A DNA stretch of 64,000 nucleotides, taken from contig JALVYU010000026.1 of assembly GCA_027022365.1 (NCBI GenBank), positions 288,001 through 352,000 of the forward strand, written 5' to 3'. A program made the position numbers and the translations under genes. A model generated the notes under the pieces. The model made no database searches, had not been told where the DNA came from, and was given only the letters and a program-made list of their open reading frames with translations. Below, one piece after another: positions 1-64,000 of this stretch. The stretch comes from Desulfurococcales archaeon (lineage in GTDB: Archaea > Thermoproteota > Thermoprotei_A > Sulfolobales > Desulfurococcaceae). The number at the start of each line of letters is the position of its first letter. Positions within the stretch are counted from its first letter, which is position 1.

Positions 1-72
1 CGTCAGGTATTCTACCTCCTTTATCTTCCATTCAGGTATCCTCTTAGCTCTAGGCACTGCAGTCGCTGACAC
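1..72 (-). CDS. rplP0: 50S ribosomal protein uL10 (P0), N-terminus only; runs off window edge
   Basis: Manual translation from GTG at 72: MSATAVPRAKRIPEWKIKEVEYLT. Matches the archaeal P0 N-terminus (IPEWK..EV) and follows uL1. Confidence 0.85.
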   Translation of the reverse strand, partial: MSATAVPRAKRIPEWKIKEVEYLT

Positions 73-79
73 GGCTCAC

Positions 80-727
80 TCACCCTATAACTTCCACTGG
101 TGGACCCATAGTTGTTTTTACAACTATTTTAGCTATATTATTTGCACCGTTAGGCAACTTTGTCTCGAGCAATGAGAGTATTGTCTGCGCGTTCTCAACG
201 AGATCATCTATGTTCATGTCCTCAGTACCGATACGCGTCATCAATTGGGGCTGATCCTTGTTTCTAAGGAGAACTGCTGACTTGTATCTCTTGATGAGAA
301 CAGAGATATCTGCCGCTGGCGGCACAGGAACGGGGATCTTGCCTCTAGGGCCAAGTGCCGGTCCTAGTTTTCTACCAGCAATAGCCATTAAGTCCGTTCT
401 CACGAGAACCCAGTCACACTGCTGTGCAATCTTCTTGGCTCCCTTCTTGTCTAGTGCTTCAAGCTCGGGCTTCGTTATGACTTTAGCTGCGCCTGATTCT
501 CTCGCTTTTTCGGCCATTGCTCCATCGGCTACTACGCATATTATTTTATCCTTACCTAGCCCTTTGGGCAGAACGATTATTTCACGTATTCTACCCTCAG
601 GAGACCTGGGATCAATATCTCTTAACACAATGATTAACTCGACGCTTTGTTTAAACCTGCGTGGCGGACTATATTTTATTGCTTTTTCAATTGATTCCCT
701 TAGTTTCTCCTTTGATGGGAGAGGCAT
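80..727 (-). CDS. rpl1: 50S ribosomal protein uL1
   Basis: RRFKQSVELII, LGPALGPRGK and VKTTMGPP motifs; start trimmed to MPLPSK. Confidence 0.95.
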   Translation of the reverse strand: MPLPSKEKLRESIEKAIKYSPPRRFKQSVELIIVLRDIDPRSPEGRIREIIVLPKGLGKDKIICVVADGAMAEKARESGAAKVITKPELEALDKKGAKKIAQQCDWVLVRTDLMAIAGRKLGPALGPRGKIPVPVPPAADISVLIKRYKSAVLLRNKDQPQLMTRIGTEDMNIDDLVENAQTILSLLETKLPNGANNIAKIVVKTTMGPPVEVIG

Positions 728-732
728 TATGG

Positions 733-1257
733 TTACACCTCTTCTTCCTCTGTTTCTTTCTCCCACTCAGGCTCGTACTTGGCTAGCACCGCGTCATATA
801 TGCCTTCATCGATCTCCTTCTGGACTATCTTCGGATCCTTGCCGTTGACTGTAATACCTATACTTCTAGCGGAGCCTAATATTGTTTTAACACCTGCTTT
901 GAGTGTTTTGGCTGTTAATTGCTCTTTCTTCATTAGAGCTATCTCTATGATCTTCTCAATGGGCAGGTCTCCTATCTTTTGATGCGCCGGATCGCCGGAT
1001 GGGTTCTTTGCACCAACGGCTTTAAGGAGAAGAGCTGTAGTTGTCGGTATTCCGACTTTTATCTCAAATTTCTTTGTTGCAGTATCAACTATTATCTCGA
1101 CCGGGACTGTTAATCCTTCGAACTGTTTCGTCGCTTCATTAATCGCTTTTACTACTTCCATGACATTGACCTTGAGGGGAGAGAGCGTCGGGCCTAGCGG
1201 TGGGCCCGGGTTCGCCTTACCTCCTTCAACCATTACTTTTACTACTTTTTTACCCAT
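733..1257 (-). CDS. rpl11: 50S ribosomal protein uL11
   Basis: [12 protein letters not shown] motif; synteny with uL1. Confidence 0.95.
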
Positions 1258-1258
1258 T

Positions 1259-1741
1259 TTACCCACCACCTTTCTTCACGGGCTTAACATAATCACCTGG
1301 AACGGTTATAGGCACATTGAAAGCAGCCTCTAAGATACTAAGCATTACCATATTCTTATTTCTATCTACGCTCACGACCTGGGCCTTCATACCTCTGAAC
1401 GGACCACGCACAATTTCGACAATATCTCCCTCACTAACCATCTCAATAACTGGTTTGGGCTTGACCAGCCTCTCTATTTCTTCGGGCTTAACTTTTACGA
1501 GCTGGCCTCGCTTCACGTACTTAACATCTGTTATTAATGGGTAAACTGAACCCAGATTAGGGGCTTCTATAAAGACGTAACCCTTGATCCCGGGAGGAAC
1601 AATAATTGATCGAGCGTCTATTCCCCTTTCTTCCCTAAGGACGCGAGCCCTATTTTCCACTATTAAAGCAACATCCAGTTCCCGGCCAGCCGTCGTCCGT
1701 ATTGCGAAAAACTGTGAAGTCCTTGTTGCCAACGATATCAT
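1259..1741 (-). CDS. spt5: transcription elongation factor Spt5 (NusG family)
   Basis: NGN domain ([18 protein letters not shown]) plus KOW motif ([13 protein letters not shown]). Confidence 0.95.
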
Positions 1742-1923
1742 CCTCCGTAGAGCTGCGGGAATAGGAACGTTAGGAAGATCAGTCTGATGACGAAGGCTAT
1801 AGCACCTACGAGGGTCAGGCCGAGGAGACTTATTTTTAGACTGGTCATGTATTCTTCACGTGTGGGTTTAGTGGCAAGCCTGATTATACGGCGCCATGAA
1901 TCGATTAATTCTCTAAACCCCAT
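1738..1923 (-). CDS. secE: protein translocase subunit SecE/Sec61gamma
   Basis: RIIRLATKPTREEY followed by one TM helix; lies between ftsY and spt5. Confidence 0.93.
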   Translation of the reverse strand: MGFRELIDSWRRIIRLATKPTREEYMTSLKISLLGLTLVGAIAFVIRLIFLTFLFPQLYGG

Positions 1924-1943
1924 TATCGATCCGCTCCATATCC

Positions 1944-2834
1944 TTAATATATATTCGGTAATATCTTATTTACAAATTCATCGATGCTGAAAGGCTTTAA
2001 ATCTTTATATTCCTGTCCAACACCTATCATTATGATCGGTTTTCTTATTGCATAGACTATGCTAAGCGGAACACCGCCTTGCTCATACGCATCGACCTTA
2101 GTTACAATAACGCCATCAACCCCGATGTATTCGTCGAAGAACTTTGCCTGCTCAATCGCATCATTACCAGTCAAGGCATCCACAACAAGTATTTTACGGT
2201 GAGGTTTAGAAACTCTAACCAGTTTCTTGAGCTCGTTAGCTAGATCTATATCTGTATGCATCCGCCCAGCAGTGTCTATTAAAACAACATCGTATCCACG
2301 GTTCTCAGCGTACTTGATAGCGTCAAAAGTTATAGCCGCAGGATCAGCGCCGTACTTCCCCATGAACACCGGTATACCTGTTCGTTGACCATGCAATTTT
2401 AATTGTTCCTGCGCACCGGCGCGGAACGTGTCAGCTGCAACCATTAGTGGCTTGTATCCCTTCTCCCTATATGCAACAGCGAGCTTGGCAATGGTTGTCG
2501 TTTTTCCAACACCATTAACCCCGAGAAAGACTATCTTATAGGGTTTATGGTTTTGGGCTTCCTCAAATATATCTAGATTTCCTGCTTCTCTGAATAAGCT
2601 AATTATCAGTTCTCTAAGCTTTATCACAAGCTCCTTCTTATTCCTTATATTGCCTCTCTTTATCTCTTCCCGAAGAGAATTTATTATGTATTCAGCACAT
2701 TCATAAGCAACATCGCTTTCAATAAGGCTGAACTTGAAATCTTCTAAAATCTCATCTAGTTTTTCTCTGGCTCCCAAAAACGAGGAGGCTTTCTCTATAA
2801 ACCTGGAAAATACTTTCTTTATCTTTCCAAACAA
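1944..2834 (-). CDS. ftsY: SRP receptor FtsY
   Basis: GVNGVGKTTT, DTFRAGA, DTAGR and TKVD motifs; probable TTG start at 2834 after a GGTG SD (ORF track extends to 2900). Confidence 0.95.
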   Translation of the reverse strand: MFGKIKKVFSRFIEKASSFLGAREKLDEILEDFKFSLIESDVAYECAEYIINSLREEIKRGNIRNKKELVIKLRELIISLFREAGNLDIFEEAQNHKPYKIVFLGVNGVGKTTTIAKLAVAYREKGYKPLMVAADTFRAGAQEQLKLHGQRTGIPVFMGKYGADPAAITFDAIKYAENRGYDVVLIDTAGRMHTDIDLANELKKLVRVSKPHRKILVVDALTGNDAIEQAKFFDEYIGVDGVIVTKVDAYEQGGVPLSIVYAIRKPIIMIGVGQEYKDLKPFSIDEFVNKILPNIY

Positions 2835-2862
2835 TTGGAATACACCGATGCTATTTTTCTCC

Positions 2863-3327
2863 CTATCCTTGAGCTTTACTGGTCTGTTGTACCTGCGCAT
2901 ACACGGACGCTAGGATCTGCTGTATGTAATTATATTCCGTCAGTGCCGACGCTAATTGTCTCTGAAGCCCATCTAATAGACGGCGTGTCTCGGCTATCCT
3001 CTTGTTTAGAAGTTTCATAGCATTTTCTTTATCAGTTTTGATATAATAGTTGCCACCAATATTTACCAGAAGCTTCTTATGCCATTCATCAACTATTTTA
3101 ACGGGCAGAAAGACTGTATTCATTCTATCCAACATGACATAAGAATCAGTGGAGCCTTCTGGGAGTTCATCTATTGTTGTTAGAGATAGTTGTAGCTCTG
3201 TTAGTTGAGCTGACAGTTCTTGTACTTGGGTTTGCAATATACCAATATATTCACGTAACTCGTTAGCCCTTATCATCAGCTCTGTCAAAGATATTTTTCT
3301 ACGTCCTTCTCTTGGTTGTTTACTCAT
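2863..3327 (-). CDS. pfdA: prefoldin subunit alpha
   Basis: Coiled coil / beta hairpin (LLVNIGGNYYI) / coiled coil; conserved position between eL20 and ftsY. Confidence 0.9.
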   Translation of the reverse strand: MSKQPREGRRKISLTELMIRANELREYIGILQTQVQELSAQLTELQLSLTTIDELPEGSTDSYVMLDRMNTVFLPVKIVDEWHKKLLVNIGGNYYIKTDKENAMKLLNKRIAETRRLLDGLQRQLASALTEYNYIQQILASVYAQVQQTSKAQG

Positions 3328-3584
3328 ATCTCAAACCCCTTGATCATGGCGAGTGCTGCGATTCTTCTGTCTCTAACCTCGTCCAAACTGATCTCTTTGA
3401 CACTCGTGATCTTTATGTGCTTTCTCCTAAGCTTATGGTTGCTCCCCAGTACCGAGTATACATATTCAATCGCTTGTTCCTTCGTTAATGCTCTAACTTC
3501 TTTGGAGAATTTCTGCCATGTTGGATACCTATCATGGCTTATTAGCATGTAGCCCTCTACCTTGAATATTTTGACCTCGCTCAT
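3324..3584 (-). CDS. rpl18a: 50S ribosomal protein eL20 (L18Ae/LX)
   Basis: FSKEVRA...AIEYVYSVLGSNHKLRRKHIKI. Confidence 0.93.
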   Translation of the reverse strand: MSEVKIFKVEGYMLISHDRYPTWQKFSKEVRALTKEQAIEYVYSVLGSNHKLRRKHIKITSVKEISLDEVRDRRIAALAMIKGFEI

Positions 3585-4264
3585 TTTTCTGCACCTTCGA
3601 AGCCTCTTTTAATACGTAGTATTTCAGGTCCGGTGGTTATTTCCCCAACTATAATGCCATAATTATTAGCTACTAGACCACTCTTTATAAAAGGTATTCC
3701 TGCATTTACAGTGCTTCTTTCAATACCTATGTTTAGTATCTCCTCAAGTTCTTTGATCTCATCATCGCTCACATCTGGGTGTATTACTCCCCCATTATCA
3801 TTTATCACGGCTAAGCTTCCCGGTATGGGCAGCCCCATTATGTTCTTCTTTATGATCTCTATACCTAACGTATCAGATATTTTGTCAATCTCCGAATCCT
3901 CTATCTCCTCGCTCGCTATTCCTATCTTATTGTTTACGAGGAACATGTTCCCCAGAGCAGTATATCTAGAGCCAGATAAGTATATGTTTAAGCCATATTT
4001 TTTCAAGAGCCTAGACAATGCATCGATTTCCTCATAATTAGTATTCCTGGGTAGTATGATGCCGTTGTTATTACCAACTACAAGTATTCCATGTAGAAAA
4101 GTCCCCGCGATCGTTATCCGAACTGTTTCAACGTTGAGAGCTTCCTGAATAGTATTTTCCTCTTCCCTAGTTATGCCGGGTGGTACTAGCGCTACCTTGT
4201 CATTAGCATAGATAAATACGCCGACATTGGCGTTACCCATTAATCCCAGCTTATATATTTCCAT
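3581..4264 (-). CDS. eif6: translation initiation factor 6 (aIF6)
   Basis: NVGVFIYAND, TVNAG and TTGPE motifs. Confidence 0.95.
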   Translation of the reverse strand: MEIYKLGLMGNANVGVFIYANDKVALVPPGITREEENTIQEALNVETVRITIAGTFLHGILVVGNNNGIILPRNTNYEEIDALSRLLKKYGLNIYLSGSRYTALGNMFLVNNKIGIASEEIEDSEIDKISDTLGIEIIKKNIMGLPIPGSLAVINDNGGVIHPDVSDDEIKELEEILNIGIERSTVNAGIPFIKSGLVANNYGIIVGEITTGPEILRIKRGFEGAEK

Positions 4265-4424
4265 AATTCACTCCCGCATCAGCTGTATTTCAATATATAT
4301 TGACATATTATATAGGAGATATTATAGTAATCTACCATACTACCGATAGAGACAATGCAGTTTATCAACTGAGCAACAAGGAAATAATTCCGGCTTTCTA
4401 GATAATCCAGATCATGTAAAAGAA

Positions 4425-4730
4425 TTATTTCTCGGTCCTCGAGCTAATTATGTTTTGTTTGCGGACAAGCAATACCTTGGCTACTTTTTCTTCTTTGTCA
4501 AATCTTATCTCGACCATGACTCGTCTCGGTGGCTTTTCTCTACTGAACCGCCATATATAATTGTTGACTTCATTTGATATCACGATTCTCTCTGCGTCCT
4601 TAAAGTGTCTAGCTACATACTTTCTGATCAGCCTTATCGCCCTGTCTGCCCTATTTGTTCTCCTTCCCCAGTACACGCGCTTTAAGGGGATCACATGTAT
4701 TGATTTCACGATTTTTCCTTCCTCACTCAT
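4425..4730 (-). CDS. rpl31e: 50S ribosomal protein eL31
   Basis: IPLKRVYWGRRTNRADRAIRLIRKYVARH. Confidence 0.95.
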   Translation of the reverse strand: MSEEGKIVKSIHVIPLKRVYWGRRTNRADRAIRLIRKYVARHFKDAERIVISNEVNNYIWRFSREKPPRRVMVEIRFDKEEKVAKVLLVRKQNIISSRTEK

Positions 4731-4760
4731 AGGGGCTCACCCAAGCCATGTGTGATATCA

Positions 4761-4916
4761 TTAGACTTTTAGCTTGTTTCTCCTCCAGTGTCTTCTTCTC
4801 ATGCCTCTTCTTACTTTGAGGCGTGTCCTTATACTTACCCATATAGGTACGGGTGCGTTGGACTTGTAAGCTGCTGCAAGCCTGAGTTTGCGGGCGAGTG
4901 GCTTATAGCGGGCCAT
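4761..4916 (-). CDS. rpl39e: 50S ribosomal protein eL39 (not in ORF track)
   Basis: Manual translation: MARYKPLARKLRLAAAYKSNAPVPIWVSIRTRLKVRRGMRRRHWRRNKLKV (51 aa). Confidence 0.95.
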   Translation of the reverse strand: MARYKPLARKLRLAAAYKSNAPVPIWVSIRTRLKVRRGMRRRHWRRNKLKV

Positions 4917-4928
4917 ATATGTTCACCC

Positions 4929-5264
4929 TTATTTCCTAATAATACGAATACGTGTCTCCCTATGGGTCTGTTCATATATCTGGGCAAGCAGAGTTTTCAA
5001 TAACTCATCCGTCACTGGAATAGGTAGTCTACCAGCCTGAGCTAAAGCAATTATCTGTTGTTCCACCAGGGAAGCGAGCTCGGGTTTGACGAGTCTTAGA
5101 TTAGCCAGTCTTTCACGAGCTTCTGGAGTCATTATTTTGCGGAGCAATGCTTCTACTTGTAGCCTACGCTGTCGCTCCTCCTCCATTTTCTTCTGTAGTT
5201 CTATCAGTTTTCTCCGCTTAAGCTCCTCGAGATCAGCATCGTATCCTTCAGCCATTCTTGTCAC
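4929..5264 (-). CDS. PDCD5/TFAR19-family DNA-binding protein
   Basis: LRKIMTPEARERLANLRLVKPELA motif; conserved position between eS19 and eL39. Confidence 0.92.
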   Translation of the reverse strand: MTRMAEGYDADLEELKRRKLIELQKKMEEERQRRLQVEALLRKIMTPEARERLANLRLVKPELASLVEQQIIALAQAGRLPIPVTDELLKTLLAQIYEQTHRETRIRIIRK

Positions 5265-5274
5265 CGCTAAAATA

Positions 5275-5769
5275 TTACTTTCTAAGGACCTTATTACGTA
5301 TATTGACTGGCAGGTACTTCGCTAGCTCTGGCTGCTCCTTTACGAGCTCAATCATTATCTCGAAGGCAAGCCTGTCTAGAAGGGCTCTTCCTTGTGGTGT
5401 GAGTATTCTTCCTTTCCCTCTAACTTTCCTTACTAGGCGGGCCTGCTCCAGTTGCTGTAGTATTTTCCTCGCAATACTGCCACTACCCTTTACGAAGTGC
5501 TCTGGGGCGGAACCATAGTTCTTTCTACCACCATATATTGTCCTGAAAGTCTCTATGCCGATGGGCTCTGAGGACTTGTATAGTTTTCTCAGTATACTGG
5601 CTGCTCTATAGTACCACCAGTCGGGATCACTTGGAGGCTTCTCCTTATGGGCACCTGTTTTGACAAAGTATGCCCACTCCGGAGGCTTCACCTGCGGTAC
5701 ATTATTCTTTAGGTACAATGCTAGTCGCTCTATGAGTTTGTCAGCTGGTACTTCAAGCGCTGTTACCAT
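5275..5769 (-). CDS. rps19e: 30S ribosomal protein eS19
   Basis: [22 protein letters not shown]. Confidence 0.96.
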
Positions 5770-6137
5770 TATCTTCCCCCTCTTCTAATTGGATTTTCCA
5801 ATATAGATTCAGTGTTTTTATTTTTACCTATACTTTTTCCCTTTAATGCGAGTATGAAAGTATTCCCCCTTACTTCTATAAGTCTTGCCCCGGCGAGTTC
5901 GGCTACTTTTCTAGCTATGCTTCTCCTATCGTTCTCCCCGGATTTGAGATAGGATCTAAGAATTCTTATCTTGACAACACCCTGTTTCTTCAGACGCCTT
6001 TTCACCTCGTTTATGAATCCCTCGGTTAGCCCTGATTTTCCGAGCTGTATGTCTACTTTTCCGCGTCTTCTTTCCTTGATAAGGTTCTTGATCTTGTTTT
6101 TATCATATACCTCCTCTTCCATCCACACATCAGGCAT
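5769..6137 (-). CDS. YhbY/CRM-domain RNA-binding protein
   Basis: [16 protein letters not shown]...GVVKIRIL...VRGNTFIL. Confidence 0.9.
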
Positions 6138-6433
6138 GTCACAACTACCCTTGAACCTCTATGTCCCTCACTTCTTATTCTGACCCTTGAGGTCAATCCC
6201 GGTATTAGGGGTATATGGCATTTTCTACAATATCCCCTCCTTATATATCTTGGAGGTTTTATTCTAGCTTTGTGCGCGATCCTAATAATTAGTTCAATAT
6301 ATCTTCTCGCTAGCCAGTACCTTCCCTGCCTGGTCTCGGTGAGCGCCAATCTATAGAGCAGAGCTATTCTCTGCCTCGCCATGTCTTTCATGAGCCTTAG
6401 TTTATTTTTCCATTTCATACGGCTTAGCCCCAT
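6053..6433 (-). CDS. rnp4: ribonuclease P protein component 4 (Rpp21)
   Basis: MARQRIALL, YCRKCHIPLIPG and CLMCG zinc ribbon. Confidence 0.93.
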   Translation of the reverse strand: MGLSRMKWKNKLRLMKDMARQRIALLYRLALTETRQGRYWLARRYIELIIRIAHKARIKPPRYIRRGYCRKCHIPLIPGLTSRVRIRSEGHRGSRVVVTCLMCGWKRRYMIKTRSRTLSRKEDAEK

Positions 6434-6490
6434 ATCCCTTATATTACTATTATGTAATATTATTTTGAAATCCTAGTAGGGTGTACAAGC

Positions 6491-7177
6491 ATGAATAGGC
6501 TGAGAATAATACTGCTTGAATCAGCGCTGGAAACAGTGCCTCAGGAGATATGGGGGCATCCCGCAGTAGTTAAGAATGCGAGGAGGAGAGGTAAGAAGCC
6601 AGGCGAGACACTACTTGATGTTTCATTACACTATCATGCTATGAAGAACCTGGAGGATCGCGAGAAGAGAGGTCGGCCAGACATAGTTCACATAACGCTT
6701 CTTGAACTTCTTGAGAGCCCACTTAATAAGGAGGGACATCTGGAAGTATATGTTCATACTTATCAGGGCCACGTAATATTCATAGATCCATCTACGCGTA
6801 TCCCTAGAAACTATAATCGATTTGTAGGACTAATGGAGCAATTATTCAAGTACGGCAAGGTTCCACCAGACGCGGAAAAACCGTTAATTTATATCAAAAC
6901 ACTAACCCTTGAAAAATTATTAGAAAAACTAGGGTGCAAGGGCTTAGCTATACTATGGGAGAAGGGAGAAAGGGCTAGTCCCGAAAACATAGTGTCGATT
7001 GCGATGAACAATAACTATGCGATAGGGATTGGCGGGTTCCCGCATGGTGATTTCAGCGAAAAGATTATTTCGCTTGCATCATACAAGTTCTCGATATATA
7101 GGGATCCGCTGAATTCATGGGTCGTGGCCTCTAGGATCGCATATGCTGCGGAGAAAATACTTGGAATTCTGCCGTAG
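6491..7177 (+). CDS. nep1: 16S rRNA pseudouridine N1-methyltransferase Nep1/Emg1
   Basis: RGRPDIVH, RIPRNYNRFVGLMEQL and IGGFPHG motifs. Confidence 0.95.
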   Translation: MNRLRIILLESALETVPQEIWGHPAVVKNARRRGKKPGETLLDVSLHYHAMKNLEDREKRGRPDIVHITLLELLESPLNKEGHLEVYVHTYQGHVIFIDPSTRIPRNYNRFVGLMEQLFKYGKVPPDAEKPLIYIKTLTLEKLLEKLGCKGLAILWEKGERASPENIVSIAMNNNYAIGIGGFPHGDFSEKIISLASYKFSIYRDPLNSWVVASRIAYAAEKILGILP

Positions 7178-7294
7178 AGTATATTAAATTGTTTATATAT
7201 GAATAATCTGTTCTAAGATTTATACAATATTAAATACCCGGTACAATTAAATGGTAATACCATTGAATACTTCTTACGAGCGGAGGAGGTAGTC

Positions 7295-10198
7295 ATGACT
7301 AGCGTTGTTGAGAAACGCGAAGAGACCATTCCGAAGAATGACCCAATTGTTGAGTACGCCAAGTGGAACAGTATAGATGTGAATGAGAATGCGAATAGAT
7401 ACATGGGACCAACGGGCTTCTTCTCCTATCTACTCGAGACATATATGAGGAGAGACTTATTATCACTGCTTCCACACGACCTGCTACGAGCTCATTTCGA
7501 CGGCTACATATACATCCATAAACTACCACACAGCCTATACATCCCATACTGTACGGGCCACAGTGTATCCAGGATGCTCAAGAAAGGGTTAAGAACACCT
7601 ACAATTGTTTCTAGACCTGCCAGACATTTCGATACATATGTTGATCACATAGCTAACTACCTCATAACACTACAACACTACTTCACCGGCGCACAGGCAT
7701 TCAGCAGTGTAGAATGGTATGCAGGACCATTCATAAGAAGAGATAAGCTAAGCTATGAACAAGTAAAACAACAAATACAACGCCTAGTATTTAATCTAAA
7801 CTACCCAACAAGAGTTGGGATGCAATGTCTATCAGAAGATACAAAGATACTAACTCCAGAGGGCTGGAAGGGCTATAGTGAAATAAGAGAGGGAGATCTC
7901 ATATATACCTTTAACATTAAAACAAAAACAATCGAAATTAAGCCTGTAAGGCATATATACGTAGATAAATATCGTGGAAAAATGTATAATCTAAGAAATA
8001 GAACACAGAACCAACTGGTTTCACCTAAACACAGAGTAGTATGGCTTGATTTTAAGAATAAAGATATTGTCAGATACAACCCTATAGAAGAAATATTAAA
8101 GTACAAATCTCCGATACCCATCCCAACAACTGCTTATCCGGCCTATGACAGTAAAGATTACCCTATAAGCGACGACGAATTAAAATTAATAGCATGGATC
8201 TTGTCTGAGGGCTCCATAGACCTGTATAGAAGAAGAGGGGAGAAGAAATACTATAGAATAAGAATTATACAATCAGATATAGCTAATCCAGATAATTTCA
8301 ATGAAATTTTATCCCTTCTTAATAGGCTGGGTATTAAATATCGTATCGTAGAAGATAAAGGCTTAGGATATGCTAAGGCAATAGTATTAAGTGCTAAAGA
8401 TTCTGAGAAAATATTTAATCTATTAGGAAAGCCAGAAAAGAAACCTCCAAAATGGCTTTATAAGTTAAGCAGACGACAGGCAAGAATATTTATTGAAACA
8501 TATGTTAAAGGTGATGGATGGGTAGAATATAAAGGTGGTGTTCCAAAGAGAATTAGAATATCAACAGTAGAACCAGATATAAAGGATGCATTAGTTGCCC
8601 TTGCAGTACTCGCCGGTTATAATGTATCATTAAAAGAAAGAAAACCATCATCTAAAATAAGTAAGAAGACTCAATATGTAATCTCTCTTACTACGACGAA
8701 ATCTGATTATATTAAAGAAATAAAGGAAGTTGATTATGACGGGATAATTTGGTCTGTCAATACGGAAAACGAAACAGTCATAGCAATGAGGGAAGGGTCA
8801 ATATTCATAACAGGCAATACCCCCTTTACTAATTTTACAGTAACACTTGATGCTCCGAAGAAGATGCTTGAGGGTGATTATGCAGTATATAATGGTAAGA
8901 AAATAGCCCGCCTCGGAGAGTACTATAAGGAGGCTAAGACATTCATATTGGCATTAACAGATATACTTTATCATGGAGATATGTATGGACAACCATTTAC
9001 ATTTCCGATCCCAACATTAATGACAACAGCCGATATGATATGGGAGGAGCCAGAAGTATATGAGGCAATATTTAGAACAGCTGCGCGCAGAGGGAGCTTC
9101 TACTGGCTGAACACCCGTATAGTAGATCCTGATGCAAGCTTCAGCATGTGTTGTAGAATAAATATAGATCGCAACGAGCTACTCTACGCTTACAACGGCA
9201 AGGCAAAAGGACTGGGCCTTAATTTCAGCATTAAGAAGGATCTGGAGGAGCTACACGAAGAAAATCTCGAGATGATCGAGAAACAAAGGTTCGGGGGACT
9301 CTGGGCAATGCCGGACGTAACTGGCAGTGTTAATGTAACAACAATAAATCTACCGCGCATAGCGTTGGAGTCAGGTGGTAATGATACAAGGTTCTGGGAA
9401 ATATATGATAGGATACTAGAACTCGTCAAGAAGAGCGAGGACTGGTTTAGAAAGAGATACGTTAAATTAATGTCCAGATACCCTGGAATGTATATGATGA
9501 TCAAAGAATATCTTACGGAGTTCCCGAGCAGCCACTTTAATACGATAGGTATACTTGGACTGCCAGAAGCAGCCGCTATCCTTATGAGAGAGCCGAGGCT
9601 ATGGTGGGAGGGAAGTAAGAAGGATTGGCTACGCGCAACCGAGTTGATGAAGAAGATGGTAGAATACGCCGTGATGAAGGCCAGAGAATGGATGCGCGAG
9701 TCGGGTATCCCGTGGAATGTCGAAGAAGTGCCTGGTGAGAGTGCGGCGGCTAAACTAGCTATTAAGGATTCAGAGAAATTCCCGGAGGTAGTAGATTATC
9801 TGAGCGATCCCGAGAACCCGATCTACAGCACCAGTATCGCTCCCTACTATGGAGAACTAGAGCTAGCTGATAGGATCGAGATCGAGTCTATGGTGCAGAA
9901 ACACTTCACCGGCGGAGTAATGATGCACATATTCCTAGGAGAAGAGCCTGACCCGGACGCATTAGCCAAGCTCACCAAGAGACTCATCAACACGGATCTA
10001 ATATACTGGAGTTACACACCGGCAATAACACATTGCCCGAGATGTAGCAAGACATTCACCGGCCTCTACAGGAGATGTCCTGCATGTGGATATGAAGGAG
10101 TAGAAATATGGAGCAGAATAATAGGATACTACAGACCGCTCAAGAACTGGAACCCGTATCGTAGGAGGGAGTTCTGGACAAGGAAACACTATATGTAG
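7295..10198 (+). CDS. nrdD: anaerobic (class III) ribonucleoside-triphosphate reductase, intein-containing
   Basis: YIYIHKL..PYC, finger loop SMCCR, PGESAA, CPRC...CPACG and glycyl-radical motif SRIIGYY; no N-terminal ATP cone seen. Confidence 0.95.
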   Translation: MTSVVEKREETIPKNDPIVEYAKWNSIDVNENANRYMGPTGFFSYLLETYMRRDLLSLLPHDLLRAHFDGYIYIHKLPHSLYIPYCTGHSVSRMLKKGLRTPTIVSRPARHFDTYVDHIANYLITLQHYFTGAQAFSSVEWYAGPFIRRDKLSYEQVKQQIQRLVFNLNYPTRVGMQCLSEDTKILTPEGWKGYSEIREGDLIYTFNIKTKTIEIKPVRHIYVDKYRGKMYNLRNRTQNQLVSPKHRVVWLDFKNKDIVRYNPIEEILKYKSPIPIPTTAYPAYDSKDYPISDDELKLIAWILSEGSIDLYRRRGEKKYYRIRIIQSDIANPDNFNEILSLLNRLGIKYRIVEDKGLGYAKAIVLSAKDSEKIFNLLGKPEKKPPKWLYKLSRRQARIFIETYVKGDGWVEYKGGVPKRIRISTVEPDIKDALVALAVLAGYNVSLKERKPSSKISKKTQYVISLTTTKSDYIKEIKEVDYDGIIWSVNTENETVIAMREGSIFITGNTPFTNFTVTLDAPKKMLEGDYAVYNGKKIARLGEYYKEAKTFILALTDILYHGDMYGQPFTFPIPTLMTTADMIWEEPEVYEAIFRTAARRGSFYWLNTRIVDPDASFSMCCRINIDRNELLYAYNGKAKGLGLNFSIKKDLEELHEENLEMIEKQRFGGLWAMPDVTGSVNVTTINLPRIALESGGNDTRFWEIYDRILELVKKSEDWFRKRYVKLMSRYPGMYMMIKEYLTEFPSSHFNTIGILGLPEAAAILMREPRLWWEGSKKDWLRATELMKKMVEYAVMKAREWMRESGIPWNVEEVPGESAAAKLAIKDSEKFPEVVDYLSDPENPIYSTSIAPYYGELELADRIEIESMVQKHFTGGVMMHIFLGEEPDPDALAKLTKRLINTDLIYWSYTPAITHCPRCSKTFTGLYRRCPACGYEGVEIWSRIIGYYRPLKNWNPYRRREFWTRKHYM
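7826..8818 (+). mobile_element. intein (331 aa) with LAGLIDADG homing endonuclease, within NrdD
   Basis: Q/CLSEDTKILT block A, VSPKHRV block B, LIAWILSEG and FIETYVKGDG endonuclease motifs, C-terminal IFITGN/T. Confidence 0.93.
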
Positions 10199-10237
10199 CA
10201 AACACGTTTCCCTTAACTCATTTTTAAATATCAATAT

Positions 10238-11071
10238 ATGGGAATAACTATAGAAGGTAATACAGGCTTGAAAACTATCTCAAGATCACTACAACTATCA
10301 GAAAACAATAAACCCGCATATCTATACGGTTCCGGATGGAAATCCATAAGCATGGTAGATGTCTATAAGAGCGTCACGTTCACACTATGGCTATGTGGAT
10401 GTAACTTAAAGTGTCCTTTCTGCCATAACTGGCACCTAGCCACGAATGATCCATTATACTGTCGTCCTCTTGACGTTGGCGAAATAGTAAAACGCGTAGA
10501 CGCCGCGAAGCCCCTTATTGACTACCTACACATAACTGGTGGCGAGCCAATAGTACAGTACAAGGTGTTAGAATATCTTCTAGAACGAATTAGAGAACTA
10601 CATGTGAAGATTAGTATAAACACTAATTTGACTCTCCTGAACCCTCTCAAAAAACTCCTAGAGAGACACCTAGTTGATCACATAGCAACAGATCTAAAGA
10701 CACCACATAGAATACTCTACGGATACGAAGAGAATACTTCGGATAAGCTATGGGAATTATTCCTTGAAGGCCTCAAGCTAGTTAAGAAATACGATATTCC
10801 TCTAGAACTACGTATACCCGTTCCGAGAAAATTGGTTAGAACGGATGAATATATGGAGGATTTATCAAAGGCATTATCGAGAATCAAAGATCATAGAGGA
10901 AGCTATATAATTGTTCAGCCACTCCTAGGCCCCCCGATTACAGACCCTAGAAATAAGGACTGGTGCAACGAATTCTGTGATCCTGAATGGCGAGAATTAG
11001 AGTATGTGGCTGAATACGTGAGAAGCTTTACAAATCTACAAGTTATTGTTAAGAGGCATGTTACCTTATGA
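10238..11071 (+). CDS. nrdG: anaerobic RNR activating enzyme (radical SAM)
   Basis: GCNLKCPFCHN and ITGGEP motifs; directly downstream of nrdD. Confidence 0.9.
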   Translation: MGITIEGNTGLKTISRSLQLSENNKPAYLYGSGWKSISMVDVYKSVTFTLWLCGCNLKCPFCHNWHLATNDPLYCRPLDVGEIVKRVDAAKPLIDYLHITGGEPIVQYKVLEYLLERIRELHVKISINTNLTLLNPLKKLLERHLVDHIATDLKTPHRILYGYEENTSDKLWELFLEGLKLVKKYDIPLELRIPVPRKLVRTDEYMEDLSKALSRIKDHRGSYIIVQPLLGPPITDPRNKDWCNEFCDPEWRELEYVAEYVRSFTNLQVIVKRHVTL

Positions 11072-11994
11072 ATGACGAGTATAAACCCAGTGTCAGACTA
11101 GTGTCATATCTTCCAGAGGCACCCAAGATAATTGCTGTGGCATCGAAGCTAACCATTTCTCACAAACCAGTTGATAGAATAAAACAGAAAATCACAGAAG
11201 AAGAAGTTAGGAAATGGATCCGGGAATTAATTCTGCACGGCCATGGCTCTCCACTTGAGCACAGTATCTATATATTCGAAATAACTTGTAGTCGTGTAAC
11301 AAGCCACCAGATCGTCAGGCACAGGATCGCTTCATATACCCAGCTGAGCCAAAGATATAGCGACAAGTACTTGAGGCGAATGATCAGTGCTATAACCGGG
11401 TCCATGTCTCAAGCCGCTTACAATGGCGGATCACGGGTAAAATTCCATCAATACAGTATTGTATTGCGAGATTTCACGGACAGTACGAATGATTGGAACG
11501 AATTACTTGATATAGTTTCGAAGGCCTTCATCATACCTCCAAAGATCGTATCCGAGCAAGACACTGGTTTTCTGAAAAACCTGCTTAACGCCGTATCAAC
11601 TTATTATGAGCTACTGGCCCATGGCGTACCATACGAGGATGCCCGATATGTTCTGCCACAATCTATCAAGACACGGATTATTATGACTATGAACGCGCGA
11701 GAGCTCATTGAATCATTTCTTCCGCTACGCATGTGTAGTAGGGCACAATGGGAAATAAGATATATTGCCTGGTCTATGTGGCGGATCCTGAACACGGTAC
11801 ATCCAGAGATATTCGTGTATGCTGGGCCTAGATGCGTATATTATGACCAGAGATCGAGGAAAGAATTATGTCCTTTAAAGGAGTACCTCAGCAACGAATG
11901 TGTTCCCTCCATAGAGCGTTGCCCCGAGAAAGTGGAAAGAGAACAAATAAAGAAGTGCATAATATATGGCTCACGGGATCCATGGTCTTTATAG
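11068..11994 (+). CDS. thyX: FAD-dependent thymidylate synthase
   Basis: HGSPLEH, RHRIASYTQLSQRY, EDARYVLP and AQWEIR motifs. Confidence 0.95.
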   Translation: MNDEYKPSVRLVSYLPEAPKIIAVASKLTISHKPVDRIKQKITEEEVRKWIRELILHGHGSPLEHSIYIFEITCSRVTSHQIVRHRIASYTQLSQRYSDKYLRRMISAITGSMSQAAYNGGSRVKFHQYSIVLRDFTDSTNDWNELLDIVSKAFIIPPKIVSEQDTGFLKNLLNAVSTYYELLAHGVPYEDARYVLPQSIKTRIIMTMNARELIESFLPLRMCSRAQWEIRYIAWSMWRILNTVHPEIFVYAGPRCVYYDQRSRKELCPLKEYLSNECVPSIERCPEKVEREQIKKCIIYGSRDPWSL

Positions 11995-12048
11995 GGAGAG
12001 ATCAATAGAAGATTTCTTCAGACTTATGAAAGTCTACGGTGATACCAT

Positions 12049-12582
12049 ATGATACTCAGCGATTGGGATATCCGATTATATATTGAGAAGAAACTGTTGA
12101 AGATAGATCCCCTGTACCCTGATACTATTAGGGAGAACGGCATAGATCTAAGGTTCGGTAAAGAGTTCTGCAGATATACGGCCGGTGAAGAAGTAATCGA
12201 CTCACGCTCAGGCGTTCCGGAGAGATATCTTGTTTGTGAAGAAATTGATGCTGAGAAAGGCTACGTTATAATGCCCGGGGATAGAATTCTTGCTACAACA
12301 CTGGAGTACGTAGAAGTACCCATCGATCTTGTTGGGCTGGTTAATCTGAGAAGCACATTCGCTAGACTCGGCCTCTATATACCGCCTACGGTAATTGATG
12401 CTGGATTCAAAGGCCAGGTAACGATTGAAATAGTAGGGGCTAAACGCCCGATAAGAGTTTATCCCGGGCAGCGATTCCTACATGTAGTATTCCTAAGGAC
12501 AAGCAGCCCTGTCCATAGTCCTTATTCAGGCAAGTATCAGGGGCAAAGAGGCGTTACACCACCAAGACTGGATAAATCTTAA
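12049..12582 (+). CDS. dcd: dCTP deaminase
   Basis: MILSD, RSTFARLGL, IDAGFKGQVTIE and YSGKYQGQ motifs. Confidence 0.95.
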   Translation: MILSDWDIRLYIEKKLLKIDPLYPDTIRENGIDLRFGKEFCRYTAGEEVIDSRSGVPERYLVCEEIDAEKGYVIMPGDRILATTLEYVEVPIDLVGLVNLRSTFARLGLYIPPTVIDAGFKGQVTIEIVGAKRPIRVYPGQRFLHVVFLRTSSPVHSPYSGKYQGQRGVTPPRLDKS

Positions 12583-12659
12583 TATGTTTATTAGAATCTC
12601 TAACATCATGTTTTTATATCCCTAATTATATTATTAATTATTAGAAAAAGGTGGTTAGC

Positions 12660-13367
12660 ATGCCTGGACAAATACCCCTAATAGGTGAAAAATTCCCTGA
12701 GATAACAGTACATACAACACACGGTACAATAAAGCTCCCAGACGACTACAGCGGAAAATGGTTCGTATTATTCAGCCACCCAGCAGATTTCACTCCTGTG
12801 TGTACAACCGAGTTCGTGGCCTTCGCCAAACGGTACGAGGACTTCAAGAAGCTCAACACCGAGCTTATAGGACTCAGCGTGGATAATACGTATAGCCACA
12901 TAAAATGGGTTGAGTGGATTAAGGAGAAGCTCGGCGTCGAGATACCTTTCCCAATAATAGCTGATCCACAGGGTAATGTCGCTAAAAAGCTTGGAATGAT
13001 ACATGCAGAGTCATCCGTAGTAACAGTACGTGCTGTCTTCGTTGTTGATGACAAGGGCATAATCAGGACAATACTTTACTACCCGCTGAACCTCGGCAGA
13101 CTGGTGGACGAGATACTGCGTATCGTGAAGGGACTGCAGATCACCGATGAATACGGGAGAGCGCTCCCAGCGAACTGGCCGAATAACGAGATCATAGGTG
13201 ATGCTGTAATAGTGCCCCCGGCAAGCACTGTCAAAGAGGCAGAAGAAAGACTAAAGACTTATGAGTGCCTTGACTGGTGGCTATGCTATGAGAAGGGCAA
13301 GGTGCCGAAGGAAATCATCGAGATGGTCAGAGGCTTCCTGAAGAGAGCGGCGGGCCTATCCCAGTAA
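12660..13367 (+). CDS. archaeal peroxiredoxin (Prx6/ApTPx type)
   Basis: [18 protein letters not shown] and CLDWWLC motifs. Confidence 0.95.
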
Positions 13368-13369
13368 CA

Positions 13370-13663
13370 CTATGTTTTTTCAATACTCAATACCCTTCTA
13401 TACATGTATTTTGAAACCAAGTGTTTTCCAACAGCAAGCAATGCCTTCTTTCGGGCTTCCTCGATGAAGTCCATGACGTTGAAATCACATTCATAGGACT
13501 TATTGCCTACATACCAACATATACCATTATCTACACATGCCTCAAGGATTAGCAGGGCGATAACAGCATCAACAGGACTGAGGATCTCACTATTACCATT
13601 CACACCTATAATACCATATCCCTGAATCTCTATACTATACCGCATCATTATCCCCATACACAT
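13370..13663 (-). CDS. hypothetical protein
   Basis: 97-aa ORF filling an intergenic gap; no recognisable motif. Confidence 0.45.
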   Translation of the reverse strand: MCMGIMMRYSIEIQGYGIIGVNGNSEILSPVDAVIALLILEACVDNGICWYVGNKSYECDFNVMDFIEEARKKALLAVGKHLVSKYMYRRVLSIEKT

Positions 13664-13959
13664 AAATCATATATATTTAGCAGAGTCGCCCGTAAGAATT
13701 CCTACTAAAAACCAGAAATGATAAAAACCAATTCCCCCTCATGCAGTAACAAGGAATTCCAAACGGACTTACTAGAAGTACCTCTCAGGATTCTCTTCAG
13801 GCCATTAATATATTAATACACATGATTTAACAACCATAATGCTCACGTAATGAAATAAGAAGTGTATTGATCGTGATGAGTCAACCTAATAGACCAAAAA
13901 CGACTGTGTGCGAGGAACGGTAATACAAGAGCATATAGGTATTTATTTTGTAAAATAGG

Positions 13960-14065
13960 TGCCGCCGCCGGGATTTGAACCCGGGTGTCCCGCGCACGGG
14001 CCATGAGGACCCGCGGACACGGGCTCGAGAGGCCCGCATACTTGGCCGGGCTATACTACGGCGGC
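13960..14065 (-). tRNA. tRNA-Glu(CTC) with a 31-nt non-canonical intron at 45/46 (13987-14017)
   Basis: Mature sequence GCCGCCGTAGTATAGCCCGGCCAAGTATGCGGGCCTCTCGAGCCCGTG/ACCCGGGTTCAAATCCCGGCGGCGGCA folds as a cloverleaf; BHB-like junction CCCG-UG^U / CGGG-AC^A. Confidence 0.92.
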
Positions 14066-14108
14066 ATCCAGACATAATGGATTATCGAGGGGAGTTTTTA
14101 TAGGTTAC

Positions 14109-14459
14109 TCATCCTCCTTTATGTAGTCTTGTAATGATTTCTTTTCTCCATAGAACTATGTTTGTTAGTATGAGTAATTGGCCATAATCTATCGCGAAGG
14201 CTTCTCCATGACTGTTTTTCTCTAAGAATATTAGGGGGAGCATTGTGACTTTTTCAAATAATGATACCTTGTATAGAATAATGTAGTGGATCACTATGAT
14301 CAATGCCGATACAGCAGTTATTACTATCTTGCCCTTCTTGTTTAGGTCGAGGAATGCGAGTAGACCTATTAGTACTATAAGCAGAATACAAGCCACTTGC
14401 TCCAAAAGATATATTGGATCTATTACACTAGTCGGTACGATATAATATGGCTTAAACAT
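14109..14459 (-). CDS. hypothetical membrane protein
   Basis: 116 aa with about 3 hydrophobic segments. Confidence 0.65.
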   Translation of the reverse strand: MFKPYYIVPTSVIDPIYLLEQVACILLIVLIGLLAFLDLNKKGKIVITAVSALIIVIHYIILYKVSLFEKVTMLPLIFLEKNSHGEAFAIDYGQLLILTNIVLWRKEIITRLHKGG

Positions 14460-14519
14460 AATTAATCAGCTCGGGAAACCCGGATTAATCATAGTATAGG
14501 TTATAGGAGGGCGAGTTTT

Positions 14520-15524
14520 ATGAAGGCTATGGTTCTGAAGAAACAAGCTCCTATTGAAACCAATCCTCTTAAGCTCATGGATGTGGATACTCCTAGTCCC
14601 AAGGAAGGAGAGGTACTGATAAGGATAAAGGCCTGCGGAGTATGCAGGACTGATCTCCACATCGTCGAGGGCGAACTCCCAGCCGTAAAGCTACCACTGA
14701 TACCCGGACACCAGATAGTTGGAGTTATTGAGGAAGTAGGTGATAACGTGGAGGGGTTGAGGAGGGGGGAACGAGTAGGTATCCCATGGCTCTACTGGTC
14801 CTGCGGTAAATGCAAGTACTGTAGAAGAGGCTTAGAGAACCTCTGCGACAACGCACTATTTACAGGTTATAGCGTTGACGGGGGATACGCTGAATATGTG
14901 GTGGCGCCAGCCGCGTTCGTCCACCCAATGCCTAGAACCCATGACGACCTACACGCGGCACCGCTTCTCTGCGCTGGAGCAGTCGGCTATAGAGCTTTGC
15001 GTCTAACAGGCCTCATTGATAGACGTGAAGGAGTCCTAGGGCTATTCGGGTTCGGGGCATCGGCAAACCTGATGTTAAAGGCCGCTAAAGCCCTTGGGCT
15101 TGAGGTTTACGTGTTCACGCATTCTCCATGGAAAATAGAGTATGCGTTAAAGCTAGGAGCGGACTGGGCTGGAGACACTAGGGAGGTGCCACCGAAAAAA
15201 CTGGATGCAGCAATAGTCTTTGCCCCCGTATCATGGGTTTTCATCGAGGCACTAAAGAAGCTCGATAAAGGTGGGAGAGTTGTCCTCGGAGAAATCTATA
15301 TGACACCAATAGAGAAGCTGGACTATAGTCTCCTCTGGCTCGAAAGAGAGGTAAAGACGACAGCTAACGTAACACGTAGGGATGTACGTGAATTCCTCGA
15401 GTTAGCTGAGAAGCACAGGATCATGCCTGACATAACAATTTATAATCTCAAGGAGGCCAATAAGGCTCTACAAGACCTTAAGAAGGGACGTGTTAAGGGA
15501 ACTGCCGTGCTTAGGATCAGCTAG
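14520..15524 (+). CDS. zinc-dependent alcohol dehydrogenase (MDR family)
   Basis: CGVCRTDLH, PGHQIVG, CGKCKYC..G.ENLC and GFGAS motifs. Confidence 0.95.
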   Translation: MKAMVLKKQAPIETNPLKLMDVDTPSPKEGEVLIRIKACGVCRTDLHIVEGELPAVKLPLIPGHQIVGVIEEVGDNVEGLRRGERVGIPWLYWSCGKCKYCRRGLENLCDNALFTGYSVDGGYAEYVVAPAAFVHPMPRTHDDLHAAPLLCAGAVGYRALRLTGLIDRREGVLGLFGFGASANLMLKAAKALGLEVYVFTHSPWKIEYALKLGADWAGDTREVPPKKLDAAIVFAPVSWVFIEALKKLDKGGRVVLGEIYMTPIEKLDYSLLWLEREVKTTANVTRRDVREFLELAEKHRIMPDITIYNLKEANKALQDLKKGRVKGTAVLRIS

Positions 15525-18500
15525 CAATAGCGGACAATAATAGATAGGCGTAATATAATGCCTTAGCGTCCTCTTCTAGATATTTTTCTATTTTCTCACG
15601 CCAAAACCTCGATCTAATCCTTATCTCTGCTTTTTTCAAAGAATCAACTACATCCGGCAGATTCAGCTCAAGTCTCAGTACTCCGGATTCATTAACTATT
15701 GTACGGTAGCTTGAAGGTGATAGATTATTGCGCTTGAGAATATCATTTAGCGTGATGATGTTTTCACCAAGCTCTACTATTCTAGCCAGCATTCTAAGAT
15801 TAGCTGTTCGCAGGAACTTCAGCATAGCATCCCTGTCCGAGATTAGGATTTTGAAATTATCGTATGATATAAGCTCTATTACCCGTGCCTCTATAGATCT
15901 TAGCGTCTCCGGCGGCTTAATATAAGGGACTGGCGGATAAACCTCAGCTCTCGCAACTGATTCCTCGCCGTCAAAGAACGATAAACCAACAACTAGTCTT
16001 GGCAGCTCAGCAGGTGATTCAATGATCTCTGCAATACCAGATAATGCGACAAGCTTTAACGACTTACTGGGCCTTGGTATGGTGATCTCTCTATCCATGA
16101 AAATCGCGCGTATCTTATCTCTCAACAAGATATAGTCTATTACACGTAGACAGACCTGCTTTATTACGCTCCAATCAAATCCCAGCGTGATATAGTCAGC
16201 ATAAGCGATATCATCGATCTCAGACAACAACACCAGGTCCAATTCATCAGGTTGATAATTCTCCACTATCCTCCTAATCCTCTGCCAATCAAGATCCACT
16301 AGTATACCCGCAGCCTCCGGTTCATGTAGGCTGAAATACTTTTTCTCGCCAGCTTTAACCACATCATACATTATTGTTTCAAACGCTATACCCGTCTTCC
16401 TCCTAAGAATTATCATTAGGAAAGACAGAGCTATACGCAGGAGAGTCGCATCCTCCGATTCATCGACATCATAAGAGAAGCCATACGTGTAGTCGCGGTA
16501 CTCGCCCCCGGTGCTCTTGGGCACATATATGTTTCTTCTGTCGTAGACAACCACAGTGTTTCCAGGCATCCTTAGTATTCTCGGCTTCTCGGATCTCAGT
16601 GTCCATATGCATCTGTTTGGGATTTTTCTATAACGGCCAAACCCGTTTGAAGGTGTATATACAACGCATAGCATCTCGGACGATAAGCGGCCGCTAAATA
16701 TGTCTCTGACTATGTCCGGCTTCTCTCCCCATCCCATCTTAATATAACGATACTCTTCCAGAGCGGTGGCCAATGCGTCGTCTTTATAGAATAAACGATA
16801 GCTGATCGGTTCCTCATAGACGGCTTTTACATGCCTCGAACTACGTCCGAATTCTAGTCTTGTCACGATGGCATCGTTACCTATGTCTATACATCCGGGC
16901 TGGAACTTCTCCACGAGATCACAGTGGCCTATCGGCTCGAGGGGCTTTTCCTCACTATTTTCCACTAAATAGCGTTTGATCCCATATGGTGGTGCAAACT
17001 CGTAGAAGTTCATCCTTTCCCATGTCCATTTTAACAGCTTCTCGTTTAGCTTATCTTTTGATAATATTCCTGTCTTGTTTAAAGCTTCCTTCTCCAAGAG
17101 AGTAAGCTCCTCATTAATCCAAGGAGATATTAATTTGAGTAGGCCTGTGAAGAGATGCATATATAGATTCCTGGGATTGACCAGAGTTCTCTCTACTCCT
17201 AGAGACAACCATTTATTCAATGTCTCTATTCCTTTCGTAAGAAGTTCTCTATCCCATCTAAGAATGGGAATTATTATTGACTCTGTGAACGGTATATTCG
17301 TCCTACGACCTTTACGTCCTTCACGTTGTCTAAATTCACGTACTTCGTCGGGTAGACCGACATGCACTATTCTGGCCACAACACCTATATCGATTCCTTG
17401 AGTCAATGTTCTTGGAGAAACTATTACCTTTACTCTTCCGTTTCGGGCATCATCTTCTATCTTCTCCCTAATAGCCTTGGGGACCAAGTGGTGATGAGAC
17501 GCTATTGGCGCGTTTTCACCATATCTAGATTTGATTGTTCTAACTATTTCCTCAGCCGAGTTAATACCTCTCGTGAATACCAGCGTGACATATTCATCGT
17601 CGAGATATCTCGATATTATCTCGGGGATATCAACAGATATGTTAGGGACATCTAGTCCGTAGGAGGCTTGGAGATAGGCAATGATCTTGTATGGGTCTTT
17701 CTTGAAGTACTCGTAGTTGTCTATGGCTTTAAGTATCTGTTCGTCGTCGATCAATATTTTGTTCTTGAAAACTTGTTCTCTTATCTTATTCCATACTTTC
17801 TTGAGATCCTTACCCAGAACTATAATGATCCTGTTCTCGACATGGAATGGTTTACCCTCAATAACCTTATAGTTTCTCCCTGTCATCTCCCTTAGGTATT
17901 GTCCTAGATCATCCGGATTAGAGAGTGTTGCTGTCAGTATGCATACTTGTATCTTCTTTTGACTAACGTAGGAGATGAACCATAATATTCCGAGTAGGAG
18001 TGCAATAGATCTTGGACCATAAAAGTCCATTTCATCTATAATGACTAGATCTATATTGGTTAAATAATTATACAATATACTGGAAGATGTTGATATTGAT
18101 GCCTTCTTGATATCGTGCATGAGAAACGCCGGATTAGTTATGATAATGTTTGCTGATTCTACCCGATTTCTCAGTCCTTTCATACCGGTTTCACGGATTA
18201 TCTCGTGTTTCTTGACGCTATCCAGCTGCAATGCTTTGGCTCCAATGGTTGAAACATATTTTGATATTCTCCTTATTTGGTCGTTTGCGAGAGCGAGAGT
18301 AGGATAAATAACTATTGCCCGATATCCTGGGTTCTCACTTGTTTTTCTTAGGAAATAAAGAACCCATGCTTCGGTTTTTCCACTGCCAGTCCCTGATCTG
18401 AGGATCACGTTGAATCCATTCTTGAGAGAATCATATGCTTCGAGCTGGTGCTTATAAAGTTTCATAGAACCGATCTCGAGGCTGGAAAGTTCATTAATTA

Positions 18501-18606
18501 TGTCCATAAATCTGAGAGGTACTTTCTCCGGGATCTCCGGTGGTTGTTTATGATAGTATATTTCATATCCCATGTCTAGAAGTATTTTTCGTGAATCAAG
18601 AGGCAT
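15517..18606 (-). CDS. SF2 DEAD/DEAH-box helicase (Hrq1/YprA-like) with C-terminal extension
   Basis: Q motif LYKHQ, SGTGSGKT, YPTLALANDQ, DEMD, TATLSNP, QGIDIG and QREGRKGR. Confidence 0.88.
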   Translation of the reverse strand: MPLDSRKILLDMGYEIYYHKQPPEIPEKVPLRFMDIINELSSLEIGSMKLYKHQLEAYDSLKNGFNVILRSGTGSGKTEAWVLYFLRKTSENPGYRAIVIYPTLALANDQIRRISKYVSTIGAKALQLDSVKKHEIIRETGMKGLRNRVESANIIITNPAFLMHDIKKASISTSSSILYNYLTNIDLVIIDEMDFYGPRSIALLLGILWFISYVSQKKIQVCILTATLSNPDDLGQYLREMTGRNYKVIEGKPFHVENRIIIVLGKDLKKVWNKIREQVFKNKILIDDEQILKAIDNYEYFKKDPYKIIAYLQASYGLDVPNISVDIPEIISRYLDDEYVTLVFTRGINSAEEIVRTIKSRYGENAPIASHHHLVPKAIREKIEDDARNGRVKVIVSPRTLTQGIDIGVVARIVHVGLPDEVREFRQREGRKGRRTNIPFTESIIIPILRWDRELLTKGIETLNKWLSLGVERTLVNPRNLYMHLFTGLLKLISPWINEELTLLEKEALNKTGILSKDKLNEKLLKWTWERMNFYEFAPPYGIKRYLVENSEEKPLEPIGHCDLVEKFQPGCIDIGNDAIVTRLEFGRSSRHVKAVYEEPISYRLFYKDDALATALEEYRYIKMGWGEKPDIVRDIFSGRLSSEMLCVVYTPSNGFGRYRKIPNRCIWTLRSEKPRILRMPGNTVVVYDRRNIYVPKSTGGEYRDYTYGFSYDVDESEDATLLRIALSFLMIILRRKTGIAFETIMYDVVKAGEKKYFSLHEPEAAGILVDLDWQRIRRIVENYQPDELDLVLLSEIDDIAYADYITLGFDWSVIKQVCLRVIDYILLRDKIRAIFMDREITIPRPSKSLKLVALSGIAEIIESPAELPRLVVGLSFFDGEESVARAEVYPPVPYIKPPETLRSIEARVIELISYDNFKILISDRDAMLKFLRTANLRMLARIVELGENIITLNDILKRNNLSPSSYRTIVNESGVLRLELNLPDVVDSLKKAEIRIRSRFWREKIEKYLEEDAKALYYAYLLLSAIAS

Positions 18607-18632
18607 GGATCCACCCTGTCAAAATTATGTAA

Positions 18633-19139
18633 TCATATGATTTTCCTTAGATATTTTATCAAGGAACCTTTTCTTAAAATACTCACTTCTTTAGCGATAT
18701 TATTTGATAACCATTTCGGCCTCCTACTACTGGTTGTGAATATGTAATAGTTTAGACCATCAATAGATCGGGCATATACTATAGCGTCTGCTAATGATAT
18801 TTTAGGCTTGGACGAGAAACTAGCCGTCAAAAATAATATTCTACGGCTGGAAATAGGTTCGTATAGATCCTCGAGCATTTCGATTGCCTCGTAAAGAGCT
18901 AGCGCAGGCTCAGCCGGGTGTTGAAGCAGTGGAATATTACGTATGTCGCCAAGCAATTTATCAACAGCACTGGTCTCGACCAGGTCTATGAGGGGTAATG
19001 GCTCCTTACCGTACAGTACTACACCCATCCTGGCAAACTGGTTCTTCGAGACAAGTGCATAAGTATTCTGTAGAAATTCGATTGTTAACTCTAGATCAGA
19101 TGATTTAGTCCACTCGAGAGCCAATACTATGTCAATCAT
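18633..19139 (-). CDS. degenerate von Willebrand A-like protein
   Basis: DIVLALEWTKS (eroded MIDAS), RMGVVLYG and RRILFLT beta/alpha pattern. Confidence 0.6.
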   Translation of the reverse strand: MIDIVLALEWTKSSDLELTIEFLQNTYALVSKNQFARMGVVLYGKEPLPLIDLVETSAVDKLLGDIRNIPLLQHPAEPALALYEAIEMLEDLYEPISSRRILFLTASFSSKPKISLADAIVYARSIDGLNYYIFTTSSRRPKWLSNNIAKEVSILRKGSLIKYLRKII

Positions 19140-19704
19140 ACTGTTTACCCGTAATATGTTCTACCGTGTTTTTGAGAACGGAATAAAGCTCTGCCTTTGT
19201 CTCGACAGTATGCATTGTGCCACCCGTGTTTTTTACGGCTTGTTCTACTAATAATAGATCGTTCTCTCTTATCCTACCGAGACATACTATATTTAGTCTT
19301 ACCGAAGAGTTTTTAGCATAAATTGAGGCTACATCTAGAGGAATCCCCATGTTGAACCCGCCATCCGTTATCATTATAACATCCTTACTGCCATGTACTC
19401 TACGTAGAATTTTCACTGAAACTATCACGCCATCACCTGGTGCACTACCTTCACCCATTATCCTTAGCCTTGACAAAGCATCTAGAGCGAGGCTATAGTC
19501 TCTTGTAGGATTTAGGATAGGATATGCTTTGCCGAAGAAAACAGTCATACCTATTCTAACAGGTATACTGGTCTTTTTAAGTAGCTTCACAACTATATAA
19601 TCAACAGCGTCTCTTACAGCAACTAGCTTATTGGGTGTTAGATCGTTATAGGATTTCCTCATACTTAATGAGGTATCCAGTAGAAACACCATGTTATGTG
19701 CCAA
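19132..19704 (-). CDS. von Willebrand factor A domain protein
   Basis: MIDAS motif FLLDTSLSM and ITDGG. Confidence 0.9.
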   Translation of the reverse strand: MAHNMVFLLDTSLSMRKSYNDLTPNKLVAVRDAVDYIVVKLLKKTSIPVRIGMTVFFGKAYPILNPTRDYSLALDALSRLRIMGEGSAPGDGVIVSVKILRRVHGSKDVIMITDGGFNMGIPLDVASIYAKNSSVRLNIVCLGRIRENDLLLVEQAVKNTGGTMHTVETKAELYSVLKNTVEHITGKQYD

Positions 19705-20470
19705 CTTCTAGCACCCTGGCGACATCCTCGTGAATTATTGTTGGAAACGACTTTAATCCAAACAATATGGTTCTAAGCTTATCATCGTCTATTTCGTTTC
19801 TAAGTGTCATGAGAATGGATAGGAGACTACATGTTCTGACCCCATATTCGCTGGCTATAAGTCGTGTTCTCATATCCTCAGTCATATAAACGATTCTTTT
19901 GCTACTCCTCGCATAAGCTATAGCTATTGCTTCATGAAGAGTTATTTTGACCTTGGGTGTTATATGTATGCGACGAGGTTTCTCCACGAACTTAACTATT
20001 CCCCTCATTTTAACCGAATAATATAGTCTCGGATACATTATTGTCTCGAGTATTGTTTCAGCCGATATTGGGGCAAAGAACTGGTATCCGTCCAGCGCCA
20101 GTTTCTCAAAGTATTCCTGAATGTCATAGGTGTATATAAGGTATATCGTTAAGGGATCAACAACATATATTTCATCAGTCGTCATCCTCATTATTTCATC
20201 GACGCTGTTAACTCCAACTAATGGTATAATGCCCTTTGAGATCATGTAGTCCGACATTTCGGGAAAAGATAGCTCTGCAAAATATGCTGCATATTGAAAA
20301 CTAGTTTTCTCGTTAACATAAAGTTTTATTGATAGCTCTTTGAGATCTATCTCCTTCAATAGTCTCCTAACAGCATCTCTAACAGCTTCACTTAAGCTAG
20401 AATACAATCCGAGTTCTACTAGTCTTCTCAGCTTTTCTTCAAGTACTCCAGTAAGTTCTACATCTACCAT
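19694..20470 (-). CDS. ribbon-helix-helix / UPF0175-like / PIN-like fusion protein
   Basis: N-terminal LVELGLYSSLSEAVRDAVRRLL (RHH); LY..KTSFQYAAYFAELS (UPF0175-like HTH); YVVDP, LHEAIAIAYA and YMTED (PIN-like). Confidence 0.7.
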   Translation of the reverse strand: MVDVELTGVLEEKLRRLVELGLYSSLSEAVRDAVRRLLKEIDLKELSIKLYVNEKTSFQYAAYFAELSFPEMSDYMISKGIIPLVGVNSVDEIMRMTTDEIYVVDPLTIYLIYTYDIQEYFEKLALDGYQFFAPISAETILETIMYPRLYYSVKMRGIVKFVEKPRRIHITPKVKITLHEAIAIAYARSSKRIVYMTEDMRTRLIASEYGVRTCSLLSILMTLRNEIDDDKLRTILFGLKSFPTIIHEDVARVLEVGT

Positions 20471-20619
20471 GTTGACACTCTCAGCAATCAGTTATTAGTA
20501 ATATATGGGTATTCATCATCAAATCCCAAATATCGAGAATTCTCCTCTATATTTCCTTGCTACAATAAATAATTGTTTTCAAAAAATATTTTGTTTTAGT
20601 TATAAAATTCTTACAATTT

Positions 20620-23600
20620 TTACTTTGTCGGTACTATATACAGTACTACCGGCACATATGCAGGAGCTATTAGTAGGAATGATCTATATCCTAGCATTGT
20701 GTAGCCTACTATGTACTGATAATATCCAGGCAATTCTATCAGCATAACGGCTATCGATGTTTCATTCGCCTTAACTGTGACTGGTATCTTCTGGTAGTTT
20801 CCGAAACCTGTAATAGGTGGCGTCGATACTACTGCGTCGCCCTGCTCAGTTATGGTCATTATCGGTGCATAGCTTAGGGCATAGCTACCCCATATTGTTA
20901 TGTTTGCTTTACCTGTTCCATTGATGACTGGTATTACTACTGCGCCGACCTTCGGATTTATCGATGCACGGATCGGTATTATCTCTACCTGTATGTTCTC
21001 GGGATACTGTTTAGACGCTCCTATCAAGGTGTTTCTAATAACTACCCAGTATGTTCCAAGCACGGGTGTTGGTGCAAACACAGCTGATTGTGTGTCTGAT
21101 GGTGTATCAAAGTGTGTGCCCCATCCGGAACTGCCATGGATGAACCAGCTGAACTTACCAGCTATCACTGAGCCGTAGAAGAATGAAAGCGGCGGTCCTG
21201 CGAGTACGTATGGCGTGTAATAGCCTGCCACGAATAAGTCGATGTTGGTGTTGCTGTCTTTCCACATAACTTTAACGATTAATCCTACAACGCTGGGATC
21301 ATCAACGTCTACTGGGAATATTCTCCAGTCACCGCTCTCGTATCTCCAAGACCAGTCGAAGGGTCCCGCCACGTAGTAGTTATTGTATAACGTCTCGTTA
21401 TGTGTTGAAGTGAGTATTAGTCCTGGTGTGTTCGGTGTAATTGCTGCCTTAACAACTATTGATACCGGTACAAGTACGGGTTTATTGCCTCCACATACGA
21501 TCACGTATCCCTGGTAAATTCCGGGCTTTGCGTCTGATGGTACCTTTACCGTTACAGTCACGTTGCCTGGACTCACTTGTCCTGATGGTAGGGTTATCCA
21601 GTTCCATGGAATCCTAGACGCCTGTATGAGATCTAGTCTGAACGGTATAATGCCGTAGCCGTAGACATAATAGTAGGTATTAGAGAATACTCGTATGTCC
21701 AGCAACAATGATTGCTCGGCGTTCGCTGGTAGTTTTCCTAGGTATTCCTTGAGGTAGCTTAGTATGTTTTCGACCTTCGCATTGGGGTCTCCGAAGGCTA
21801 CGTGCCAGACGTTCGCATAGCGTATATCATAGTTTATACGTGCTGTTTCGTTGAGCTCTATCTTCTTGTCTCCGTTCAAGTCTATCCAATAATGAAGATC
21901 TAATCCCGCGATAATCCATGGCAGGTACTGTCCTTTTCTTCCAAGCGGGTCGTAGACACTATATGGTATGCTTGCAACGAATTCTACGAAGTCCTTGTTC
22001 TCCCACGCCTCCTTATTTACGGGTATCAATATATGAGTTATTGCAGGGTATGATAAATTCAGGTAGAGTACATCACCTTTTACAGCTACCATCAAGTCCT
22101 TCAAAGGCACCGCACCAGCAGGGGTAAACGCTATTGCATCGTTTAGATCAAGATACTTCAGTAGATCCTCTCTCACAGCCTGGTACCTAACAGCCTTCAG
22201 CGTGTATTGGCCTTTACCATTGATGGTCAATGTAATGTTCTTTGTTTCTCCAGGGTATAGCGGCCCAGTGTAGATCTGTGTATCGCCGACAGGCTTGATC
22301 GTCAGGTTCAGGTCGTGGTAGTCCATGTATGGTAGCTCATTGTAAAAAGTATCGTAGCTATAGACTACTGGTACCCCGCCGCTCACTATTGTCTTCACAG
22401 CCGTGTATACGTCTACTTGTCCCGAGCCCTGCGTGAATGGATCATAGCCTAAGTCTTTGGCTGTGCTCTTCAATAATGCTTTAACATATGTTGGTGTTGG
22501 TAGCTTACCGTATTTTTCTAGATAGGCTTGTAGAATCAATGCTATGCTCCCAGCAGTCATTGGTGTTGCTTCGCTTGTTCCTCCGAATAGATCATATGCT
22601 CCCAGCCCGTTTCCTAATCCAAAGTGCCACGGCGCTGGCGCCCATGCGAAGCTACCGATGTTTACTACGTCGGGCTTCGCTACCCCCATATCGGTTGGTC
22701 CGCGGTCACTCCAGCTGACAACCTCTCCTCCAGGTGCTGGTAGGTAGCCGTATAGCGGCCTATAGGCGAAGAGCGTTGATGCTCCTACGCTTATCACCAG
22801 ACTCGCCGCGCCAGGTATTGTAGCGGTGCCGTATCCTGGTCCTCCATTACCCATTGCGAACACTATTATCGTCCCCGTCTCCGATACTAGGTAGTTTACT
22901 AGGAGGCTGTTGGGATCCATTCCTGACGCGAAGCCCACTATGCCTATGTAGCTCATGCCCCAGCTATTGCTTATTATGTTGGCCTTGTGCTCGCCTGTGT
23001 ACTGCCAGTTCCACGGCATGTTGTTGATTGCTGAGAATCCTGACCAGAAGAACTCTGCTGTGAAAGCGTTTATCAGGTATCCTGGAGTCGACGCTATCTT
23101 GGCGTCGGGCGCTATGCCCTTTAGATGGAATACGCCATAGCCTAGGTTGTATGCTACTCTTCCACGGCTGGCTATTACTGATGCGCAGCTGGTACCGTGT
23201 CCTAGCCAGTCATAGGCTATGTCAACATAGTTGCCATTGGTATCTAGTCCTGGCAGTATGACCGCGTTGAACTCCCAGTCCTTGTCCCACCCGTATTCCT
23301 TGGTGTAGCCTGTTAGTATTCCTAGCCAGTCGTACACCCATCCAGCCAGTTCTCCAGCGCTGAAGTCATTCACGCCGTCGCCGTTGAAGTCGCGTGCCAT
23401 GACCTCTTGGCCGTAGTAGGCCGGTTTTTCATCAGCGAAGCTATAGTCTTCCCATGCCGGGTTAGGTGCTGGGGCTATGCCTGCCTCGTGTAGAACATAC
23501 ATTATGTAATAGTATGTTGTTGATAGGTCGGCGTAGACAGTGTCGTATTTACCATCATCATTGGTGTCGGCTAGTATAATGGGTATAGTGTACTGTAGTA

Positions 23601-24576
23601 TTCCTGACGCTCCGTAGTGCGGGTATACTGTTTGTACAGCTATTCCAAACTTGAACACGTTGTCCTTGCTATGTATGTTTCCTACATAGAATGTGCTTAG
23701 GGGAAACGAAGCCGAATATACATGGCCGGAGGGCGATATGTAGAGCACCCATCCATAATCTGTTTCACCTATTGTTCCAGGCCAGCTGAAGAAGGTTACC
23801 GGCAACTGTACTTTCAGTGTCCCATTATCATCGATTGCTTGGCTCAGTGTCAGGGTTAGCCCTAGCTCATCGGCATCAAAGATCATGGGTACTCCATTAG
23901 ATGTCCTAGCTATAGCATCCACACCTAGATCAGATATACCAAAATCAACGCCAGTATCGACAACGGCTACCGTTATCCCTTTACCAGTAATGTTGTACCG
24001 GCTCCATACTTGAGCCGCTCCTATAGTCTTTACAGCTGCATAGAGTGTCGGCTCCGCCCTGCCAATGCCTGGCAACCCAGAAGTTTGCGGATGAACCTTA
24101 GCCTCCTCGAGTATTTGTTTTACCGGGGACTCCTCCGCCATTATCTTGAAAACGTAGGGTGTTTTGGCAAGAGCTACGACGTCATTGTATGTGGCCCAGG
24201 CCTCTATGTACCAGTACTGGGGCAACTTATAAGCGAATATTATGCCCTTTGTATGTTTCTTAATGAAACCTATATCGATGATCGGGGAGGCTATGATGAT
24301 GACTTTGGCTTGACCTGGCCTCGCCTTCGCGATAATACTGGTCATGGGGGGCTCCGTAGGCTGTTTTAGAGGTATGTTTAATTTAGCGAAGAAGCTCTCT
24401 GTATAGAATGATTTGTCCAGCAATTGTGGAGAGAGCTTTGACATCCACGGCTTGTATGATAACTCGTTATTGGTCTGAACAGCGTATGTCATTGTGAACG
24501 GTGTTAGAGCTGGCATGAGAAGTATTGCGACGAATACTAGTATTAGAGGAATATACCATTTATTCATAGGAGTCAC
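20620..24576 (-). CDS. secreted S8 subtilase, pyrolysin/STABLE-like surface protease
   Basis: Signal peptide; catalytic VVDTG, GHGTSCAS and GGTSEATP; oxyanion GNGGP; long insertion between the catalytic Asp and His. Confidence 0.92.
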   Translation of the reverse strand: MTPMNKWYIPLILVFVAILLMPALTPFTMTYAVQTNNELSYKPWMSKLSPQLLDKSFYTESFFAKLNIPLKQPTEPPMTSIIAKARPGQAKVIIIASPIIDIGFIKKHTKGIIFAYKLPQYWYIEAWATYNDVVALAKTPYVFKIMAEESPVKQILEEAKVHPQTSGLPGIGRAEPTLYAAVKTIGAAQVWSRYNITGKGITVAVVDTGVDFGISDLGVDAIARTSNGVPMIFDADELGLTLTLSQAIDDNGTLKVQLPVTFFSWPGTIGETDYGWVLYISPSGHVYSASFPLSTFYVGNIHSKDNVFKFGIAVQTVYPHYGASGILQYTIPIILADTNDDGKYDTVYADLSTTYYYIMYVLHEAGIAPAPNPAWEDYSFADEKPAYYGQEVMARDFNGDGVNDFSAGELAGWVYDWLGILTGYTKEYGWDKDWEFNAVILPGLDTNGNYVDIAYDWLGHGTSCASVIASRGRVAYNLGYGVFHLKGIAPDAKIASTPGYLINAFTAEFFWSGFSAINNMPWNWQYTGEHKANIISNSWGMSYIGIVGFASGMDPNSLLVNYLVSETGTIIVFAMGNGGPGYGTATIPGAASLVISVGASTLFAYRPLYGYLPAPGGEVVSWSDRGPTDMGVAKPDVVNIGSFAWAPAPWHFGLGNGLGAYDLFGGTSEATPMTAGSIALILQAYLEKYGKLPTPTYVKALLKSTAKDLGYDPFTQGSGQVDVYTAVKTIVSGGVPVVYSYDTFYNELPYMDYHDLNLTIKPVGDTQIYTGPLYPGETKNITLTINGKGQYTLKAVRYQAVREDLLKYLDLNDAIAFTPAGAVPLKDLMVAVKGDVLYLNLSYPAITHILIPVNKEAWENKDFVEFVASIPYSVYDPLGRKGQYLPWIIAGLDLHYWIDLNGDKKIELNETARINYDIRYANVWHVAFGDPNAKVENILSYLKEYLGKLPANAEQSLLLDIRVFSNTYYYVYGYGIIPFRLDLIQASRIPWNWITLPSGQVSPGNVTVTVKVPSDAKPGIYQGYVIVCGGNKPVLVPVSIVVKAAITPNTPGLILTSTHNETLYNNYYVAGPFDWSWRYESGDWRIFPVDVDDPSVVGLIVKVMWKDSNTNIDLFVAGYYTPYVLAGPPLSFFYGSVIAGKFSWFIHGSSGWGTHFDTPSDTQSAVFAPTPVLGTYWVVIRNTLIGASKQYPENIQVEIIPIRASINPKVGAVVIPVINGTGKANITIWGSYALSYAPIMTITEQGDAVVSTPPITGFGNYQKIPVTVKANETSIAVMLIELPGYYQYIVGYTMLGYRSFLLIAPAYVPVVLYIVPTK

Positions 24577-24798
24577 CCTACAATCTGGGCTTGATTTAGA
24601 CCAAACTATTTTTCTAGCTATCGTATTATTTAAAATTGTACCACTACTGTGGGTAAATACCTAGCTAAATCTTCGCTTTTCGAAACAGTCTAAAAACAAG
24701 CACGGGTACTAGTAGCTACAAACTTTATAGGATAGAGAGTATTTGGTTAGGAAAAAACATTTATTTATGAAACTATGGGGTTAATTTGTACCATTGCG

Positions 24799-27387
24799 TT
24801 ACTCTTTCTTCTTGTATATTCCGTAACCGCTAACGGCGATCGCGATGATTATAAGTATTATACTGATTATTCCGTAAGTTGATACTGTACCGCTAATACC
24901 ATCCACTGCCTTCTTTAGGTCTGAGTTCTGGCTGCTTATGTAGCTCTTGATGTCGTTGGCTGTTGACTCGATCTTGCTGGCCAGACTGCTGGCGGTGTTC
25001 TTTATGTCCTGTAGGTTGCTCTTTATGTCGGTCACGGTGCTCTGTACATTGGATACAGTGCTCTGCACGTTGCTGAGCATTGACTTGAGGTCATCCAGCG
25101 TTGATGCCAGCTGGTCTAGCTTACTGGAGACGCTACTTACTGATCCGCTGATGCTTCCTAGCTGGCTCTTTATCTCGTCGATCTTTGATAGTAGGGTCTG
25201 CGTGTCTACCTTTAGCCCGCTCTTGATCAGCTGTTCTAGCGCGTTGAGGTTCGCGGTGATGTTGCCTGCCGCTGTCTGTATTACGCCCTCTATCTCGCCC
25301 GACTTGGTTATGATTAGGTCCTTGAGCTCGGCGTTGCTGCTCTTGAGAGCTTGTAGTGTGGTCTGTATTTCGCCTACTGCAGTCTTAAGCTCTACTGTGT
25401 CTCCCTTAATCGATACTATCGTGGCGTTGAGCTCATTGAGCTTTGTACAGAGCCTCGCGATCACCTCGTTGTTCTTCTCAATGATCAGTGTTGCTAGTGT
25501 GTTGTTAATGCTCTGTAGCTTCAGAGTTATGTCGTCGCCCAGACTCGTGATCAGGGCCTTTAGGTCGTTAATGCCGACTACTACGTCGTTGAGCTGACTG
25601 CTCAGACCATTAACGGCGTTCAGCACGTCCTCAAGGGTTGGCCCTGATACTGTGAAGGTAGCGTACAGCTGTGGGGTTGTCACGTTTGGTGTTGCCCAGT
25701 ACTCATAATATACTGCTACTACGTGTAGCCCGGGCTTCAGCCCGGTCGCTGGCACAGTTACCTCTAGGCTACCGCATGGACCTGCCTCGAAGCCCCATAA
25801 CAGCGTGCCCTGATCAAGCATTATGTCGTAGTAGCCAGTCTCGTTCAGTCCCGTCGCATATATTGTGAGGAACTCCTGCCCCTCAGTTATAACCGAGGGC
25901 TCCACCCACACCTTAGCCTCTACGAAGAACGTCGTGTTACCGGCGTCGAAGGTTGCCCAGTTGCCATACTTATCGGCTGCGTAGACCACGTGTTCGCCCC
26001 AAGTTGCTCCTGGTATGGTAACTGTCACGTTCATGTTCGGGGCTGTTATGGTTGTGTTGGCTAGGAGCTCTGGGCACCCGCCCTCGAACCAGATCGTCAC
26101 TGTATCGTTTACGAAGTCGTCGAATCTGTGGAGTGTAACTATTGCTTGGCTACCAACGTATCCCTTCTCGGGCGATATAGTTATCCATGGGGTTATCTTG
26201 ACGTATACCTTAAACGACACAACGACGTCTCCATCACTGATGTTTAGCCAGTAATAGTCACTGTGAGGTATGCTTGTCGGTATTGTTATGGTTAGATTCG
26301 TGTAGTTGCCCTCAGGGCCAAGCGGGACATTTGATGCGAGTACAGCACTGTATCCCAGCGTCTCGTTGGACAGGGTTATTGTTACTGAGCCCTCGTAGAC
26401 GAAGTACTCGAGACTGATGTTGTACTCCCTGTCAATCTTATACCATGGAGCAGTATTGTCGCCGAGGACTGCGCCGTTCGCAGGAGTCTCTGAACCGAGC
26501 TCGCCGTAGAGAGTCACCGTCCTATTTAGCTCGAGGAACTCGAATGATGCGAGGATGTCTGTTCCCTGGGTTACATTGAACCATATGTTGGTAGCGTTGT
26601 CGCCGGGCAGTAGTCCTAGGTCAGTGGCAGGGAAGGTGTATTCTATGCCTGTCCAGTTCCATGCGGGGTTATAGTCCTGTGCAGCGATAGTGTTTACCTG
26701 TGATGGTATGTTCTCGGCGATCAGGCCCGACTTCCCGGTGGCATTCCACGTTATGTTGTACTCTGCGCCGACCGAGGTCGCATATGCACATATGGTTATC
26801 GGCTGCTTGGGCACTATGCTTGTCCCATTATCTGGGTTAACGCAGAATACTGGTGTTACCGTGAAGTTGTTTACTGAGACAGCTACGTCGGAGGAGGGTA
26901 TGTTGGGCCTTAGGGCGGGATTGACGTCGGTTACCTTTATCCAGTAGACTACGTCTCCTTCGAACTGCTTTGGTATGTTAAATACTACTGTGCCATTACC
27001 GAGTTTGACGTTGATTGTGCCTCCGCCGAAGGTTCCTGAGACTTGCACCGTTGACTCGGAAAGCGTGGGTGTTACATTATATATCTGATAGACATTGATT
27101 GGCCCTATATACCATGCATCGCTTGGGGTTATCACTGCTGATCCGTCTGTTGAGAACCATATCCAGATCTGTGCTCCGCTAATGACCATTCCAGTTAGGT
27201 TTAACGCTATTTCTGCGCCCGCGGGTATATGTAGCTGTGTAGCGTTGCTTCCATTGTAGTATATTACCGGCCTTCCAACTATGGTTGCGTAGGTTATCGT
27301 ATTGAGTGTTGTGAATGGGATTGCTATCCCGAGTATCATTAATGCCATGAAGATTATTCCGAGTGTTCTCCTATTCATAATTGTCAC
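24799..27387 (-). CDS. S-layer glycoprotein, tetrabrachion-like (beta-rich head, coiled-coil stalk, C-terminal membrane anchor)
   Basis: Signal peptide, many N-x-S/T sequons, about 255-aa coiled coil with 11- and 7-residue repeats, C-terminal TM helix followed by KKKE; adjacent to the subtilase. Confidence 0.8.
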   Translation of the reverse strand: MTIMNRRTLGIIFMALMILGIAIPFTTLNTITYATIVGRPVIYYNGSNATQLHIPAGAEIALNLTGMVISGAQIWIWFSTDGSAVITPSDAWYIGPINVYQIYNVTPTLSESTVQVSGTFGGGTINVKLGNGTVVFNIPKQFEGDVVYWIKVTDVNPALRPNIPSSDVAVSVNNFTVTPVFCVNPDNGTSIVPKQPITICAYATSVGAEYNITWNATGKSGLIAENIPSQVNTIAAQDYNPAWNWTGIEYTFPATDLGLLPGDNATNIWFNVTQGTDILASFEFLELNRTVTLYGELGSETPANGAVLGDNTAPWYKIDREYNISLEYFVYEGSVTITLSNETLGYSAVLASNVPLGPEGNYTNLTITIPTSIPHSDYYWLNISDGDVVVSFKVYVKITPWITISPEKGYVGSQAIVTLHRFDDFVNDTVTIWFEGGCPELLANTTITAPNMNVTVTIPGATWGEHVVYAADKYGNWATFDAGNTTFFVEAKVWVEPSVITEGQEFLTIYATGLNETGYYDIMLDQGTLLWGFEAGPCGSLEVTVPATGLKPGLHVVAVYYEYWATPNVTTPQLYATFTVSGPTLEDVLNAVNGLSSQLNDVVVGINDLKALITSLGDDITLKLQSINNTLATLIIEKNNEVIARLCTKLNELNATIVSIKGDTVELKTAVGEIQTTLQALKSSNAELKDLIITKSGEIEGVIQTAAGNITANLNALEQLIKSGLKVDTQTLLSKIDEIKSQLGSISGSVSSVSSKLDQLASTLDDLKSMLSNVQSTVSNVQSTVTDIKSNLQDIKNTASSLASKIESTANDIKSYISSQNSDLKKAVDGISGTVSTYGIISIILIIIAIAVSGYGIYKKKE

Positions 27388-27517
27388 CTAGCCTAATCTT
27401 GTCTTAGCCGTAGGATGGATATTTATCGGGTCTATATTTAAGTAATACTGCCCATGATCTACATGATCATACCCCGGTTTTCCCGGGGGTTAGGGGGGTA
27501 TTACCGGGGTGTTTGTA

Positions 27518-29467
27518 TTATATTATTCTGACTATTAACGGGTCTACATAGAGGATGTTGTCATTTGGGGAGAGTGGAACTATTAGGTAGTATCCCGGGG
27601 GCAGTATTATTGTGGCGTTATTTATGCCGGGCCTCATTGTCAGGTAATAGTCTGAAGTTTTGCTCAGTATTTCTGGCTCGTAATACATTGTCAGGGGCTC
27701 TCCCTGTTCTTTAAGGTTAAGTGGTATTATTGAGAGAACTATGGTTTTGTTAAAGGGATTATGTATTTCAATGGTTGTACCGTTGTATATCGTTGCTACT
27801 AGATACTGCCATGTGTAGCCAGCATTTATACCGATTTGGTTGTAGTAGTGCGGCATTATGATTAGGAGAGTCCTTCTCGATGGAAATTGTTGTAGAACTA
27901 GTACGTCGGGGAAGAGTGTAATGTAGAGGGCCGAGCTAGATAGACTTGTCCCTCCGATTACTCTGAATACCTGGTATTGGAATGGGCTAGAACGTGTCGT
28001 TATAACGTTTATCTTTAGTATACTACGCCATTGAAGGAGCCATTGTGGTATACTTGGTTTTACCGCTACTGTGTAGTTGGTTTTGACATAGATCGGACTG
28101 GTAGAAGGTGTTATTTTCCTAAAGACGGTGTTCTTCCCATAGCTTATAATCAGGAGCGGATCTTCTTTGTAATAACTCGTTAATTTAAATAGATTAAAGA
28201 GAGCTTTGGCGTAGTTGTCGCTATTAGGTGTTGAAACCCCAATACGCCATCTCTGTATCGTAATATAGTCCGAATCTATCCCTATAAGGGCCGGCTTTGG
28301 ATCCCAACTTATAAACTCTATTGATGTAATGTTTAGATCTACTGTAATATTGATCTCTGTTGGTGCGCCCCACACGTTTTTGATGTATCTCCCGTAGCCG
28401 AGCACTATCATTCCATCGCTACTAATATTGCCTATTATGCTACCATTAATTGTGAGGTAAGTGATCTTGTTGAGTCCTACTTGTTTAACATACTGCTTAC
28501 CGCGGAGATTAATACTCGTGTTGGCATCCGGCGCTAATGCCAGGGGGGTGTTCAAGTATTGGTTATTAATCTTTACCAGGTAGCCTCCAAGATTTACTGG
28601 TGTTGGAGCCATTGATTGCTGTACCTTTATTGTGCCGTTGAAAAGTATGTTGGTCGATACTGAAGAGTTAATGAGTATTCCTACGGCTGAGAACAGGTAA
28701 ACTGATGAGAATGTCGTATAGATAGCATAAACGTTTATAGGGTAGCCTCGTACAGTTATTGTCGCTAGTTTTGCAATACCATTGTTTTCTAGAATCTGGC
28801 TCCTGGTTACGGGATAGGTTATGGTGAAGTTTGGAGTTATTAGTCTAGTTACTTGTAATTTTATTCTGAGAGGTAATGTTGTAAGATTCACATCTGTCAT
28901 GGTTATGGTTGAGTTAACGCTATTTATTATCACTGTATTATTGATGAGAACAGGACTGAATCCTGCCGTGCCAATCATAGTGGGAGTGCCCATTCTTTGT
29001 ATTTCATTTATGAGGTTTTGATCAATATATGTTGTGTTAGGTACTATGTTATTGTTTATGAGCCAGGGGTCTTTCATCGGGTTATAGTATATTGTTATGC
29101 CCGGGTCGACTATTATTCCTGCCTTGAATGGATGTGTATAATCCGTTACAGGTAGTTTAATATACGTGGTATTGACTACGTAGCGGTTTAATTGTATAAA
29201 CGAGATCGTGCCATTCATATAGTCGATGAATACATATCGGATCTTAATCGGCTCGATCACCTGTACTACTAGGTAGAGCAAGTTATTAGTATAGGTAATA
29301 TCTAGCACAGGCTTATTAGATATTTTATCGAGTTTCCTAATATTATCGTGCATGGCCTTATTAGACTGATTTATTTCATTATTGATCATCTGATACGAAG
29401 CTATCAGTATTGCTGTGAATATTAATATTAGTACAAATGATGCATATACCGTGCCCAGAGCCTTCAT
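27518..29467 (-). CDS. large secreted protein with a class III (pilin-type) signal-peptide-like N-terminus
   Basis: MKA|LGTVYASFVLILIF N-terminus; Asn/Thr/Ile-rich with many sequons. Confidence 0.65.
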   Translation of the reverse strand: MKALGTVYASFVLILIFTAILIASYQMINNEINQSNKAMHDNIRKLDKISNKPVLDITYTNNLLYLVVQVIEPIKIRYVFIDYMNGTISFIQLNRYVVNTTYIKLPVTDYTHPFKAGIIVDPGITIYYNPMKDPWLINNNIVPNTTYIDQNLINEIQRMGTPTMIGTAGFSPVLINNTVIINSVNSTITMTDVNLTTLPLRIKLQVTRLITPNFTITYPVTRSQILENNGIAKLATITVRGYPINVYAIYTTFSSVYLFSAVGILINSSVSTNILFNGTIKVQQSMAPTPVNLGGYLVKINNQYLNTPLALAPDANTSINLRGKQYVKQVGLNKITYLTINGSIIGNISSDGMIVLGYGRYIKNVWGAPTEINITVDLNITSIEFISWDPKPALIGIDSDYITIQRWRIGVSTPNSDNYAKALFNLFKLTSYYKEDPLLIISYGKNTVFRKITPSTSPIYVKTNYTVAVKPSIPQWLLQWRSILKINVITTRSSPFQYQVFRVIGGTSLSSSALYITLFPDVLVLQQFPSRRTLLIIMPHYYNQIGINAGYTWQYLVATIYNGTTIEIHNPFNKTIVLSIIPLNLKEQGEPLTMYYEPEILSKTSDYYLTMRPGINNATIILPPGYYLIVPLSPNDNILYVDPLIVRII

Positions 29468-29817
29468 GGCCTAACCACCAAAATACACCTGTTTCTCATA
29501 ACAAGGATAGCCACAGGATCACCGGCGTGTATTCTGAAGATGGAGTCGTGTGGGACAACAGTTGTATTTATCCATTTATCGCCGTTGAGGACCTCAATGG
29601 GTGACTGTAGCTGGATTTTTGGGCCCGAATTATAGAGGTATATATATTCATTTGAGTAATCTATGTAGTTAATACTGTAGCCTACTTCACATGAATTACT
29701 AACTAATCCCTGTACTGTATTTTTCATATGCATCGAATACATCGCTACTATTCCCATCCCGATCACTGATAGCAGTAGTAATATTAGTGCTGACATATAC
29801 TGAGATAACCCTTTCAT
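29464..29817 (-). CDS. putative type IV pilin-like protein
   Basis: MKG|LSQYMSALILLLLSVIG class III signal peptide; IYLYNSG motif. Confidence 0.7.
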   Translation of the reverse strand: MKGLSQYMSALILLLLSVIGMGIVAMYSMHMKNTVQGLVSNSCEVGYSINYIDYSNEYIYLYNSGPKIQLQSPIEVLNGDKWINTTVVPHDSIFRIHAGDPVAILVMRNRCILVVRP

Positions 29818-29905
29818 CGTCTCCCCTAGGATATATGGGAAGGATTAATTTAGGAGGGCTAAACGAAAATATTCGGTCTAATATCGTTTTCATAAGTCAG
29901 GAGGC

Positions 29906-31096
29906 TCACGATTTTGATCTAGTGCGACGCCAGGCCATGACTATGAGGATAACGCCGCTGATCAGGGATGCTATTGGTAGAAGCACGAGGTACCATTCAC
30001 CGCTTCTCGTATAACCATACAATGCTACGAACAAAGTGCCCGAAGCTGTGCCTCCTACAAGGAGCTCATTACCAGTTAGCCTTACTGTTGTCACAATTAT
30101 TGAGGCCCTCGATGAAATAATTATTCGCGTTGATATATGGCCTTTTCTAAGCTGGGATATGCTTGTAAGTAAGACCACTCCTTTCTTAGGATAACTACCA
30201 TAGTATCCCCCAAGAACTACTGTTCTATTTTCATTAATATCAAATGCTGTCAAATTAAGGCCAGGGTAATCTCTCGATAAGAAGTTCAAGTAGGTCGTTA
30301 GAATAGATCCTGTACGAGTATCGACCTGATAGAGCACGGGCGCCGGATTGTATGCCAGAATATATGCTTCGTATCCACTCGTTCTTAATCCTACAACGCG
30401 GATTTCCCCCAATGTACGATTCCATAGAATTCTGCCATTGTAGTTGATCATTCCTATGAATACATCCTTACCGCTCATGCTTAGATATATTACTCCAAGA
30501 TCGTTGTGGGTGAGCATTAAGATCGAGTCAACCTCTCTTCCTCCCCATATCTTCGTCCACTCATTCTTTCCGCTAAATATATCTGTGAACATGATAAAGT
30601 TCTGTAGCTTAAGCCCCGCGACGTACCGGGCGCCACCGATAACTGCGTATCTGGGCAATAGATCGTTTGAGAATATCCAATAGATACTAGAGAGGTTTAT
30701 TGATTTATTATCGATCAATGCACCATTCAGCGGGCTATATGTTCGGAGCAATAATATGTGTCTATTAGTGGTTGTCGCTGCTGTAACTATGTGATCATAC
30801 TGATAAAATATACCCAGGGGGATTAGGTCTTTATAACCCCATGTTATTCGCCAATGCAGATTGCCGTTACTACTTAGTTTATAAAGTGCAATATCGCCTG
30901 AGGTGGTGCTCGATAATATGTATACTCGCCCATTATATGGAAATAGATCTATAGGGGTATCGCCATATACACCAGTATACATATATTCTTGTTTTAGCCT
31001 CAAAGAGTATGCTTCAGTATAGGTCATATATGCTAGTATTGATGATAGTATCATGATTATAAGCCCTACTAGTACGAAGACCTTTGGATTAACCAA
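29906..31096 (-). CDS. membrane-anchored extracellular protein, probable beta-propeller
   Basis: N- and C-terminal TM helices; repeated G.(L/I).W..(T/I)WG blade-like motifs. Confidence 0.65.
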   Translation of the reverse strand: MVNPKVFVLVGLIIMILSSILAYMTYTEAYSLRLKQEYMYTGVYGDTPIDLFPYNGRVYILSSTTSGDIALYKLSSNGNLHWRITWGYKDLIPLGIFYQYDHIVTAATTTNRHILLLRTYSPLNGALIDNKSINLSSIYWIFSNDLLPRYAVIGGARYVAGLKLQNFIMFTDIFSGKNEWTKIWGGREVDSILMLTHNDLGVIYLSMSGKDVFIGMINYNGRILWNRTLGEIRVVGLRTSGYEAYILAYNPAPVLYQVDTRTGSILTTYLNFLSRDYPGLNLTAFDINENRTVVLGGYYGSYPKKGVVLLTSISQLRKGHISTRIIISSRASIIVTTVRLTGNELLVGGTASGTLFVALYGYTRSGEWYLVLLPIASLISGVILIVMAWRRTRSKS

Positions 31097-31175
31097 TTAT
31101 TATATCCCCCTACTAAGCAAGTAATGTTTACTTAAACTATTATCTTGCTTATATTTTGTAATCAATATATCTAGG

Positions 31176-32450
31176 TTATTCCCCCAATAACTTCCTTCTG
31201 AGAAACGGTAGCCATGATGTTTCGAGAATTATGGAAACTATTATCGTTACGAGTGTAGTGCTCAGAATAACTTCGCCCCAAGAAATTAGTGTAGGGTTAT
31301 TATACATTATCCCGAGACTGAGAGGTAGGGATGCAAGTACAGATGGAACTACTCCTCTTGGGCCTTCAAGTGAAATGAAGAGGTATTCTTTGAAGCTCCA
31401 CTTTCCAATCGGTATTATCGGTAAGCACGCAATAGGGCGGGCAAGTAAAACCACGCCGAGAGCTACGAGTAGTGACGGGAGAAAAGTCGTGATCAATATG
31501 TCAAGCCTTATACTCATCCCGAGCAGGAGAAATATAAATACTGCGGCAAACATTGAGAGGACTTCGTTGAAATGAAGCTCCGTATCTATCGTGCTCCTAA
31601 TTTTAAGCTCATCCTCTGCGGTTTCTCTGAAGAACTCGTGATGGTTTCCAAGTATTATGCCAAGGGTAGTCGCCACTAGATAACCGGATGCCATGAGTTT
31701 TTCTCCTATATAGAACCCTATAAAGGCTAGGCCGAGAGCAAACAGTATTATTTCCTCGTTTCTCTCAAACTTTAAATGTCTTATGAGCAAGTACCCGATA
31801 ATCGCAACACCTACGCCGAGAATAATAGATATAATTACTTCGTAGAGAAAATATGAAAGAGCCGCCAGAGAAAGAGGCATATACTGGGCAAAATACTCGA
31901 TAAACTGGGCGCTTGGTGCCTGTGGAACAACAAAAGCGACTGCTAGGGATGTCAGAACTATGCCCAAGGGATCATTGAAAATCGATTCTGACTCAAGGAT
32001 AATCCTGAGGTCGTCACGTACTTTGTATTGATGAAATAATGGGATAAGCGTGGCCGGATCCGTAGCTGATATTATTGCACCGTATAGGAAACCAGCTATG
32101 AATGGAAGATGGAAAACATAGGAGAAAAACAGTCCTGCAAGCACTGCAGTAATGATTAATCCAAGCGTATCAAGAGTGCCTATCGTCGGTAAATGTTTTT
32201 TTAGAATATACCATTTTAGATTATGTCCTTCCGTAAACAGTATTATTACTAGGCCGAAAACTCTTACGTAATCAAATAACTTCCTGGCGAGATCAGTGTT
32301 TACAACATTTAGGACAGGCCCGAATAGAAGACCTAATATTATGAAAACGAAGATATATGAGAGTTTCGCCTTACGACTTATTAGATATGAAGTTACACCG
32401 AGGAGGAGCACCAGAGCGAGTGTAAACACCAGCTCATCGATATCAGCCAT
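31176..32450 (-). CDS. Na+/H+ antiporter, CPA1 (NhaP) family
   Basis: ISATDPATL, ESIFNDP and GPRGVVP motifs; many TM helices. Confidence 0.93.
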   Translation of the reverse strand: MADIDELVFTLALVLLLGVTSYLISRKAKLSYIFVFIILGLLFGPVLNVVNTDLARKLFDYVRVFGLVIILFTEGHNLKWYILKKHLPTIGTLDTLGLIITAVLAGLFFSYVFHLPFIAGFLYGAIISATDPATLIPLFHQYKVRDDLRIILESESIFNDPLGIVLTSLAVAFVVPQAPSAQFIEYFAQYMPLSLAALSYFLYEVIISIILGVGVAIIGYLLIRHLKFERNEEIILFALGLAFIGFYIGEKLMASGYLVATTLGIILGNHHEFFRETAEDELKIRSTIDTELHFNEVLSMFAAVFIFLLLGMSIRLDILITTFLPSLLVALGVVLLARPIACLPIIPIGKWSFKEYLFISLEGPRGVVPSVLASLPLSLGIMYNNPTLISWGEVILSTTLVTIIVSIILETSWLPFLRRKLLGE

Positions 32451-32633
32451 TGCTATCGTCTCCGTCGTTTTATTCTGTCACTAACTACATAGTCGATTAT
32501 CATCCACTCTTTCTGTCCGTTATTTAAGATATTACAAGTTTATTTTAAAATAATCGGCTTATTTGTTGTATTTCGATATCCAAAAATTGATACAATTATT
32601 TATACAATATTATAAGGAAAAATACTAGTTATC

Positions 32634-33749
32634 TTAGTAAAATACATATTTAGGACTTATATTTATACCGAGTTCTTCCAGTTTCGTATAGAGCATGCTT
32701 AGAGCTTCCCAGTCGGAGCGCAACTGCTTAGGTGGGTGTTTGAAGAAGGGAGCGGATGCCCAGTAGGGTGATCCGTGTATTCCTCTTTCTTTGAGGGCTT
32801 TGGCTATTCTGATTACGTCTGCAAGCACCGCTGCCGCCATGGATTTATCATCAACGACTAGCTTGACATCAATTGTTAGCCTTGCTCCTCCATAACTTAT
32901 TGCTTCGAGATACATGTAGGCTATCTTGGTATTTCCCAGAAACTCGACATAGCCGCTGGGCCCAGCATAGATATACTTCTTTATCGCGTCCGGGTCAGGT
33001 TGAGTTGATGCTACCGCCATTGTCTTACTTATTTTCTTAGAGGTTAGGCGTGATGGATCCAGCATGTTTAGGAAATCCGTGTTTCCACCTACGTTTAACT
33101 GGTAGCTCTTTACTAGTTTGCACCCTCTCATGGATAGTAGTGATGCAATGGCTCTATGTAGAATGGTTGCACCTAACTGTCCCTTGATGTCATCGCCGAG
33201 CACTAGTGTTTTGTTATCCTTAAAGATGGACACGTATTTTTTGTCGCTGGCGATAAATTCTGGTATGCAATTAATGAAGGAAACACCAGCCTTTGCAGCG
33301 GCTTTGGCGTAGAATCTAGTGGCTTCGCTACTGCCTACGGGCAATAGATTTACTAGGACATCAACATTATTCTCCTCTAGCTCCTTTACAATTTCGTCAG
33401 CAGTTGGTTCAGGTTGTGATGATGGCTTAAACACATTGACCATATGTGGGGCGACTCCATCAAGTATTTTACCCATTCTTACAATAACGTTCTTACACCT
33501 TAGCTCGTCTGGATCAACGAGTTTCGGCACAACATTCGGGTATTCATAGATAGCTTGATTAAGCGGCTTTCCTACCTTGTTTTCCGATATATCTATTGCA
33601 TATACGACGTTAATATCATCAATTCGCATTCCGTCGATTACTGTGTGCATTACGCCAGTGTACTCGTTTGATTTTCTATAGTATTCTATTGATTGTATGA
33701 GCATTGAGGCTATATTACCTACTCCAATGATTCCGACGTTTACAGTCAT
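32634..33749 (-). CDS. ino1: myo-inositol-1-phosphate synthase
   Basis: GVGNIAS, LPVGS, GDDIKGQLGATILHR, QLNVGGNTDFLNM and SKKISKT motifs. Confidence 0.95.
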   Translation of the reverse strand: MTVNVGIIGVGNIASMLIQSIEYYRKSNEYTGVMHTVIDGMRIDDINVVYAIDISENKVGKPLNQAIYEYPNVVPKLVDPDELRCKNVIVRMGKILDGVAPHMVNVFKPSSQPEPTADEIVKELEENNVDVLVNLLPVGSSEATRFYAKAAAKAGVSFINCIPEFIASDKKYVSIFKDNKTLVLGDDIKGQLGATILHRAIASLLSMRGCKLVKSYQLNVGGNTDFLNMLDPSRLTSKKISKTMAVASTQPDPDAIKKYIYAGPSGYVEFLGNTKIAYMYLEAISYGGARLTIDVKLVVDDKSMAAAVLADVIRIAKALKERGIHGSPYWASAPFFKHPPKQLRSDWEALSMLYTKLEELGINISPKYVFY

Positions 33750-33824
33750 CTTTTATCTCCATTAATATTTATGGTTAAAAATATAGGTTAAAAACTATAA
33801 AACCTTTATGAAGAGAACTAATGT

Positions 33825-34166
33825 GTGACCACAATGAGCGATAATACTCCAAAACCGTTCAAAAGACTTGTCAAGAAGCTAACTATTGAAAACCTATGGC
33901 TTTATGTGCTGAAATACATGATCACTAAAAATGAGCCGGTTAAGGCATATGAGGTTGTACGTTATATTAGGAATACACTTCCATATAAGCCAGCAACAGT
34001 TACTGTTTACACTGTTATATACCGTCTGTCATATGAAGGTTTAATAGAACAAATAAAGAGGGGCGGTGAGACGCTATATAGGATAAGCGATAAGGGAAGA
34101 AGTGCTTTTACGAATGCTATAAATTTCATAAGGTATATCCTAGATCTACTTGGGAAAGACGTTTAG
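33825..34166 (+). CDS. PadR-family transcriptional regulator
   Basis: KKLTIENLWLYVL, AYEV, TVYTVIYRL..EGLI and YRISDKG. Confidence 0.88.
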   Translation: MTTMSDNTPKPFKRLVKKLTIENLWLYVLKYMITKNEPVKAYEVVRYIRNTLPYKPATVTVYTVIYRLSYEGLIEQIKRGGETLYRISDKGRSAFTNAINFIRYILDLLGKDV

Positions 34167-34752
34167 CTACACCAAACTATACCGTTTTCTTAGAGAAAAA
34201 TGGGGCGCAAAGTCATTGAAGCTGAAAATATTTGGTGGAAAAAATAAGGAGAAGGAAGAACTACCCGAAGACATACGAGCGCTCATTAAACAATATGCTG
34301 AAAGGCATCATATTAATTATCTCCAAGCATTAAAGGAACTCATCCAAAAAGGGCTGAGATATTCTGAGCTTGAAAGACAATACGGCAAAGACGTTGATAG
34401 CAGGGAATTATGGGATAAAAGATTCTATTACCTAAAGATAGAGTCCGGCTACCTATACTATAGGCTTAGATTAAAGGAAGTAATCGATGAATTGAAGACA
34501 CTTGCGATAAGATTCGCGGGAGTACTGGGGAGTCTTGAAACATGCTATAAACAATGTATGAGCTCTGAGGCTCTTGAGGTAGAACTGAAGAAATTAGCTG
34601 ATTTAAAAGAATTTATTCGCTACTATCTTGAAACATACGTTATAACGGTCAATAAAGAACTCGAAGAGAAAAAATATGCAGATGATAAAGAGATAATAAA
34701 ATTCGTCGAAAAAACACTAGAGAAATACAAGAGATATTTTATGAAGGAGTAA
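34150..34752 (+). CDS. hypothetical helical protein (possible N-terminal RHH); true start probably later
   Basis: LPEDIRALIKQYAERHHINYLQALKELIQKGL followed by charged helices. Confidence 0.55.
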   Translation: MGKTFSYTKLYRFLREKWGAKSLKLKIFGGKNKEKEELPEDIRALIKQYAERHHINYLQALKELIQKGLRYSELERQYGKDVDSRELWDKRFYYLKIESGYLYYRLRLKEVIDELKTLAIRFAGVLGSLETCYKQCMSSEALEVELKKLADLKEFIRYYLETYVITVNKELEEKKYADDKEIIKFVEKTLEKYKRYFMKE

Positions 34753-34870
34753 TCCAGTTAAACTAGACAAAGTATGCCTAGTTCATTATGATTAAGAATA
34801 CCTATTTTTATTAGAGAATTTAGACAGACTAATAAGTGGCATCAACAATTCTTTAATGAGGTGGAAGTGA

Positions 34871-35266
34871 ATGTTATCAATGCTGTCATTTTACGCACTA
34901 GGGGTAAACACGACGGGAAACACGACTTCGGCCGCGCTACCTGATTTCATATACTCAGCGTTATCGAACCCTAATGTCGCAATAGCAATTATTATCGAGA
35001 TTGCAATGGGGATAGCGCTAGGCTACGTTATGGCTAAAATGGCGAAATACATCGTCGCATTTATCGCGATTTTAATAATCGGCGCCGTGCTGAACATATG
35101 GAGTCTGGGAGGAAGCATACAGGACTTCCTGACAAAACTAGGAATGACCGCTGCCGAACTTAAGAACGTCATACTCGGGTTCTTGGGAACACTAGGCCTG
35201 CTGATGGTAGGGCCTGTAACGCTGGGGTTCTTAATAGGCATAGTAATCGGATTAATGAAGAAGTAG
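34871..35266 (+). CDS. small membrane protein, FUN14-like
   Basis: MGIALGYVMAKMAKY and C-terminal GFLIGIVIGLMKK; SD GAGGTG. Confidence 0.6.
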   Translation: MLSMLSFYALGVNTTGNTTSAALPDFIYSALSNPNVAIAIIIEIAMGIALGYVMAKMAKYIVAFIAILIIGAVLNIWSLGGSIQDFLTKLGMTAAELKNVILGFLGTLGLLMVGPVTLGFLIGIVIGLMKK

Positions 35267-35356
35267 TTCGCAATATAGTTTTGCTACTTTTTCTACATAA
35301 CAGCTATATTAGCTATTTTATCTTAGAAAGACATTTCTAATACTGGGTGGTCTGAG

Positions 35357-35806
35357 ATGATTAATAAAGAGAAGTTTGAATTCCTTGATCATCCAGCTGA
35401 TGTTTATATAAAAGCATATGGTGCAAGTCTACCGGAACTCTATGAAAACGCGGGGCTAGCATTGTTTGAGACTATGACTGATACTACCCTAGTAGAGCCG
35501 TTGAAAAAGTTTAGTATAGAGGCTGAGGGCTTCGATCTCGAGAACTTGCTATATAGATGGTTAGAGGAGTTGCTCTACGTATATTATAGCCATAATGTGA
35601 TGTGTAGCCGAGTAATAGTAGAAAGGATCGAGATTACAAGGCGGGAGGACTGCTTCATGTACACTATTAAGGGAGCATGTTATGGAGAAGAATTTGATCC
35701 GAGAAAACATGAAGCGCGCGTTGAAGTTAAAGCAGTAACATATCATTTAATGAAAATAATTAAGGACGAAGAGGGGTGGAAAGCCTATTTCGTTCTTGAT
35801 ATATGA
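35357..35806 (+). CDS. archease (cofactor of RtcB tRNA ligase)
   Basis: FEFLDHPADV, EVKAVTYH and C-terminal VLDI. Confidence 0.95.
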   Translation: MINKEKFEFLDHPADVYIKAYGASLPELYENAGLALFETMTDTTLVEPLKKFSIEAEGFDLENLLYRWLEELLYVYYSHNVMCSRVIVERIEITRREDCFMYTIKGACYGEEFDPRKHEARVEVKAVTYHLMKIIKDEEGWKAYFVLDI

Positions 35807-36405
35807 TTATCTATCGAGCTTAAAAACTCGGCTATTTTAACAGAGCATCTTTCACAATAATACATTGTCTTATAATCAACCTCAAAGACAGAGTTGCTGA
35901 AGCTCATAACACATTTAGGATTATTACAGTGCCCGAGACCTAGTAAATGCCCTAATTCATGAAGAATTTCTTTCGTCACGCGCTCGACGTAGAGATCATA
36001 CCTTTTGCCAGCATATTCACTAGCAGAATAAAATATCGGATCAAGCCTTTGAGCGGATACAAAAGCTATGCCTCTAGATGGAGAGGCCTCCCCAAACACG
36101 AAGTTAAGGCCTTCATCATAAGCATCTATGTATCCGACACCAATAACGAAAACACAGCCATCCCTAAGATCCCGAAATATCTCCGCGAGATAATCGAGTA
36201 TACACGGCCCAACATACTGTCTCCTAGACCAATCAAAACAAGACATCGGAAGCTTCAGGACCTCAGGCCATACCTCCACATCAATATACGGCGAAATACT
36301 GCTCAGGACCCCATATACATTCCTACGCCAATCCTCAATAAAATCAAAGACAAAACATCTAGTCAGCGGCACAATCAGTACCCTACTCCTCATTCCAGCC
36401 ATCAC
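35785..36405 (-). CDS. amzA: archaemetzincin (peptidase M54)
   Basis: LNFVFGEA, HELGHLLGLGHC..CVMSFSNS..VD.K...C..C. Confidence 0.93.
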   Translation of the reverse strand: MMAGMRSRVLIVPLTRCFVFDFIEDWRRNVYGVLSSISPYIDVEVWPEVLKLPMSCFDWSRRQYVGPCILDYLAEIFRDLRDGCVFVIGVGYIDAYDEGLNFVFGEASPSRGIAFVSAQRLDPIFYSASEYAGKRYDLYVERVTKEILHELGHLLGLGHCNNPKCVMSFSNSVFEVDYKTMYYCERCSVKIAEFLSSIDNHISRTK

Positions 36406-36467
36406 TTCACATACCTATGTGTAGAATAGTGCCGCCGCGGGGATTTGAACCCCGGACAACCCGGTCT

Positions 36468-37049
36468 TCAGCTTCGCCGGATCACCCGTGCCAGGAGCCA
36501 ATATTTTCTTTTATGGCTACTGCTTATATATTTTATCCACTTTGACACCTGTGCTACCCCATAGATTGCTAGCTTGTACGCCTTATCTGATTTCCGTATA
36601 TGTGAATTAATACCGTAATTTTGCACAAGTATAGATTTTACCTGATAAAGCAAAGCTACGCTTTTGCTTGTGATCTCTATGGTTGGGTACTCTTCTACAT
36701 CAGGCTTCCTAGTATAGAATATTGTTCAGTCAGTATCAAATATCCCCCTAATTAACATATTAACATACTCGTTTTTTACCAATTCCCGCGGAATTGTTAT
36801 TATTGAGCTCTTCTTACCGGTCGGGAATCCTAGTTGTTTAAAGATGTTAAATAATTGTTTTGACTTGAATTCTATTCGGTAGGCTTTTGAACGGTATTTT
36901 ATTTTTGGTCTCTTGCCAATAATTTTTTCTATAAGTCTTGATATATGGAGCGTGTATTCGTAATCTCCTTCAGCTATCGAGAAGAAGTATTTACAGTTTT
37001 TACTATGATATAGTGATCCATCTCCAATCATTATTCCATAGAATTCCAT
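36468..37049 (-). pseudogene. two-motif LAGLIDADG homing endonuclease with in-frame TGA at 36726-36728
   Basis: Motif 1 EFYGIMIGDG; motif 2 LIRGIFDTD*. The frame continues as TIFYTRKPDVEEYPTIEITSKS into ORF 36468..36653. Confidence 0.88.
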
Positions 37050-37138
37050 AAACTCCTTAGTGTTAATTATGCTAGCCGTATTAGAAAAAAGAGAAGAACA
37101 AGTATTAGAGGCAGAAAGGCTCCTGGCACGGGCGTCCA
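36473..37138 (-). mobile_element. 666-nt BHB-type intervening sequence carrying a homing endonuclease gene
   Basis: BHB AG-CGCC-CG^U-GGA / UCC-GGCG-AA^G-CU; 16-bp stem 37118-37133 with 36484-36499; AT-rich interior. Confidence 0.85.
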
Positions 37139-37314
37139 CGGGCGCTCTCCCGGGCTGAGCTACGGCGGCATCGCTTACTAACATATTAATGTTACTGGTT
37201 TATTAGTTTTTATGGAGTGGTCAATTATTTGTACTCCTTTCAACATTTATTATGTATGGCTAGGAATGTCTACGTTAAAGCTATGGGGCTACCTTGTCTT
37301 GGGGGTGATCTTAT

Positions 37315-38022
37315 ATGATGGCTGTGATCCTTGCTGGTGGTTTCGGTAAAAGACTAAGACCTTATACGGAGGAAATACCTAAGCCTCTCGTTAGAGTAGC
37401 CGATAAGCCTATTCTGGAGCACCAAATAGAGTGGCTCAAACAGTATGGGTTCAACGAGTTTGTCCTACTAGTAGGCTACAGAAAAGAAAAGATAATCGAG
37501 CACATCGGTAGCGGCGGTAGATTGGGTGTTAAGGTAACCTATGTTGTGGAGGACGAGCCCCTAGGGACTGGGGGCGCGATAAAAAACGCTGAACACATAC
37601 TCTCCAAGGAGGATAAGTTCCTAGTGATAAATGGAGATATATTGACAAACCTCAACCCTCTAAAGCTATTCGAAAGACTAGAGAATGAGCCGAGACTTGT
37701 AGGTGTCATAGCAAGCATACCACTGCCAAGCCCATACGGAGTACTGGAGATCAAGGACGGAAAAGTCGTAGGCTTCGTCGAGAAACCCAGGCTCCAGGAC
37801 TACTGGATCAACGCAGGAGTATACGCCCTCAGACCAGAAGCGCTGAAATACTTCCCAGAACGCGGCGACCTAGAACGAACAGCGTTCCCAGCAATGGCTA
37901 GAGACGGCGTCCTAGGGGCAGTAAAATACACCGAGATATTTTGGAAGAGCATAGACACATACAAGGACCTCGAAGAAGCAACCAAGATAATAATCAAGAT
38001 GGGCGGTAAAATACAAGGATGA
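37315..38022 (+). CDS. sugar-phosphate nucleotidyltransferase (NDP-sugar synthase family)
   Basis: ILAGGFGKRLRPYT..PKPL, EPLGTGGA, NGDI and FVEKP motifs. Confidence 0.92.
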   Translation: MMAVILAGGFGKRLRPYTEEIPKPLVRVADKPILEHQIEWLKQYGFNEFVLLVGYRKEKIIEHIGSGGRLGVKVTYVVEDEPLGTGGAIKNAEHILSKEDKFLVINGDILTNLNPLKLFERLENEPRLVGVIASIPLPSPYGVLEIKDGKVVGFVEKPRLQDYWINAGVYALRPEALKYFPERGDLERTAFPAMARDGVLGAVKYTEIFWKSIDTYKDLEEATKIIIKMGGKIQG

Positions 38023-38090
38023 TTTTTCAGATTTTCCGGCTATCATCACCGCCCTTCTCGGGCTCAAGAGACCCTCTTATCATCATCAAT
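38023..38090 (-). ncRNA. box C/D 2'-O-methylation guide sRNA
   Basis: C box ATGATGA (38080-86), D' TTGA, hairpin GCCC-GAGAA-GGGC, C' GTGATGA, D CTGA (38027-30); two 12-nt guides. Confidence 0.88.
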
Positions 38091-38150
38091 GATAATACAT
38101 GGGTAAGTAAACCTAAAAACCCCGCCTATAATCCATAAAAACATGGATAC

Positions 38151-38229
38151 GCGGCGGTCGTCTAGCCTGGACTAGGACGCCGGCCCCCCAAGCCGGAGAT
38201 CCCGGGTTCAAATCCCGGCCGCCGCACCA
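38151..38229 (+). tRNA. tRNA-Gly(CCC), CCA encoded
   Basis: Cloverleaf; anticodon arm CCGGC-CCCCCAA-GCCGG; GGTTCAAATCC T-arm. Confidence 0.93.
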
Positions 38230-38364
38230 CTTTTCATCAACAATTGTAGATCTTGTTAGAAAGATATGAAAACATTATCCATTGTTACACAATTTATATT
38301 CTATTCAATACATGGTTTCTTAAAAAGAGAACCTTATGAAGCATTGATGTATCACGTAGAATTA

Positions 38365-38453
38365 TGGCGCCGGGGGCGGGATTCGAACCCGCGCGGGCCC
38401 CGTGGCCCACTGGCTCTCAAGGCCAGCCCCTTAGGCCGCTCGGGCACCCCGGC
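38365..38453 (-). tRNA. tRNA-Ser(TGA), CCA encoded
   Basis: CTGGC-CTTGAGA-GCCAG anticodon arm, long variable arm, discriminator G. Confidence 0.95.
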
Positions 38454-38491
38454 GCCTGTTTATATGGATTTGTTCTCTGGGCTTATATTTG

Positions 38492-39088
38492 CTATTTTCG
38501 TCGGAATATTAGTATTGTGTAGCCTTTCCGGGAGATGTTCTTAACTACTTCTATGTCCTTTCTCGTGTTTAGCTTGCTGATATAGTAGTTTGCCCCTCTT
38601 GCTAAGACGAATTCTGCGTATCCTCCTTTCTTTAGGTGTTCTATGCTTCCAATAATTATTTCTTCGACAATTTCTTTACCAGCTGATATTGGTGGGTTGC
38701 TTATTATCATATCGAATATCATGCCCTTTACGGGCTCGTATACGTTGCCCTGGAGAACCCTGACTCGTTCCTCGACACCATTTAGCCTTACATTATATTT
38801 CGCTATTTTAACGGCGACAGGATTTATATCTACCATGTATATCTGCAACTTAGGATAGGCCTTAGCAAGACTTATTCCTATGACTCCGTACCCGCATCCA
38901 ATATCCAGTACTGTGCCCTCCTCAACGATTATGGCGTGTTCGAGCAACAGTTTTGTGCCTAGATCTACCTTGTTGCCTGAGAATAGGCTAGAATAAGTGA
39001 CAAATTCTAGTGTAACCCCCTTATAGACGAACGAAATAACCTGTTTCTTCCCCAGCCTATATTTGTTGGGCCTAAAATAATGTGTCAT
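38492..39088 (-). CDS. class I SAM-dependent methyltransferase (RsmC/MTS-like)
   Basis: LFS..KVDLGTKLL, LDIGCGYGVIG and SNPP motifs. Confidence 0.9.
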   Translation of the reverse strand: MTHYFRPNKYRLGKKQVISFVYKGVTLEFVTYSSLFSGNKVDLGTKLLLEHAIIVEEGTVLDIGCGYGVIGISLAKAYPKLQIYMVDINPVAVKIAKYNVRLNGVEERVRVLQGNVYEPVKGMIFDMIISNPPISAGKEIVEEIIIGSIEHLKKGGYAEFVLARGANYYISKLNTRKDIEVVKNISRKGYTILIFRRK

Positions 39089-40147
39089 TTATTCTTCCTC
39101 CAGACAGGCGGATACACGCCCGTCTTCATGTAGACCCGTTTGGTCTTCACTACTATTCCTTTCTTCATCCTAGCAATTTCTTCTGCGCTTTTGAGAGCTT
39201 GACCTAGCGCGACAAGTTCTCCTTTGAGCGTGAGGATCGCCACGAGCTTTCCAGGCTGTACATCCTTGGTCAGTCTCACGATGCCTGGGACAGCGAGGTT
39301 GGCGCCATGGGCTATTGCGTCTACAGCCGTATCACGTATCATTATCTTTGGTATATGGACTATCGCTGTTTCCACGGGTAGCACCACTTTACGTAGATAT
39401 CTCTCATCCCCTTCATTCCTCCAGAGATACAATGCCTCGCTTACCTCCTGCATTCTAACAAGTGTCTCGTCTTCCCGGTAGGGCCCTGTTCTCGTTCTGC
39501 GGAGCTCCCTCATATGGGCCCCCACGCCCAGCAATAGGCCTAGATCATGGGCTAGTTTACGCATATATGTGCCAGCCTCACAAAGGACTCTCAACAAGAC
39601 ATATCTCTCATTATGCTCAAGTATTTCGAGCTCATAGATTGTTCTCTTACGTATAGTTCTCTTAACACTCGATCTGAGAGGCGGCTTCTGATATATTGTT
39701 CCTTTGAAATTCTCTAGTGCTTCAACAAGCTCCTTATCTCCGACATCGCCGTGAAGCTGAACCACCATTACATATTCTTTGACGGTATGTATTACATTAC
39801 CTATTACTTTAGTAGCATTAGCTAGGGCCACAGGTAGTACGCCGGTCACCTTGGGGTTTCCCCGCCCCAGCCCCTCAAGGCTAGGGCTCTAGGGTACCCC
39901 CGTGACCAGCGCGTTCTAGCCCGAACATTTTCTTAATCCAAGCTACTACCTCATGACTCGTAGGACCTGGTGGTTTATCGAGATTAATCACTCCATTCCT
40001 TATATGTTCCTCGATTTTCCTCTCGTACGGGAGGATACCGTAATCGGGCGATGTATCATCTTCTCTAAGCACTATCCATTCGTTCTTGAATCCAGCATGT
40101 GTTGTTATCTTGTCTATGAAGATAAGCCCTTTTTCAGCGAGACCCAT
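39085..40147 (-). CDS. cbf5: H/ACA pseudouridine synthase Cbf5, spliced (exons 40147-39889 and 39857-39085; 343 aa)
   Basis: LDKPPGPTSHEV and GHGGTL[D]PKVTG, restored on intron removal; YQKPP, GTYMR, PUA domain. Confidence 0.95.
39858..39888 (-). other. 31-nt BHB pre-mRNA intron in the catalytic Asp codon of cbf5
   Basis: CCCU-AG^A / GGGG-AA^A junction with a 9-bp inner stem GCCCUAGCC/GGCUGGGGC; removal restores the frame and the GAC codon. Confidence 0.92.
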
Positions 40148-40309
40148 GCTTGTTCACCATCCCTGTAATGGTGACGATATTTACTATTATACTTGATTTT
40201 TCACAGAATTATTACTATTGTCTCAGATAATAACTATGTGATGTATTTGACTGGAAATAACAAAGTATTCTTGTGGCTATACAAGGAGAATTTAAGACAG
40301 GTAATGATT

Positions 40310-40600
40310 TTATACGGGGGAAAGCTTTGGCTTAACAATTTCTTTCATGAAGTCTGTGAGCCCTGTTGCTGCAATGGCCTTTAATACTTCTTCGTCCGAT
40401 GCTCCACGTCTGATATCGATTACCTTGTCTAGGGGCTCGATATGCTTGATGTTGACTCTTCTTCTTTTGACACCTGTTAGGCTCTTAGGCCCTGTTACTA
40501 GGACAAAATTATCATCTATTATATCGACTATTACGCATTTTCTTCCCGCTTCTCTCCCGGCAACCTTTACACATATTCGTCCGATCTCTATTGCAGGCAT
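40310..40600 (-). CDS. rpl14e: 50S ribosomal protein eL14
   Basis: [25 protein letters not shown]. Confidence 0.95.
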
Positions 40601-40632
40601 ACATCTCACCACTTAATCCTAACTAGCATTCC

Positions 40633-41178
40633 CTAATCTTTTCGCTTCCTCTTTAAAATTTTCTCTATAGCTGTCTTTACTATTTCGAATGTATTATCGA
40701 TCTCGAGGTTCTCCGTATTGATAATTATGTCAAATATGCTTAGATCATCGATATCTATGCCATAGTATTTTCTGAACCTTATTTTTTGCAGATATTCACG
40801 CATTACTGTCTCGTGGTATGCTTCCATAAGCGATTTACCATCCCTCAAGGCGATACGCTTAATCCTAGTTGCTAGTGGGGCCGTTATAAGTATCCTCACA
40901 TCAGCTATATCGGCAATTATCCAAGCAGTTAAATGTCCATCGATTACAATATTTCCTTTCAATGCCTCCAGATATGTCCTCCTATCTATCTCTATGTCTA
41001 TCGACGGATCATTAGTAGCAATCCTACTTAGCTCCTCTATACTGATTCCACGTTCCTCAGCCATTTTTCTAAAGATCATACCTGCAGAATAATATCGTAG
41101 ACCAAAATACTCGGCTATCTTCTTTGCCTGAGTGGTCTTGCCGCTACCCGGTGGTCCGCTTACAACGATCACAACCAA
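40633..41178 (-). CDS. cmk: cytidylate kinase (archaeal type)
   Basis: SGPPGSGKTT, SAGMIFR and YYGIDIDDLSIFD; synteny. Confidence 0.92.
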   Translation of the reverse strand: MVVIVVSGPPGSGKTTQAKKIAEYFGLRYYSAGMIFRKMAEERGISIEELSRIATNDPSIDIEIDRRTYLEALKGNIVIDGHLTAWIIADIADVRILITAPLATRIKRIALRDGKSLMEAYHETVMREYLQKIRFRKYYGIDIDDLSIFDIIINTENLEIDNTFEIVKTAIEKILKRKRKD

Positions 41179-41319
41179 TTGTCGACACCCTAGTATGGCA
41201 GCAACTAGGTTTCTATGATCAATAGGTCAAATAATAAATACTCGTTGGAGACGAGAAAAAGCACTTACCAAGAACAATATCTAAAGGAGCATATTCACTA
41301 CATGAATGATGTAATGTTA

Positions 41320-41595
41320 TCAGTGAATAGTAGCACGTACTGATTCGCGCAGGAGCCTTGAAAGACACTTAGGACATATGTAGCCTCCGTAAGGCCTTTC
41401 CGGCCTCTTCTCGGTCTTAGCTAGTTTCTTCAATACACTGGGGATCTCTCTTGGAACACCATTTAATGGCTTACCACAGATAGCACATCTGGCGGGCCTG
41501 GGCTTTCTTGGTTCATAGTGAATTTTTACTCTTCCACCCGGTGTTCTCACTATTACTTTCTTCCTACTCCTTGTCCTGTGGGCTGGTCTGGGCAT
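41320..41595 (-). CDS. rpl34e: 50S ribosomal protein eL34
   Basis: RTPGGR, CAICGKPL and RPERPYGG.ICPKC. Confidence 0.95.
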   Translation of the reverse strand: MPRPAHRTRSRKKVIVRTPGGRVKIHYEPRKPRPARCAICGKPLNGVPREIPSVLKKLAKTEKRPERPYGGYICPKCLSRLLRESVRATIH

Positions 41596-41660
41596 TATCG
41601 TTACACCCGTTCCAACTCTATATCAGAGTGTCTATATCCAAGTATTGGTAACTCTTAAAC

Positions 41661-42104
41661 TTAACGCGTCGTAGGATACACCGCCCTCATAATCAAATAA
41701 CTTGGAGCAAGATAACCGATCAGCGTGAGGAATAATACGTTAGTAACAAAATGATTTTCGGACAGCATGGATAAGAAGGGAAGGTATATAGGTATTTCCA
41801 CTATTTGTTCATGCGGAGGAATATAGATATTGAGTATATAAATACTGGCTGTGTAGGTGAACATGAATACGAGTATGTGGAGCATGAACATTAGGAAAAT
41901 CCTTTTCTTAGCCCTATCTATTAACGGTTTGTATTTCCTTATTTTTCGGAAGTCGGATTTTGTTCTCGGCTTTTCGGGCAGTTTTATCTCAGATAATATG
42001 TGTACAGCCCAGGAAAAGTAGCTGGTTCTGCTTATCAACTTCATTGTTAATGCGGCAAGAAGAGAAAAACCTACACCTGTCAGGAGGGCTATTGTTATTA
42101 ACAA
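41661..42104 (-). CDS. membrane protein, possibly DUF106/EMC3-Get1 (Oxa1 superfamily) type
   Basis: 3 TM helices with a basic loop after TM1; occupies the usual slot between secY and eL34 (call rests mainly on synteny). Confidence 0.55.
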   Translation of the reverse strand: MLITIALLTGVGFSLLAALTMKLISRTSYFSWAVHILSEIKLPEKPRTKSDFRKIRKYKPLIDRAKKRIFLMFMLHILVFMFTYTASIYILNIYIPPHEQIVEIPIYLPFLSMLSENHFVTNVLFLTLIGYLAPSYLIMRAVYPTTR

Positions 42105-42110
42105 TTGTTA

Positions 42111-43553
42111 TTACTCACCTATTAGCCTCTTAAGTAGCGGGTACGCCTCTAGTGTTCTTTCATAAGCTATCATGGTGTAGTACTGCTGCACAATACCTAC
42201 GGCCAGTAATAGCCCTGTCCCAGTACCATAGGCGCCGAGCAATGAGCCAAGAGCAGCTATTCCCGCTACTATTAGGCTGCTAAGCACAGTCAACGGGAAT
42301 ATATAGCGGCTAAGTATTCTCTCCAGTATCTTCGGGTTACGCCTTATTCCTGGGATCTCCATGCCGCTCTTTATCAATTGCTCTGCCTGCGCCGAGGCGC
42401 TCAGTCCCGATATTTCCACCCACATTATTCCGAAGAGAGTTGCCAATCCCATCAGGGTTACCGTGTATACCATGGCTCTGATAGGATCTGATAGTGTCGC
42501 ATATAAGCTTCCGGGTGGTGATAGATAATATGCTAGTCCTCCTACTAGCCTGCCATTTTCGTACTTAGCAAGAAAGTCTGCTACTTCTGACGGTACTACT
42601 CCCTGCAGATACATTCTGGAGAGACTGGCAAACACAAGTACGTCCGAATAGAGTATGCCGACCAACAGTACGGGTATGTTAGTGACATAGAGAAACTTTA
42701 ATGGTACCTTAGATTTTACCGTACGTAGTCTCGGCGACGTCACTGGTATTTCCACTTTTATGCCCTGAAGATACACCAGCACCAGTATTATGAATACGGT
42801 CACTACAAGACCTACAAGATCTCTACCGCCCTGCCTAACAATTATCTGACTAATACTGCCTCCAGACATCAGGACTTGCACAGCATAGGGGATAAAGCCA
42901 ACTATTTGCCCACTAACAACGATTGGGCTGAGAAGATTCCAAAACACGTACTGCGCAACGCCCGCTAGAATAAAGAGCGAGACACCCGAGCCCAGCCCCC
43001 ACCCCTTCTGTATCATTTCATCCAATAGTATAACTATATATGTCGCGAAGAATAGCTGTAGACCAACAATAACTCTCTGCAACGCGGTCGCACTACAGTC
43101 GGCGATCGGATTGGGGCCCGAAAGAGCCCAGTACCTACAAGCTGACACATACATGGCTGCTTCAAAAGCAGCGAGTATCAGCGCGAACGACTTCTGTGCT
43201 GCCGTGAACTTCCTTCTATCTTCTGGATTGGACATGTCGAGGTTAATGAGCTTCGCTCCAACAAGGATCTGCATGATCAGTCCAGCAGTAACTATAGGAC
43301 CGATACCTAGCTCCATCAACGTTCCTCTACGTGACGCGAATATTATCGATACCAAGAGCAATTGCTGAACATTAGAAGCACCCGTGATCTGTATTCCATA
43401 TAAAGGAGTATTTGCCATTATAACGTAAACAACCAGGGCTATGGCAGTCCATAACAGCCTCTCATATAGGCCGGGTTTAGCCCTAGGCTTTTCAACTGTA
43501 GGTATATAGTACGCCATCTTCGCAAGCGCATCCAATACGCCCATCGAAACCAC
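42111..43553 (-). CDS. secY: protein translocase subunit SecY
   Basis: LMELGIGPIVTAG, GWGLGSGVSLFI, IPGIRRN and GTGLLLAV. Confidence 0.97.
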   Translation of the reverse strand: MVSMGVLDALAKMAYYIPTVEKPRAKPGLYERLLWTAIALVVYVIMANTPLYGIQITGASNVQQLLLVSIIFASRRGTLMELGIGPIVTAGLIMQILVGAKLINLDMSNPEDRRKFTAAQKSFALILAAFEAAMYVSACRYWALSGPNPIADCSATALQRVIVGLQLFFATYIVILLDEMIQKGWGLGSGVSLFILAGVAQYVFWNLLSPIVVSGQIVGFIPYAVQVLMSGGSISQIIVRQGGRDLVGLVVTVFIILVLVYLQGIKVEIPVTSPRLRTVKSKVPLKFLYVTNIPVLLVGILYSDVLVFASLSRMYLQGVVPSEVADFLAKYENGRLVGGLAYYLSPPGSLYATLSDPIRAMVYTVTLMGLATLFGIMWVEISGLSASAQAEQLIKSGMEIPGIRRNPKILERILSRYIFPLTVLSSLIVAGIAALGSLLGAYGTGTGLLLAVGIVQQYYTMIAYERTLEAYPLLKRLIGE

Positions 43554-43668
43554 GCTCGTGTTTCCGGATCATAGGGACATTATTTCTCTTGACCCTAAAA
43601 ATACATGGTAACCGGGATAAATACATTCCTAAATGTATTGAAAAGAATGCTTGGTAAATAAAACCAAG

Positions 43669-44130
43669 TTATTGTTCCTTGATGACAACTACTTCGCCGC
43701 CTGCTTCCTCTATTTTCTTCTTGGCCTTCTCGGTTATCGATCTAGTGATTATCTTTAACGGTAACGTAACTTTGCCTGATCCAAGGACCTTATTATATCC
43801 CATACTCGCAACATCTATCACTATCTTGTTATCTTCCCTGTATGCGAGGTTCTTTGACAATAGAAACTTGGCTAGCTCATCAAGTTCTCCCACATTAATA
43901 GCAACTATTTCCGGGACTAGTTCCGGTGGTCTTGTGAAGCCGTGTTTACCGTACCAGTTCCTCGCGTACTTTAGCACCCACATCCATTTATGCTTATGCA
44001 TCCCAACAGCGCCGAAGCCTCCTCTAGATCCACTTTTCCGGTGCTGGCCTATTCTTCCCCATCCCATTGTACGGGTTCTCCCCCGGAGCTTGCGGCTCTT
44101 CTTCCTTTTCCTAACAACCATGAATACCAC
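43669..44130 (-). CDS. rpl15: 50S ribosomal protein uL15
   Basis: [22 protein letters not shown] and KIEEAGG. Confidence 0.95.
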
Positions 44131-44134
44131 CTCC

Positions 44135-44623
44135 TTAGAGCATTCTCTTTATGAGCTCATTTATTGCTTCGCCACGGTACCCTAGCTCGCCGCCATCATT
44201 GTAGTGGCGCTTAGTGCTTTTCTTAAATCCTCCTCTTGGTGGGTGAAGCCTAAACACTGGCTTGATGCCATCTAGCTTGTGTAGTTTGACTTTCCCGTCG
44301 AGTAGAGCCTTAGCTAGGCCGGATATTCCGCCATAGATGCCTAAGTTCTTGAGCCTTGTTTCTACATACTCGTCGGTCAATGGCTTATTACCTATTGTTC
44401 GTCCACGTTTTCTGAGCAGTTCTACTAATGTGTCGTAGTTTATTTCTCCCCATGTAACCCAATCCTTAACCTTCTGCAACATTCCCTCTAGTCCAGGTTG
44501 GTCGGCCGGATATATCACCATATGGAATTTCTTATGGAGCCTTAGTAGTTTCAAAGTATACTTAACATCGGGTGGAACGTCGACTCTACCTCTAATCCTT
44601 ATGATCGCGTAGAGTTTCACCAT
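44135..44623 (-). CDS. rpl30: 50S ribosomal protein uL30
   Basis: IRIRG..V..DV..TLKLLRL and [10 protein letters not shown]. Confidence 0.95.
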
Positions 44624-44638
44624 TTCTCAACACCTTCA

Positions 44639-45289
44639 TTAAGCCTTCAACCAGTCAACGGGTGTTACGAACTTGTAGGTGTTACGTAGCGCCTCAACAA
44701 CTGCTTTAGCGAAGTTAAGCGTTGTTCTGGTTTCCCCGAGTGTTTCTGTCCACACATCTTTTATGCCAGCCATTCTGAGCACTGCTTTCGCAACATCTCC
44801 AGCGACTAGTCCTGTTCCTTTCGGCGCTGGTTTCAGTGTTACGACTACACTTCCACTTTTACCTCTTACCACGAAGGGTACACTGTGTGGTTCTCCACAA
44901 CGACACTCCCAGCTCCCACATCCTCTTCTCACAGGCGTTATGTTGAGCTTTGCGTTCCTCAACGCTTTTCTAAGCGCTACTAGGTATTGTCTGGCTTTTC
45001 CGGCACCTACGCCCACGAATCCGTCACCGTTTCCAATAACGACTACGACTCTGAACCTGCTTACTCTGCCTGCGTCGGTTACTTTCTGCACGATGCCTAC
45101 ATCGATTCTCTCGTATTTAAGATCGGGAAGCAGATAATCCACTATTTCGGGTTCGAGCAGTGGTAGGTTGTTGTCGAAGATATCCTTGAGACTGGTGATC
45201 TTACCTTCAACGACCATTTTACCTACTCTTGTCCTTGGTACCCAGGACTCGAGGGCTTCTCTATCTACTGCATTCATGGGCATGTTCAA
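44639..45289 (-). CDS. rps5: 30S ribosomal protein uS5
   Basis: [17 protein letters not shown] and [11 protein letters not shown]. Confidence 0.96.
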
Positions 45290-45897
45290 ACACCTCCTAG
45301 GCTAACACCATACTCGTTGAGAATCCTGGCCTTTACCTCATCAAAATGCGCGGGGAGCTGTAAGGGGTCAAACCCTCTCACAATATATTGGGAGAAGAAC
45401 CTGTTGTAAGCCTCAGGATCTGCCTCCTGGAGCTTCTTGGCCCAGGAGGCTATGTGCTCCCCGCGGATACGCTCTTCGGAGGGAGCAATGCCATCGCCCA
45501 TTGGGACTTCTAGACCTACGTCATTTGCCGCCTTAATGGCCGCGAACACCTTAGCCCCTCTAGTGGGGGCGTGTAGCCCGATATCGGGGACAGCATACTT
45601 TATTCCGGCTTTAAGTGCTCTTAGAGCCGCCAGCATCCCGGTTAAATACGCGGCCGGGGTATTTCCAAGTCCTCCTAGCCATCCATACTTTTTGGCAAGT
45701 TCGCGTGAGTGGGCTGTAGCGATTGTTACGTCTCCCTCAGGCTTTGCGATCACGACTTGAACTATTATGTGTTTGAGGGTTTTTCTGACTACGAAGCGTG
45801 GATGACCTGATAGTATCATTCTGTAGCGTTTATAGTAGTTGGTTTTACCTTCTCTTCTCCTTCTTCTGGGTACTTTGTATCGTGGGCCTCTAGCCAT
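45286..45897 (-). CDS. rpl18: 50S ribosomal protein uL18
   Basis: [18 protein letters not shown] and NTPAAYLTG. Confidence 0.96.
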
Positions 45898-45904
45898 GAC
45901 TGGT

Positions 45905-46363
45905 TCACCTTACTTCTTTGAGAATACCTTTTTCTTTCATATAATGTTTGAGCGAAGCAAGGCTATGGAATGTTCCGCCTTTGGCTAGCATGTATAGTCT
46001 GCGATAAGTTCTACGATCAATAATACCATGGTCTCTTAGATATCTTAGATACCTCCTGATCTTTCTGATCTTGTGCATCCAAACCTCTTTCTTGTCCAGC
46101 CGTGCTGTTTTTACTCCCTTCCTCTTACCATAGCCTCTTCTACGCCCCTTCTTTCTCTGCTCGTGTCTCTTCCTCCATCTACCTCTGCTATTCTTATGTA
46201 CAGGCCTTACCTGAATAACACGGTCTTTGATCAGCTTTCTTATCTCCTGCCTCGTGATAACGTCGGCTACTTCATCGATGTAGTTTGGATCGATCCATAT
46301 CCTGGATTCTCCGACCCCCAATACTTCCGCTGCTAATCTCTTCTGTAGACTCAGATCTGTCAC
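45905..46363 (-). CDS. rpl19e: 50S ribosomal protein eL19
   Basis: [23 protein letters not shown]. Confidence 0.96.
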
Positions 46364-46782
46364 TGCTCCTCAACCTCCGACCTGCTGGTCGTTAGGGGTA
46401 TGGGATTAGCGACTTTAAATCCCTTATTGACAGCATATCTCATTATCTCGATCTTTTTCTTCAAACCAACAGTCCTACCAATATAGACTATATACTTATC
46501 CGGATCAAGTTGCTCGAGTTCTTTAACATTGTGTATTACTACAGGTATTTTTCCCGATGGATGCAGCCCTCTGACCAGCCTTGGCGACCTGTAGCCTACC
46601 TGTACTAGAGGCGGGTACCCCTTCTTTTTCAACCTCATCTTGTTATCAGTACCTTTAGGCTTACGCCATTTAGGCTCATTCTTGAATTTTGGTTTCTTCC
46701 ACCATAAATGCCTGTAGAAGTCGGGTTTCTTTGATTTGAGCTTCTTCCTTAACTCTAATAGTTTCTCTACATCATTGGTCAT
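46360..46782 (-). CDS. rpl32e: 50S ribosomal protein eL32
   Basis: WRKPKGTDNKMR and RGLHPSG. Confidence 0.96.
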   Translation of the reverse strand: MTNDVEKLLELRKKLKSKKPDFYRHLWWKKPKFKNEPKWRKPKGTDNKMRLKKKGYPPLVQVGYRSPRLVRGLHPSGKIPVVIHNVKELEQLDPDKYIVYIGRTVGLKKKIEIMRYAVNKGFKVANPIPLTTSRSEVEEQ

Positions 46783-47345
46783 TCTTCGTCACCCCAATCA
46801 TAAATGTATATCCCATCAGCGAAAACACGCCTGTCCTTATCCTTAACTTTAGTTGCGAGCTCGATATTAGCTGCAGTCTGGCCAACATGTTCGATATCAA
46901 TACCCTCAACGATCACATCTTCTCCTTTTACGGTAACCTTGACATCATCTCCTACTATCTTTGCTATTCTATCGGATCTCTCGCCCAGAAAGTTCTTTAT
47001 TCTAACTATTCTGTTGGAATTATCAACTTCAACAGTTATTGGGAAGTGCGAATATATTATTTTAAGCTTGTACTTATATCCTCGAGTAACACCTTTAATC
47101 AAGTTCTCGATATGAGAAGCTATTGTTCCTACTAATGCCTTCTTTTTCCTATTTGCAAAGAACGTCTCAACAATAACCTTGCTATCCTTTTTAGATATTT
47201 TCACTCCTTTTGCATGTGAGAAGTCTCTTTCAAGCCTACCCTTGGGCCCTTCTACAACTACTCGTAATCCGTCTATTGTGATATTTACATTTTCTGGAAT
47301 CTCCACTTCCTCGACTACATGGACTTCCTTAACCATACTGGTCAC
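46779..47345 (-). CDS. rpl6: 50S ribosomal protein uL6
   Basis: GPKGRL, YSHFPI and KDRRVFADGIYI. Confidence 0.96.
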   Translation of the reverse strand: MTSMVKEVHVVEEVEIPENVNITIDGLRVVVEGPKGRLERDFSHAKGVKISKKDSKVIVETFFANRKKKALVGTIASHIENLIKGVTRGYKYKLKIIYSHFPITVEVDNSNRIVRIKNFLGERSDRIAKIVGDDVKVTVKGEDVIVEGIDIEHVGQTAANIELATKVKDKDRRVFADGIYIYDWGDEE

Positions 47346-47350
47346 CTCCC

Positions 47351-47761
47351 CTAGTAGACGAAGGCTAGCAGTACACCACCTGTTTTTTTCTCAATAGCTT
47401 CTTTATGGGACATTACACCATAGGGTGTTGATAATATGAGAAGGCCAATGTTATATGCTGGCAGGTATTCGCGGAGCCAGTGGGGCATCTTCTCTAGATC
47501 CCTGTATTTAACAGGGAACCTCGGCTTGATCACACCGACCTTGTTGATTCTCCCTAGTAGCTGTACCTTTATCTTGCCCCATCTACCATCATCAATGTAC
47601 TCGAATTCGCCGATGTATCCTCCTCTCTGCATAACCTTCAATACATTAATTATTAGTTTTGATGCAGGCCAGATCAGTACTTCGGACTTAGCCCTCATTT
47701 CGGCGTTCTGGATAGCAGCTAAAGCATTAGCGAGCGTGTCGAGCATGACCATTGTTCTCAC
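47351..47761 (-). CDS. rps8: 30S ribosomal protein uS8
   Basis: [20 protein letters not shown] and STPYGVMSH. Confidence 0.96.
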
Positions 47762-47763
47762 CC

Positions 47764-47928
47764 TCAGCTATACTTCTTAAATCCTAGAGCAGGAGCTATT
47801 TCGCGGAAACACTGTCTGCAGAGATATAAGCCGTAGGCCTGTATTACGGCATCTCGGGTACCGCATCTCTGGCACTTCCTTGATCCCTTTCCATACTTGT
47901 GGATTTTCGGCGCTCTATACTTGCCCAT
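47764..47928 (-). CDS. rps14: 30S ribosomal protein uS14, zinc-binding (not in ORF track)
   Basis: Manual translation: [54 protein letters not shown]. Confidence 0.95.
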
Positions 47929-47947
47929 CCTAATCACCTAATCAGGC

Positions 47948-48517
47948 TTAAATTATTTCAACACCAAACTCCTTATTAAGATAAAGCATTGCTTCTTCAC
48001 GAGATACACGGTGCCTTCTAGGTATGTGTTTCTTCCTACATCTCTTTCTTCTAAGGATCCGGTAGCCGGGTCTCTCGAGAGTTATGGCTACGTCCATACC
48101 GAAGACTCCTATCTCAGGATCATATTTCACGCCAGGAATGGTTATGTGCTCCGTTATCCCGAAGCTTACATTACCGTGGTCATCGAAGCTGGAAGCCTTG
48201 ATCTTGTATCCTATGGCTTCGAATGCTTTTCGGAGGAATGCCACTGCTTTCTCGCCCCTAAGGGTGACTTTGGCAGCTATGTTTTCTCCCTTACGTATGC
48301 CGAAATCCTTGATTGTCCTCCTTGCCTTGCGAGGCACTGGTTTCTGTCCTGTAATTTCCTCTAGAACCTTCATCGCCTTTCCTAGTCTCTCTGTAGCTGC
48401 TCCTACGGATATGTTTACGGTAACCTTGGCTATTCTGGGCCTTATCATAGGATTACTGTTCCATCTCTCTAGGATCTCGTCTATGTTTGGCACGTAGTCT
48501 GTTATCGCCATTACCAT
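47948..48517 (-). CDS. rpl5: 50S ribosomal protein uL5
   Basis: NPMIRPRIAKVTVN, FGIRKGE and YDPEIGVFGMD. Confidence 0.96.
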   Translation of the reverse strand: MVMAITDYVPNIDEILERWNSNPMIRPRIAKVTVNISVGAATERLGKAMKVLEEITGQKPVPRKARRTIKDFGIRKGENIAAKVTLRGEKAVAFLRKAFEAIGYKIKASSFDDHGNVSFGITEHITIPGVKYDPEIGVFGMDVAITLERPGYRILRRKRCRKKHIPRRHRVSREEAMLYLNKEFGVEII

Positions 48518-49269
48518 ACACCCTCAGGTAGGCTGATCAATGGTTCTTCTTTACCAATTGGGAATATGTATGACAGACTTGTCTGGAATTTGTTTCCATG
48601 CTTGTCTTCAAGCGTAACGATGCTTCTATGTCTCCTGACACCTTTTCTTATCTCAACGACTCTACCCACTCTTCCAACGTTTCTACCACCGCTAATGATC
48701 GCTATTACTCCTTCCTCAAGAGGAATGTATCCCATTATCTCCTGCTTGGGTATTCCTAGCTTGAGCGCGCCTAGGGTAGAATAGATGTCTTCGACGGGAT
48801 TAGTGGGATCACTTACTCTGATCAGAACGTTCCTGCCATCATGTAGGTTTAACTGTATATGTCCGCCCTTAACCGTGGTCTTATTCTCTATTCTGCATAG
48901 TTTAAACGTTGCCTCTTCCTTCTCTATCTTGTGTAGACCCAGGACTTTGACCGGTACTGGTATGACCCTGTAGTATTCCTGTGTGTCAACTATCTCGATG
49001 ACATCCATTATACCTACTGGGAACTTGTAGTTCTTCCTAATCTTACCATCAACCCTGAAGTGTCCTTCAGCAATCAGTTTCCTAGCTTCACGCGCTGTTT
49101 TGGCGTATTTGAATATGTCTCTGACAATTATAAGTAATGGTAGTGAGAAATCTATTGGGTGCGGTCCTGGTGAAGGCTTTACGGCCCACTTATACTCCTT
49201 CCTTAATATGGGCCAAAATCTAGGTGCTGCTAAAGCCTTTAAATGTCTTTTTCCACCCATTCTAGCCAT
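48511..49269 (-). CDS. rps4e: 30S ribosomal protein eS4
   Basis: HLKALAAP, PSPGPH and QLNLHDGRN. Confidence 0.96.
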   Translation of the reverse strand: MARMGGKRHLKALAAPRFWPILRKEYKWAVKPSPGPHPIDFSLPLLIIVRDIFKYAKTAREARKLIAEGHFRVDGKIRKNYKFPVGIMDVIEIVDTQEYYRVIPVPVKVLGLHKIEKEEATFKLCRIENKTTVKGGHIQLNLHDGRNVLIRVSDPTNPVEDIYSTLGALKLGIPKQEIMGYIPLEEGVIAIISGGRNVGRVGRVVEIRKGVRRHRSIVTLEDKHGNKFQTSLSYIFPIGKEEPLISLPEGVW

Positions 49270-49703
49270 TACTTCTCACCTTCTTTTTCTTTTGATTGTT
49301 CGGCTGATGTTTCTTCAACTTCTACTTGCTCTTTTAAAGACTTCTTTCGCTCGATTATCTCTTTTCTCCATTTATCACTTAGATCGAGTTTAATGATCAT
49401 TACTTTACTGGGATGTATTGGGTAGTAAACTGGTGTTTGATCAGCCTTTTTCATTTGAACCCCTTCAACATATATTCTGATCTTCCTCAGATCAACTCGG
49501 ACTACTTTGCCTTCATGGCCTTTCCAGTTACCACGCATTATCCTTACCACATCGCCCTTCCTTACCGGGAGCCTCCTTATACCATATTTTTCTCTTAGCT
49601 CGTGGCTAAGAGGTGCAGTCATTAGTTTGCGACGAATATGAAGCGGTGCATTGTAAAGTGCTTTCCTCTGCTTACTCGGTTTTGCGGAAGATGTGAGCAC
49701 CAT
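49269..49703 (-). CDS. rpl24: 50S ribosomal protein uL24
   Basis: [15 protein letters not shown] motif and PIHPSKV. Confidence 0.96.
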
Positions 49704-49715
49704 ATTTTTTCACCT

Positions 49716-50138
49716 CTAGATGATCATAGTCGCAATATTTGCTATCTGAGGCCACCTCTCCGCCGCCTCTCGCGCAATGGGGCCTCTTATCTCGCTGCCC
49801 TTAGGAGAGCCTTCAGGCGTCACTATGACTACAGCATTATCCTCGAAGGCTACCCATGTACCGTCAGGTCTTCTGAAGGGTCTTCTCTGGCGCACAATTA
49901 TAGCCTTAACTACCTGCTTACGCATCTCGGGCACGCCCTTCTTAACAGTGACAACAACTAGGTCTCCAACTCCCGCTGGTGGGATTCTCCTGAGCCTGCC
50001 CTTATAGCCCGGTACCCCGATGATCTTTACCTCTTTGGCTCCACTGTTGTCCGCCACCTTAACGTAGGAGCCTACCTGTAGCCCAGTATTGATCCTTCTA
50101 CGCGACTTGACCGGCCTGCCTTTTCTTCCCTTCGGCAT
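49716..50138 (-). CDS. rpl14: 50S ribosomal protein uL14
   Basis: VADNSGAK and FEDNAVVI. Confidence 0.97.
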
Positions 50139-50485
50139 TACTTACCACCTGCCCTCTTAACTACTCCTAGAACAACGAAGGAAACAGTTTTGGCTAGAGG
50201 TCTTGTCTCTCCAACGATAACTTCGTCTCCCTCCTTCGCGTTGATGCAGGGAGGATTGTGTGCATGTATCAGTGTGTGTCTTTTCTCGTATCGCTTGTAT
50301 TTCTTAACATAATGATAGTAATCGTGTCTTACCACAACTGTTTTCTGCATCTTGGCGCTAACAACTACTCCCCTGAATATCATGCCACGAACCTTAATAT
50401 GTCCATGCCATGGGCATTTCGGGTCATCGCATTCATTCTCGGGAGGCTCTATGCCTGGTATACCGATATTTCTTGCCTTAGTCAC
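50138..50485 (-). CDS. rps17: 30S ribosomal protein uS17
   Basis: [10 protein letters not shown] and ETRPLAKT. Confidence 0.96.
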
Positions 50486-50498
50486 TCTTCTTCCCCAC

Positions 50499-50777
50499 CT
50501 ACTTAATCATATTCTTTAACCTATCTTCCGGTCTAGCTAAAATCTGAGACCCCCTAATTATTACTTTCTCTCCCGTTGGGAGAGTTATTTCGAATACTCC
50601 CTTTTGTTTAAGTAAACGTATTATGTGTTTTTTAGATGTTTCTATCAATAGGGTCTTACGTGTTTCATCGATTATTCTTCCACTCAGGCCTACCAGATTA
50701 GGATCAGGATAGTCGAGAACAATTATTTTTAGACCGATTAGTTCGTGAAAATATATGTTCTTCCTTGTTATCTTCAT
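50499..50777 (-). CDS. rnp1: ribonuclease P protein component 1 (Rpp29)
   Basis: HELIGL, G.SGRIIDET and RPEDRLK. Confidence 0.93.
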   Translation of the reverse strand: MKITRKNIYFHELIGLKIIVLDYPDPNLVGLSGRIIDETRKTLLIETSKKHIIRLLKQKGVFEITLPTGEKVIIRGSQILARPEDRLKNMIK

Positions 50778-50793
50778 TTCTAAAAACTTCTAG

Positions 50794-50994
50794 TTACCTC
50801 TTGATCCCAAGTTCTTCTTCACGCATTATGGTTAGTATACGGGCGATATCCCTCCTAATATTCCTTATACGAGACGTATTGGTTAGTGTACCAACTTTTG
50901 ATTGAAGTCTCAGCTTTATCAGTTCTAGTCTGAGTTCATTAAGTCTACGTAGTCTTTCTTCAGGACTCATCCTCCTTATCTCGTCAGGCTTCAT
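50794..50994 (-). CDS. rpl29: 50S ribosomal protein uL29
   Basis: [13 protein letters not shown]. Confidence 0.95.
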
Positions 50995-51667
50995 TCACTT
51001 CTTCACCTCCCACACTGCTTTCCTCAGAGCCCTGAGGCTTTAATGTCTCGAGATCTTCTGGCTTTACATTCTTTATCTCAATATAGTCTGGAGGTCTAAC
51101 ATTTGGTTTGACTATAACAACCTCTATACCATATACACCGCGCTTTAGTAATGCCTTGCCTACAGCTCTATCAACCATGTACTCGACGACTTCACCCGCC
51201 TTATAGATCCTTCCGGCCTTCAGTTTCTCGTAGCGGGCTCTCTCGCTTCTAAGTTTACCACTGATTATTATCTCGGCGCCTACAGCACCTGCTTCCATTA
51301 CTCTTCTCAACATTGCAAGAGCTACTCTACGATAAGGTATCTCTTTCTCAAGGGCACGAACTATCCTGAAAGCGACGACACGTGCATTTAGATCTGGATC
51401 AGGTACTGATGATACGGTGATATCGGTATTTTCTAGCCCGAATCTTGTCTGGAATACTGTGGTTAGCTTTCGAATAACGCTGCCTCTCCTACCTATTATT
51501 CTTCCCGGGTACTCCGCGTATATCACTACCCTGTATCCAGTAGGGGTCTTATACAGTTCTACGCCCGCATAGCCAGCATCCTTGAAGTAATTAGCGAGGA
51601 ATTCATCCAGCATAACACGCTTCATGCTATAATCTATAAAATATGATTTTACACGTGGTCCTGTCAC
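50984..51667 (-). CDS. rps3: 30S ribosomal protein uS3
   Basis: KH domain PGRIIGRRG and [10 protein letters not shown]. Confidence 0.96.
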
Positions 51668-52143
51668 TTCTTACCAACCTCCTTAACCACGACTTCAACA
51701 TGAGATGTTCTCTGATATTTAGGGGTGGCACGGCCGAAGGCTCTAGGCATGTATCTCTTAAGCGTTATACCCTTATGCGCCGCAATATGGACGATTACGA
51801 GGTTGTCCTTATTCAAGCCCTTGTTCTCCGCGTTTGCCTCAACATTGTCTAGAAGCTTTAAGAGATAACGTGCTGCCTTAACCGGGTATCTACCGATAGG
51901 CCACTTCCATTTATCAGCTAGTCCTCTTCTATGTGCTTGTTTACCCTTGTATCTCTTGAGGGGAACAGCTTCCTTTTTCTCAATTACTCGCTTGAGGAAC
52001 TCCTTAGCCTCGCTTAGCTTCATACCTCTTAGGACAGCGGTTACTTCTCTCATAACCTTTATAGAAACAGGTATGTCGAACTGCACGGCTTTGGCAATGT
52101 TCGACTCGTCCCTTACTTTGTAGGAGTAATGCCAAGTAGGCAT
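51664..52143 (-). CDS. rpl22: 50S ribosomal protein uL22
   Basis: GRYPVKAA and PRAFGRATP. Confidence 0.96.
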   Translation of the reverse strand: MPTWHYSYKVRDESNIAKAVQFDIPVSIKVMREVTAVLRGMKLSEAKEFLKRVIEKKEAVPLKRYKGKQAHRRGLADKWKWPIGRYPVKAARYLLKLLDNVEANAENKGLNKDNLVIVHIAAHKGITLKRYMPRAFGRATPKYQRTSHVEVVVKEVGKK

Positions 52144-52156
52144 ACCTGTTCACCCC

Positions 52157-52597
52157 TTACTTGAGCGATACATACATACTGCTCCTCGTGGCCTTCAGAC
52201 CTGGTTCTCCATGTGCTACTCTCTTCGTTGTTGGGCTGAATTCTCCGAGATAATGCCCTATCATTTCCGGGATAATCCTTACAGGAATGAATTCCTTGCC
52301 GTTATATACGGCGATCGTTAAGCCCACCATTTCCGGGAGTATTATCATGTCCCTTACATGCGTCTTAATTATCGCTTTCTTCCCGGTAAGCTTCTTCGCC
52401 CGCACCTTCCTTATCTTAGCCAGCAATTTCACCTGCGCCTTAGTTAGTCCTCGTTTAAGACTACGCCTCTGTCTCGCGGGGAATAACTCTATCAGCTCAT
52501 CCAGCGGCATGTTCAGCAGTTCCTCGAGCGTCTTACCCCTGTATCTGAATTTCTTCCACTCTGGCGGTATCTCTATCTCTATCGCCAAATTATCCAC
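52157..52597 (-). CDS. rps19: 30S ribosomal protein uS19
   Basis: [15 protein letters not shown] and MIGHYLGEF. Confidence 0.96.
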
Positions 52598-52642
52598 CTC
52601 TGGTAAGCATAGACATTGTATCTCGCTATTTATATTGTACTC

Positions 52643-54610
52643 TTAACCTCTAACATGGATAAGTTTATCCCGTATTTTAAGGTTTAGTTTCTTCCCCAAA
52701 AGCTTGGGCAGTTCTTCAGGTGAGCCAACACACACTACCTCGACGCCCCGCGATGATAGCTCAAAAGCTACATCCTCCCGGTGAAACGGGGGAACAAAAA
52801 CTATGATTCTTCTACCTATTTTGTTGGCTCGTTCGATAACTTCAACAGGATCTTTATAATCGACCGTCTGCTCTAGATCTGTAAACAAAACAATACTGTC
52901 ACCAGGCTTTGATACCTCTATCGCACGTTCAACAGCGAGCGCAATATTGGTATATCCTCTAAATCCTTCTAGGAAAACATGGTTTAGAAAACGGCTCATC
53001 AATGAAATGGGTGAGTAGCGTCCTACCTTGTATATCCTTATTCTATCAGAAAACAATATACAATATCTTAGTAGGGGGAAGACTGTGCCAAGTGATAACA
53101 ATGCCCAGATTGAATGTTTTAGCATAGATCCGCTTACATCGATTAATGCTGTGAGACGCTGTATTCTTTTCCTATCCTTTCTCGCGATAACGTAGTTGTA
53201 TCTTATATAATTGTAGAGTGTTTTTCTGACATTGAGTTTACCTGAATAGATTGACTCGATGTACTTCTTAGACTTTGTATCTCCTCTGACGATTTTCATT
53301 AATATTTTTCTGCTAAGTATAATCGCTCTCCTTAATACGTCATCGCTTATCTGTCTCTCTGTTCTTATCAAATCAAAAATCCTGTATCCGATATACTCTA
53401 TAGCATCCGAAGCCCTACTAGACAAGAACTTTATAATATTCCTTTTATCCTGTTTTAATAATGATTCATACAAAGGCATTAATTCGGATGATAGATTATG
53501 TGGTTCGATCTTATCTAGAAACATAAATGAATAGTCTATGTAGGCCGGATTACCCGTTATTAGATAATCCATATATGCAGCGAGCGCTTTTCCGAGAAAG
53601 GCCTTACTTTTTAACGAGCTATTCCTTATTTTTCCCGGACTACTGATCGATGACAACGTAAATAAATCGAGGCGAGCGAGAACCTCCTCAAGACCCGCAT
53701 TCCTGTATATTTTTGATGCGATCCTCATACGCTCATGTATGGGTAGTTTTTGAATATCCTTTGCGATCTTATCGGCGTCATCGTCCCTGATCTTCTTCCT
53801 TAGATATTCAAGGGTATAGGGACCAAGATAACTATCATGTGCTAATCTTGTTTTCTCAGCGATCTGACCGAGCTTCCTCCAAGAATTTGGCGAGGAAATT
53901 ATGCCTTCATTAATTCTTTTCCTAAGCTCGGCTCTTATCGTCTTATCTATTCGTACATTATGCCCGTAGTAGAGATCCGTAAATCTCAGTAGTTTTTCTA
54001 TGCTCATTCGAGAGAGCATATTCTGATCTATTATTTTTGACCAAAGTGCACTAGGAATTTCTTTCAGATACTTGAACAAGTCTTGTAGCTTTATTTCTCT
54101 TTTAAACATACCATCGAGTTTCTCGGAATAAATCGACTTATCGACTATTAGTCGTCCGTCCCTAGACCTTACTAGATATCCATGTTTTCTCAACCATATA
54201 TAATCAAGAATGTCCACTGAAGAACTATTCTTCCTAAAAATCCATGAAACTGTTGTCTTCCTCTTTCTAAAGAGTCTTTTCAGGATAGTCATTTCCCCAT
54301 CATATACTATCTTTTCTTCCACTCCATGATTTGTAGCTGGGTATTTCGATGATATCTTATTGTCCCCAAAAACCGAATTGTAGAGCTCGTCGAGTAAGTC
54401 GTTATATTCCTTTCTTGCACCAGTTAAAGCTTTAAGAGTTGTACATAGTTCTATAAATGCGATCTCTTTATCCACGGAAACAGACTCGGTTGATTTCCTA
54501 CTGATCAGATATTCATAGCATCTCTGAAGATTTTCCCGGATCCTGTTATCCAGCACGGATAAGTTTAAAGCATTCATTTTATCTGAGTAGCTCTTCGACA
54601 ACGTTCTCAT
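52643..54610 (-). CDS. large protein with C-terminal vWA (CoxE-like) domain
   Basis: GKLNVRKTL, LIDVSGSM (MIDAS), GYTNIA and LFTD; start uncertain. Confidence 0.8.
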   Translation of the reverse strand: MRTLSKSYSDKMNALNLSVLDNRIRENLQRCYEYLISRKSTESVSVDKEIAFIELCTTLKALTGARKEYNDLLDELYNSVFGDNKISSKYPATNHGVEEKIVYDGEMTILKRLFRKRKTTVSWIFRKNSSSVDILDYIWLRKHGYLVRSRDGRLIVDKSIYSEKLDGMFKREIKLQDLFKYLKEIPSALWSKIIDQNMLSRMSIEKLLRFTDLYYGHNVRIDKTIRAELRKRINEGIISSPNSWRKLGQIAEKTRLAHDSYLGPYTLEYLRKKIRDDDADKIAKDIQKLPIHERMRIASKIYRNAGLEEVLARLDLFTLSSISSPGKIRNSSLKSKAFLGKALAAYMDYLITGNPAYIDYSFMFLDKIEPHNLSSELMPLYESLLKQDKRNIIKFLSSRASDAIEYIGYRIFDLIRTERQISDDVLRRAIILSRKILMKIVRGDTKSKKYIESIYSGKLNVRKTLYNYIRYNYVIARKDRKRIQRLTALIDVSGSMLKHSIWALLSLGTVFPLLRYCILFSDRIRIYKVGRYSPISLMSRFLNHVFLEGFRGYTNIALAVERAIEVSKPGDSIVLFTDLEQTVDYKDPVEVIERANKIGRRIIVFVPPFHREDVAFELSSRGVEVVCVGSPEELPKLLGKKLNLKIRDKLIHVRG

Positions 54611-55520
54611 CCTCAGGATCTTTTAGCAACACTGATCTACCGGCTTCCAGAAGATCATGCTTGTCTGCTTTCATCTTATTCTTAGCCTTGGCGAGCATAG
54701 CGGTAATAGTTAGCCACGACACTAAATCAGCTGTTCCAGGTTTATAGACTGCTCTCCGTCGAAGCTCCTTAACTACTCTTATTGCCTTAGATATAAGTTC
54801 ATCTGTTATGTACCTTGCTAATCCGCCGAGCCTTAGCATTATAATGTTATACTCCTCCTCAGGGGTAGGATATCTAAACTCTATCCTGATGAGGCGCCTC
54901 ATGAACGCATCACTTAACTCGTTCTGAGCAATGTCTAAGGGGTTGCTCGTCATTATTATTTGGAAGCCGTCACCACGCTGATAATAGGTTTTCCGAAGCT
55001 CTGGTACAATTATGCGTCTCTTATCAATAATATCTAGTAATAGGTTTTGGAAGCCTTCATTGCTTCTCCTTATCTCATCTATGAGTACACCGGTGTCAAG
55101 TATAAGTGCGGCCAGTAATGGGCGTGGAATAAAGCTTTCCTCGTTGAACCCTTTGGCCATCGCTATTGCTGGGTGAAAATCCCCTATAACTCTATATTCA
55201 TCATAGCTCTCGCTACATGGGAGGACAAACGCAGATTTTCCAGCCCAGAGCGATAATATTGCTTCTCCGATCTCGGTCTTCCCGGTCCCCGGGGGTCCTT
55301 CATAGAGTACCGGCCTATTATTCATGAAAGCAGCAATCGTTAAGTAAACTATATACGGTTTTACGATCAGCTTATACGTTTCTCTTAGGTATTTTATTAT
55401 TAAATCTGGTGAACGTACTTTCGGTACTTTCTTGATCACTGGGTCATAAATCTCTTTAACCTTAACAATTATTGGATCTTCATCCACTTCTGACCCCAGA
55501 GAATTAGAGGCTTTAAGCAT
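54579..55520 (-). CDS. MoxR-family AAA+ ATPase
   Basis: LYEGPPGTGKT, LIDEIRR, TSNP and LSDAFMRR. Confidence 0.9.
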   Translation of the reverse strand: MLKASNSLGSEVDEDPIIVKVKEIYDPVIKKVPKVRSPDLIIKYLRETYKLIVKPYIVYLTIAAFMNNRPVLYEGPPGTGKTEIGEAILSLWAGKSAFVLPCSESYDEYRVIGDFHPAIAMAKGFNEESFIPRPLLAALILDTGVLIDEIRRSNEGFQNLLLDIIDKRRIIVPELRKTYYQRGDGFQIIMTSNPLDIAQNELSDAFMRRLIRIEFRYPTPEEEYNIIMLRLGGLARYITDELISKAIRVVKELRRRAVYKPGTADLVSWLTITAMLAKAKNKMKADKHDLLEAGRSVLLKDPEDENVVEELLR

Positions 55521-55559
55521 CTATTATAGACAACGGATAATCAAATATGTGGTGAAATA

Positions 55560-55910
55560 ATGCTAGTTATAAAGAAATGCTTCACTATTGAGGGTAGCGA
55601 CACCGTATGGGTTGAGTTGGTGTGCAGCGATAAAGGTTTATCTATAAGGGTTATAGGGCGCGAACCACTATATCGTTCTCGACGCTTATCAAGAACTTTT
55701 GACAAATACATTAAAAGACTGGTGGGTTCTAGGGGTACTGCTTTAGAGGAGCGTGTATTGACCGGTAATCCTGTGATTGCTGGGTATAAGCGTTTGGAGG
55801 ATAAACTGTACATTATTCTTGAGATAAGCTCTACACGGCTATACGTACCGGTGGAGAAAGAGAAACTTGTTAGGCGATGTATTAAAATGTTATACAGCAG
55901 ACAGAGCTAG
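55560..55910 (+). CDS. hypothetical protein
   Basis: 116-aa ORF with GGTGA SD, divergent from the MoxR gene. Confidence 0.6.
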   Translation: MLVIKKCFTIEGSDTVWVELVCSDKGLSIRVIGREPLYRSRRLSRTFDKYIKRLVGSRGTALEERVLTGNPVIAGYKRLEDKLYIILEISSTRLYVPVEKEKLVRRCIKMLYSRQS

Positions 55911-55956
55911 TACATTGTGTTAAATTAAATAGTTTGATTATTCAGTAAAATACGTG

Positions 55957-56676
55957 TCAGCCTTTCCTTCTACCCGTTCTTCTTGCAGCGATATGTCCTA
56001 CCTTCCTACCTGGAGGCGTCTCTCTCGCAACTGTTGATGGTTTGCCTACGTGCTGGTGGCTACCACCACCGTGCGGATGGCTGACAGCATTCATTGCAAC
56101 TCCACGTACTTTGGGCCATTTGTGAGCTTTTGCCTTCCACTTGTAATACGAGTTGCCTGCTTTGAGGAGTGGTTTCTCTGTTCTTCCGCCGCCTGCTATT
56201 ACGCCTATTGTTGCCCTAGCAGTATTTGGTACCTCTATGATCTTGCCGCTGGGTAATTGGACATGTGTTTTGGCTCCAGCTCTTCCAACAATAAGTGCAT
56301 AAGCACCGGACGATCTGACAAATTTTCCGCCATCACCAGGCCTCTTCTCTATGTTGCATACCTGTGTTCCTTCTGGTATATTTCCTATAGGCAGTATGTT
56401 GCCGTTAGCTATCTTTGCATGCGGGCCTATCTCAATGATCTGGCCAACATATAGGCCTTCAACAGCAGGTGTTAGGAACTCTGCGCCGTTCTCTAGAACT
56501 ATTTTTGCGAGGGGGACCCATCTGCCAGGATCATGTATGAGATCTAGTACTTTACCCTTCATTGTCTTATCGGTTACGAGGGGTGGATATTTAGCAGGTC
56601 CCTTCTTTAGGTGCTTAGGGCTCCTGAAGGTCGGTGAACCGCGTCCCATGCGCTGAGGAAGTATACGCTTACCCAT
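55957..56676 (-). CDS. rpl2: 50S ribosomal protein uL2
   Basis: HDPGR and VRGVAMNAVSHPHGGG. Confidence 0.97.
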   Translation of the reverse strand: MGKRILPQRMGRGSPTFRSPKHLKKGPAKYPPLVTDKTMKGKVLDLIHDPGRWVPLAKIVLENGAEFLTPAVEGLYVGQIIEIGPHAKIANGNILPIGNIPEGTQVCNIEKRPGDGGKFVRSSGAYALIVGRAGAKTHVQLPSGKIIEVPNTARATIGVIAGGGRTEKPLLKAGNSYYKWKAKAHKWPKVRGVAMNAVSHPHGGGSHQHVGKPSTVARETPPGRKVGHIAARRTGRRKG

Positions 56677-56687
56677 ACATGTTCACC

Positions 56688-56963
56688 TCATATTAGGCCT
56701 AGCTGTGATGCGACCTCACTTGCCTTATACTCAGGGGTTAGTCTAACGTAAGCTTTTTTCTCGCCACGTGGCGTTATCAGTGTTCGCACCTTCTCTACTT
56801 TAACGCCAAATATTAGTTCTACGGCGCGCTTTATGTCGGGCTTGGTTGCTGTCCTATCTACTATGAATGTCAGTGTGTTTTCTTTATCTATGAGTGTTAA
56901 TGCCTTCTCGCTATGTACGGGCCTGATTATTATCTTGTATAATCTGGCTTCATCACTGGTCAT
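56688..56963 (-). CDS. rpl23: 50S ribosomal protein uL23
   Basis: SEKA, NTLTFIV and KKAYVRL. Confidence 0.96.
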
Positions 56964-57775
56964 AGCAGTTTCACCTCATATTTAGTGGCTATGTCTTGGA
57001 GGGCTGATAAACTGTAAACGGTTAGTCTTCCTGGCTCACCGCCTGGAGCTAGATGGAGTATGCCGAGGTTGTTCGGAGTAGCTATATCCACGCCCGGGAA
57101 GTTCCTAACAGCACGTGCTAGTGGTACGTCATAGCTGGTTAGCACAAATAATATGCTTCTAGGCTCCACATATTTTCTTCCTCTCATCTTTCCTCTCCCA
57201 GTCCTGATCCTTATCCGCTCATAACTCCTCTCGATGTCCTGCCAAACACCAATTGTTTTCAAGAACACCCTTGCCTCTTTCGCTGTCTTGACGTCTTTCT
57301 CAACATCGTCATCAATGATTATTGGTAGCTTATCTCTCGAGAAAACATGTCCACGAGCCCTCACGATCTCGGGCACAGAGGTTGCAGCGATAGCCGAAGC
57401 TGTAGCCAAGGCTTTTTCTCTCTTATTTATCCTTTCATGGAGTTTCTCGTCCGGACGAGGCGGGAATGCTGCGTGGCCTCCCCTAGCAAATACTACGAAG
57501 GCTGCACGGCCATTGGGAAGTCTTGGGACTCTCGCAATACCTCTACCTACTCCGAAGCTTCTGGCTGTTGTTCTCCTACCAGCCATCGGGTCTCTGCCCT
57601 TGGGCTGGAGCATAGCGGTGAATGCGGATAGGTACGCTCTCCTTATAAGGTCTCTTCTTATCGGCAGGCTGAAGATTATGGGTAGATCGATGGTTCTCAC
57701 TGTTTTTCCGTCTATGCCTATAACTTCTCCCGTCTTAGACTCGAGCTTGTAGGGTACCAGGATCGACCAGGTCAT
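56960..57775 (-). CDS. rpl4: 50S ribosomal protein uL4
   Basis: [19 protein letters not shown] and LAPGG.PGRL. Confidence 0.96.
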
Positions 57776-57777
57776 GT

Positions 57778-58914
57778 TTATACACCTTGTTTGCTCTCGT
57801 GGCTAACGTAGATAATCTCCGGGGCTGCTTCAGGCTTCCACTCCGGAGGCCTTATCGGTTCACGGAGCACGAGTAGCCTCTTTCTAACGCCTATGACGCT
57901 TCCATGAAGCATGAGGTAGGGTCCGAAGACGAGCCCGTATCCAAGGAATCCTCCTTTAGGCGTGATCTCCCAGCCGTTCTTTCCTATCTTTATTATTCGT
58001 TTGTTGTACTCTGTTCTCCTATGGAATCCCATTTGTCCTGCCTGAGGTGTCTCACTCATTGTTCCGAATCCTGGGCTTCTAGAGCCTATTTTTCTGCTCC
58101 CTTTTCTATGCTTATGCCATCTGGGTAGTTCCTTGACGCCAAATCTCTTGACAACACCCTGGAATCCCTTACCCTTAGTTACACCTATGACGTCGATGAA
58201 TTGTCCTTCTCTAAACACATCCCATACAGCAACGTATTTGCCAAGGAGCCCCGCAGCATAATCTAGTTGTTCCTCGACACTTGTTCCACCGCCGATCTTT
58301 ATTTCGACTATCTCTGGCTTCTTCTTACCGATCCCCGAGAGTACTGGTATGGTGGACGCTATGACGCGGATCTCATCGGGGTCGCTGGCCTTGATCTTGG
58401 CTATTTTTTCTTCATGATACTTCACAACGAATTTGTAACCGCCATTCTCGGGTTTAACGAGTCCGGGATTAACTTTTCTAAGTCCGCGAAGATATTTACG
58501 GGTCAACTCCTCGGGGGTCATCTCGATGAATGGGTTGTCCTTGTAGATCTCATCTAGAAGCGTTGTTAATGATTCTGTCGGGTCTTTCCAGACCTCGCCT
58601 ATCGAGAGCAGCCCTGACATTGGGAATCGCTTATATGCTCTTATTCCGAGTACAAGCATTGGCGGTGCATCAAGTATTGTTACTGGTACGAATATCTCTT
58701 TGCCAGTAGTGTCTCTATTAGGCCTGTCATCGATGACCAGTATATGGGTCATTCCAGCCTTGTAAGCAGCATATCCTAATAATTTCGGCTTATCTAGAAC
58801 GATCTCAGGCCAACTCCTGACACGTGGCACTATCTTGCTTGCACGCTTACGTGGTCTTACCCCAAGGCTTCCATGTCTTGGCGCACTGTGTTTTCTATGG
58901 CCCATCGTCTTCAC
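57778..58914 (-). CDS. rpl3: 50S ribosomal protein uL3
   Basis: [22 protein letters not shown] and [13 protein letters not shown]. Confidence 0.97.
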
Positions 58915-58959
58915 CTGCCATGCCGGACTATCTTACAATACTTAGGGTATTATAAAACC

Positions 58960-59799
58960 TCACTTCCGGATTAATAAATTAATCAGCCCTAGGGTTATTA
59001 TGAGTGCCTCTTCTGTTCTTATAGTTTTCACGTGTTGTCCCGGTACAGTATTCCATATGTATTTTATTCTGTCTTCTAGTTCCCAGCCTTCATTCTCAGC
59101 GATCTCATATAGTCCTCCATACGGAGAACCGAATAAGACAAGCAGTCTACTCTTATTGAACAAGGCTCTCCTTATATCTTCGGCTTTAGGGATAACGCCA
59201 TACTTACTTGTAGCAATTATACATGTGCTTGTGCCTTGTTTTCTCTCTATAATGTTCTTAAGTGAACGCTCAAAATCTATAGAAGGGCCTAAATAAACAT
59301 TGGGGTCATATTTATCAATATATTTACCAATAAGCCTATATGTGTCAATTATTCTAACTAATCCCAAGCCCTCACGTATATTCGATTCATTATCTATGAT
59401 CAGGACTTCTTTCTTTAATCCACAATCAGCTGTAAACTTATCATTTCTCCTACGAATTAAACAAACACGTATCTCGTTAGGCCTAGGTTTCATTGATACA
59501 TCATATATATTCAGTCTTAGAGGGGGGAGAGCTCCTACAAACTTTAGGTCTTTGTCGAGAGGCATTAGTTTTTTACGGAGGTATGGGGGGATAATTAAGT
59601 AGTTATGTATCTTCTTTATTAGAGATTTAATCTTCTTATCTATAGTTCGTGGAATAAAACTATCGTAATATATAATAATTTTCTTAGTCCCGAAGATCGA
59701 TGCATACCTGATTATTTGATAAATTTTTAATGTACGGAGTAAAAGACCGTGTTCTATAGAAACAACACTTGATGGCAGAGCTATTTCAAAAGAAAACAT
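58960..59799 (-). CDS. SPOUT-class RNA methyltransferase (DUF171/SPOUT1-like)
   Basis: PPYLRK, GALPPL, FGSPYGGL and NTVPGQ.VKTIRTEEA; usual position upstream of uL3. Confidence 0.9.
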   Translation of the reverse strand: MFSFEIALPSSVVSIEHGLLLRTLKIYQIIRYASIFGTKKIIIYYDSFIPRTIDKKIKSLIKKIHNYLIIPPYLRKKLMPLDKDLKFVGALPPLRLNIYDVSMKPRPNEIRVCLIRRRNDKFTADCGLKKEVLIIDNESNIREGLGLVRIIDTYRLIGKYIDKYDPNVYLGPSIDFERSLKNIIERKQGTSTCIIATSKYGVIPKAEDIRRALFNKSRLLVLFGSPYGGLYEIAENEGWELEDRIKYIWNTVPGQHVKTIRTEEALIITLGLINLLIRK

Positions 59800-59909
59800 T
59801 ATTTCCTCCTTTGTTTGCCCGTCTTCTTCGACTTAGCTAGTTCCCTACTCATCCTTTCAGTGGTCTTTTCCTTGGTCATAAACAGACTTGTACGCTGTCT
59901 ACCACCCAT
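59799..59909 (-). CDS. small basic protein, 36 aa (not in ORF track)
   Basis: MGGRQRTSLFMTKEKTTERMSRELAKSKKTGKQRRK; SD GAGGTG, upstream TTTATAAA, TAATG overlap with the next gene. Confidence 0.6.
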   Translation of the reverse strand: MGGRQRTSLFMTKEKTTERMSRELAKSKKTGKQRRK

Positions 59910-59982
59910 ACCTTTCCACCTCTGCTTTAATGTAGTTCAATGGAGTTTTCTAGGAAGTCTCTTTATAAAATATTTCCTGCTG

Positions 59983-60045
59983 TGCTCAGATACGACCGCA
60001 GTCCCCATCTTTTTCTTCGGTAAAGCCCGCCTCACATCATCGCCT
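59983..60045 (-). ncRNA. box C/D guide sRNA, probably targeting 16S rRNA
   Basis: C box ATGATGT (60034-40), D' CCGA, D CTGA (59986-89); guides GGCGGGCTT and TGCGGTCGTA match adjacent conserved 16S segments as recalled. Confidence 0.78.
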
Positions 60046-60047
60046 TT

Positions 60048-61736
60048 CTACGAGGCCATCCCTTTATGTCTTAGTCCCTGAGGAGGCTTAATCTTTACTA
60101 TGATCGGTTTCCGGGCTTCCGTATTGACGACTAGTGCCTCGCCAACTCCTAGATATGAGAGCCTACGCGTTATCTTCTGTGGTATCCCCAACAGTTTACG
60201 TATCTGATCTTGATACTCCTGGTTAGGAGAGCCAAAAACTATGACTGTTTGAATGTTCTCATAGAGTTCCCTAGGTATGTCGCTGGGATTTTGTGTTGCA
60301 AGAATTATCGATACTTTTCTACTTCTCCCCTCTTTTATTAGTCGTTTAAGGCTTTCCAGGCGTGAAATTCTCCATGCCTCATCTATCGTGATAACATTAC
60401 CTATTAGCTCTGTGGTATTGTTTGATTTTATCTTGTCATTGTCAGTGTTTTCCTGGAGTAGTATGTTGGAACACATGCCTAGTATTAGTCCTGCGTAGGT
60501 GTTTTGGAACATTGTTCCGTGGCTTGATATGTTAAATAATATGCTTCTATTCCTCAATACTCTATACAACTCGCCATAGTTTGGATTACTGACCAATAGA
60601 TCAATAACGGGAGAAAGCTTCGATAAATGAGGATCCATCAAAATTTTTTCTGGCTCGGAAACCCCTACATTTTTGCTAATAAGCGTTAATATTTCAGCAA
60701 TGTTTTTCGTGTTGAGCCCCACTATGTTTTCAAGAACATCTCTAACAATTATTCCCCAATCAATCAGCTTAAGCCATTGTGGCTTCTTTAATATATTTAT
60801 AGGATATATATTCGGATTCACAATATCAATCATTTTTTCATCAATGTATCGAGCTAGATCACCTTTGAAATCCAAAGCCACTATTTTTAGTTCAAACAAT
60901 GATATCATATTCTCAATTATTGTTGCGAGAAGAGTTGTTTTTCCTTTCCCCGTGGGACCCAGTACAGCCATGTGCTTAAAAAGGCTCTTTATACTAATAC
61001 CAACCGGTAGATCGGAATCAATGTCATAGCCTAGCACAATCGTTTCCTCCGAATCCGGCAATACTGGTGCATGCCTTCTGATCGGTGTAAGAGCTTGAAG
61101 CCTACTATGTTCTAAAACTATTGAGCGTTTCTTGAAATCAGTAGTTATTCCTAAGTGATATGCTATCAGACTTCTTATTTCAGACGCACTTAGCGGCCGC
61201 AACTTTATTTTAAAATAATTGTTAAATACCGAAAAAACAAGTTCTTCCTGTTGTCTGATCCTTGCCATCGCATCAGCAAAATCGAAGGACTCAGCCCTTA
61301 GCTTAAACAATAACTGGATCCTAGCAACAGTATTAGAAGTTATTATCATCTTATATAGTTCCTCTAAGACTTTCAGCTGTGATAGTAGCCTTGCTCTGAG
61401 ATGAGGCTCTTCGAGTATGTCGAGTTTAGCTCTTATGTTCATCATTTCATTACTTATTCTCTTCATTAGCCTAACAAGGTCTTTTTCTCTCTTTAGAACA
61501 ATTATCTCAATTCCAGGAGGCAGACTTTCAAGCAGAGAAGCATAATTATCCATTAATTTTAATATTTCATACTCATTGAGCTCATTAAAACCATATTCTA
61601 CATTATCGGCAATCAAAAACCTCTGAACAACTATCTTTCCACCAGCCTTGGTTATTAAATAAGAATTATTGATCTCTACTTCTATGTTATCTCCTATCAA
61701 ATGCTTGATTAAATTATACACTGTCTTTTTCAACAT
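60048..61736 (-). CDS. cedB: CedB, VirB4/HerA-like DNA-import ATPase
   Basis: HMAVLGPTGKGKTT, LDFKGD, IDEAWR, EGRS and ATQNP; downstream of cedA. Confidence 0.82.
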   Translation of the reverse strand: MLKKTVYNLIKHLIGDNIEVEINNSYLITKAGGKIVVQRFLIADNVEYGFNELNEYEILKLMDNYASLLESLPPGIEIIVLKREKDLVRLMKRISNEMMNIRAKLDILEEPHLRARLLSQLKVLEELYKMIITSNTVARIQLLFKLRAESFDFADAMARIRQQEELVFSVFNNYFKIKLRPLSASEIRSLIAYHLGITTDFKKRSIVLEHSRLQALTPIRRHAPVLPDSEETIVLGYDIDSDLPVGISIKSLFKHMAVLGPTGKGKTTLLATIIENMISLFELKIVALDFKGDLARYIDEKMIDIVNPNIYPINILKKPQWLKLIDWGIIVRDVLENIVGLNTKNIAEILTLISKNVGVSEPEKILMDPHLSKLSPVIDLLVSNPNYGELYRVLRNRSILFNISSHGTMFQNTYAGLILGMCSNILLQENTDNDKIKSNNTTELIGNVITIDEAWRISRLESLKRLIKEGRSRKVSIILATQNPSDIPRELYENIQTVIVFGSPNQEYQDQIRKLLGIPQKITRRLSYLGVGEALVVNTEARKPIIVKIKPPQGLRHKGMAS

Positions 61737-61863
61737 TATTTTTTAACCTCCGTATTATTAAATACATGAAAAGTACTAGTAAGAATAACATTAGCGATAT
61801 CCGATTCCGTGATATAACAAGCATAATGAATGACAGTATCAATAATATATGATCGATCCTCAT
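61714..61863 (-). CDS. cedA2: CedA2-like small two-TM protein (not in ORF track)
   Basis: MRIDHILLILSFIMLVISRNRISLMLFLLVLFMYLIIRRLKNNVEKDSV; SD GGGTG; lies between cedA and cedB. Confidence 0.65.
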   Translation of the reverse strand: MRIDHILLILSFIMLVISRNRISLMLFLLVLFMYLIIRRLKNNVEKDSV

Positions 61864-61873
61864 CCTACACACC

Positions 61874-63259
61874 CTATACTCCCGTCACTATAAGTCTGGC
61901 AATTCTGGGCTCAGTTCCTCCAAGAAGTCTTGCAAGAGCGTATGAAGATGATAATAGAACTGCAACATATACCATAGGCCCTATGAATACTGCATATATA
62001 AATCGAGTAATAGGCGTAATGAGCATACTAGGCGACGAGATCTTTTCTTTGACTACATGGTTAATAAATGGATACTCAGTTACATCGGGGGGGCCCATAT
62101 ATATCCATTTGCTTGTACTGATACTCAAGCATGTATTCCCATGTAGTTTATATTTCTTGATAACGAATGTTATGTTATGCCATTGGTAACTATATGTTGT
62201 GAGCAATGTAGTGTTGATTCCTACAGTTATATTTGCGGAAATACTATTTGGATATACGACATAGAAGATTGAATCCTTATAACTAGTTATATTCATGACA
62301 AGACTAGAGCTATTATGATATGATACACTGATGCTTGAACCAGTTGGTAATTTTATAAAGACATACTCCGATACAATAACCACGTCAGGTAAGGATATGT
62401 GGACTGAGCAATACGTTTCATTTATCCATGTGTATTGACTCGAATTCATTAGAACTGTGTAGTTGTATGGACCATAAACAACGTTCCAATACACCGTACC
62501 ATTAGGTATGCCTTTATCGGCACCCACATATATTTCTCCGTTAGGCCCCGCCAAATACCTTGCCAAAAGCTCGCCTCCCTTACTATATATTTTTATTACA
62601 GCATATGGGATGGAGCGTCCAACTATGTCCTTAACGATAATCCTAGACGACAACAGGTTCAAACTATATTGTATCTGCTGAGATATTGACGGAGTAATGG
62701 TCTCTATAAATACTGGCATAAGGGGGGCGGCTATCGAAAATACTATGACCGTAGAGATTATCATAGCCCCTGCGGATCGCGAAAGACGAAACGGGATCGA
62801 GTGAAGAAGTAAACCTATAGCGATAAGAGCAGGAGCATATATTCTAAGGGCAGTTAAAAGAGTTGTTAATGTTATAAAGAATATCAGAAGATATGTTAGT
62901 GAGGAAATTAACGGCGAAATAATAGATGACGAGACAAATTTCAGGTTCATACTTACAAGTGCTGAACCTATAAGTCTTAGCGAGGCCATTGTTCCCGCAA
63001 TAGCCCCTATTTCTTTGGCGCTCCACAGATAGAAAGCGTTCCAATCAGCACCAATAATTCTAGAGATATATCTGATTACATATAATATCGCTGTATATGA
63101 GAAGATGAGTATTGCTGAAAAAATACTATCAATCATAAGCTGTGGCGCCCATTTCTTGAGGCCATAGAAAGGTATTGGCAACATGTATATCAAAACACCT
63201 AGATAGTATCCTAGTACTGACAAATAATACGCTATAACGATTACATCATTAATGATCAT
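61874..63259 (-). CDS. cedA: CedA DNA-import membrane protein
   Basis: YYLGVLIYMLPIPFYGLKKWAPQLMIDSIFSA N-terminus, IPFRLSRSAGA, multiple TM helices. Confidence 0.85.
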   Translation of the reverse strand: MIINDVIVIAYYLSVLGYYLGVLIYMLPIPFYGLKKWAPQLMIDSIFSAILIFSYTAILYVIRYISRIIGADWNAFYLWSAKEIGAIAGTMASLRLIGSALVSMNLKFVSSSIISPLISSLTYLLIFFITLTTLLTALRIYAPALIAIGLLLHSIPFRLSRSAGAMIISTVIVFSIAAPLMPVFIETITPSISQQIQYSLNLLSSRIIVKDIVGRSIPYAVIKIYSKGGELLARYLAGPNGEIYVGADKGIPNGTVYWNVVYGPYNYTVLMNSSQYTWINETYCSVHISLPDVVIVSEYVFIKLPTGSSISVSYHNSSSLVMNITSYKDSIFYVVYPNSISANITVGINTTLLTTYSYQWHNITFVIKKYKLHGNTCLSISTSKWIYMGPPDVTEYPFINHVVKEKISSPSMLITPITRFIYAVFIGPMVYVAVLLSSSYALARLLGGTEPRIARLIVTGV

Positions 63260-63317
63260 GATCCCACGCCCAAAATACGGACCCCACTAGGAAATTAGAA
63301 AAATTAGGCCAATCCAT

Positions 63318-63584
63318 TCATATAGTGGGCGGAGCTGGTAATGGCTGATAGAATGTATTCGCTATATATGCGATCAGCGCGAACACTGTTGTCCCCATCG
63401 CTAGCCAGAATGCCGCCCATACTGCATCTTCTATAAACCGTTCCCCGGTTCTCTTAATTCTCATAAATGGAATAGGTAATCCTCTTATAGCCCACCCGAT
63501 AACCCAAGTCAGGAAAAATATAACCCAAGCAACAATAGTCACGTTCACTATTATTCCCTGAATAAAACTAATAATATTGTTCAA
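63318..63584 (-). CDS. cedA1: CedA1 pilin of the Ced system
   Basis: AWVIFFLTWVIGWAIRGLPIPF.RIKRTG...IEDAVWAAFWLAMGTTVF; probable TTG start after GGGTG. Confidence 0.85.
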   Translation of the reverse strand: MNNIISFIQGIIVNVTIVAWVIFFLTWVIGWAIRGLPIPFMRIKRTGERFIEDAVWAAFWLAMGTTVFALIAYIANTFYQPLPAPPTI

Positions 63585-63663
63585 TACAACCACCCATAAG
63601 AGTCTAAGAATATATTGATAGGTGGGATAACCGAAACTATTAACGAACCTAGGACTGATAACA

Positions 63664-64000
63664 ATGAAGAAATTATGGCCCAAGACGACTAAGATATACT
63701 GGGATCCAGACTATAATATCCCGATAATAAAGCCTCTGCCCGGCCAAGAAGATTTATTCTTTATCCTGAGATTAACTGAGCCCGGTGATGCAAGACCAGC
63801 TTTTGACCAGGATTTAAAGAAGCTTCGAGCAGCAATAATTTATGAATTCAATGATTTACGGATCTATAATGTCTTGTTCAAAGACATGTTCATCCTTTTC
63901 AATAAGGTTCCGCATTGGGATCAGATGTGGGAGGTTGTTTCTTCCGGCAATGTTATGGGTCAATTATATTATGATCCCTTTAGGGATAAGTGGAGGTTTC
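63664..64000 (+). CDS. PAPS-reductase-family protein (PUA-associated archaeal type), N-terminus only; runs off window edge
   Basis: Manual translation MKKLWPKTTKIYWDPDYNIP...EPGDARPAF...FNKVPHWDQMWEVVSSGNVMGQLYYDP; frame open to the edge. Confidence 0.6.
   Translation, partial: MKKLWPKTTKIYWDPDYNIPIIKPLPGQEDLFFILRLTEPGDARPAFDQDLKKLRAAIIYEFNDLRIYNVLFKDMFILFNKVPHWDQMWEVVSSGNVMGQLYYDPFRDKWRF

Follow-up and report, generated by a model that had tools for sequence, protein, structure and literature searches.

Desulfurococcales archaeon is a hot-vent organism whose sole phenylalanine tRNA gene is interrupted by a 666-nt intron that carries a homing-endonuclease gene. In the window, by which we mean the whole 64,000-nt stretch of DNA that was analysed, the gene is made up of three parts:

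37139..37169, minus strand: 5′ exon of tRNA-Phe(GAA), 31 nt, comprising the acceptor 5′ strand, the D arm and anticodon-stem positions 27–30.
36473..37138, minus strand: BHB intron, 666 nt, at Sprinzl position 30/31; given by ARAGORN -i as i(33,666).
36430..36472, minus strand: 3′ exon of tRNA-Phe(GAA), 43 nt, comprising G31, the anticodon loop CUGAAGA, the remaining tRNA and the discriminator A.

A preliminary description of this DNA had proposed that the two tRNA halves, lying in the right order, fuse to a clean tRNA-Phe(GAA) with a 666-nt intron at 30/31, and ARAGORN agrees: the exons fused by coordinates (37169–37139 and 36472–36430) yield a 74-nt tRNA-Phe(GAA) with acceptor, D, anticodon and T stems of 7, 4, 5 and 5 bp, the numbering 30/31 taking the 9-nt D loop into account. 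The expected spliced exon junction reads ...GAGCGCCCG|GCUGAAGA... (CCCG/GCUGAAGA). The 5′ and 3′ exons each match tRNA-Phe genes that lack the intron in relatives with 100% identity, and the pairing of two tRNA halves is therefore not due to chance.

A check for a further tRNA-Phe(GAA), proposed at the outset, returned none by ARAGORN -i, Rfam or blastn in the 44 contigs of the genome, which is 99.97% complete; the 46 tRNA calls of ARAGORN -i include no second Phe, and the 45 Rfam tRNA matches are all to tRNAs other than Phe. The second-longest tRNA intron in this genome measures 83 nt, compared to 666 nt in tRNA-Phe. The expectation that standard tRNA finders would probably miss the gene proved correct for default ARAGORN and for Rfam at the gathering threshold, but not for ARAGORN with its intron option switched on, which calls it. 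As the sole tRNA-Phe of these genomes escapes default tRNA finders, such genomes would be annotated without a tRNA-Phe.

The intron ends and the adjoining exon sequence can be arranged into a BHB motif, whose elements are:

37141..37144, minus strand: 5′ strand of the central 4-bp BHB helix, exon CGCC, pairing with GGCG at 36475–36478.
36475..36478, minus strand: 3′ strand of the central 4-bp BHB helix, intron GGCG; GGUG in one relative, with a G·U pair retained.
37138..37140, minus strand: 5′ bulge CG^U, 3 nt, with the 5′ splice site (cut 37139/37138); unpaired in the RNAalifold consensus.
36472..36474, minus strand: 3′ bulge AA^G, 3 nt, with the 3′ splice site (cut 36473/36472).
37118..37137, minus strand: intron 5′ arm, consisting of GGA (37137–37135), an unpaired C and a 16-nt clamp arm (37133–37118).
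36479..36499, minus strand: intron 3′ arm, consisting of a clamp arm (36499–36484), GA and UCC (36481–36479); it also encodes the C-terminal LLARVIRR of the ORF.

The helix CGCC/GGCG, the two bulges and the 16-bp clamp all lie where the preliminary description had placed them, and every pair is standard; the clamp joins 37133–37118 with 36499–36484 and includes one G·U, and GGA/UCC pairs between the bulges and the clamp. Constraining the fold to the BHB carries a penalty of +2.3 kcal/mol (−203.2 vs −205.5 kcal/mol for the minimum free energy fold). Each of the 15 distinct loci that bear an intron retains all four central-helix pairs; the 3′ bulge reads AA^G at 14 of them and AG^G at one. In an alignment of short-intron precursors, the central helix is paired in 100% of cells, and BHB pairing across nine such precursors reaches 96.4% of cells, compared to at most 52.4% for slid partners. 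Six of the seven pairs in the helix adjoining the bulge show changes on both sides among the short introns, and in the long introns compensatory changes (C:G to U:A, G·U to A-U or G-C) occur in the intron arms.

The intron-side helix is strong and covarying, and the outer helix on the exon side is 2 bp long and invariant. In the first central-helix pair, one nucleotide is also needed to close the D stem; the central helix is thus in competition with the final pair of that stem, and the precursor must refold locally. RNAalifold favours an alternative register in which the central helix has 3 bp. Because of the short, invariant exon-side helix and the competition with the D stem, we regard the motif as relaxed. 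Relaxed BHB motifs are attributed in the literature to crenarchaeal heterotetrameric splicing enzymes. The genome encodes two splicing-endonuclease proteins of PF01974 (tRNA_int_endo; 104.5 and 40.6 bits, cut-off 27) together with the RNA ligase RtcB (605 bits). No group I, group II or other Rfam intron was matched at E≤10 between 36300 and 37300, and permissive-threshold Rfam searches over the region returned just sub-threshold tRNA-like matches on the 3′ exon. Several characteristics of a BHB intron were found here: two 3-nt bulges with a 4-bp helix, a canonical tRNA-Phe(GAA) formed by the joined exons, and host endonuclease and ligase genes.

The loop of the intron is almost entirely occupied by an endonuclease ORF with the following features:

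36468..37049, minus strand: LAGLIDADG endonuclease ORF, from ATG (MEFYG...) to UGA; the stop is U33-G34-A35 of the tRNA, 5 nt inside the 3′ exon.
37017..37040, minus strand: LAGLIDADG motif 1, YGIMIGDG; G15, I18 and G19 are near-invariant in a 12-sequence alignment.
36726..36752, minus strand: LAGLIDADG motif 2, IRGIFDTD followed by TGA; the in-frame TGA (36728–36726) takes the place of a Gly codon.
37053..37056, minus strand: GGAG, a possible Shine-Dalgarno sequence of putative function, 3 nt upstream of the ATG and kept in the sister species only.

With the TGA read as X, the ORF matches Pfam LAGLIDADG_3 (4.1e-10, 40.2 bits, cut-off 22.5) and LAGLIDADG_2 (6.2e-09, 36.5 bits, cut-off 25), in line with the two-motif LAGLIDADG ORF originally proposed, as is the predicted two-domain fold. 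The sister species (G005) carries an intact homologue of 203 aa, 96% identical, with both motifs and GGA (Gly) at the TGA position. An AlphaFold2 model of this homologue (pLDDT 90.4, pTM 0.89) predicts that the ORF product is a monomeric two-domain LAGLIDADG fold with the order α-β-β-α-β-β-α, and a Foldseek comparison with the PDB aligned the model with I-Tsp061I (TM 0.76/0.76) and I-DmoI (TM about 0.66/0.75). There were 139 PDB matches at E≤0.001, those listed at the top being LAGLIDADG enzymes or proteins related to them (inteins, maturase, WhiA). A PDB sequence search with the ORF at E≤1 matched neither I-DmoI nor I-Tsp061I; its best match was a V-ATPase intein endonuclease domain (6.3e-05), the others being intein endonuclease domains and I-HjeMI, matched weakly.

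The family alignment shows almost no variation at the motif 2 residues, and the intact G005 copy has both GDG and DTDG, including both motif Asp residues; in the window copy, motif 2 ends in TGA. The motif 1 Asp (D20) is present in the window and sister-species copies, yet it falls outside the conserved lists of the 12-sequence alignment. A GGA codon had been guessed as the original at the TGA, and this codon is indeed present both in the sister species and in contigs of three of four other metagenome runs, in which plus-strand position 36728 is C instead of A. Judged from these sequences, the break in motif 2 is a strain polymorphism, because the sister species and the contigs of three other vent metagenomes read GGA. 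With a nonsense codon at the motif 2 glycine, the window copy of the intron is probably immobile and only spliced.

The start codon of the ORF is not conserved among variants, and its frame is open upstream of the ATG, back through the 5′ splice site. In most variants, the frame stays open from a GUG spanning the 5′ splice site (G30|UG) as far as the UGA of U33-G34-A35. Since a circularised intron would give an in-frame A|UG at its junction, we speculate that the intron circle or the unspliced pre-tRNA may act as the endonuclease mRNA.

We surveyed the occurrence of the intron by searching 63 genomes of the family for the 3′ exon (exact or with up to 3 mismatches), which was matched in 48 of them, and reading 30 of the 49 matching places. 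No match was found in G004, a genome of the same genus that is 93% complete. The tRNA-Phe loci read comprised 4 with a long intron (633–670 nt), 10 with a short intron, 15 that are intronless and 1 cut by a contig end. The short introns (27–84 nt), which belong to other genera, share both the 30/31 site and the BHB core, lending support to the link with non-canonical tRNA introns drawn in the preliminary description. Homologous long introns elsewhere at 30/31 measure 662, 633, 670, 654 and 637 nt, and the ORF-bearing form was found only in one genus of the family and in two further genomes. The syntenic tRNA-Phe locus lacks an intron in G001, a genome of the same genus, and in G022, indicating a presence/absence polymorphism of the intron at an orthologous site. 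A 40-nt intron in G041 retains CCCGUGC...GCACGG, the base of the clamp, and a Culexarchaeial genome has the same intron within a different tRNA-Phe body, with clamp and ORF shared.

The ORF is broken in three of the five other genomic copies, by one TAG in G003, five stops in G002 and two frameshifts in the Culexarchaeial genome. Endonuclease identities to the window copy are 96, 74, 61, 59 and 52% for G005, G080, G079, G003 and G002, compared to 98, 87, 66, 97 and 98% for RtcB of the same genomes, a mismatch that could partly result from faster decay of pseudogenes. The Culexarchaeial intron and that of G003 cluster together (support 0.95) in an unrooted tree of six taxa. Nucleotide identity to G003 is 69–73% in the flanks and 69.6% in the intron; to G002, it is 82–90% in the flanks and 68.8% in the intron.

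In three of four metagenome runs from other studies, single contigs extend across a full 841-nt stretch with 1, 7 and 26 differences, which supports the assembly across 36430–37169, a point singled out for checking at the start. Intronless tRNA-Phe DNA with other flanks was present alongside in three of the four runs, and a further metagenome scan yielded three loci, namely a near-identical copy that also has the TGA, the Culexarchaeial contig once more and one fragment. Among the sequencing runs searched, no RNA run was listed as containing the stretch.

Outside this clade, the nearest relatives of the ORF (31–39% identity) are not intronic; at 56 of their 76 loci they adjoin a complete tRNA gene, which in some cases is tRNA-Phe(GAA). 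These free-standing ORFs, from DPANN and other archaeal MAGs, resemble the intron ORF in belonging to the same family, in sharing RGIFDTDG and YPTIEITS and in their tight tRNA linkage, the ORF end often lying inside the tRNA; they differ in lying outside introns, next to a complete tRNA and with no upstream exon copy, and many have an N-terminal extension of ~130 aa. Hidden introns in the DPANN loci were considered and rejected: 24 of 25 loci have no upstream copy of a tRNA segment of at least 11 nt, the remaining one (L083) having a single 16-nt match that we assume belongs to another tRNA gene, and a search of the upstream DNA for another 5′ acceptor strand was negative at every one of 23 loci. 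The DPANN LAGLIDADG genes are free-standing. Also rejected, as a poor call, was a tRNA-Gly that ARAGORN reported in L073 with an intron of 831 nt: its D arm is weak, it has an odd additional arm, and another tRNA begins right where the ORF ends.

We propose, with a probability of roughly 0.8, that this is a tRNA-gene BHB intron of the homing type, of which the genomes show several homing-cycle stages, with splicing and homing themselves predicted from sequence. The tRNA-Phe gene would be transcribed as a ~740-nt precursor, in which the intron ends and exon would fold into the BHB; a host splicing endonuclease of α2β2 type would cut within both 3-nt bulges (CG^U and AA^G), and RtcB would join the exons into a normal tRNA-Phe. 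RtcB probably also circularises the 666-nt intron, which would be held closed by the 16-bp clamp. At the DNA level, an intact endonuclease should cleave tRNA-Phe DNA that lacks the intron, at or close to 30/31, and repair from an intron-bearing copy would spread intron and ORF jointly, which is homing; intact alleles circulate in the same habitat type. The short ORF-less introns at 30/31 in other genera would most simply be deletion relics of such an element. As to the order of events, either the whole unit invaded the tRNA gene, or an endonuclease gene invaded an older short intron.

The second of these orders is the basis of the best-surviving alternative, in which an old, vertically inherited short BHB intron at 30/31 later received a free-standing tRNA-associated LAGLIDADG gene in its loop. 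Short introns at this site in several genera, set against an ORF form confined to one genus of the family and two further genomes, are consistent with it, as are the non-intronic ORF relatives abutting complete tRNAs. We nevertheless consider it unlikely: the clamp base kept in the 40-nt G041 intron is what is expected of a deletion derivative of the long form, the Culexarchaeial clamp and ORF in a different tRNA-Phe body fit transfer of a whole unit, and the ORF overlaps the RNA structure, its C-terminus being encoded by the clamp arm and BHB. Invasion by a unit and capture by an older intron can also alternate within one homing cycle.

Domestication of the element, such that it shields tRNA-Phe from integration of viruses or plasmids or that its protein serves as an RNA maturase-like factor or regulator, seems improbable. 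A 2014 review does report the suggestion that tRNA genes are shielded from integration by their introns, Foldseek also matched WhiA, a regulator, and the LAGLIDADG maturase bI3, and the distant relatives beside tRNA genes are conserved in position. The common intronless and ORF-less alleles in close relatives and the repeated decay of the ORF argue against host-level selection for the protein, and the near-invariant motif 2 residues, with both motif Asp in the intact G005 copy, also speak against a domesticated role. It is more improbable still that the tRNA gene is non-functional and disrupted by a mobile-element fragment, with tRNA-Phe supplied by a copy absent from the assembly; the 44 contigs and the failure of default finders would suit such a scenario, but the near-complete genome holds no other GAA tRNA, the exons are intact, the bounds precise and the BHB conserved and covarying, and the same arrangement recurs in several species. 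An assembly chimera that misplaced 666 nt between tRNA halves, conceivable for a metagenome-type assembly with conserved tRNA exons that draw many short contigs, can be practically dismissed in view of the single spanning contigs from other studies and the homologous introns in independent genomes.

Returning to the homing intron as our preferred reading, its closest counterparts are the crenarchaeal rRNA BHB introns (I-DmoI, I-Tsp061I), which are likewise of the protein-spliced type with a long closing stem, are filled by a monomeric two-motif LAGLIDADG ORF, and show a patchy distribution with frequent ORF decay. Unlike these, the tRNA-Phe intron resides in a tRNA, at site 30/31 in the anticodon stem, and its ORF takes its stop codon from U33-G34-A35 of the tRNA. 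The 16S rRNA gene of the same genome contains one of these rRNA-type introns, whose 225-aa LAGLIDADG ORF is 27% identical to that of the tRNA-Phe intron. To our knowledge, endonuclease-bearing archaeal BHB introns are known only from rRNA genes, and, in keeping with the statement in the preliminary description that no equivalent in a tRNA gene was known, searches of open-access full texts turned up no described endonuclease-bearing archaeal tRNA BHB intron.

Group I introns are self-splicing ribozymes. Those in bacterial and phage tRNA genes, as far as described in one source (PMC3984707), are mobile, reside in the anticodon arm and have endonucleases that target the intron-less allele. By contrast, the ends of the tRNA-Phe intron form a BHB for a protein enzyme, and no group I or II match was obtained.

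Introns at non-canonical positions of archaeal tRNAs have become more numerous and have passed from one tRNA gene to another, and a BHB intron that lies in a tRNA gene and encodes a homing endonuclease offers a concrete, testable DNA-level mechanism for such movement. Empty sites, an intact ORF, one with a single nonsense codon, others with several stops and a deleted ORF represent stages of the homing cycle at a single site, which makes the question experimentally approachable. We tentatively suggest, while regarding it as somewhat doubtful, that homing has been a route of archaeal tRNA intron gain at non-canonical positions, with many of the short non-coding introns being deletion relics and the endonuclease lineage deriving from free-standing LAGLIDADG genes that abut tRNA genes and are widespread in DPANN archaea. 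In the parts concerned, the 2014 review lists 30/31 among known intron positions, notes that Staphylothermus and N. equitans have a tRNA-Lys(CUU) split at this position, and describes the mechanism of tRNA intron transposition as unknown, without the word ‘homing’; likewise, the relevant portion of a 2023 meeting report terms transposing tRNA introns transposable elements and leaves the mechanism unnamed. The tRNA-Phe intron shares with the short archaeal tRNA introns at non-canonical positions the BHB or relaxed-BHB splice logic and the class of position to which 30/31 belongs, and it is set apart from them by its 666-nt length and its coding capacity.

Joined by their coordinates in a script, the two exons of the tRNA-Phe locus gave a 74-nt sequence that ARAGORN folded into a canonical tRNA-Phe(GAA), bearing out the preliminary description, which had read two tRNA halves split by a 666-nt intron.

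37169-37139, minus strand: 5' exon of tRNA-Phe(GAA), 31 nt (exon joining by coordinates and ARAGORN)
37138-36473, minus strand: intron of exactly 666 nt, after Sprinzl position 30 (exon joining by coordinates)
36728-36726, minus strand: in-frame TGA at the glycine position of LAGLIDADG motif 2 (IRGIFDTD-G; ORF reading)
36472-36430, minus strand: 3' exon of tRNA-Phe(GAA), 43 nt (exon joining by coordinates and ARAGORN)

Standard tRNA finders had been expected to miss this gene, and both default ARAGORN, with two calls in the window, and Rfam at its gathering threshold, with three, left it uncalled; with its intron option, however, ARAGORN reported tRNA-Phe(gaa) i(33,666). A search of the whole assembly (1.74 Mb, 44 contigs, 99.97% complete) for a second tRNA-Phe(GAA) found none: the split locus was the sole Phe among 46 ARAGORN -i calls and the only call lacking an Rfam hit, all 45 Rfam tRNA hits coinciding with calls for other anticodons. 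Since no other Phe tRNA was called in so complete a genome, the cell depends on the split gene. Its intron of 666 nt compares with 83 nt for the second-longest tRNA intron in the genome. Many tRNA hits there span 95-155 nt, and a 106-nt Rfam tRNA at 13960-14065 (minus strand, 48.5 bits), missed by default ARAGORN, is presumably another intron-bearing tRNA.

The intron ends form the same bulge-helix-bulge (BHB) motif that had been drawn from the sequence, with intron GGCG paired to exon CGCC between bulges CG^U and AA^G, followed by GGA/UCC and a 16-bp clamp, all specified pairs being standard. Constraining the 740-nt precursor to this motif cost 2.3 kcal/mol over the minimum free energy (-203.2 vs -205.5 kcal/mol), and the precursor folding energy had a z of -6.9 against shuffles. 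Both bulges were 3 nt long and the central helix was paired at 4/4 positions in each of 15 distinct tRNA-Phe loci with introns, and the adjoining helix, of 3-9 bp, differs in sequence between loci. In an alignment of nine short-intron precursors, 96.4% of cells were paired, compared to 34.7-52.4% with slid partners; none of 500 shuffles reached the observed covariation score, and six of the seven pairs of the adjoining helix showed two-sided changes. The clamp of the long introns likewise carries C:G to U:A changes and G.U to A-U or G-C changes. At the level of sequence comparison, this is strong support for the BHB. The motif is a relaxed one, because its exon-side helix is an invariant 2 bp, its central helix reuses the nucleotide closing the D stem and the register favoured by RNAalifold has 3 bp in that helix. 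No ribozyme-type intron model in Rfam matched the tRNA-Phe region, and the genome carries two tRNA_int_endo genes, as expected of an alpha/beta enzyme, together with RtcB. Two full-length RtcB matches were seen (C26:388867-390171, 605 bits, and C29:2021-3283, 545 bits), of which that on the small contig C29 could be a paralogue or contamination.

With its one in-frame TGA read through, the intron ORF matched LAGLIDADG_3 and LAGLIDADG_2 above the Pfam cut-offs, in agreement with the two-motif enzyme described previously. The same intron in G005, a genome of the same genus, holds an uninterrupted 203-aa ORF 96% identical to that of the window, with GGA in place of the TGA. In three of four metagenome runs of other studies, one of them represented by a low-depth contig end, C replaces A at position 36728 to give GGA, and the remaining run retains TGA; the break is therefore a strain-level polymorphism, and the GGA once suggested as a repair is what G005 and these contigs carry. 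The endonuclease of the window's own genome is probably dead, and its intron would merely be spliced. Structural comparison of the G005 protein model (pLDDT 90.4, pTM 0.89) gave matches to I-Tsp061I (TM 0.76/0.76), I-DmoI (about 0.66/0.75) and the intein domains of TliVMA and PI-PfuI, so that the modelled protein is similar to LAGLIDADG enzymes of archaeal introns and inteins; among solved structures, an intein endonuclease domain is closest in sequence (6.3e-05).

A protein search with the ORF across 41 related genomes yielded strong matches in only four, all of the window's genus and including its own genome. The intron interrupts tRNA-Phe at the same site, adjoining the same tRNA-Gly(CCC), in the four genomes listed.

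Long tRNA-Phe introns in the window's own genome (G000) and three genomes of its genus
G000: intron 666 nt, ORF with one TGA
G005: intron 662 nt, ORF intact
G003: intron 633 nt, ORF with one TAG
G002: intron 670 nt, ORF with five stops

A pattern search with the 3' exon matched 48 of 63 family genomes, and 30 of the 49 matching places were read. Four of these held the long intron, ten had a short intron (27-84 nt) at this 30/31 site with a common core ((U/A/G)..., ...GGCGA(A/G)), one was interrupted by a contig end and terminated in the same 11 nt, and 15 were intronless. The syntenic locus is intronless in a further genome of the genus (G001) and in a relative (G022), and a 40-nt intron in another relative (G041) retains the base of the clamp, as expected for a deletion derivative. 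Thus, the intron is present or absent at one orthologous site, with intact and broken ORFs as alleles. Among 185,579 species genomes scanned, intron-plus-ORF was found in records titled Desulfurococcales archaeon and in Candidatus Culexmicrobium cathedralense; this Culexarchaeial copy has a different tRNA-Phe body, a GAAAA/UUUUC helix adjoining the bulge and two frameshifts in its ORF.

Identity of the endonuclease to the G005 copy was 59% in G003, 52% in G002, and 74% and 61% in G080 and G079, both with a homologous intron ORF; RtcB identity to the window's genome was 97%, 98%, 87% and 66%, respectively. In an unrooted intron tree, the Culexarchaeial intron grouped with G003 (support 0.95). 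At the sequence level, this decoupling of endonuclease and host fits horizontal spread, although uneven pseudogene decay could account for part of the decoupling. In nucleotide comparisons, the flanks are 69-73% identical to those of G003 and the intron 69.6%, while for G002 the values are 82-90% and 68.8%. Over window positions 36380-37220, three of four vent metagenome runs (X2, X10 and X11) contained contigs with an exact 666-nt skip and other flanks. These represent tRNA-Phe genes without an intron from other organisms living there, which means that potential homing targets share the habitat. In these three runs, other contigs have the tRNA ends joined by different inserts of 32-34 nt, so that several alleles of tRNA-Phe, belonging to different organisms, are present together.

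The ORF and the RNA structure overlap: the C-terminal residues LLARVIRRS are coded by the 3' arm of the clamp and the BHB, and the UGA stop is U33-G34-A35 of the tRNA (36470-36468, minus strand). Upstream, the frame is open through the 5' splice site in the window, G003, G080 and the Culexarchaeial copy, and closed in G005 and G002; four database proteins with this open frame have N-termini that translate exon or junction sequence. As a Met precedes EFYG in some variants only, translation probably starts at the splice site or upstream of it. A GUG straddles that site (37139-37137, minus strand) in frame with the UGA stop. Intron lengths of 666, 654 and 633 nt are divisible by three, and joining the intron end to end (last A to first UG) would give an in-frame AUG in the circle.

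The preliminary description had proposed a BHB homing intron within a tRNA gene, and the gene anatomy, the covarying BHB, the LAGLIDADG fold and motifs and the presence or absence of the intron at its site all support this proposal; from them we infer splicing and homing as follows. Exons and intron would be transcribed as one precursor, which the splicing endonuclease would cut in both bulges, and RtcB would ligate the products into mature tRNA and circular intron. Translated from precursor or circle, the homing endonuclease would cut intron-less tRNA-Phe DNA, and repair would copy the intron in; subsequent ORF decay and deletion would leave the short introns. We put the probability of this mechanism at roughly four in five.

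Of 317 loci confirmed in the ORF scan, 80 were retained, and 76 of these are distant relatives (31-39% identity; L047-L122), mostly from DPANN archaea with some Methanosarcinales-labelled MAGs. In 56 of the 76, the end of the ORF lies in a tRNA call or at most 80 nt from one (37 with default ARAGORN, 19 more with its intron option only), mostly Arg(CCU) on the same strand or Thr(GGU) on either strand and sometimes Phe(GAA), although ARAGORN anticodons are unreliable here. The stop codon often falls within the tRNA (at positions 8-10, for instance), and many of these proteins have an N-terminal extension of ~130 aa. At the distant loci checked, the adjacent tRNA was complete and no upstream exon copies were found, indicating that these ORFs are free-standing and non-intronic. 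The link to tRNA genes thus runs through the entire LAGLIDADG family, and this tRNA-linked family may be the origin of the intron's endonuclease. The tRNAs beside DPANN/Methanosarcinales-type ORFs frequently have short introns of their own (L112 2094-2224; L052 2127-2227), located around positions 30-33 in some cases and in the D arm in others.

Position 30/31 is listed for archaeal tRNA introns in a 2014 review, which calls their transposition mechanism unknown and does not contain the word 'homing'. Searches of open-access full text found endonuclease-bearing BHB introns described for rRNA only, in line with the earlier remark that no equivalent was known. By analogy, the tRNA-Phe intron would work like these crenarchaeal rRNA introns, and its splicing would resemble that of short non-canonical tRNA introns. 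The window's own genome has one such classical insertion in its 16S rRNA gene, with a 225-aa two-motif LAGLIDADG ORF (C7, L127 1-1846; ORF 451-1128), Rfam model positions 212-1478 being spread across 1846 nt; this ORF is only 27% identical to that of the tRNA-Phe intron. What appears to be new is the combination, a homing-endonuclease gene within a protein-spliced tRNA intron.

Follow-up and report, generated by a model that had tools for sequence, protein, structure and literature searches.

The only tRNA-Phe(GAA) gene of this Desulfurococcales archaeon appears to house a mobile intron that encodes a LAGLIDADG homing endonuclease and that carries a terminator-like T-tract and a BRE/TATA-like element, both placed as in a split tRNA. 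These two signals are probably by-products of the endonuclease element and do not prove that the tRNA is produced as two separate pieces. The explanation that we favor, with some reserve and on the grounds of sequence comparison, is a cis-spliced mobile intron with which both signals arrived. The locus lies in the window analyzed, a stretch of 64,000 nt (positions 288,001 to 352,000 of contig JALVYU010000026.1), where promoter-like sites were scored with a PSSM trained on the regions upstream of 45 tRNAs in this genome. Its parts, read from the sequence together with the tools given, are as follows.

37169-36430, minus strand: tRNA-Phe(GAA) gene (ARAGORN with introns allowed)
37211-37196, minus strand: the gene's BRE/TATA promoter (PSSM 11.8 bits, the best sense-strand score in 37260-36380), ending 27 nt upstream of the mature 5' end
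37169-37139, minus strand: exon 1, tRNA positions 1-30, identical or near-identical in relatives
37138-36473, minus strand: intron of 666 nt, inserted at 30/31 (ARAGORN with introns allowed)
36472-36430, minus strand: exon 2, tRNA positions 31-76, anticodon GAA (ARAGORN with introns allowed)
35785-36405, minus strand: archaemetzincin (Peptidase_M54) gene, about 25 nt past the tRNA 3' end

With introns allowed, ARAGORN finds 46 tRNAs in the 1.74-Mb genome (99.97% complete), and only one of them is a tRNA-Phe. The gene is missed by ARAGORN in its default mode, without introns, and by Rfam, which picks up exon 2 fragments alone and below threshold; removal of the 666 nt leaves a complete 74-nt tRNA-Phe(GAA) sequence. 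Given that this is the genome's only tRNA-Phe, the gene must be functional, and a pseudogene reading of the locus was discarded for the same reason. Between the tRNA 3' end and the archaemetzincin start (36405-36430) there is neither a T-run nor a TATA-like site, and from exon 2 to that start no site scores above 4.3 bits. Since signals between the two genes are lacking and their order is kept across relatives, archaemetzincin is probably co-transcribed with the tRNA as a tRNA-mRNA. On the other side of the locus, a C/D-box sRNA-like sequence was found on the minus strand at 38025-38090, between a nucleotidyl-transferase gene and tRNA-Gly; it scores 25.6 bits with Rfam sR20 and 19.8 bits with sR3, both below the gathering scores.

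The features at the borders and in the interior of the intron are the following.

37144-37135, minus strand: 5' strand of the bulge-helix-bulge junction, made of CGCC (37144-37141), the bulge CG^U (37140-37138, cut after 37139) and GGA (37137-37135)
36481-36473, minus strand: 3' strand of the junction, made of UCC (36481-36479), GGCG (36478-36475) and the bulge AA^G (36474-36472, cut after 36473)
37134-37118, minus strand: 5' arm, 17 nt, pairing with 36499-36483 (MFE folds)
36499-36483, minus strand: 3' arm, 17 nt, pairing with 37134-37118
37101-37083, minus strand: pyrimidine/T tract TTGTTCTTCTCTTTTTTCT, terminator-like, with T6 at 37090-37085
37049-36468, minus strand: LAGLIDADG homing endonuclease ORF, 193 codons (translation; Pfam)
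36537-36520, minus strand: BRE/TATA-like element, GATAAAA followed by TATATAAG (36537-36523; TATA 36530-36523), PSSM 11.2 bits at 36535-36520

In the junction, CGCC pairs with GGCG in a central helix of 4 bp flanked by the two 3-nt bulges, and a cut after the second nucleotide of either bulge falls exactly on an exon border. The outer exon helix has only 2-3 bp, and the junction is therefore of the relaxed bulge-helix-bulge form. On the intron side it runs on into GGA:UCC (3 bp) and then into the 17-bp arm, which is formed in the MFE folds of all four long introns folded and whose pairing is kept across ten lineages, with changes at two positions (G.U, A:U or G:C, and C:G or U:A). Introns at the tRNA-Phe 30/31 site, long or short, end in GGCGAA, with the variants GGCGAC in G020 and GGCGAG in G029. 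The genome encodes splicing-endonuclease subunits (two PF01974 ORFs, 104.5 and 40.6 bits) as well as RtcB (two PF01139 ORFs).

Under the favored explanation, a LAGLIDADG-bearing archaeal bulge-helix-bulge intron would have invaded the sole tRNA-Phe gene at 30/31. The promoter at 37211-37196 would then give one precursor of about 750 nt, in which the 17+3 bp arms would bring the two 3-nt bulges together; a two-subunit splicing endonuclease would cut after 37139 and 36473, and RtcB would join the exons. The released intron RNA would be, or would formerly have been, the messenger of the endonuclease. Some spliceable half-transcripts may arise through leakage at the T-tract and the TATA-like element, but the tRNA would not depend on them.

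The endonuclease itself matches Pfam LAGLIDADG_3 (4.6e-10) and LAGLIDADG_2 (6.2e-9), and has two motifs, FYGIMIGDG and IRGIFDTD(G), in a single chain about 190 aa long. A structure search returned an intein domain as the best solved relative, with a weak match (E=3.6e-4). The final stop TGA of the ORF coincides with U33-G34-A35 of exon 2. In the window copy the frame is interrupted by an in-frame TGA at 36728-36726, where the second motif would have its Gly. G005, of the same genus and 95% identical in DNA over 2.2 kb, has GGA at this codon and an intact ORF; among DNA contigs, TGA is found in run X1, possibly the source sample, and in run X3, and GGA in runs X4 and X10. These four belong to 16 runs matching 34500-39500 of the window, among which no RNA run was listed. 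Given the GGA in G005 and the TGA/GGA polymorphism among runs, the loss of the endonuclease is real and very recent: as far as these sequences tell, the window strain has just lost it through GGA>TGA.

Several further properties of the reading frame were observed. In 8 of 10 lineages the endonuclease frame stays open as far back as the 5' splice site (37138-36468 in the window), and in three intact copies (L023, L052, L053) it continues to the UGA of U33-G34-A35 in exon 2, the ORF thus taking up the entire intron. A complete start and stop are present in the unspliced precursor only, where G30 plus UG makes GUG. Circularization of the excised intron would create an in-frame A|UG in 9 of 10 lineages; the intact introns with a frame across this junction are multiples of 3 (654, 648 and 651 nt), and the circle would therefore hold an endless frame. 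The stretch GGUGAUCC, complementary to the 16S 3' end, precedes the A|UG junction codon by 5 nt in this genome, G005, G176 and L053. A second LAGLIDADG ORF (L041, G000:C7:505-1038) lies outside the window, at the start of its contig and some 870 nt before the 3' end of the 16S rRNA; its open frame of 225 aa is 28% identical to the tRNA-Phe one, and it probably belongs to a 16S rRNA intron that encodes an endonuclease.

All 12 loci retrieved with the endonuclease family are tRNA-Phe 30/31 introns. Their lengths in ten distinct lineages are 666, 662, 633, 670, 654, 527, 648, 651, 666 and 377 nt. The ORF is intact in four of these lineages (G005, G176, L052 and L053), the remainder having stops, frameshifts or internal deletions; two such deletions, of 142 and 293 nt (L049/L057), are nested, with a common right border, and leave introns of 527 and 377 nt. 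A relic of about 159 nt in G029 still holds C-terminal codons of the endonuclease. Its exons lie on two contig ends, as they might in a split tRNA-Phe, a reading that was rejected because the ends overlap by 17 nt and thus close up into the relic intron. In seven other genomes the same site has short introns of 28-84 nt, which must be spliced in cis because they leave no room for a promoter, and in seven genomes, including G001 of the same genus, tRNA-Phe has no intron. At this one site the sizes hence run from 670-633 nt (with endonuclease) through 527, 377, about 159, 84 and 28-43 nt to 0, as expected of a homing-endonuclease intron that passes through invasion, decay, deletion and loss. The insert would accordingly be classed as a mobile element, for which homing, the cutting of the intron-less allele, is predicted. 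As a separate observation, vent metagenome runs X1, X3 and X10 contain contigs that join exon 1 to exon 2 with an exact skip of 666 nt, the exons being identical in several related genera, any of which may be their owner.

This distribution bears on whether the tRNA could be an obligate split tRNA, with no functional read-through and an interior that is mere spacer. Such a reading can point to the T-tract and TATA signals and to an endonuclease that is dead in this strain. However, both exons are still contiguous in 10/10 lineages, and sister copies with the same signals have an intact endonuclease; moreover, nearly identical strains differ in whether they have the nonsense change, which leaves no time for a switch to obligate splitting. 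We therefore consider this reading very improbable.

The original prediction placed the T-tract at 37101-37083 on the minus strand, after a 5' arm of 16 nt (37133-37118), and GATAAAA with TATA at 36530-36523, that is, at -31 to -24 from the G at 36499 that begins the 3' arm (36499-36484). Both placements are exact in the sequence. The internal site scores 11.2 bits, compared to 11.8 for the gene's own promoter and a median of 12.0 for the tRNA promoters, and these two are the top sense-strand scores in 37260-36380, the own promoter first. It ends 20-21 nt before the 3' arm, which predicts a start at about G 36499. The claim of split-tRNA-like signals was borne out: they match the strength of the genome's own tRNA promoters and trailers, and their layout, with a TATA, about 21 nt, a GC-rich arm and then the bulge-helix-bulge junction, is like that of a published split tRNA.

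It had also been cautioned that either signal may be due to chance. Sites of at least 11 bits occur at 337 of 3,483,186 genome positions, compared to 281-327 in local shuffles, with 115 of the 337 within sense ORFs; the genome counts equal the shuffle expectation, and the PSSM is therefore without positive predictive value. Dinucleotide shuffles of the AT-rich intron interior give a site of at least 11 bits anywhere in 1050/5000 cases, while one located 14-26 nt upstream of the arm appears in only 25/5000, the latter range having been chosen post hoc with the site already seen. Taken alone, the score thus says little, the unusual part being the placement.

A probable origin of the internal element lies in the frame that it shares with the endonuclease. 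It corresponds to the codons for W-I-K-Y-I-S, within a motif, W-[IV]-K-[YF]-I-[SN]-S-S-H, that is conserved in all members of the family and still recognizable as W-[LY]-[KE]-x-I-G-x-S-N in homologues at 34-39% identity. AT-rich codons for this motif produce a BRE followed by a TATA, and the spacing to the arm is set by the ORF, which continues across the arm to its stop in exon 2. The TATA-like site is at the same place in 9/10 lineages, including all four with intact endonucleases (G005 11.2, G176 9.0, L052 9.2 and L053 9.2 bits). Dead copies are divided. The score is kept in the window copy (11.2 bits), G003 (10.9) and L049/L057 (11.3), whereas 3 of the 6 independent dead lineages have degraded sites (G002 3.7, L056 7.5 and G029 5.7 bits). 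With kept and degraded sites equally represented, the element is not consistently maintained once the coding constraint is gone. Furthermore, synonymous sites show no significant extra constraint, with 3/7 invariant codons in the TATA stretch versus 14/87 elsewhere (p=0.11), a comparison in which 7 codons are testable.

If the internal site is active, it could mainly drive archaemetzincin, with exon 2 carried along, as the 666-nt insertion would have cost this gene its close link to the tRNA promoter. The short distance from the tRNA to the gene start, the lack of any better site between exon 2 and that start, and the gene order kept in relatives speak for it. Nevertheless, the promoter activity of the site is putative, and G002 and L056 keep the gene order in spite of their degraded sites. 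This reading, which is compatible with the others and does not exclude them, appears improbable to us.

The T-tract has 18/19 pyrimidines and contains the sole run of at least four T on the sense strand of the intron. By comparison, the 46 tRNA trailers of the genome reach at most 16/19 pyrimidines, and 6 of them contain a run of at least five T; in 20000 random 45-mers, a rough estimate as contigs were weighted equally, 18/19 pyrimidines were found in 0.5% and at least five T in 8.5%. Since its pyrimidine density exceeds that of any of the trailers, some termination at the T-tract is plausible. The open frame that extends from the 5' splice site also covers the tract. After the arm, this genome has T6, G005 has T4, and G003, G002 and L053 have T5, while 5 of 10 lineages have no run of at least four T. 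Strain X4 has the T6 together with an intact GGA codon, and in L053, which is intact, the T5 lies within the ORF open from the splice site. From these sequences, the T-tract is a lineage-specific feature of a variable leader.

It had been proposed that both signals were gained after decay of the endonuclease. Against this speaks, for the TATA-like element, that it is a conserved coding motif, present in 4/4 intact relatives (9.0-11.2 bits), and, for the T-tract, the T6 beside an intact GGA in X4 and the T5 in the open frame of L053. Given the coding origin of the one and the occurrence of the other alongside intact copies, neither signal seems to have been gained in this way.

A dual mode of expression, in which many transcripts stop at the T-tract, a second start is used at about 36499, and the resulting halves are trans-spliced alongside some cis-spliced read-through, as described for the Aeropyrum pernix tRNA-Asp (the INTERMEDIATE reading), has to be weighed against the favored one. 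The internal site is in the class of the gene's own promoter, would put a transcription start on the arm's first base, and has a placement reached in 25/5000 shuffles; the T-tract is denser in pyrimidines than every trailer; and a high TATA score persists in dead G003 and, despite the deletions of 142 and 293 nt, in L049/L057. [quoted passage not shown] The hypothetical tRNA-Phe halves would also anneal favorably, with a ddG of -26.0 kcal/mol at 85 C compared to -20.1 for the G023 halves, and trans-splicing of adjacent halves has an experimental precedent, by Northern and RT-PCR, in the tRNA-Asp of Aeropyrum pernix (PMC3218864). If RNA polymerase stops at T6 and starts at the internal site, spliceable halves will exist. 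However, the promoter-like site is accounted for by coding and is present also in intact, presumably cis-spliced copies; it is degraded in half of the independent dead lineages, and sites of its score occur genome-wide at chance frequency. The T-tract, for its part, is missing in half of the lineages and is found with intact endonuclease copies, and an efficient terminator would block expression of the endonuclease from the tRNA promoter. On balance, we regard the dual mode as possible but rather unlikely, and retain the cis-spliced mobile intron as the preferred explanation.

The tRNA-Lys of Staphylothermus had been put forward as a precedent for adjacent, recently split halves joined near 30/31. 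The joint is indeed at 30/31, whereas the halves lie about 4.5-4.8 kb apart according to the positions given in PMC3218864. No endonuclease relic was found beside a known split tRNA, the tRNA-Lys of G023: the endonuclease protein has no match at E<=1e-5 in G023 or G101, and the G023 halves are separated by genes for TBP, a phosphoesterase and an M48 peptidase, among others. At 650-850 nt from the G023 5' half, tblastn gives a weak match, which was dismissed as a relic because it lies inside a DUF2070 membrane-protein gene.

The origin of split tRNA genes has long been debated, the two views being that they are relics of tRNAs assembled from halves or recent products of disrupted genes. To our knowledge, an adjacent-half intermediate has been demonstrated experimentally only for the Aeropyrum tRNA-Asp, and its origin is not known. 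At this locus, signals like those of a split tRNA are already well placed within a mobile intron that codes for an endonuclease and interrupts an essential single-copy tRNA gene, and the decay series in relatives, taken together with these signals, makes an intron-to-split route testable. We tentatively suggest, as a doubtful extension of the sequence comparisons, that this intron family carries a ready-made BRE/TATA in its conserved C-terminal codons, about 21 nt before the 3' arm, and a pyrimidine-rich leader past the 5' arm, that each invasion of a tRNA gene would therefore deliver split-tRNA parts, and that halves are made and trans-spliced alongside the precursor here; if true, this would be a concrete route from a mobile intron to a split tRNA.

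Were splicing purely in cis, this bulge-helix-bulge intron with its endonuclease gene would still stand out among tRNA introns by its length: archaeal tRNA introns were given as 11-129 nt in 2011 (PMC3218864), and the tRNA-Phe intron is about five times longer than this maximum. A full-text literature search, covering main texts and few subscription journals, found no bulge-helix-bulge intron that codes for an endonuclease in a tRNA gene of archaea, and the term 'homing endonuclease' is absent from the tRNA-intron reviews PMC4090602 and PMC4033280.

Three known systems invite comparison. Bulge-helix-bulge introns that code for endonucleases are familiar from archaeal rRNA genes, an example being the Desulfurococcus mobilis 23S intron with I-DmoI. 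Introns of this type resemble the one in tRNA-Phe in their 600-700 nt, long basal helix and monomeric two-motif LAGLIDADG ORF, in cis-splicing by the tRNA splicing enzymes, which is probable for the tRNA-Phe intron, and in their patchy occurrence among close relatives. They differ in host: the tRNA-Phe intron sits in a tRNA gene, and its ORF fills the intron with the stop codon in the anticodon loop. No sequence match of the endonuclease to I-DmoI was found. Bulge-helix-bulge introns are described as often containing homing endonuclease genes, and 39 of the 39 reported group I introns noted in the same source are in rRNA genes (PMC6125680).

[quoted passage not shown] Unlike the hypothetical tRNA-Phe halves, its halves are in permuted order and kilobases apart, with ordinary genes between them (PMC3218864).

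[quoted passage not shown] Its authors called it a possible evolutionary intermediate, so that the intron-to-split idea is already in print (PMC3218864). In the same report, the adjacent halves belong to the tRNA-Asp of both Aeropyrum and Thermosphaera, and their joint is at 37/38. In Aeropyrum, as at the tRNA-Phe locus, the halves lie on one strand and resemble one gene with a long intron; the BRE/TATA, or in tRNA-Phe the BRE/TATA-like element, lies inside this 'intron' and would give a start about 20-25 nt before its 3' end, and a complementary GC-rich leader and trailer adjoin a bulge-helix-bulge junction (PMC3218864). The differences are equally clear: the tRNA-Phe locus, known from sequence alone, has a 666-nt spacer with an endonuclease gene and a joint at 30/31, whereas the Aeropyrum tRNA-Asp is described as having a 121-nt spacer with no ORF, a joint at 37/38 and two transcripts detected by Northern and RT-PCR (PMC3218864).
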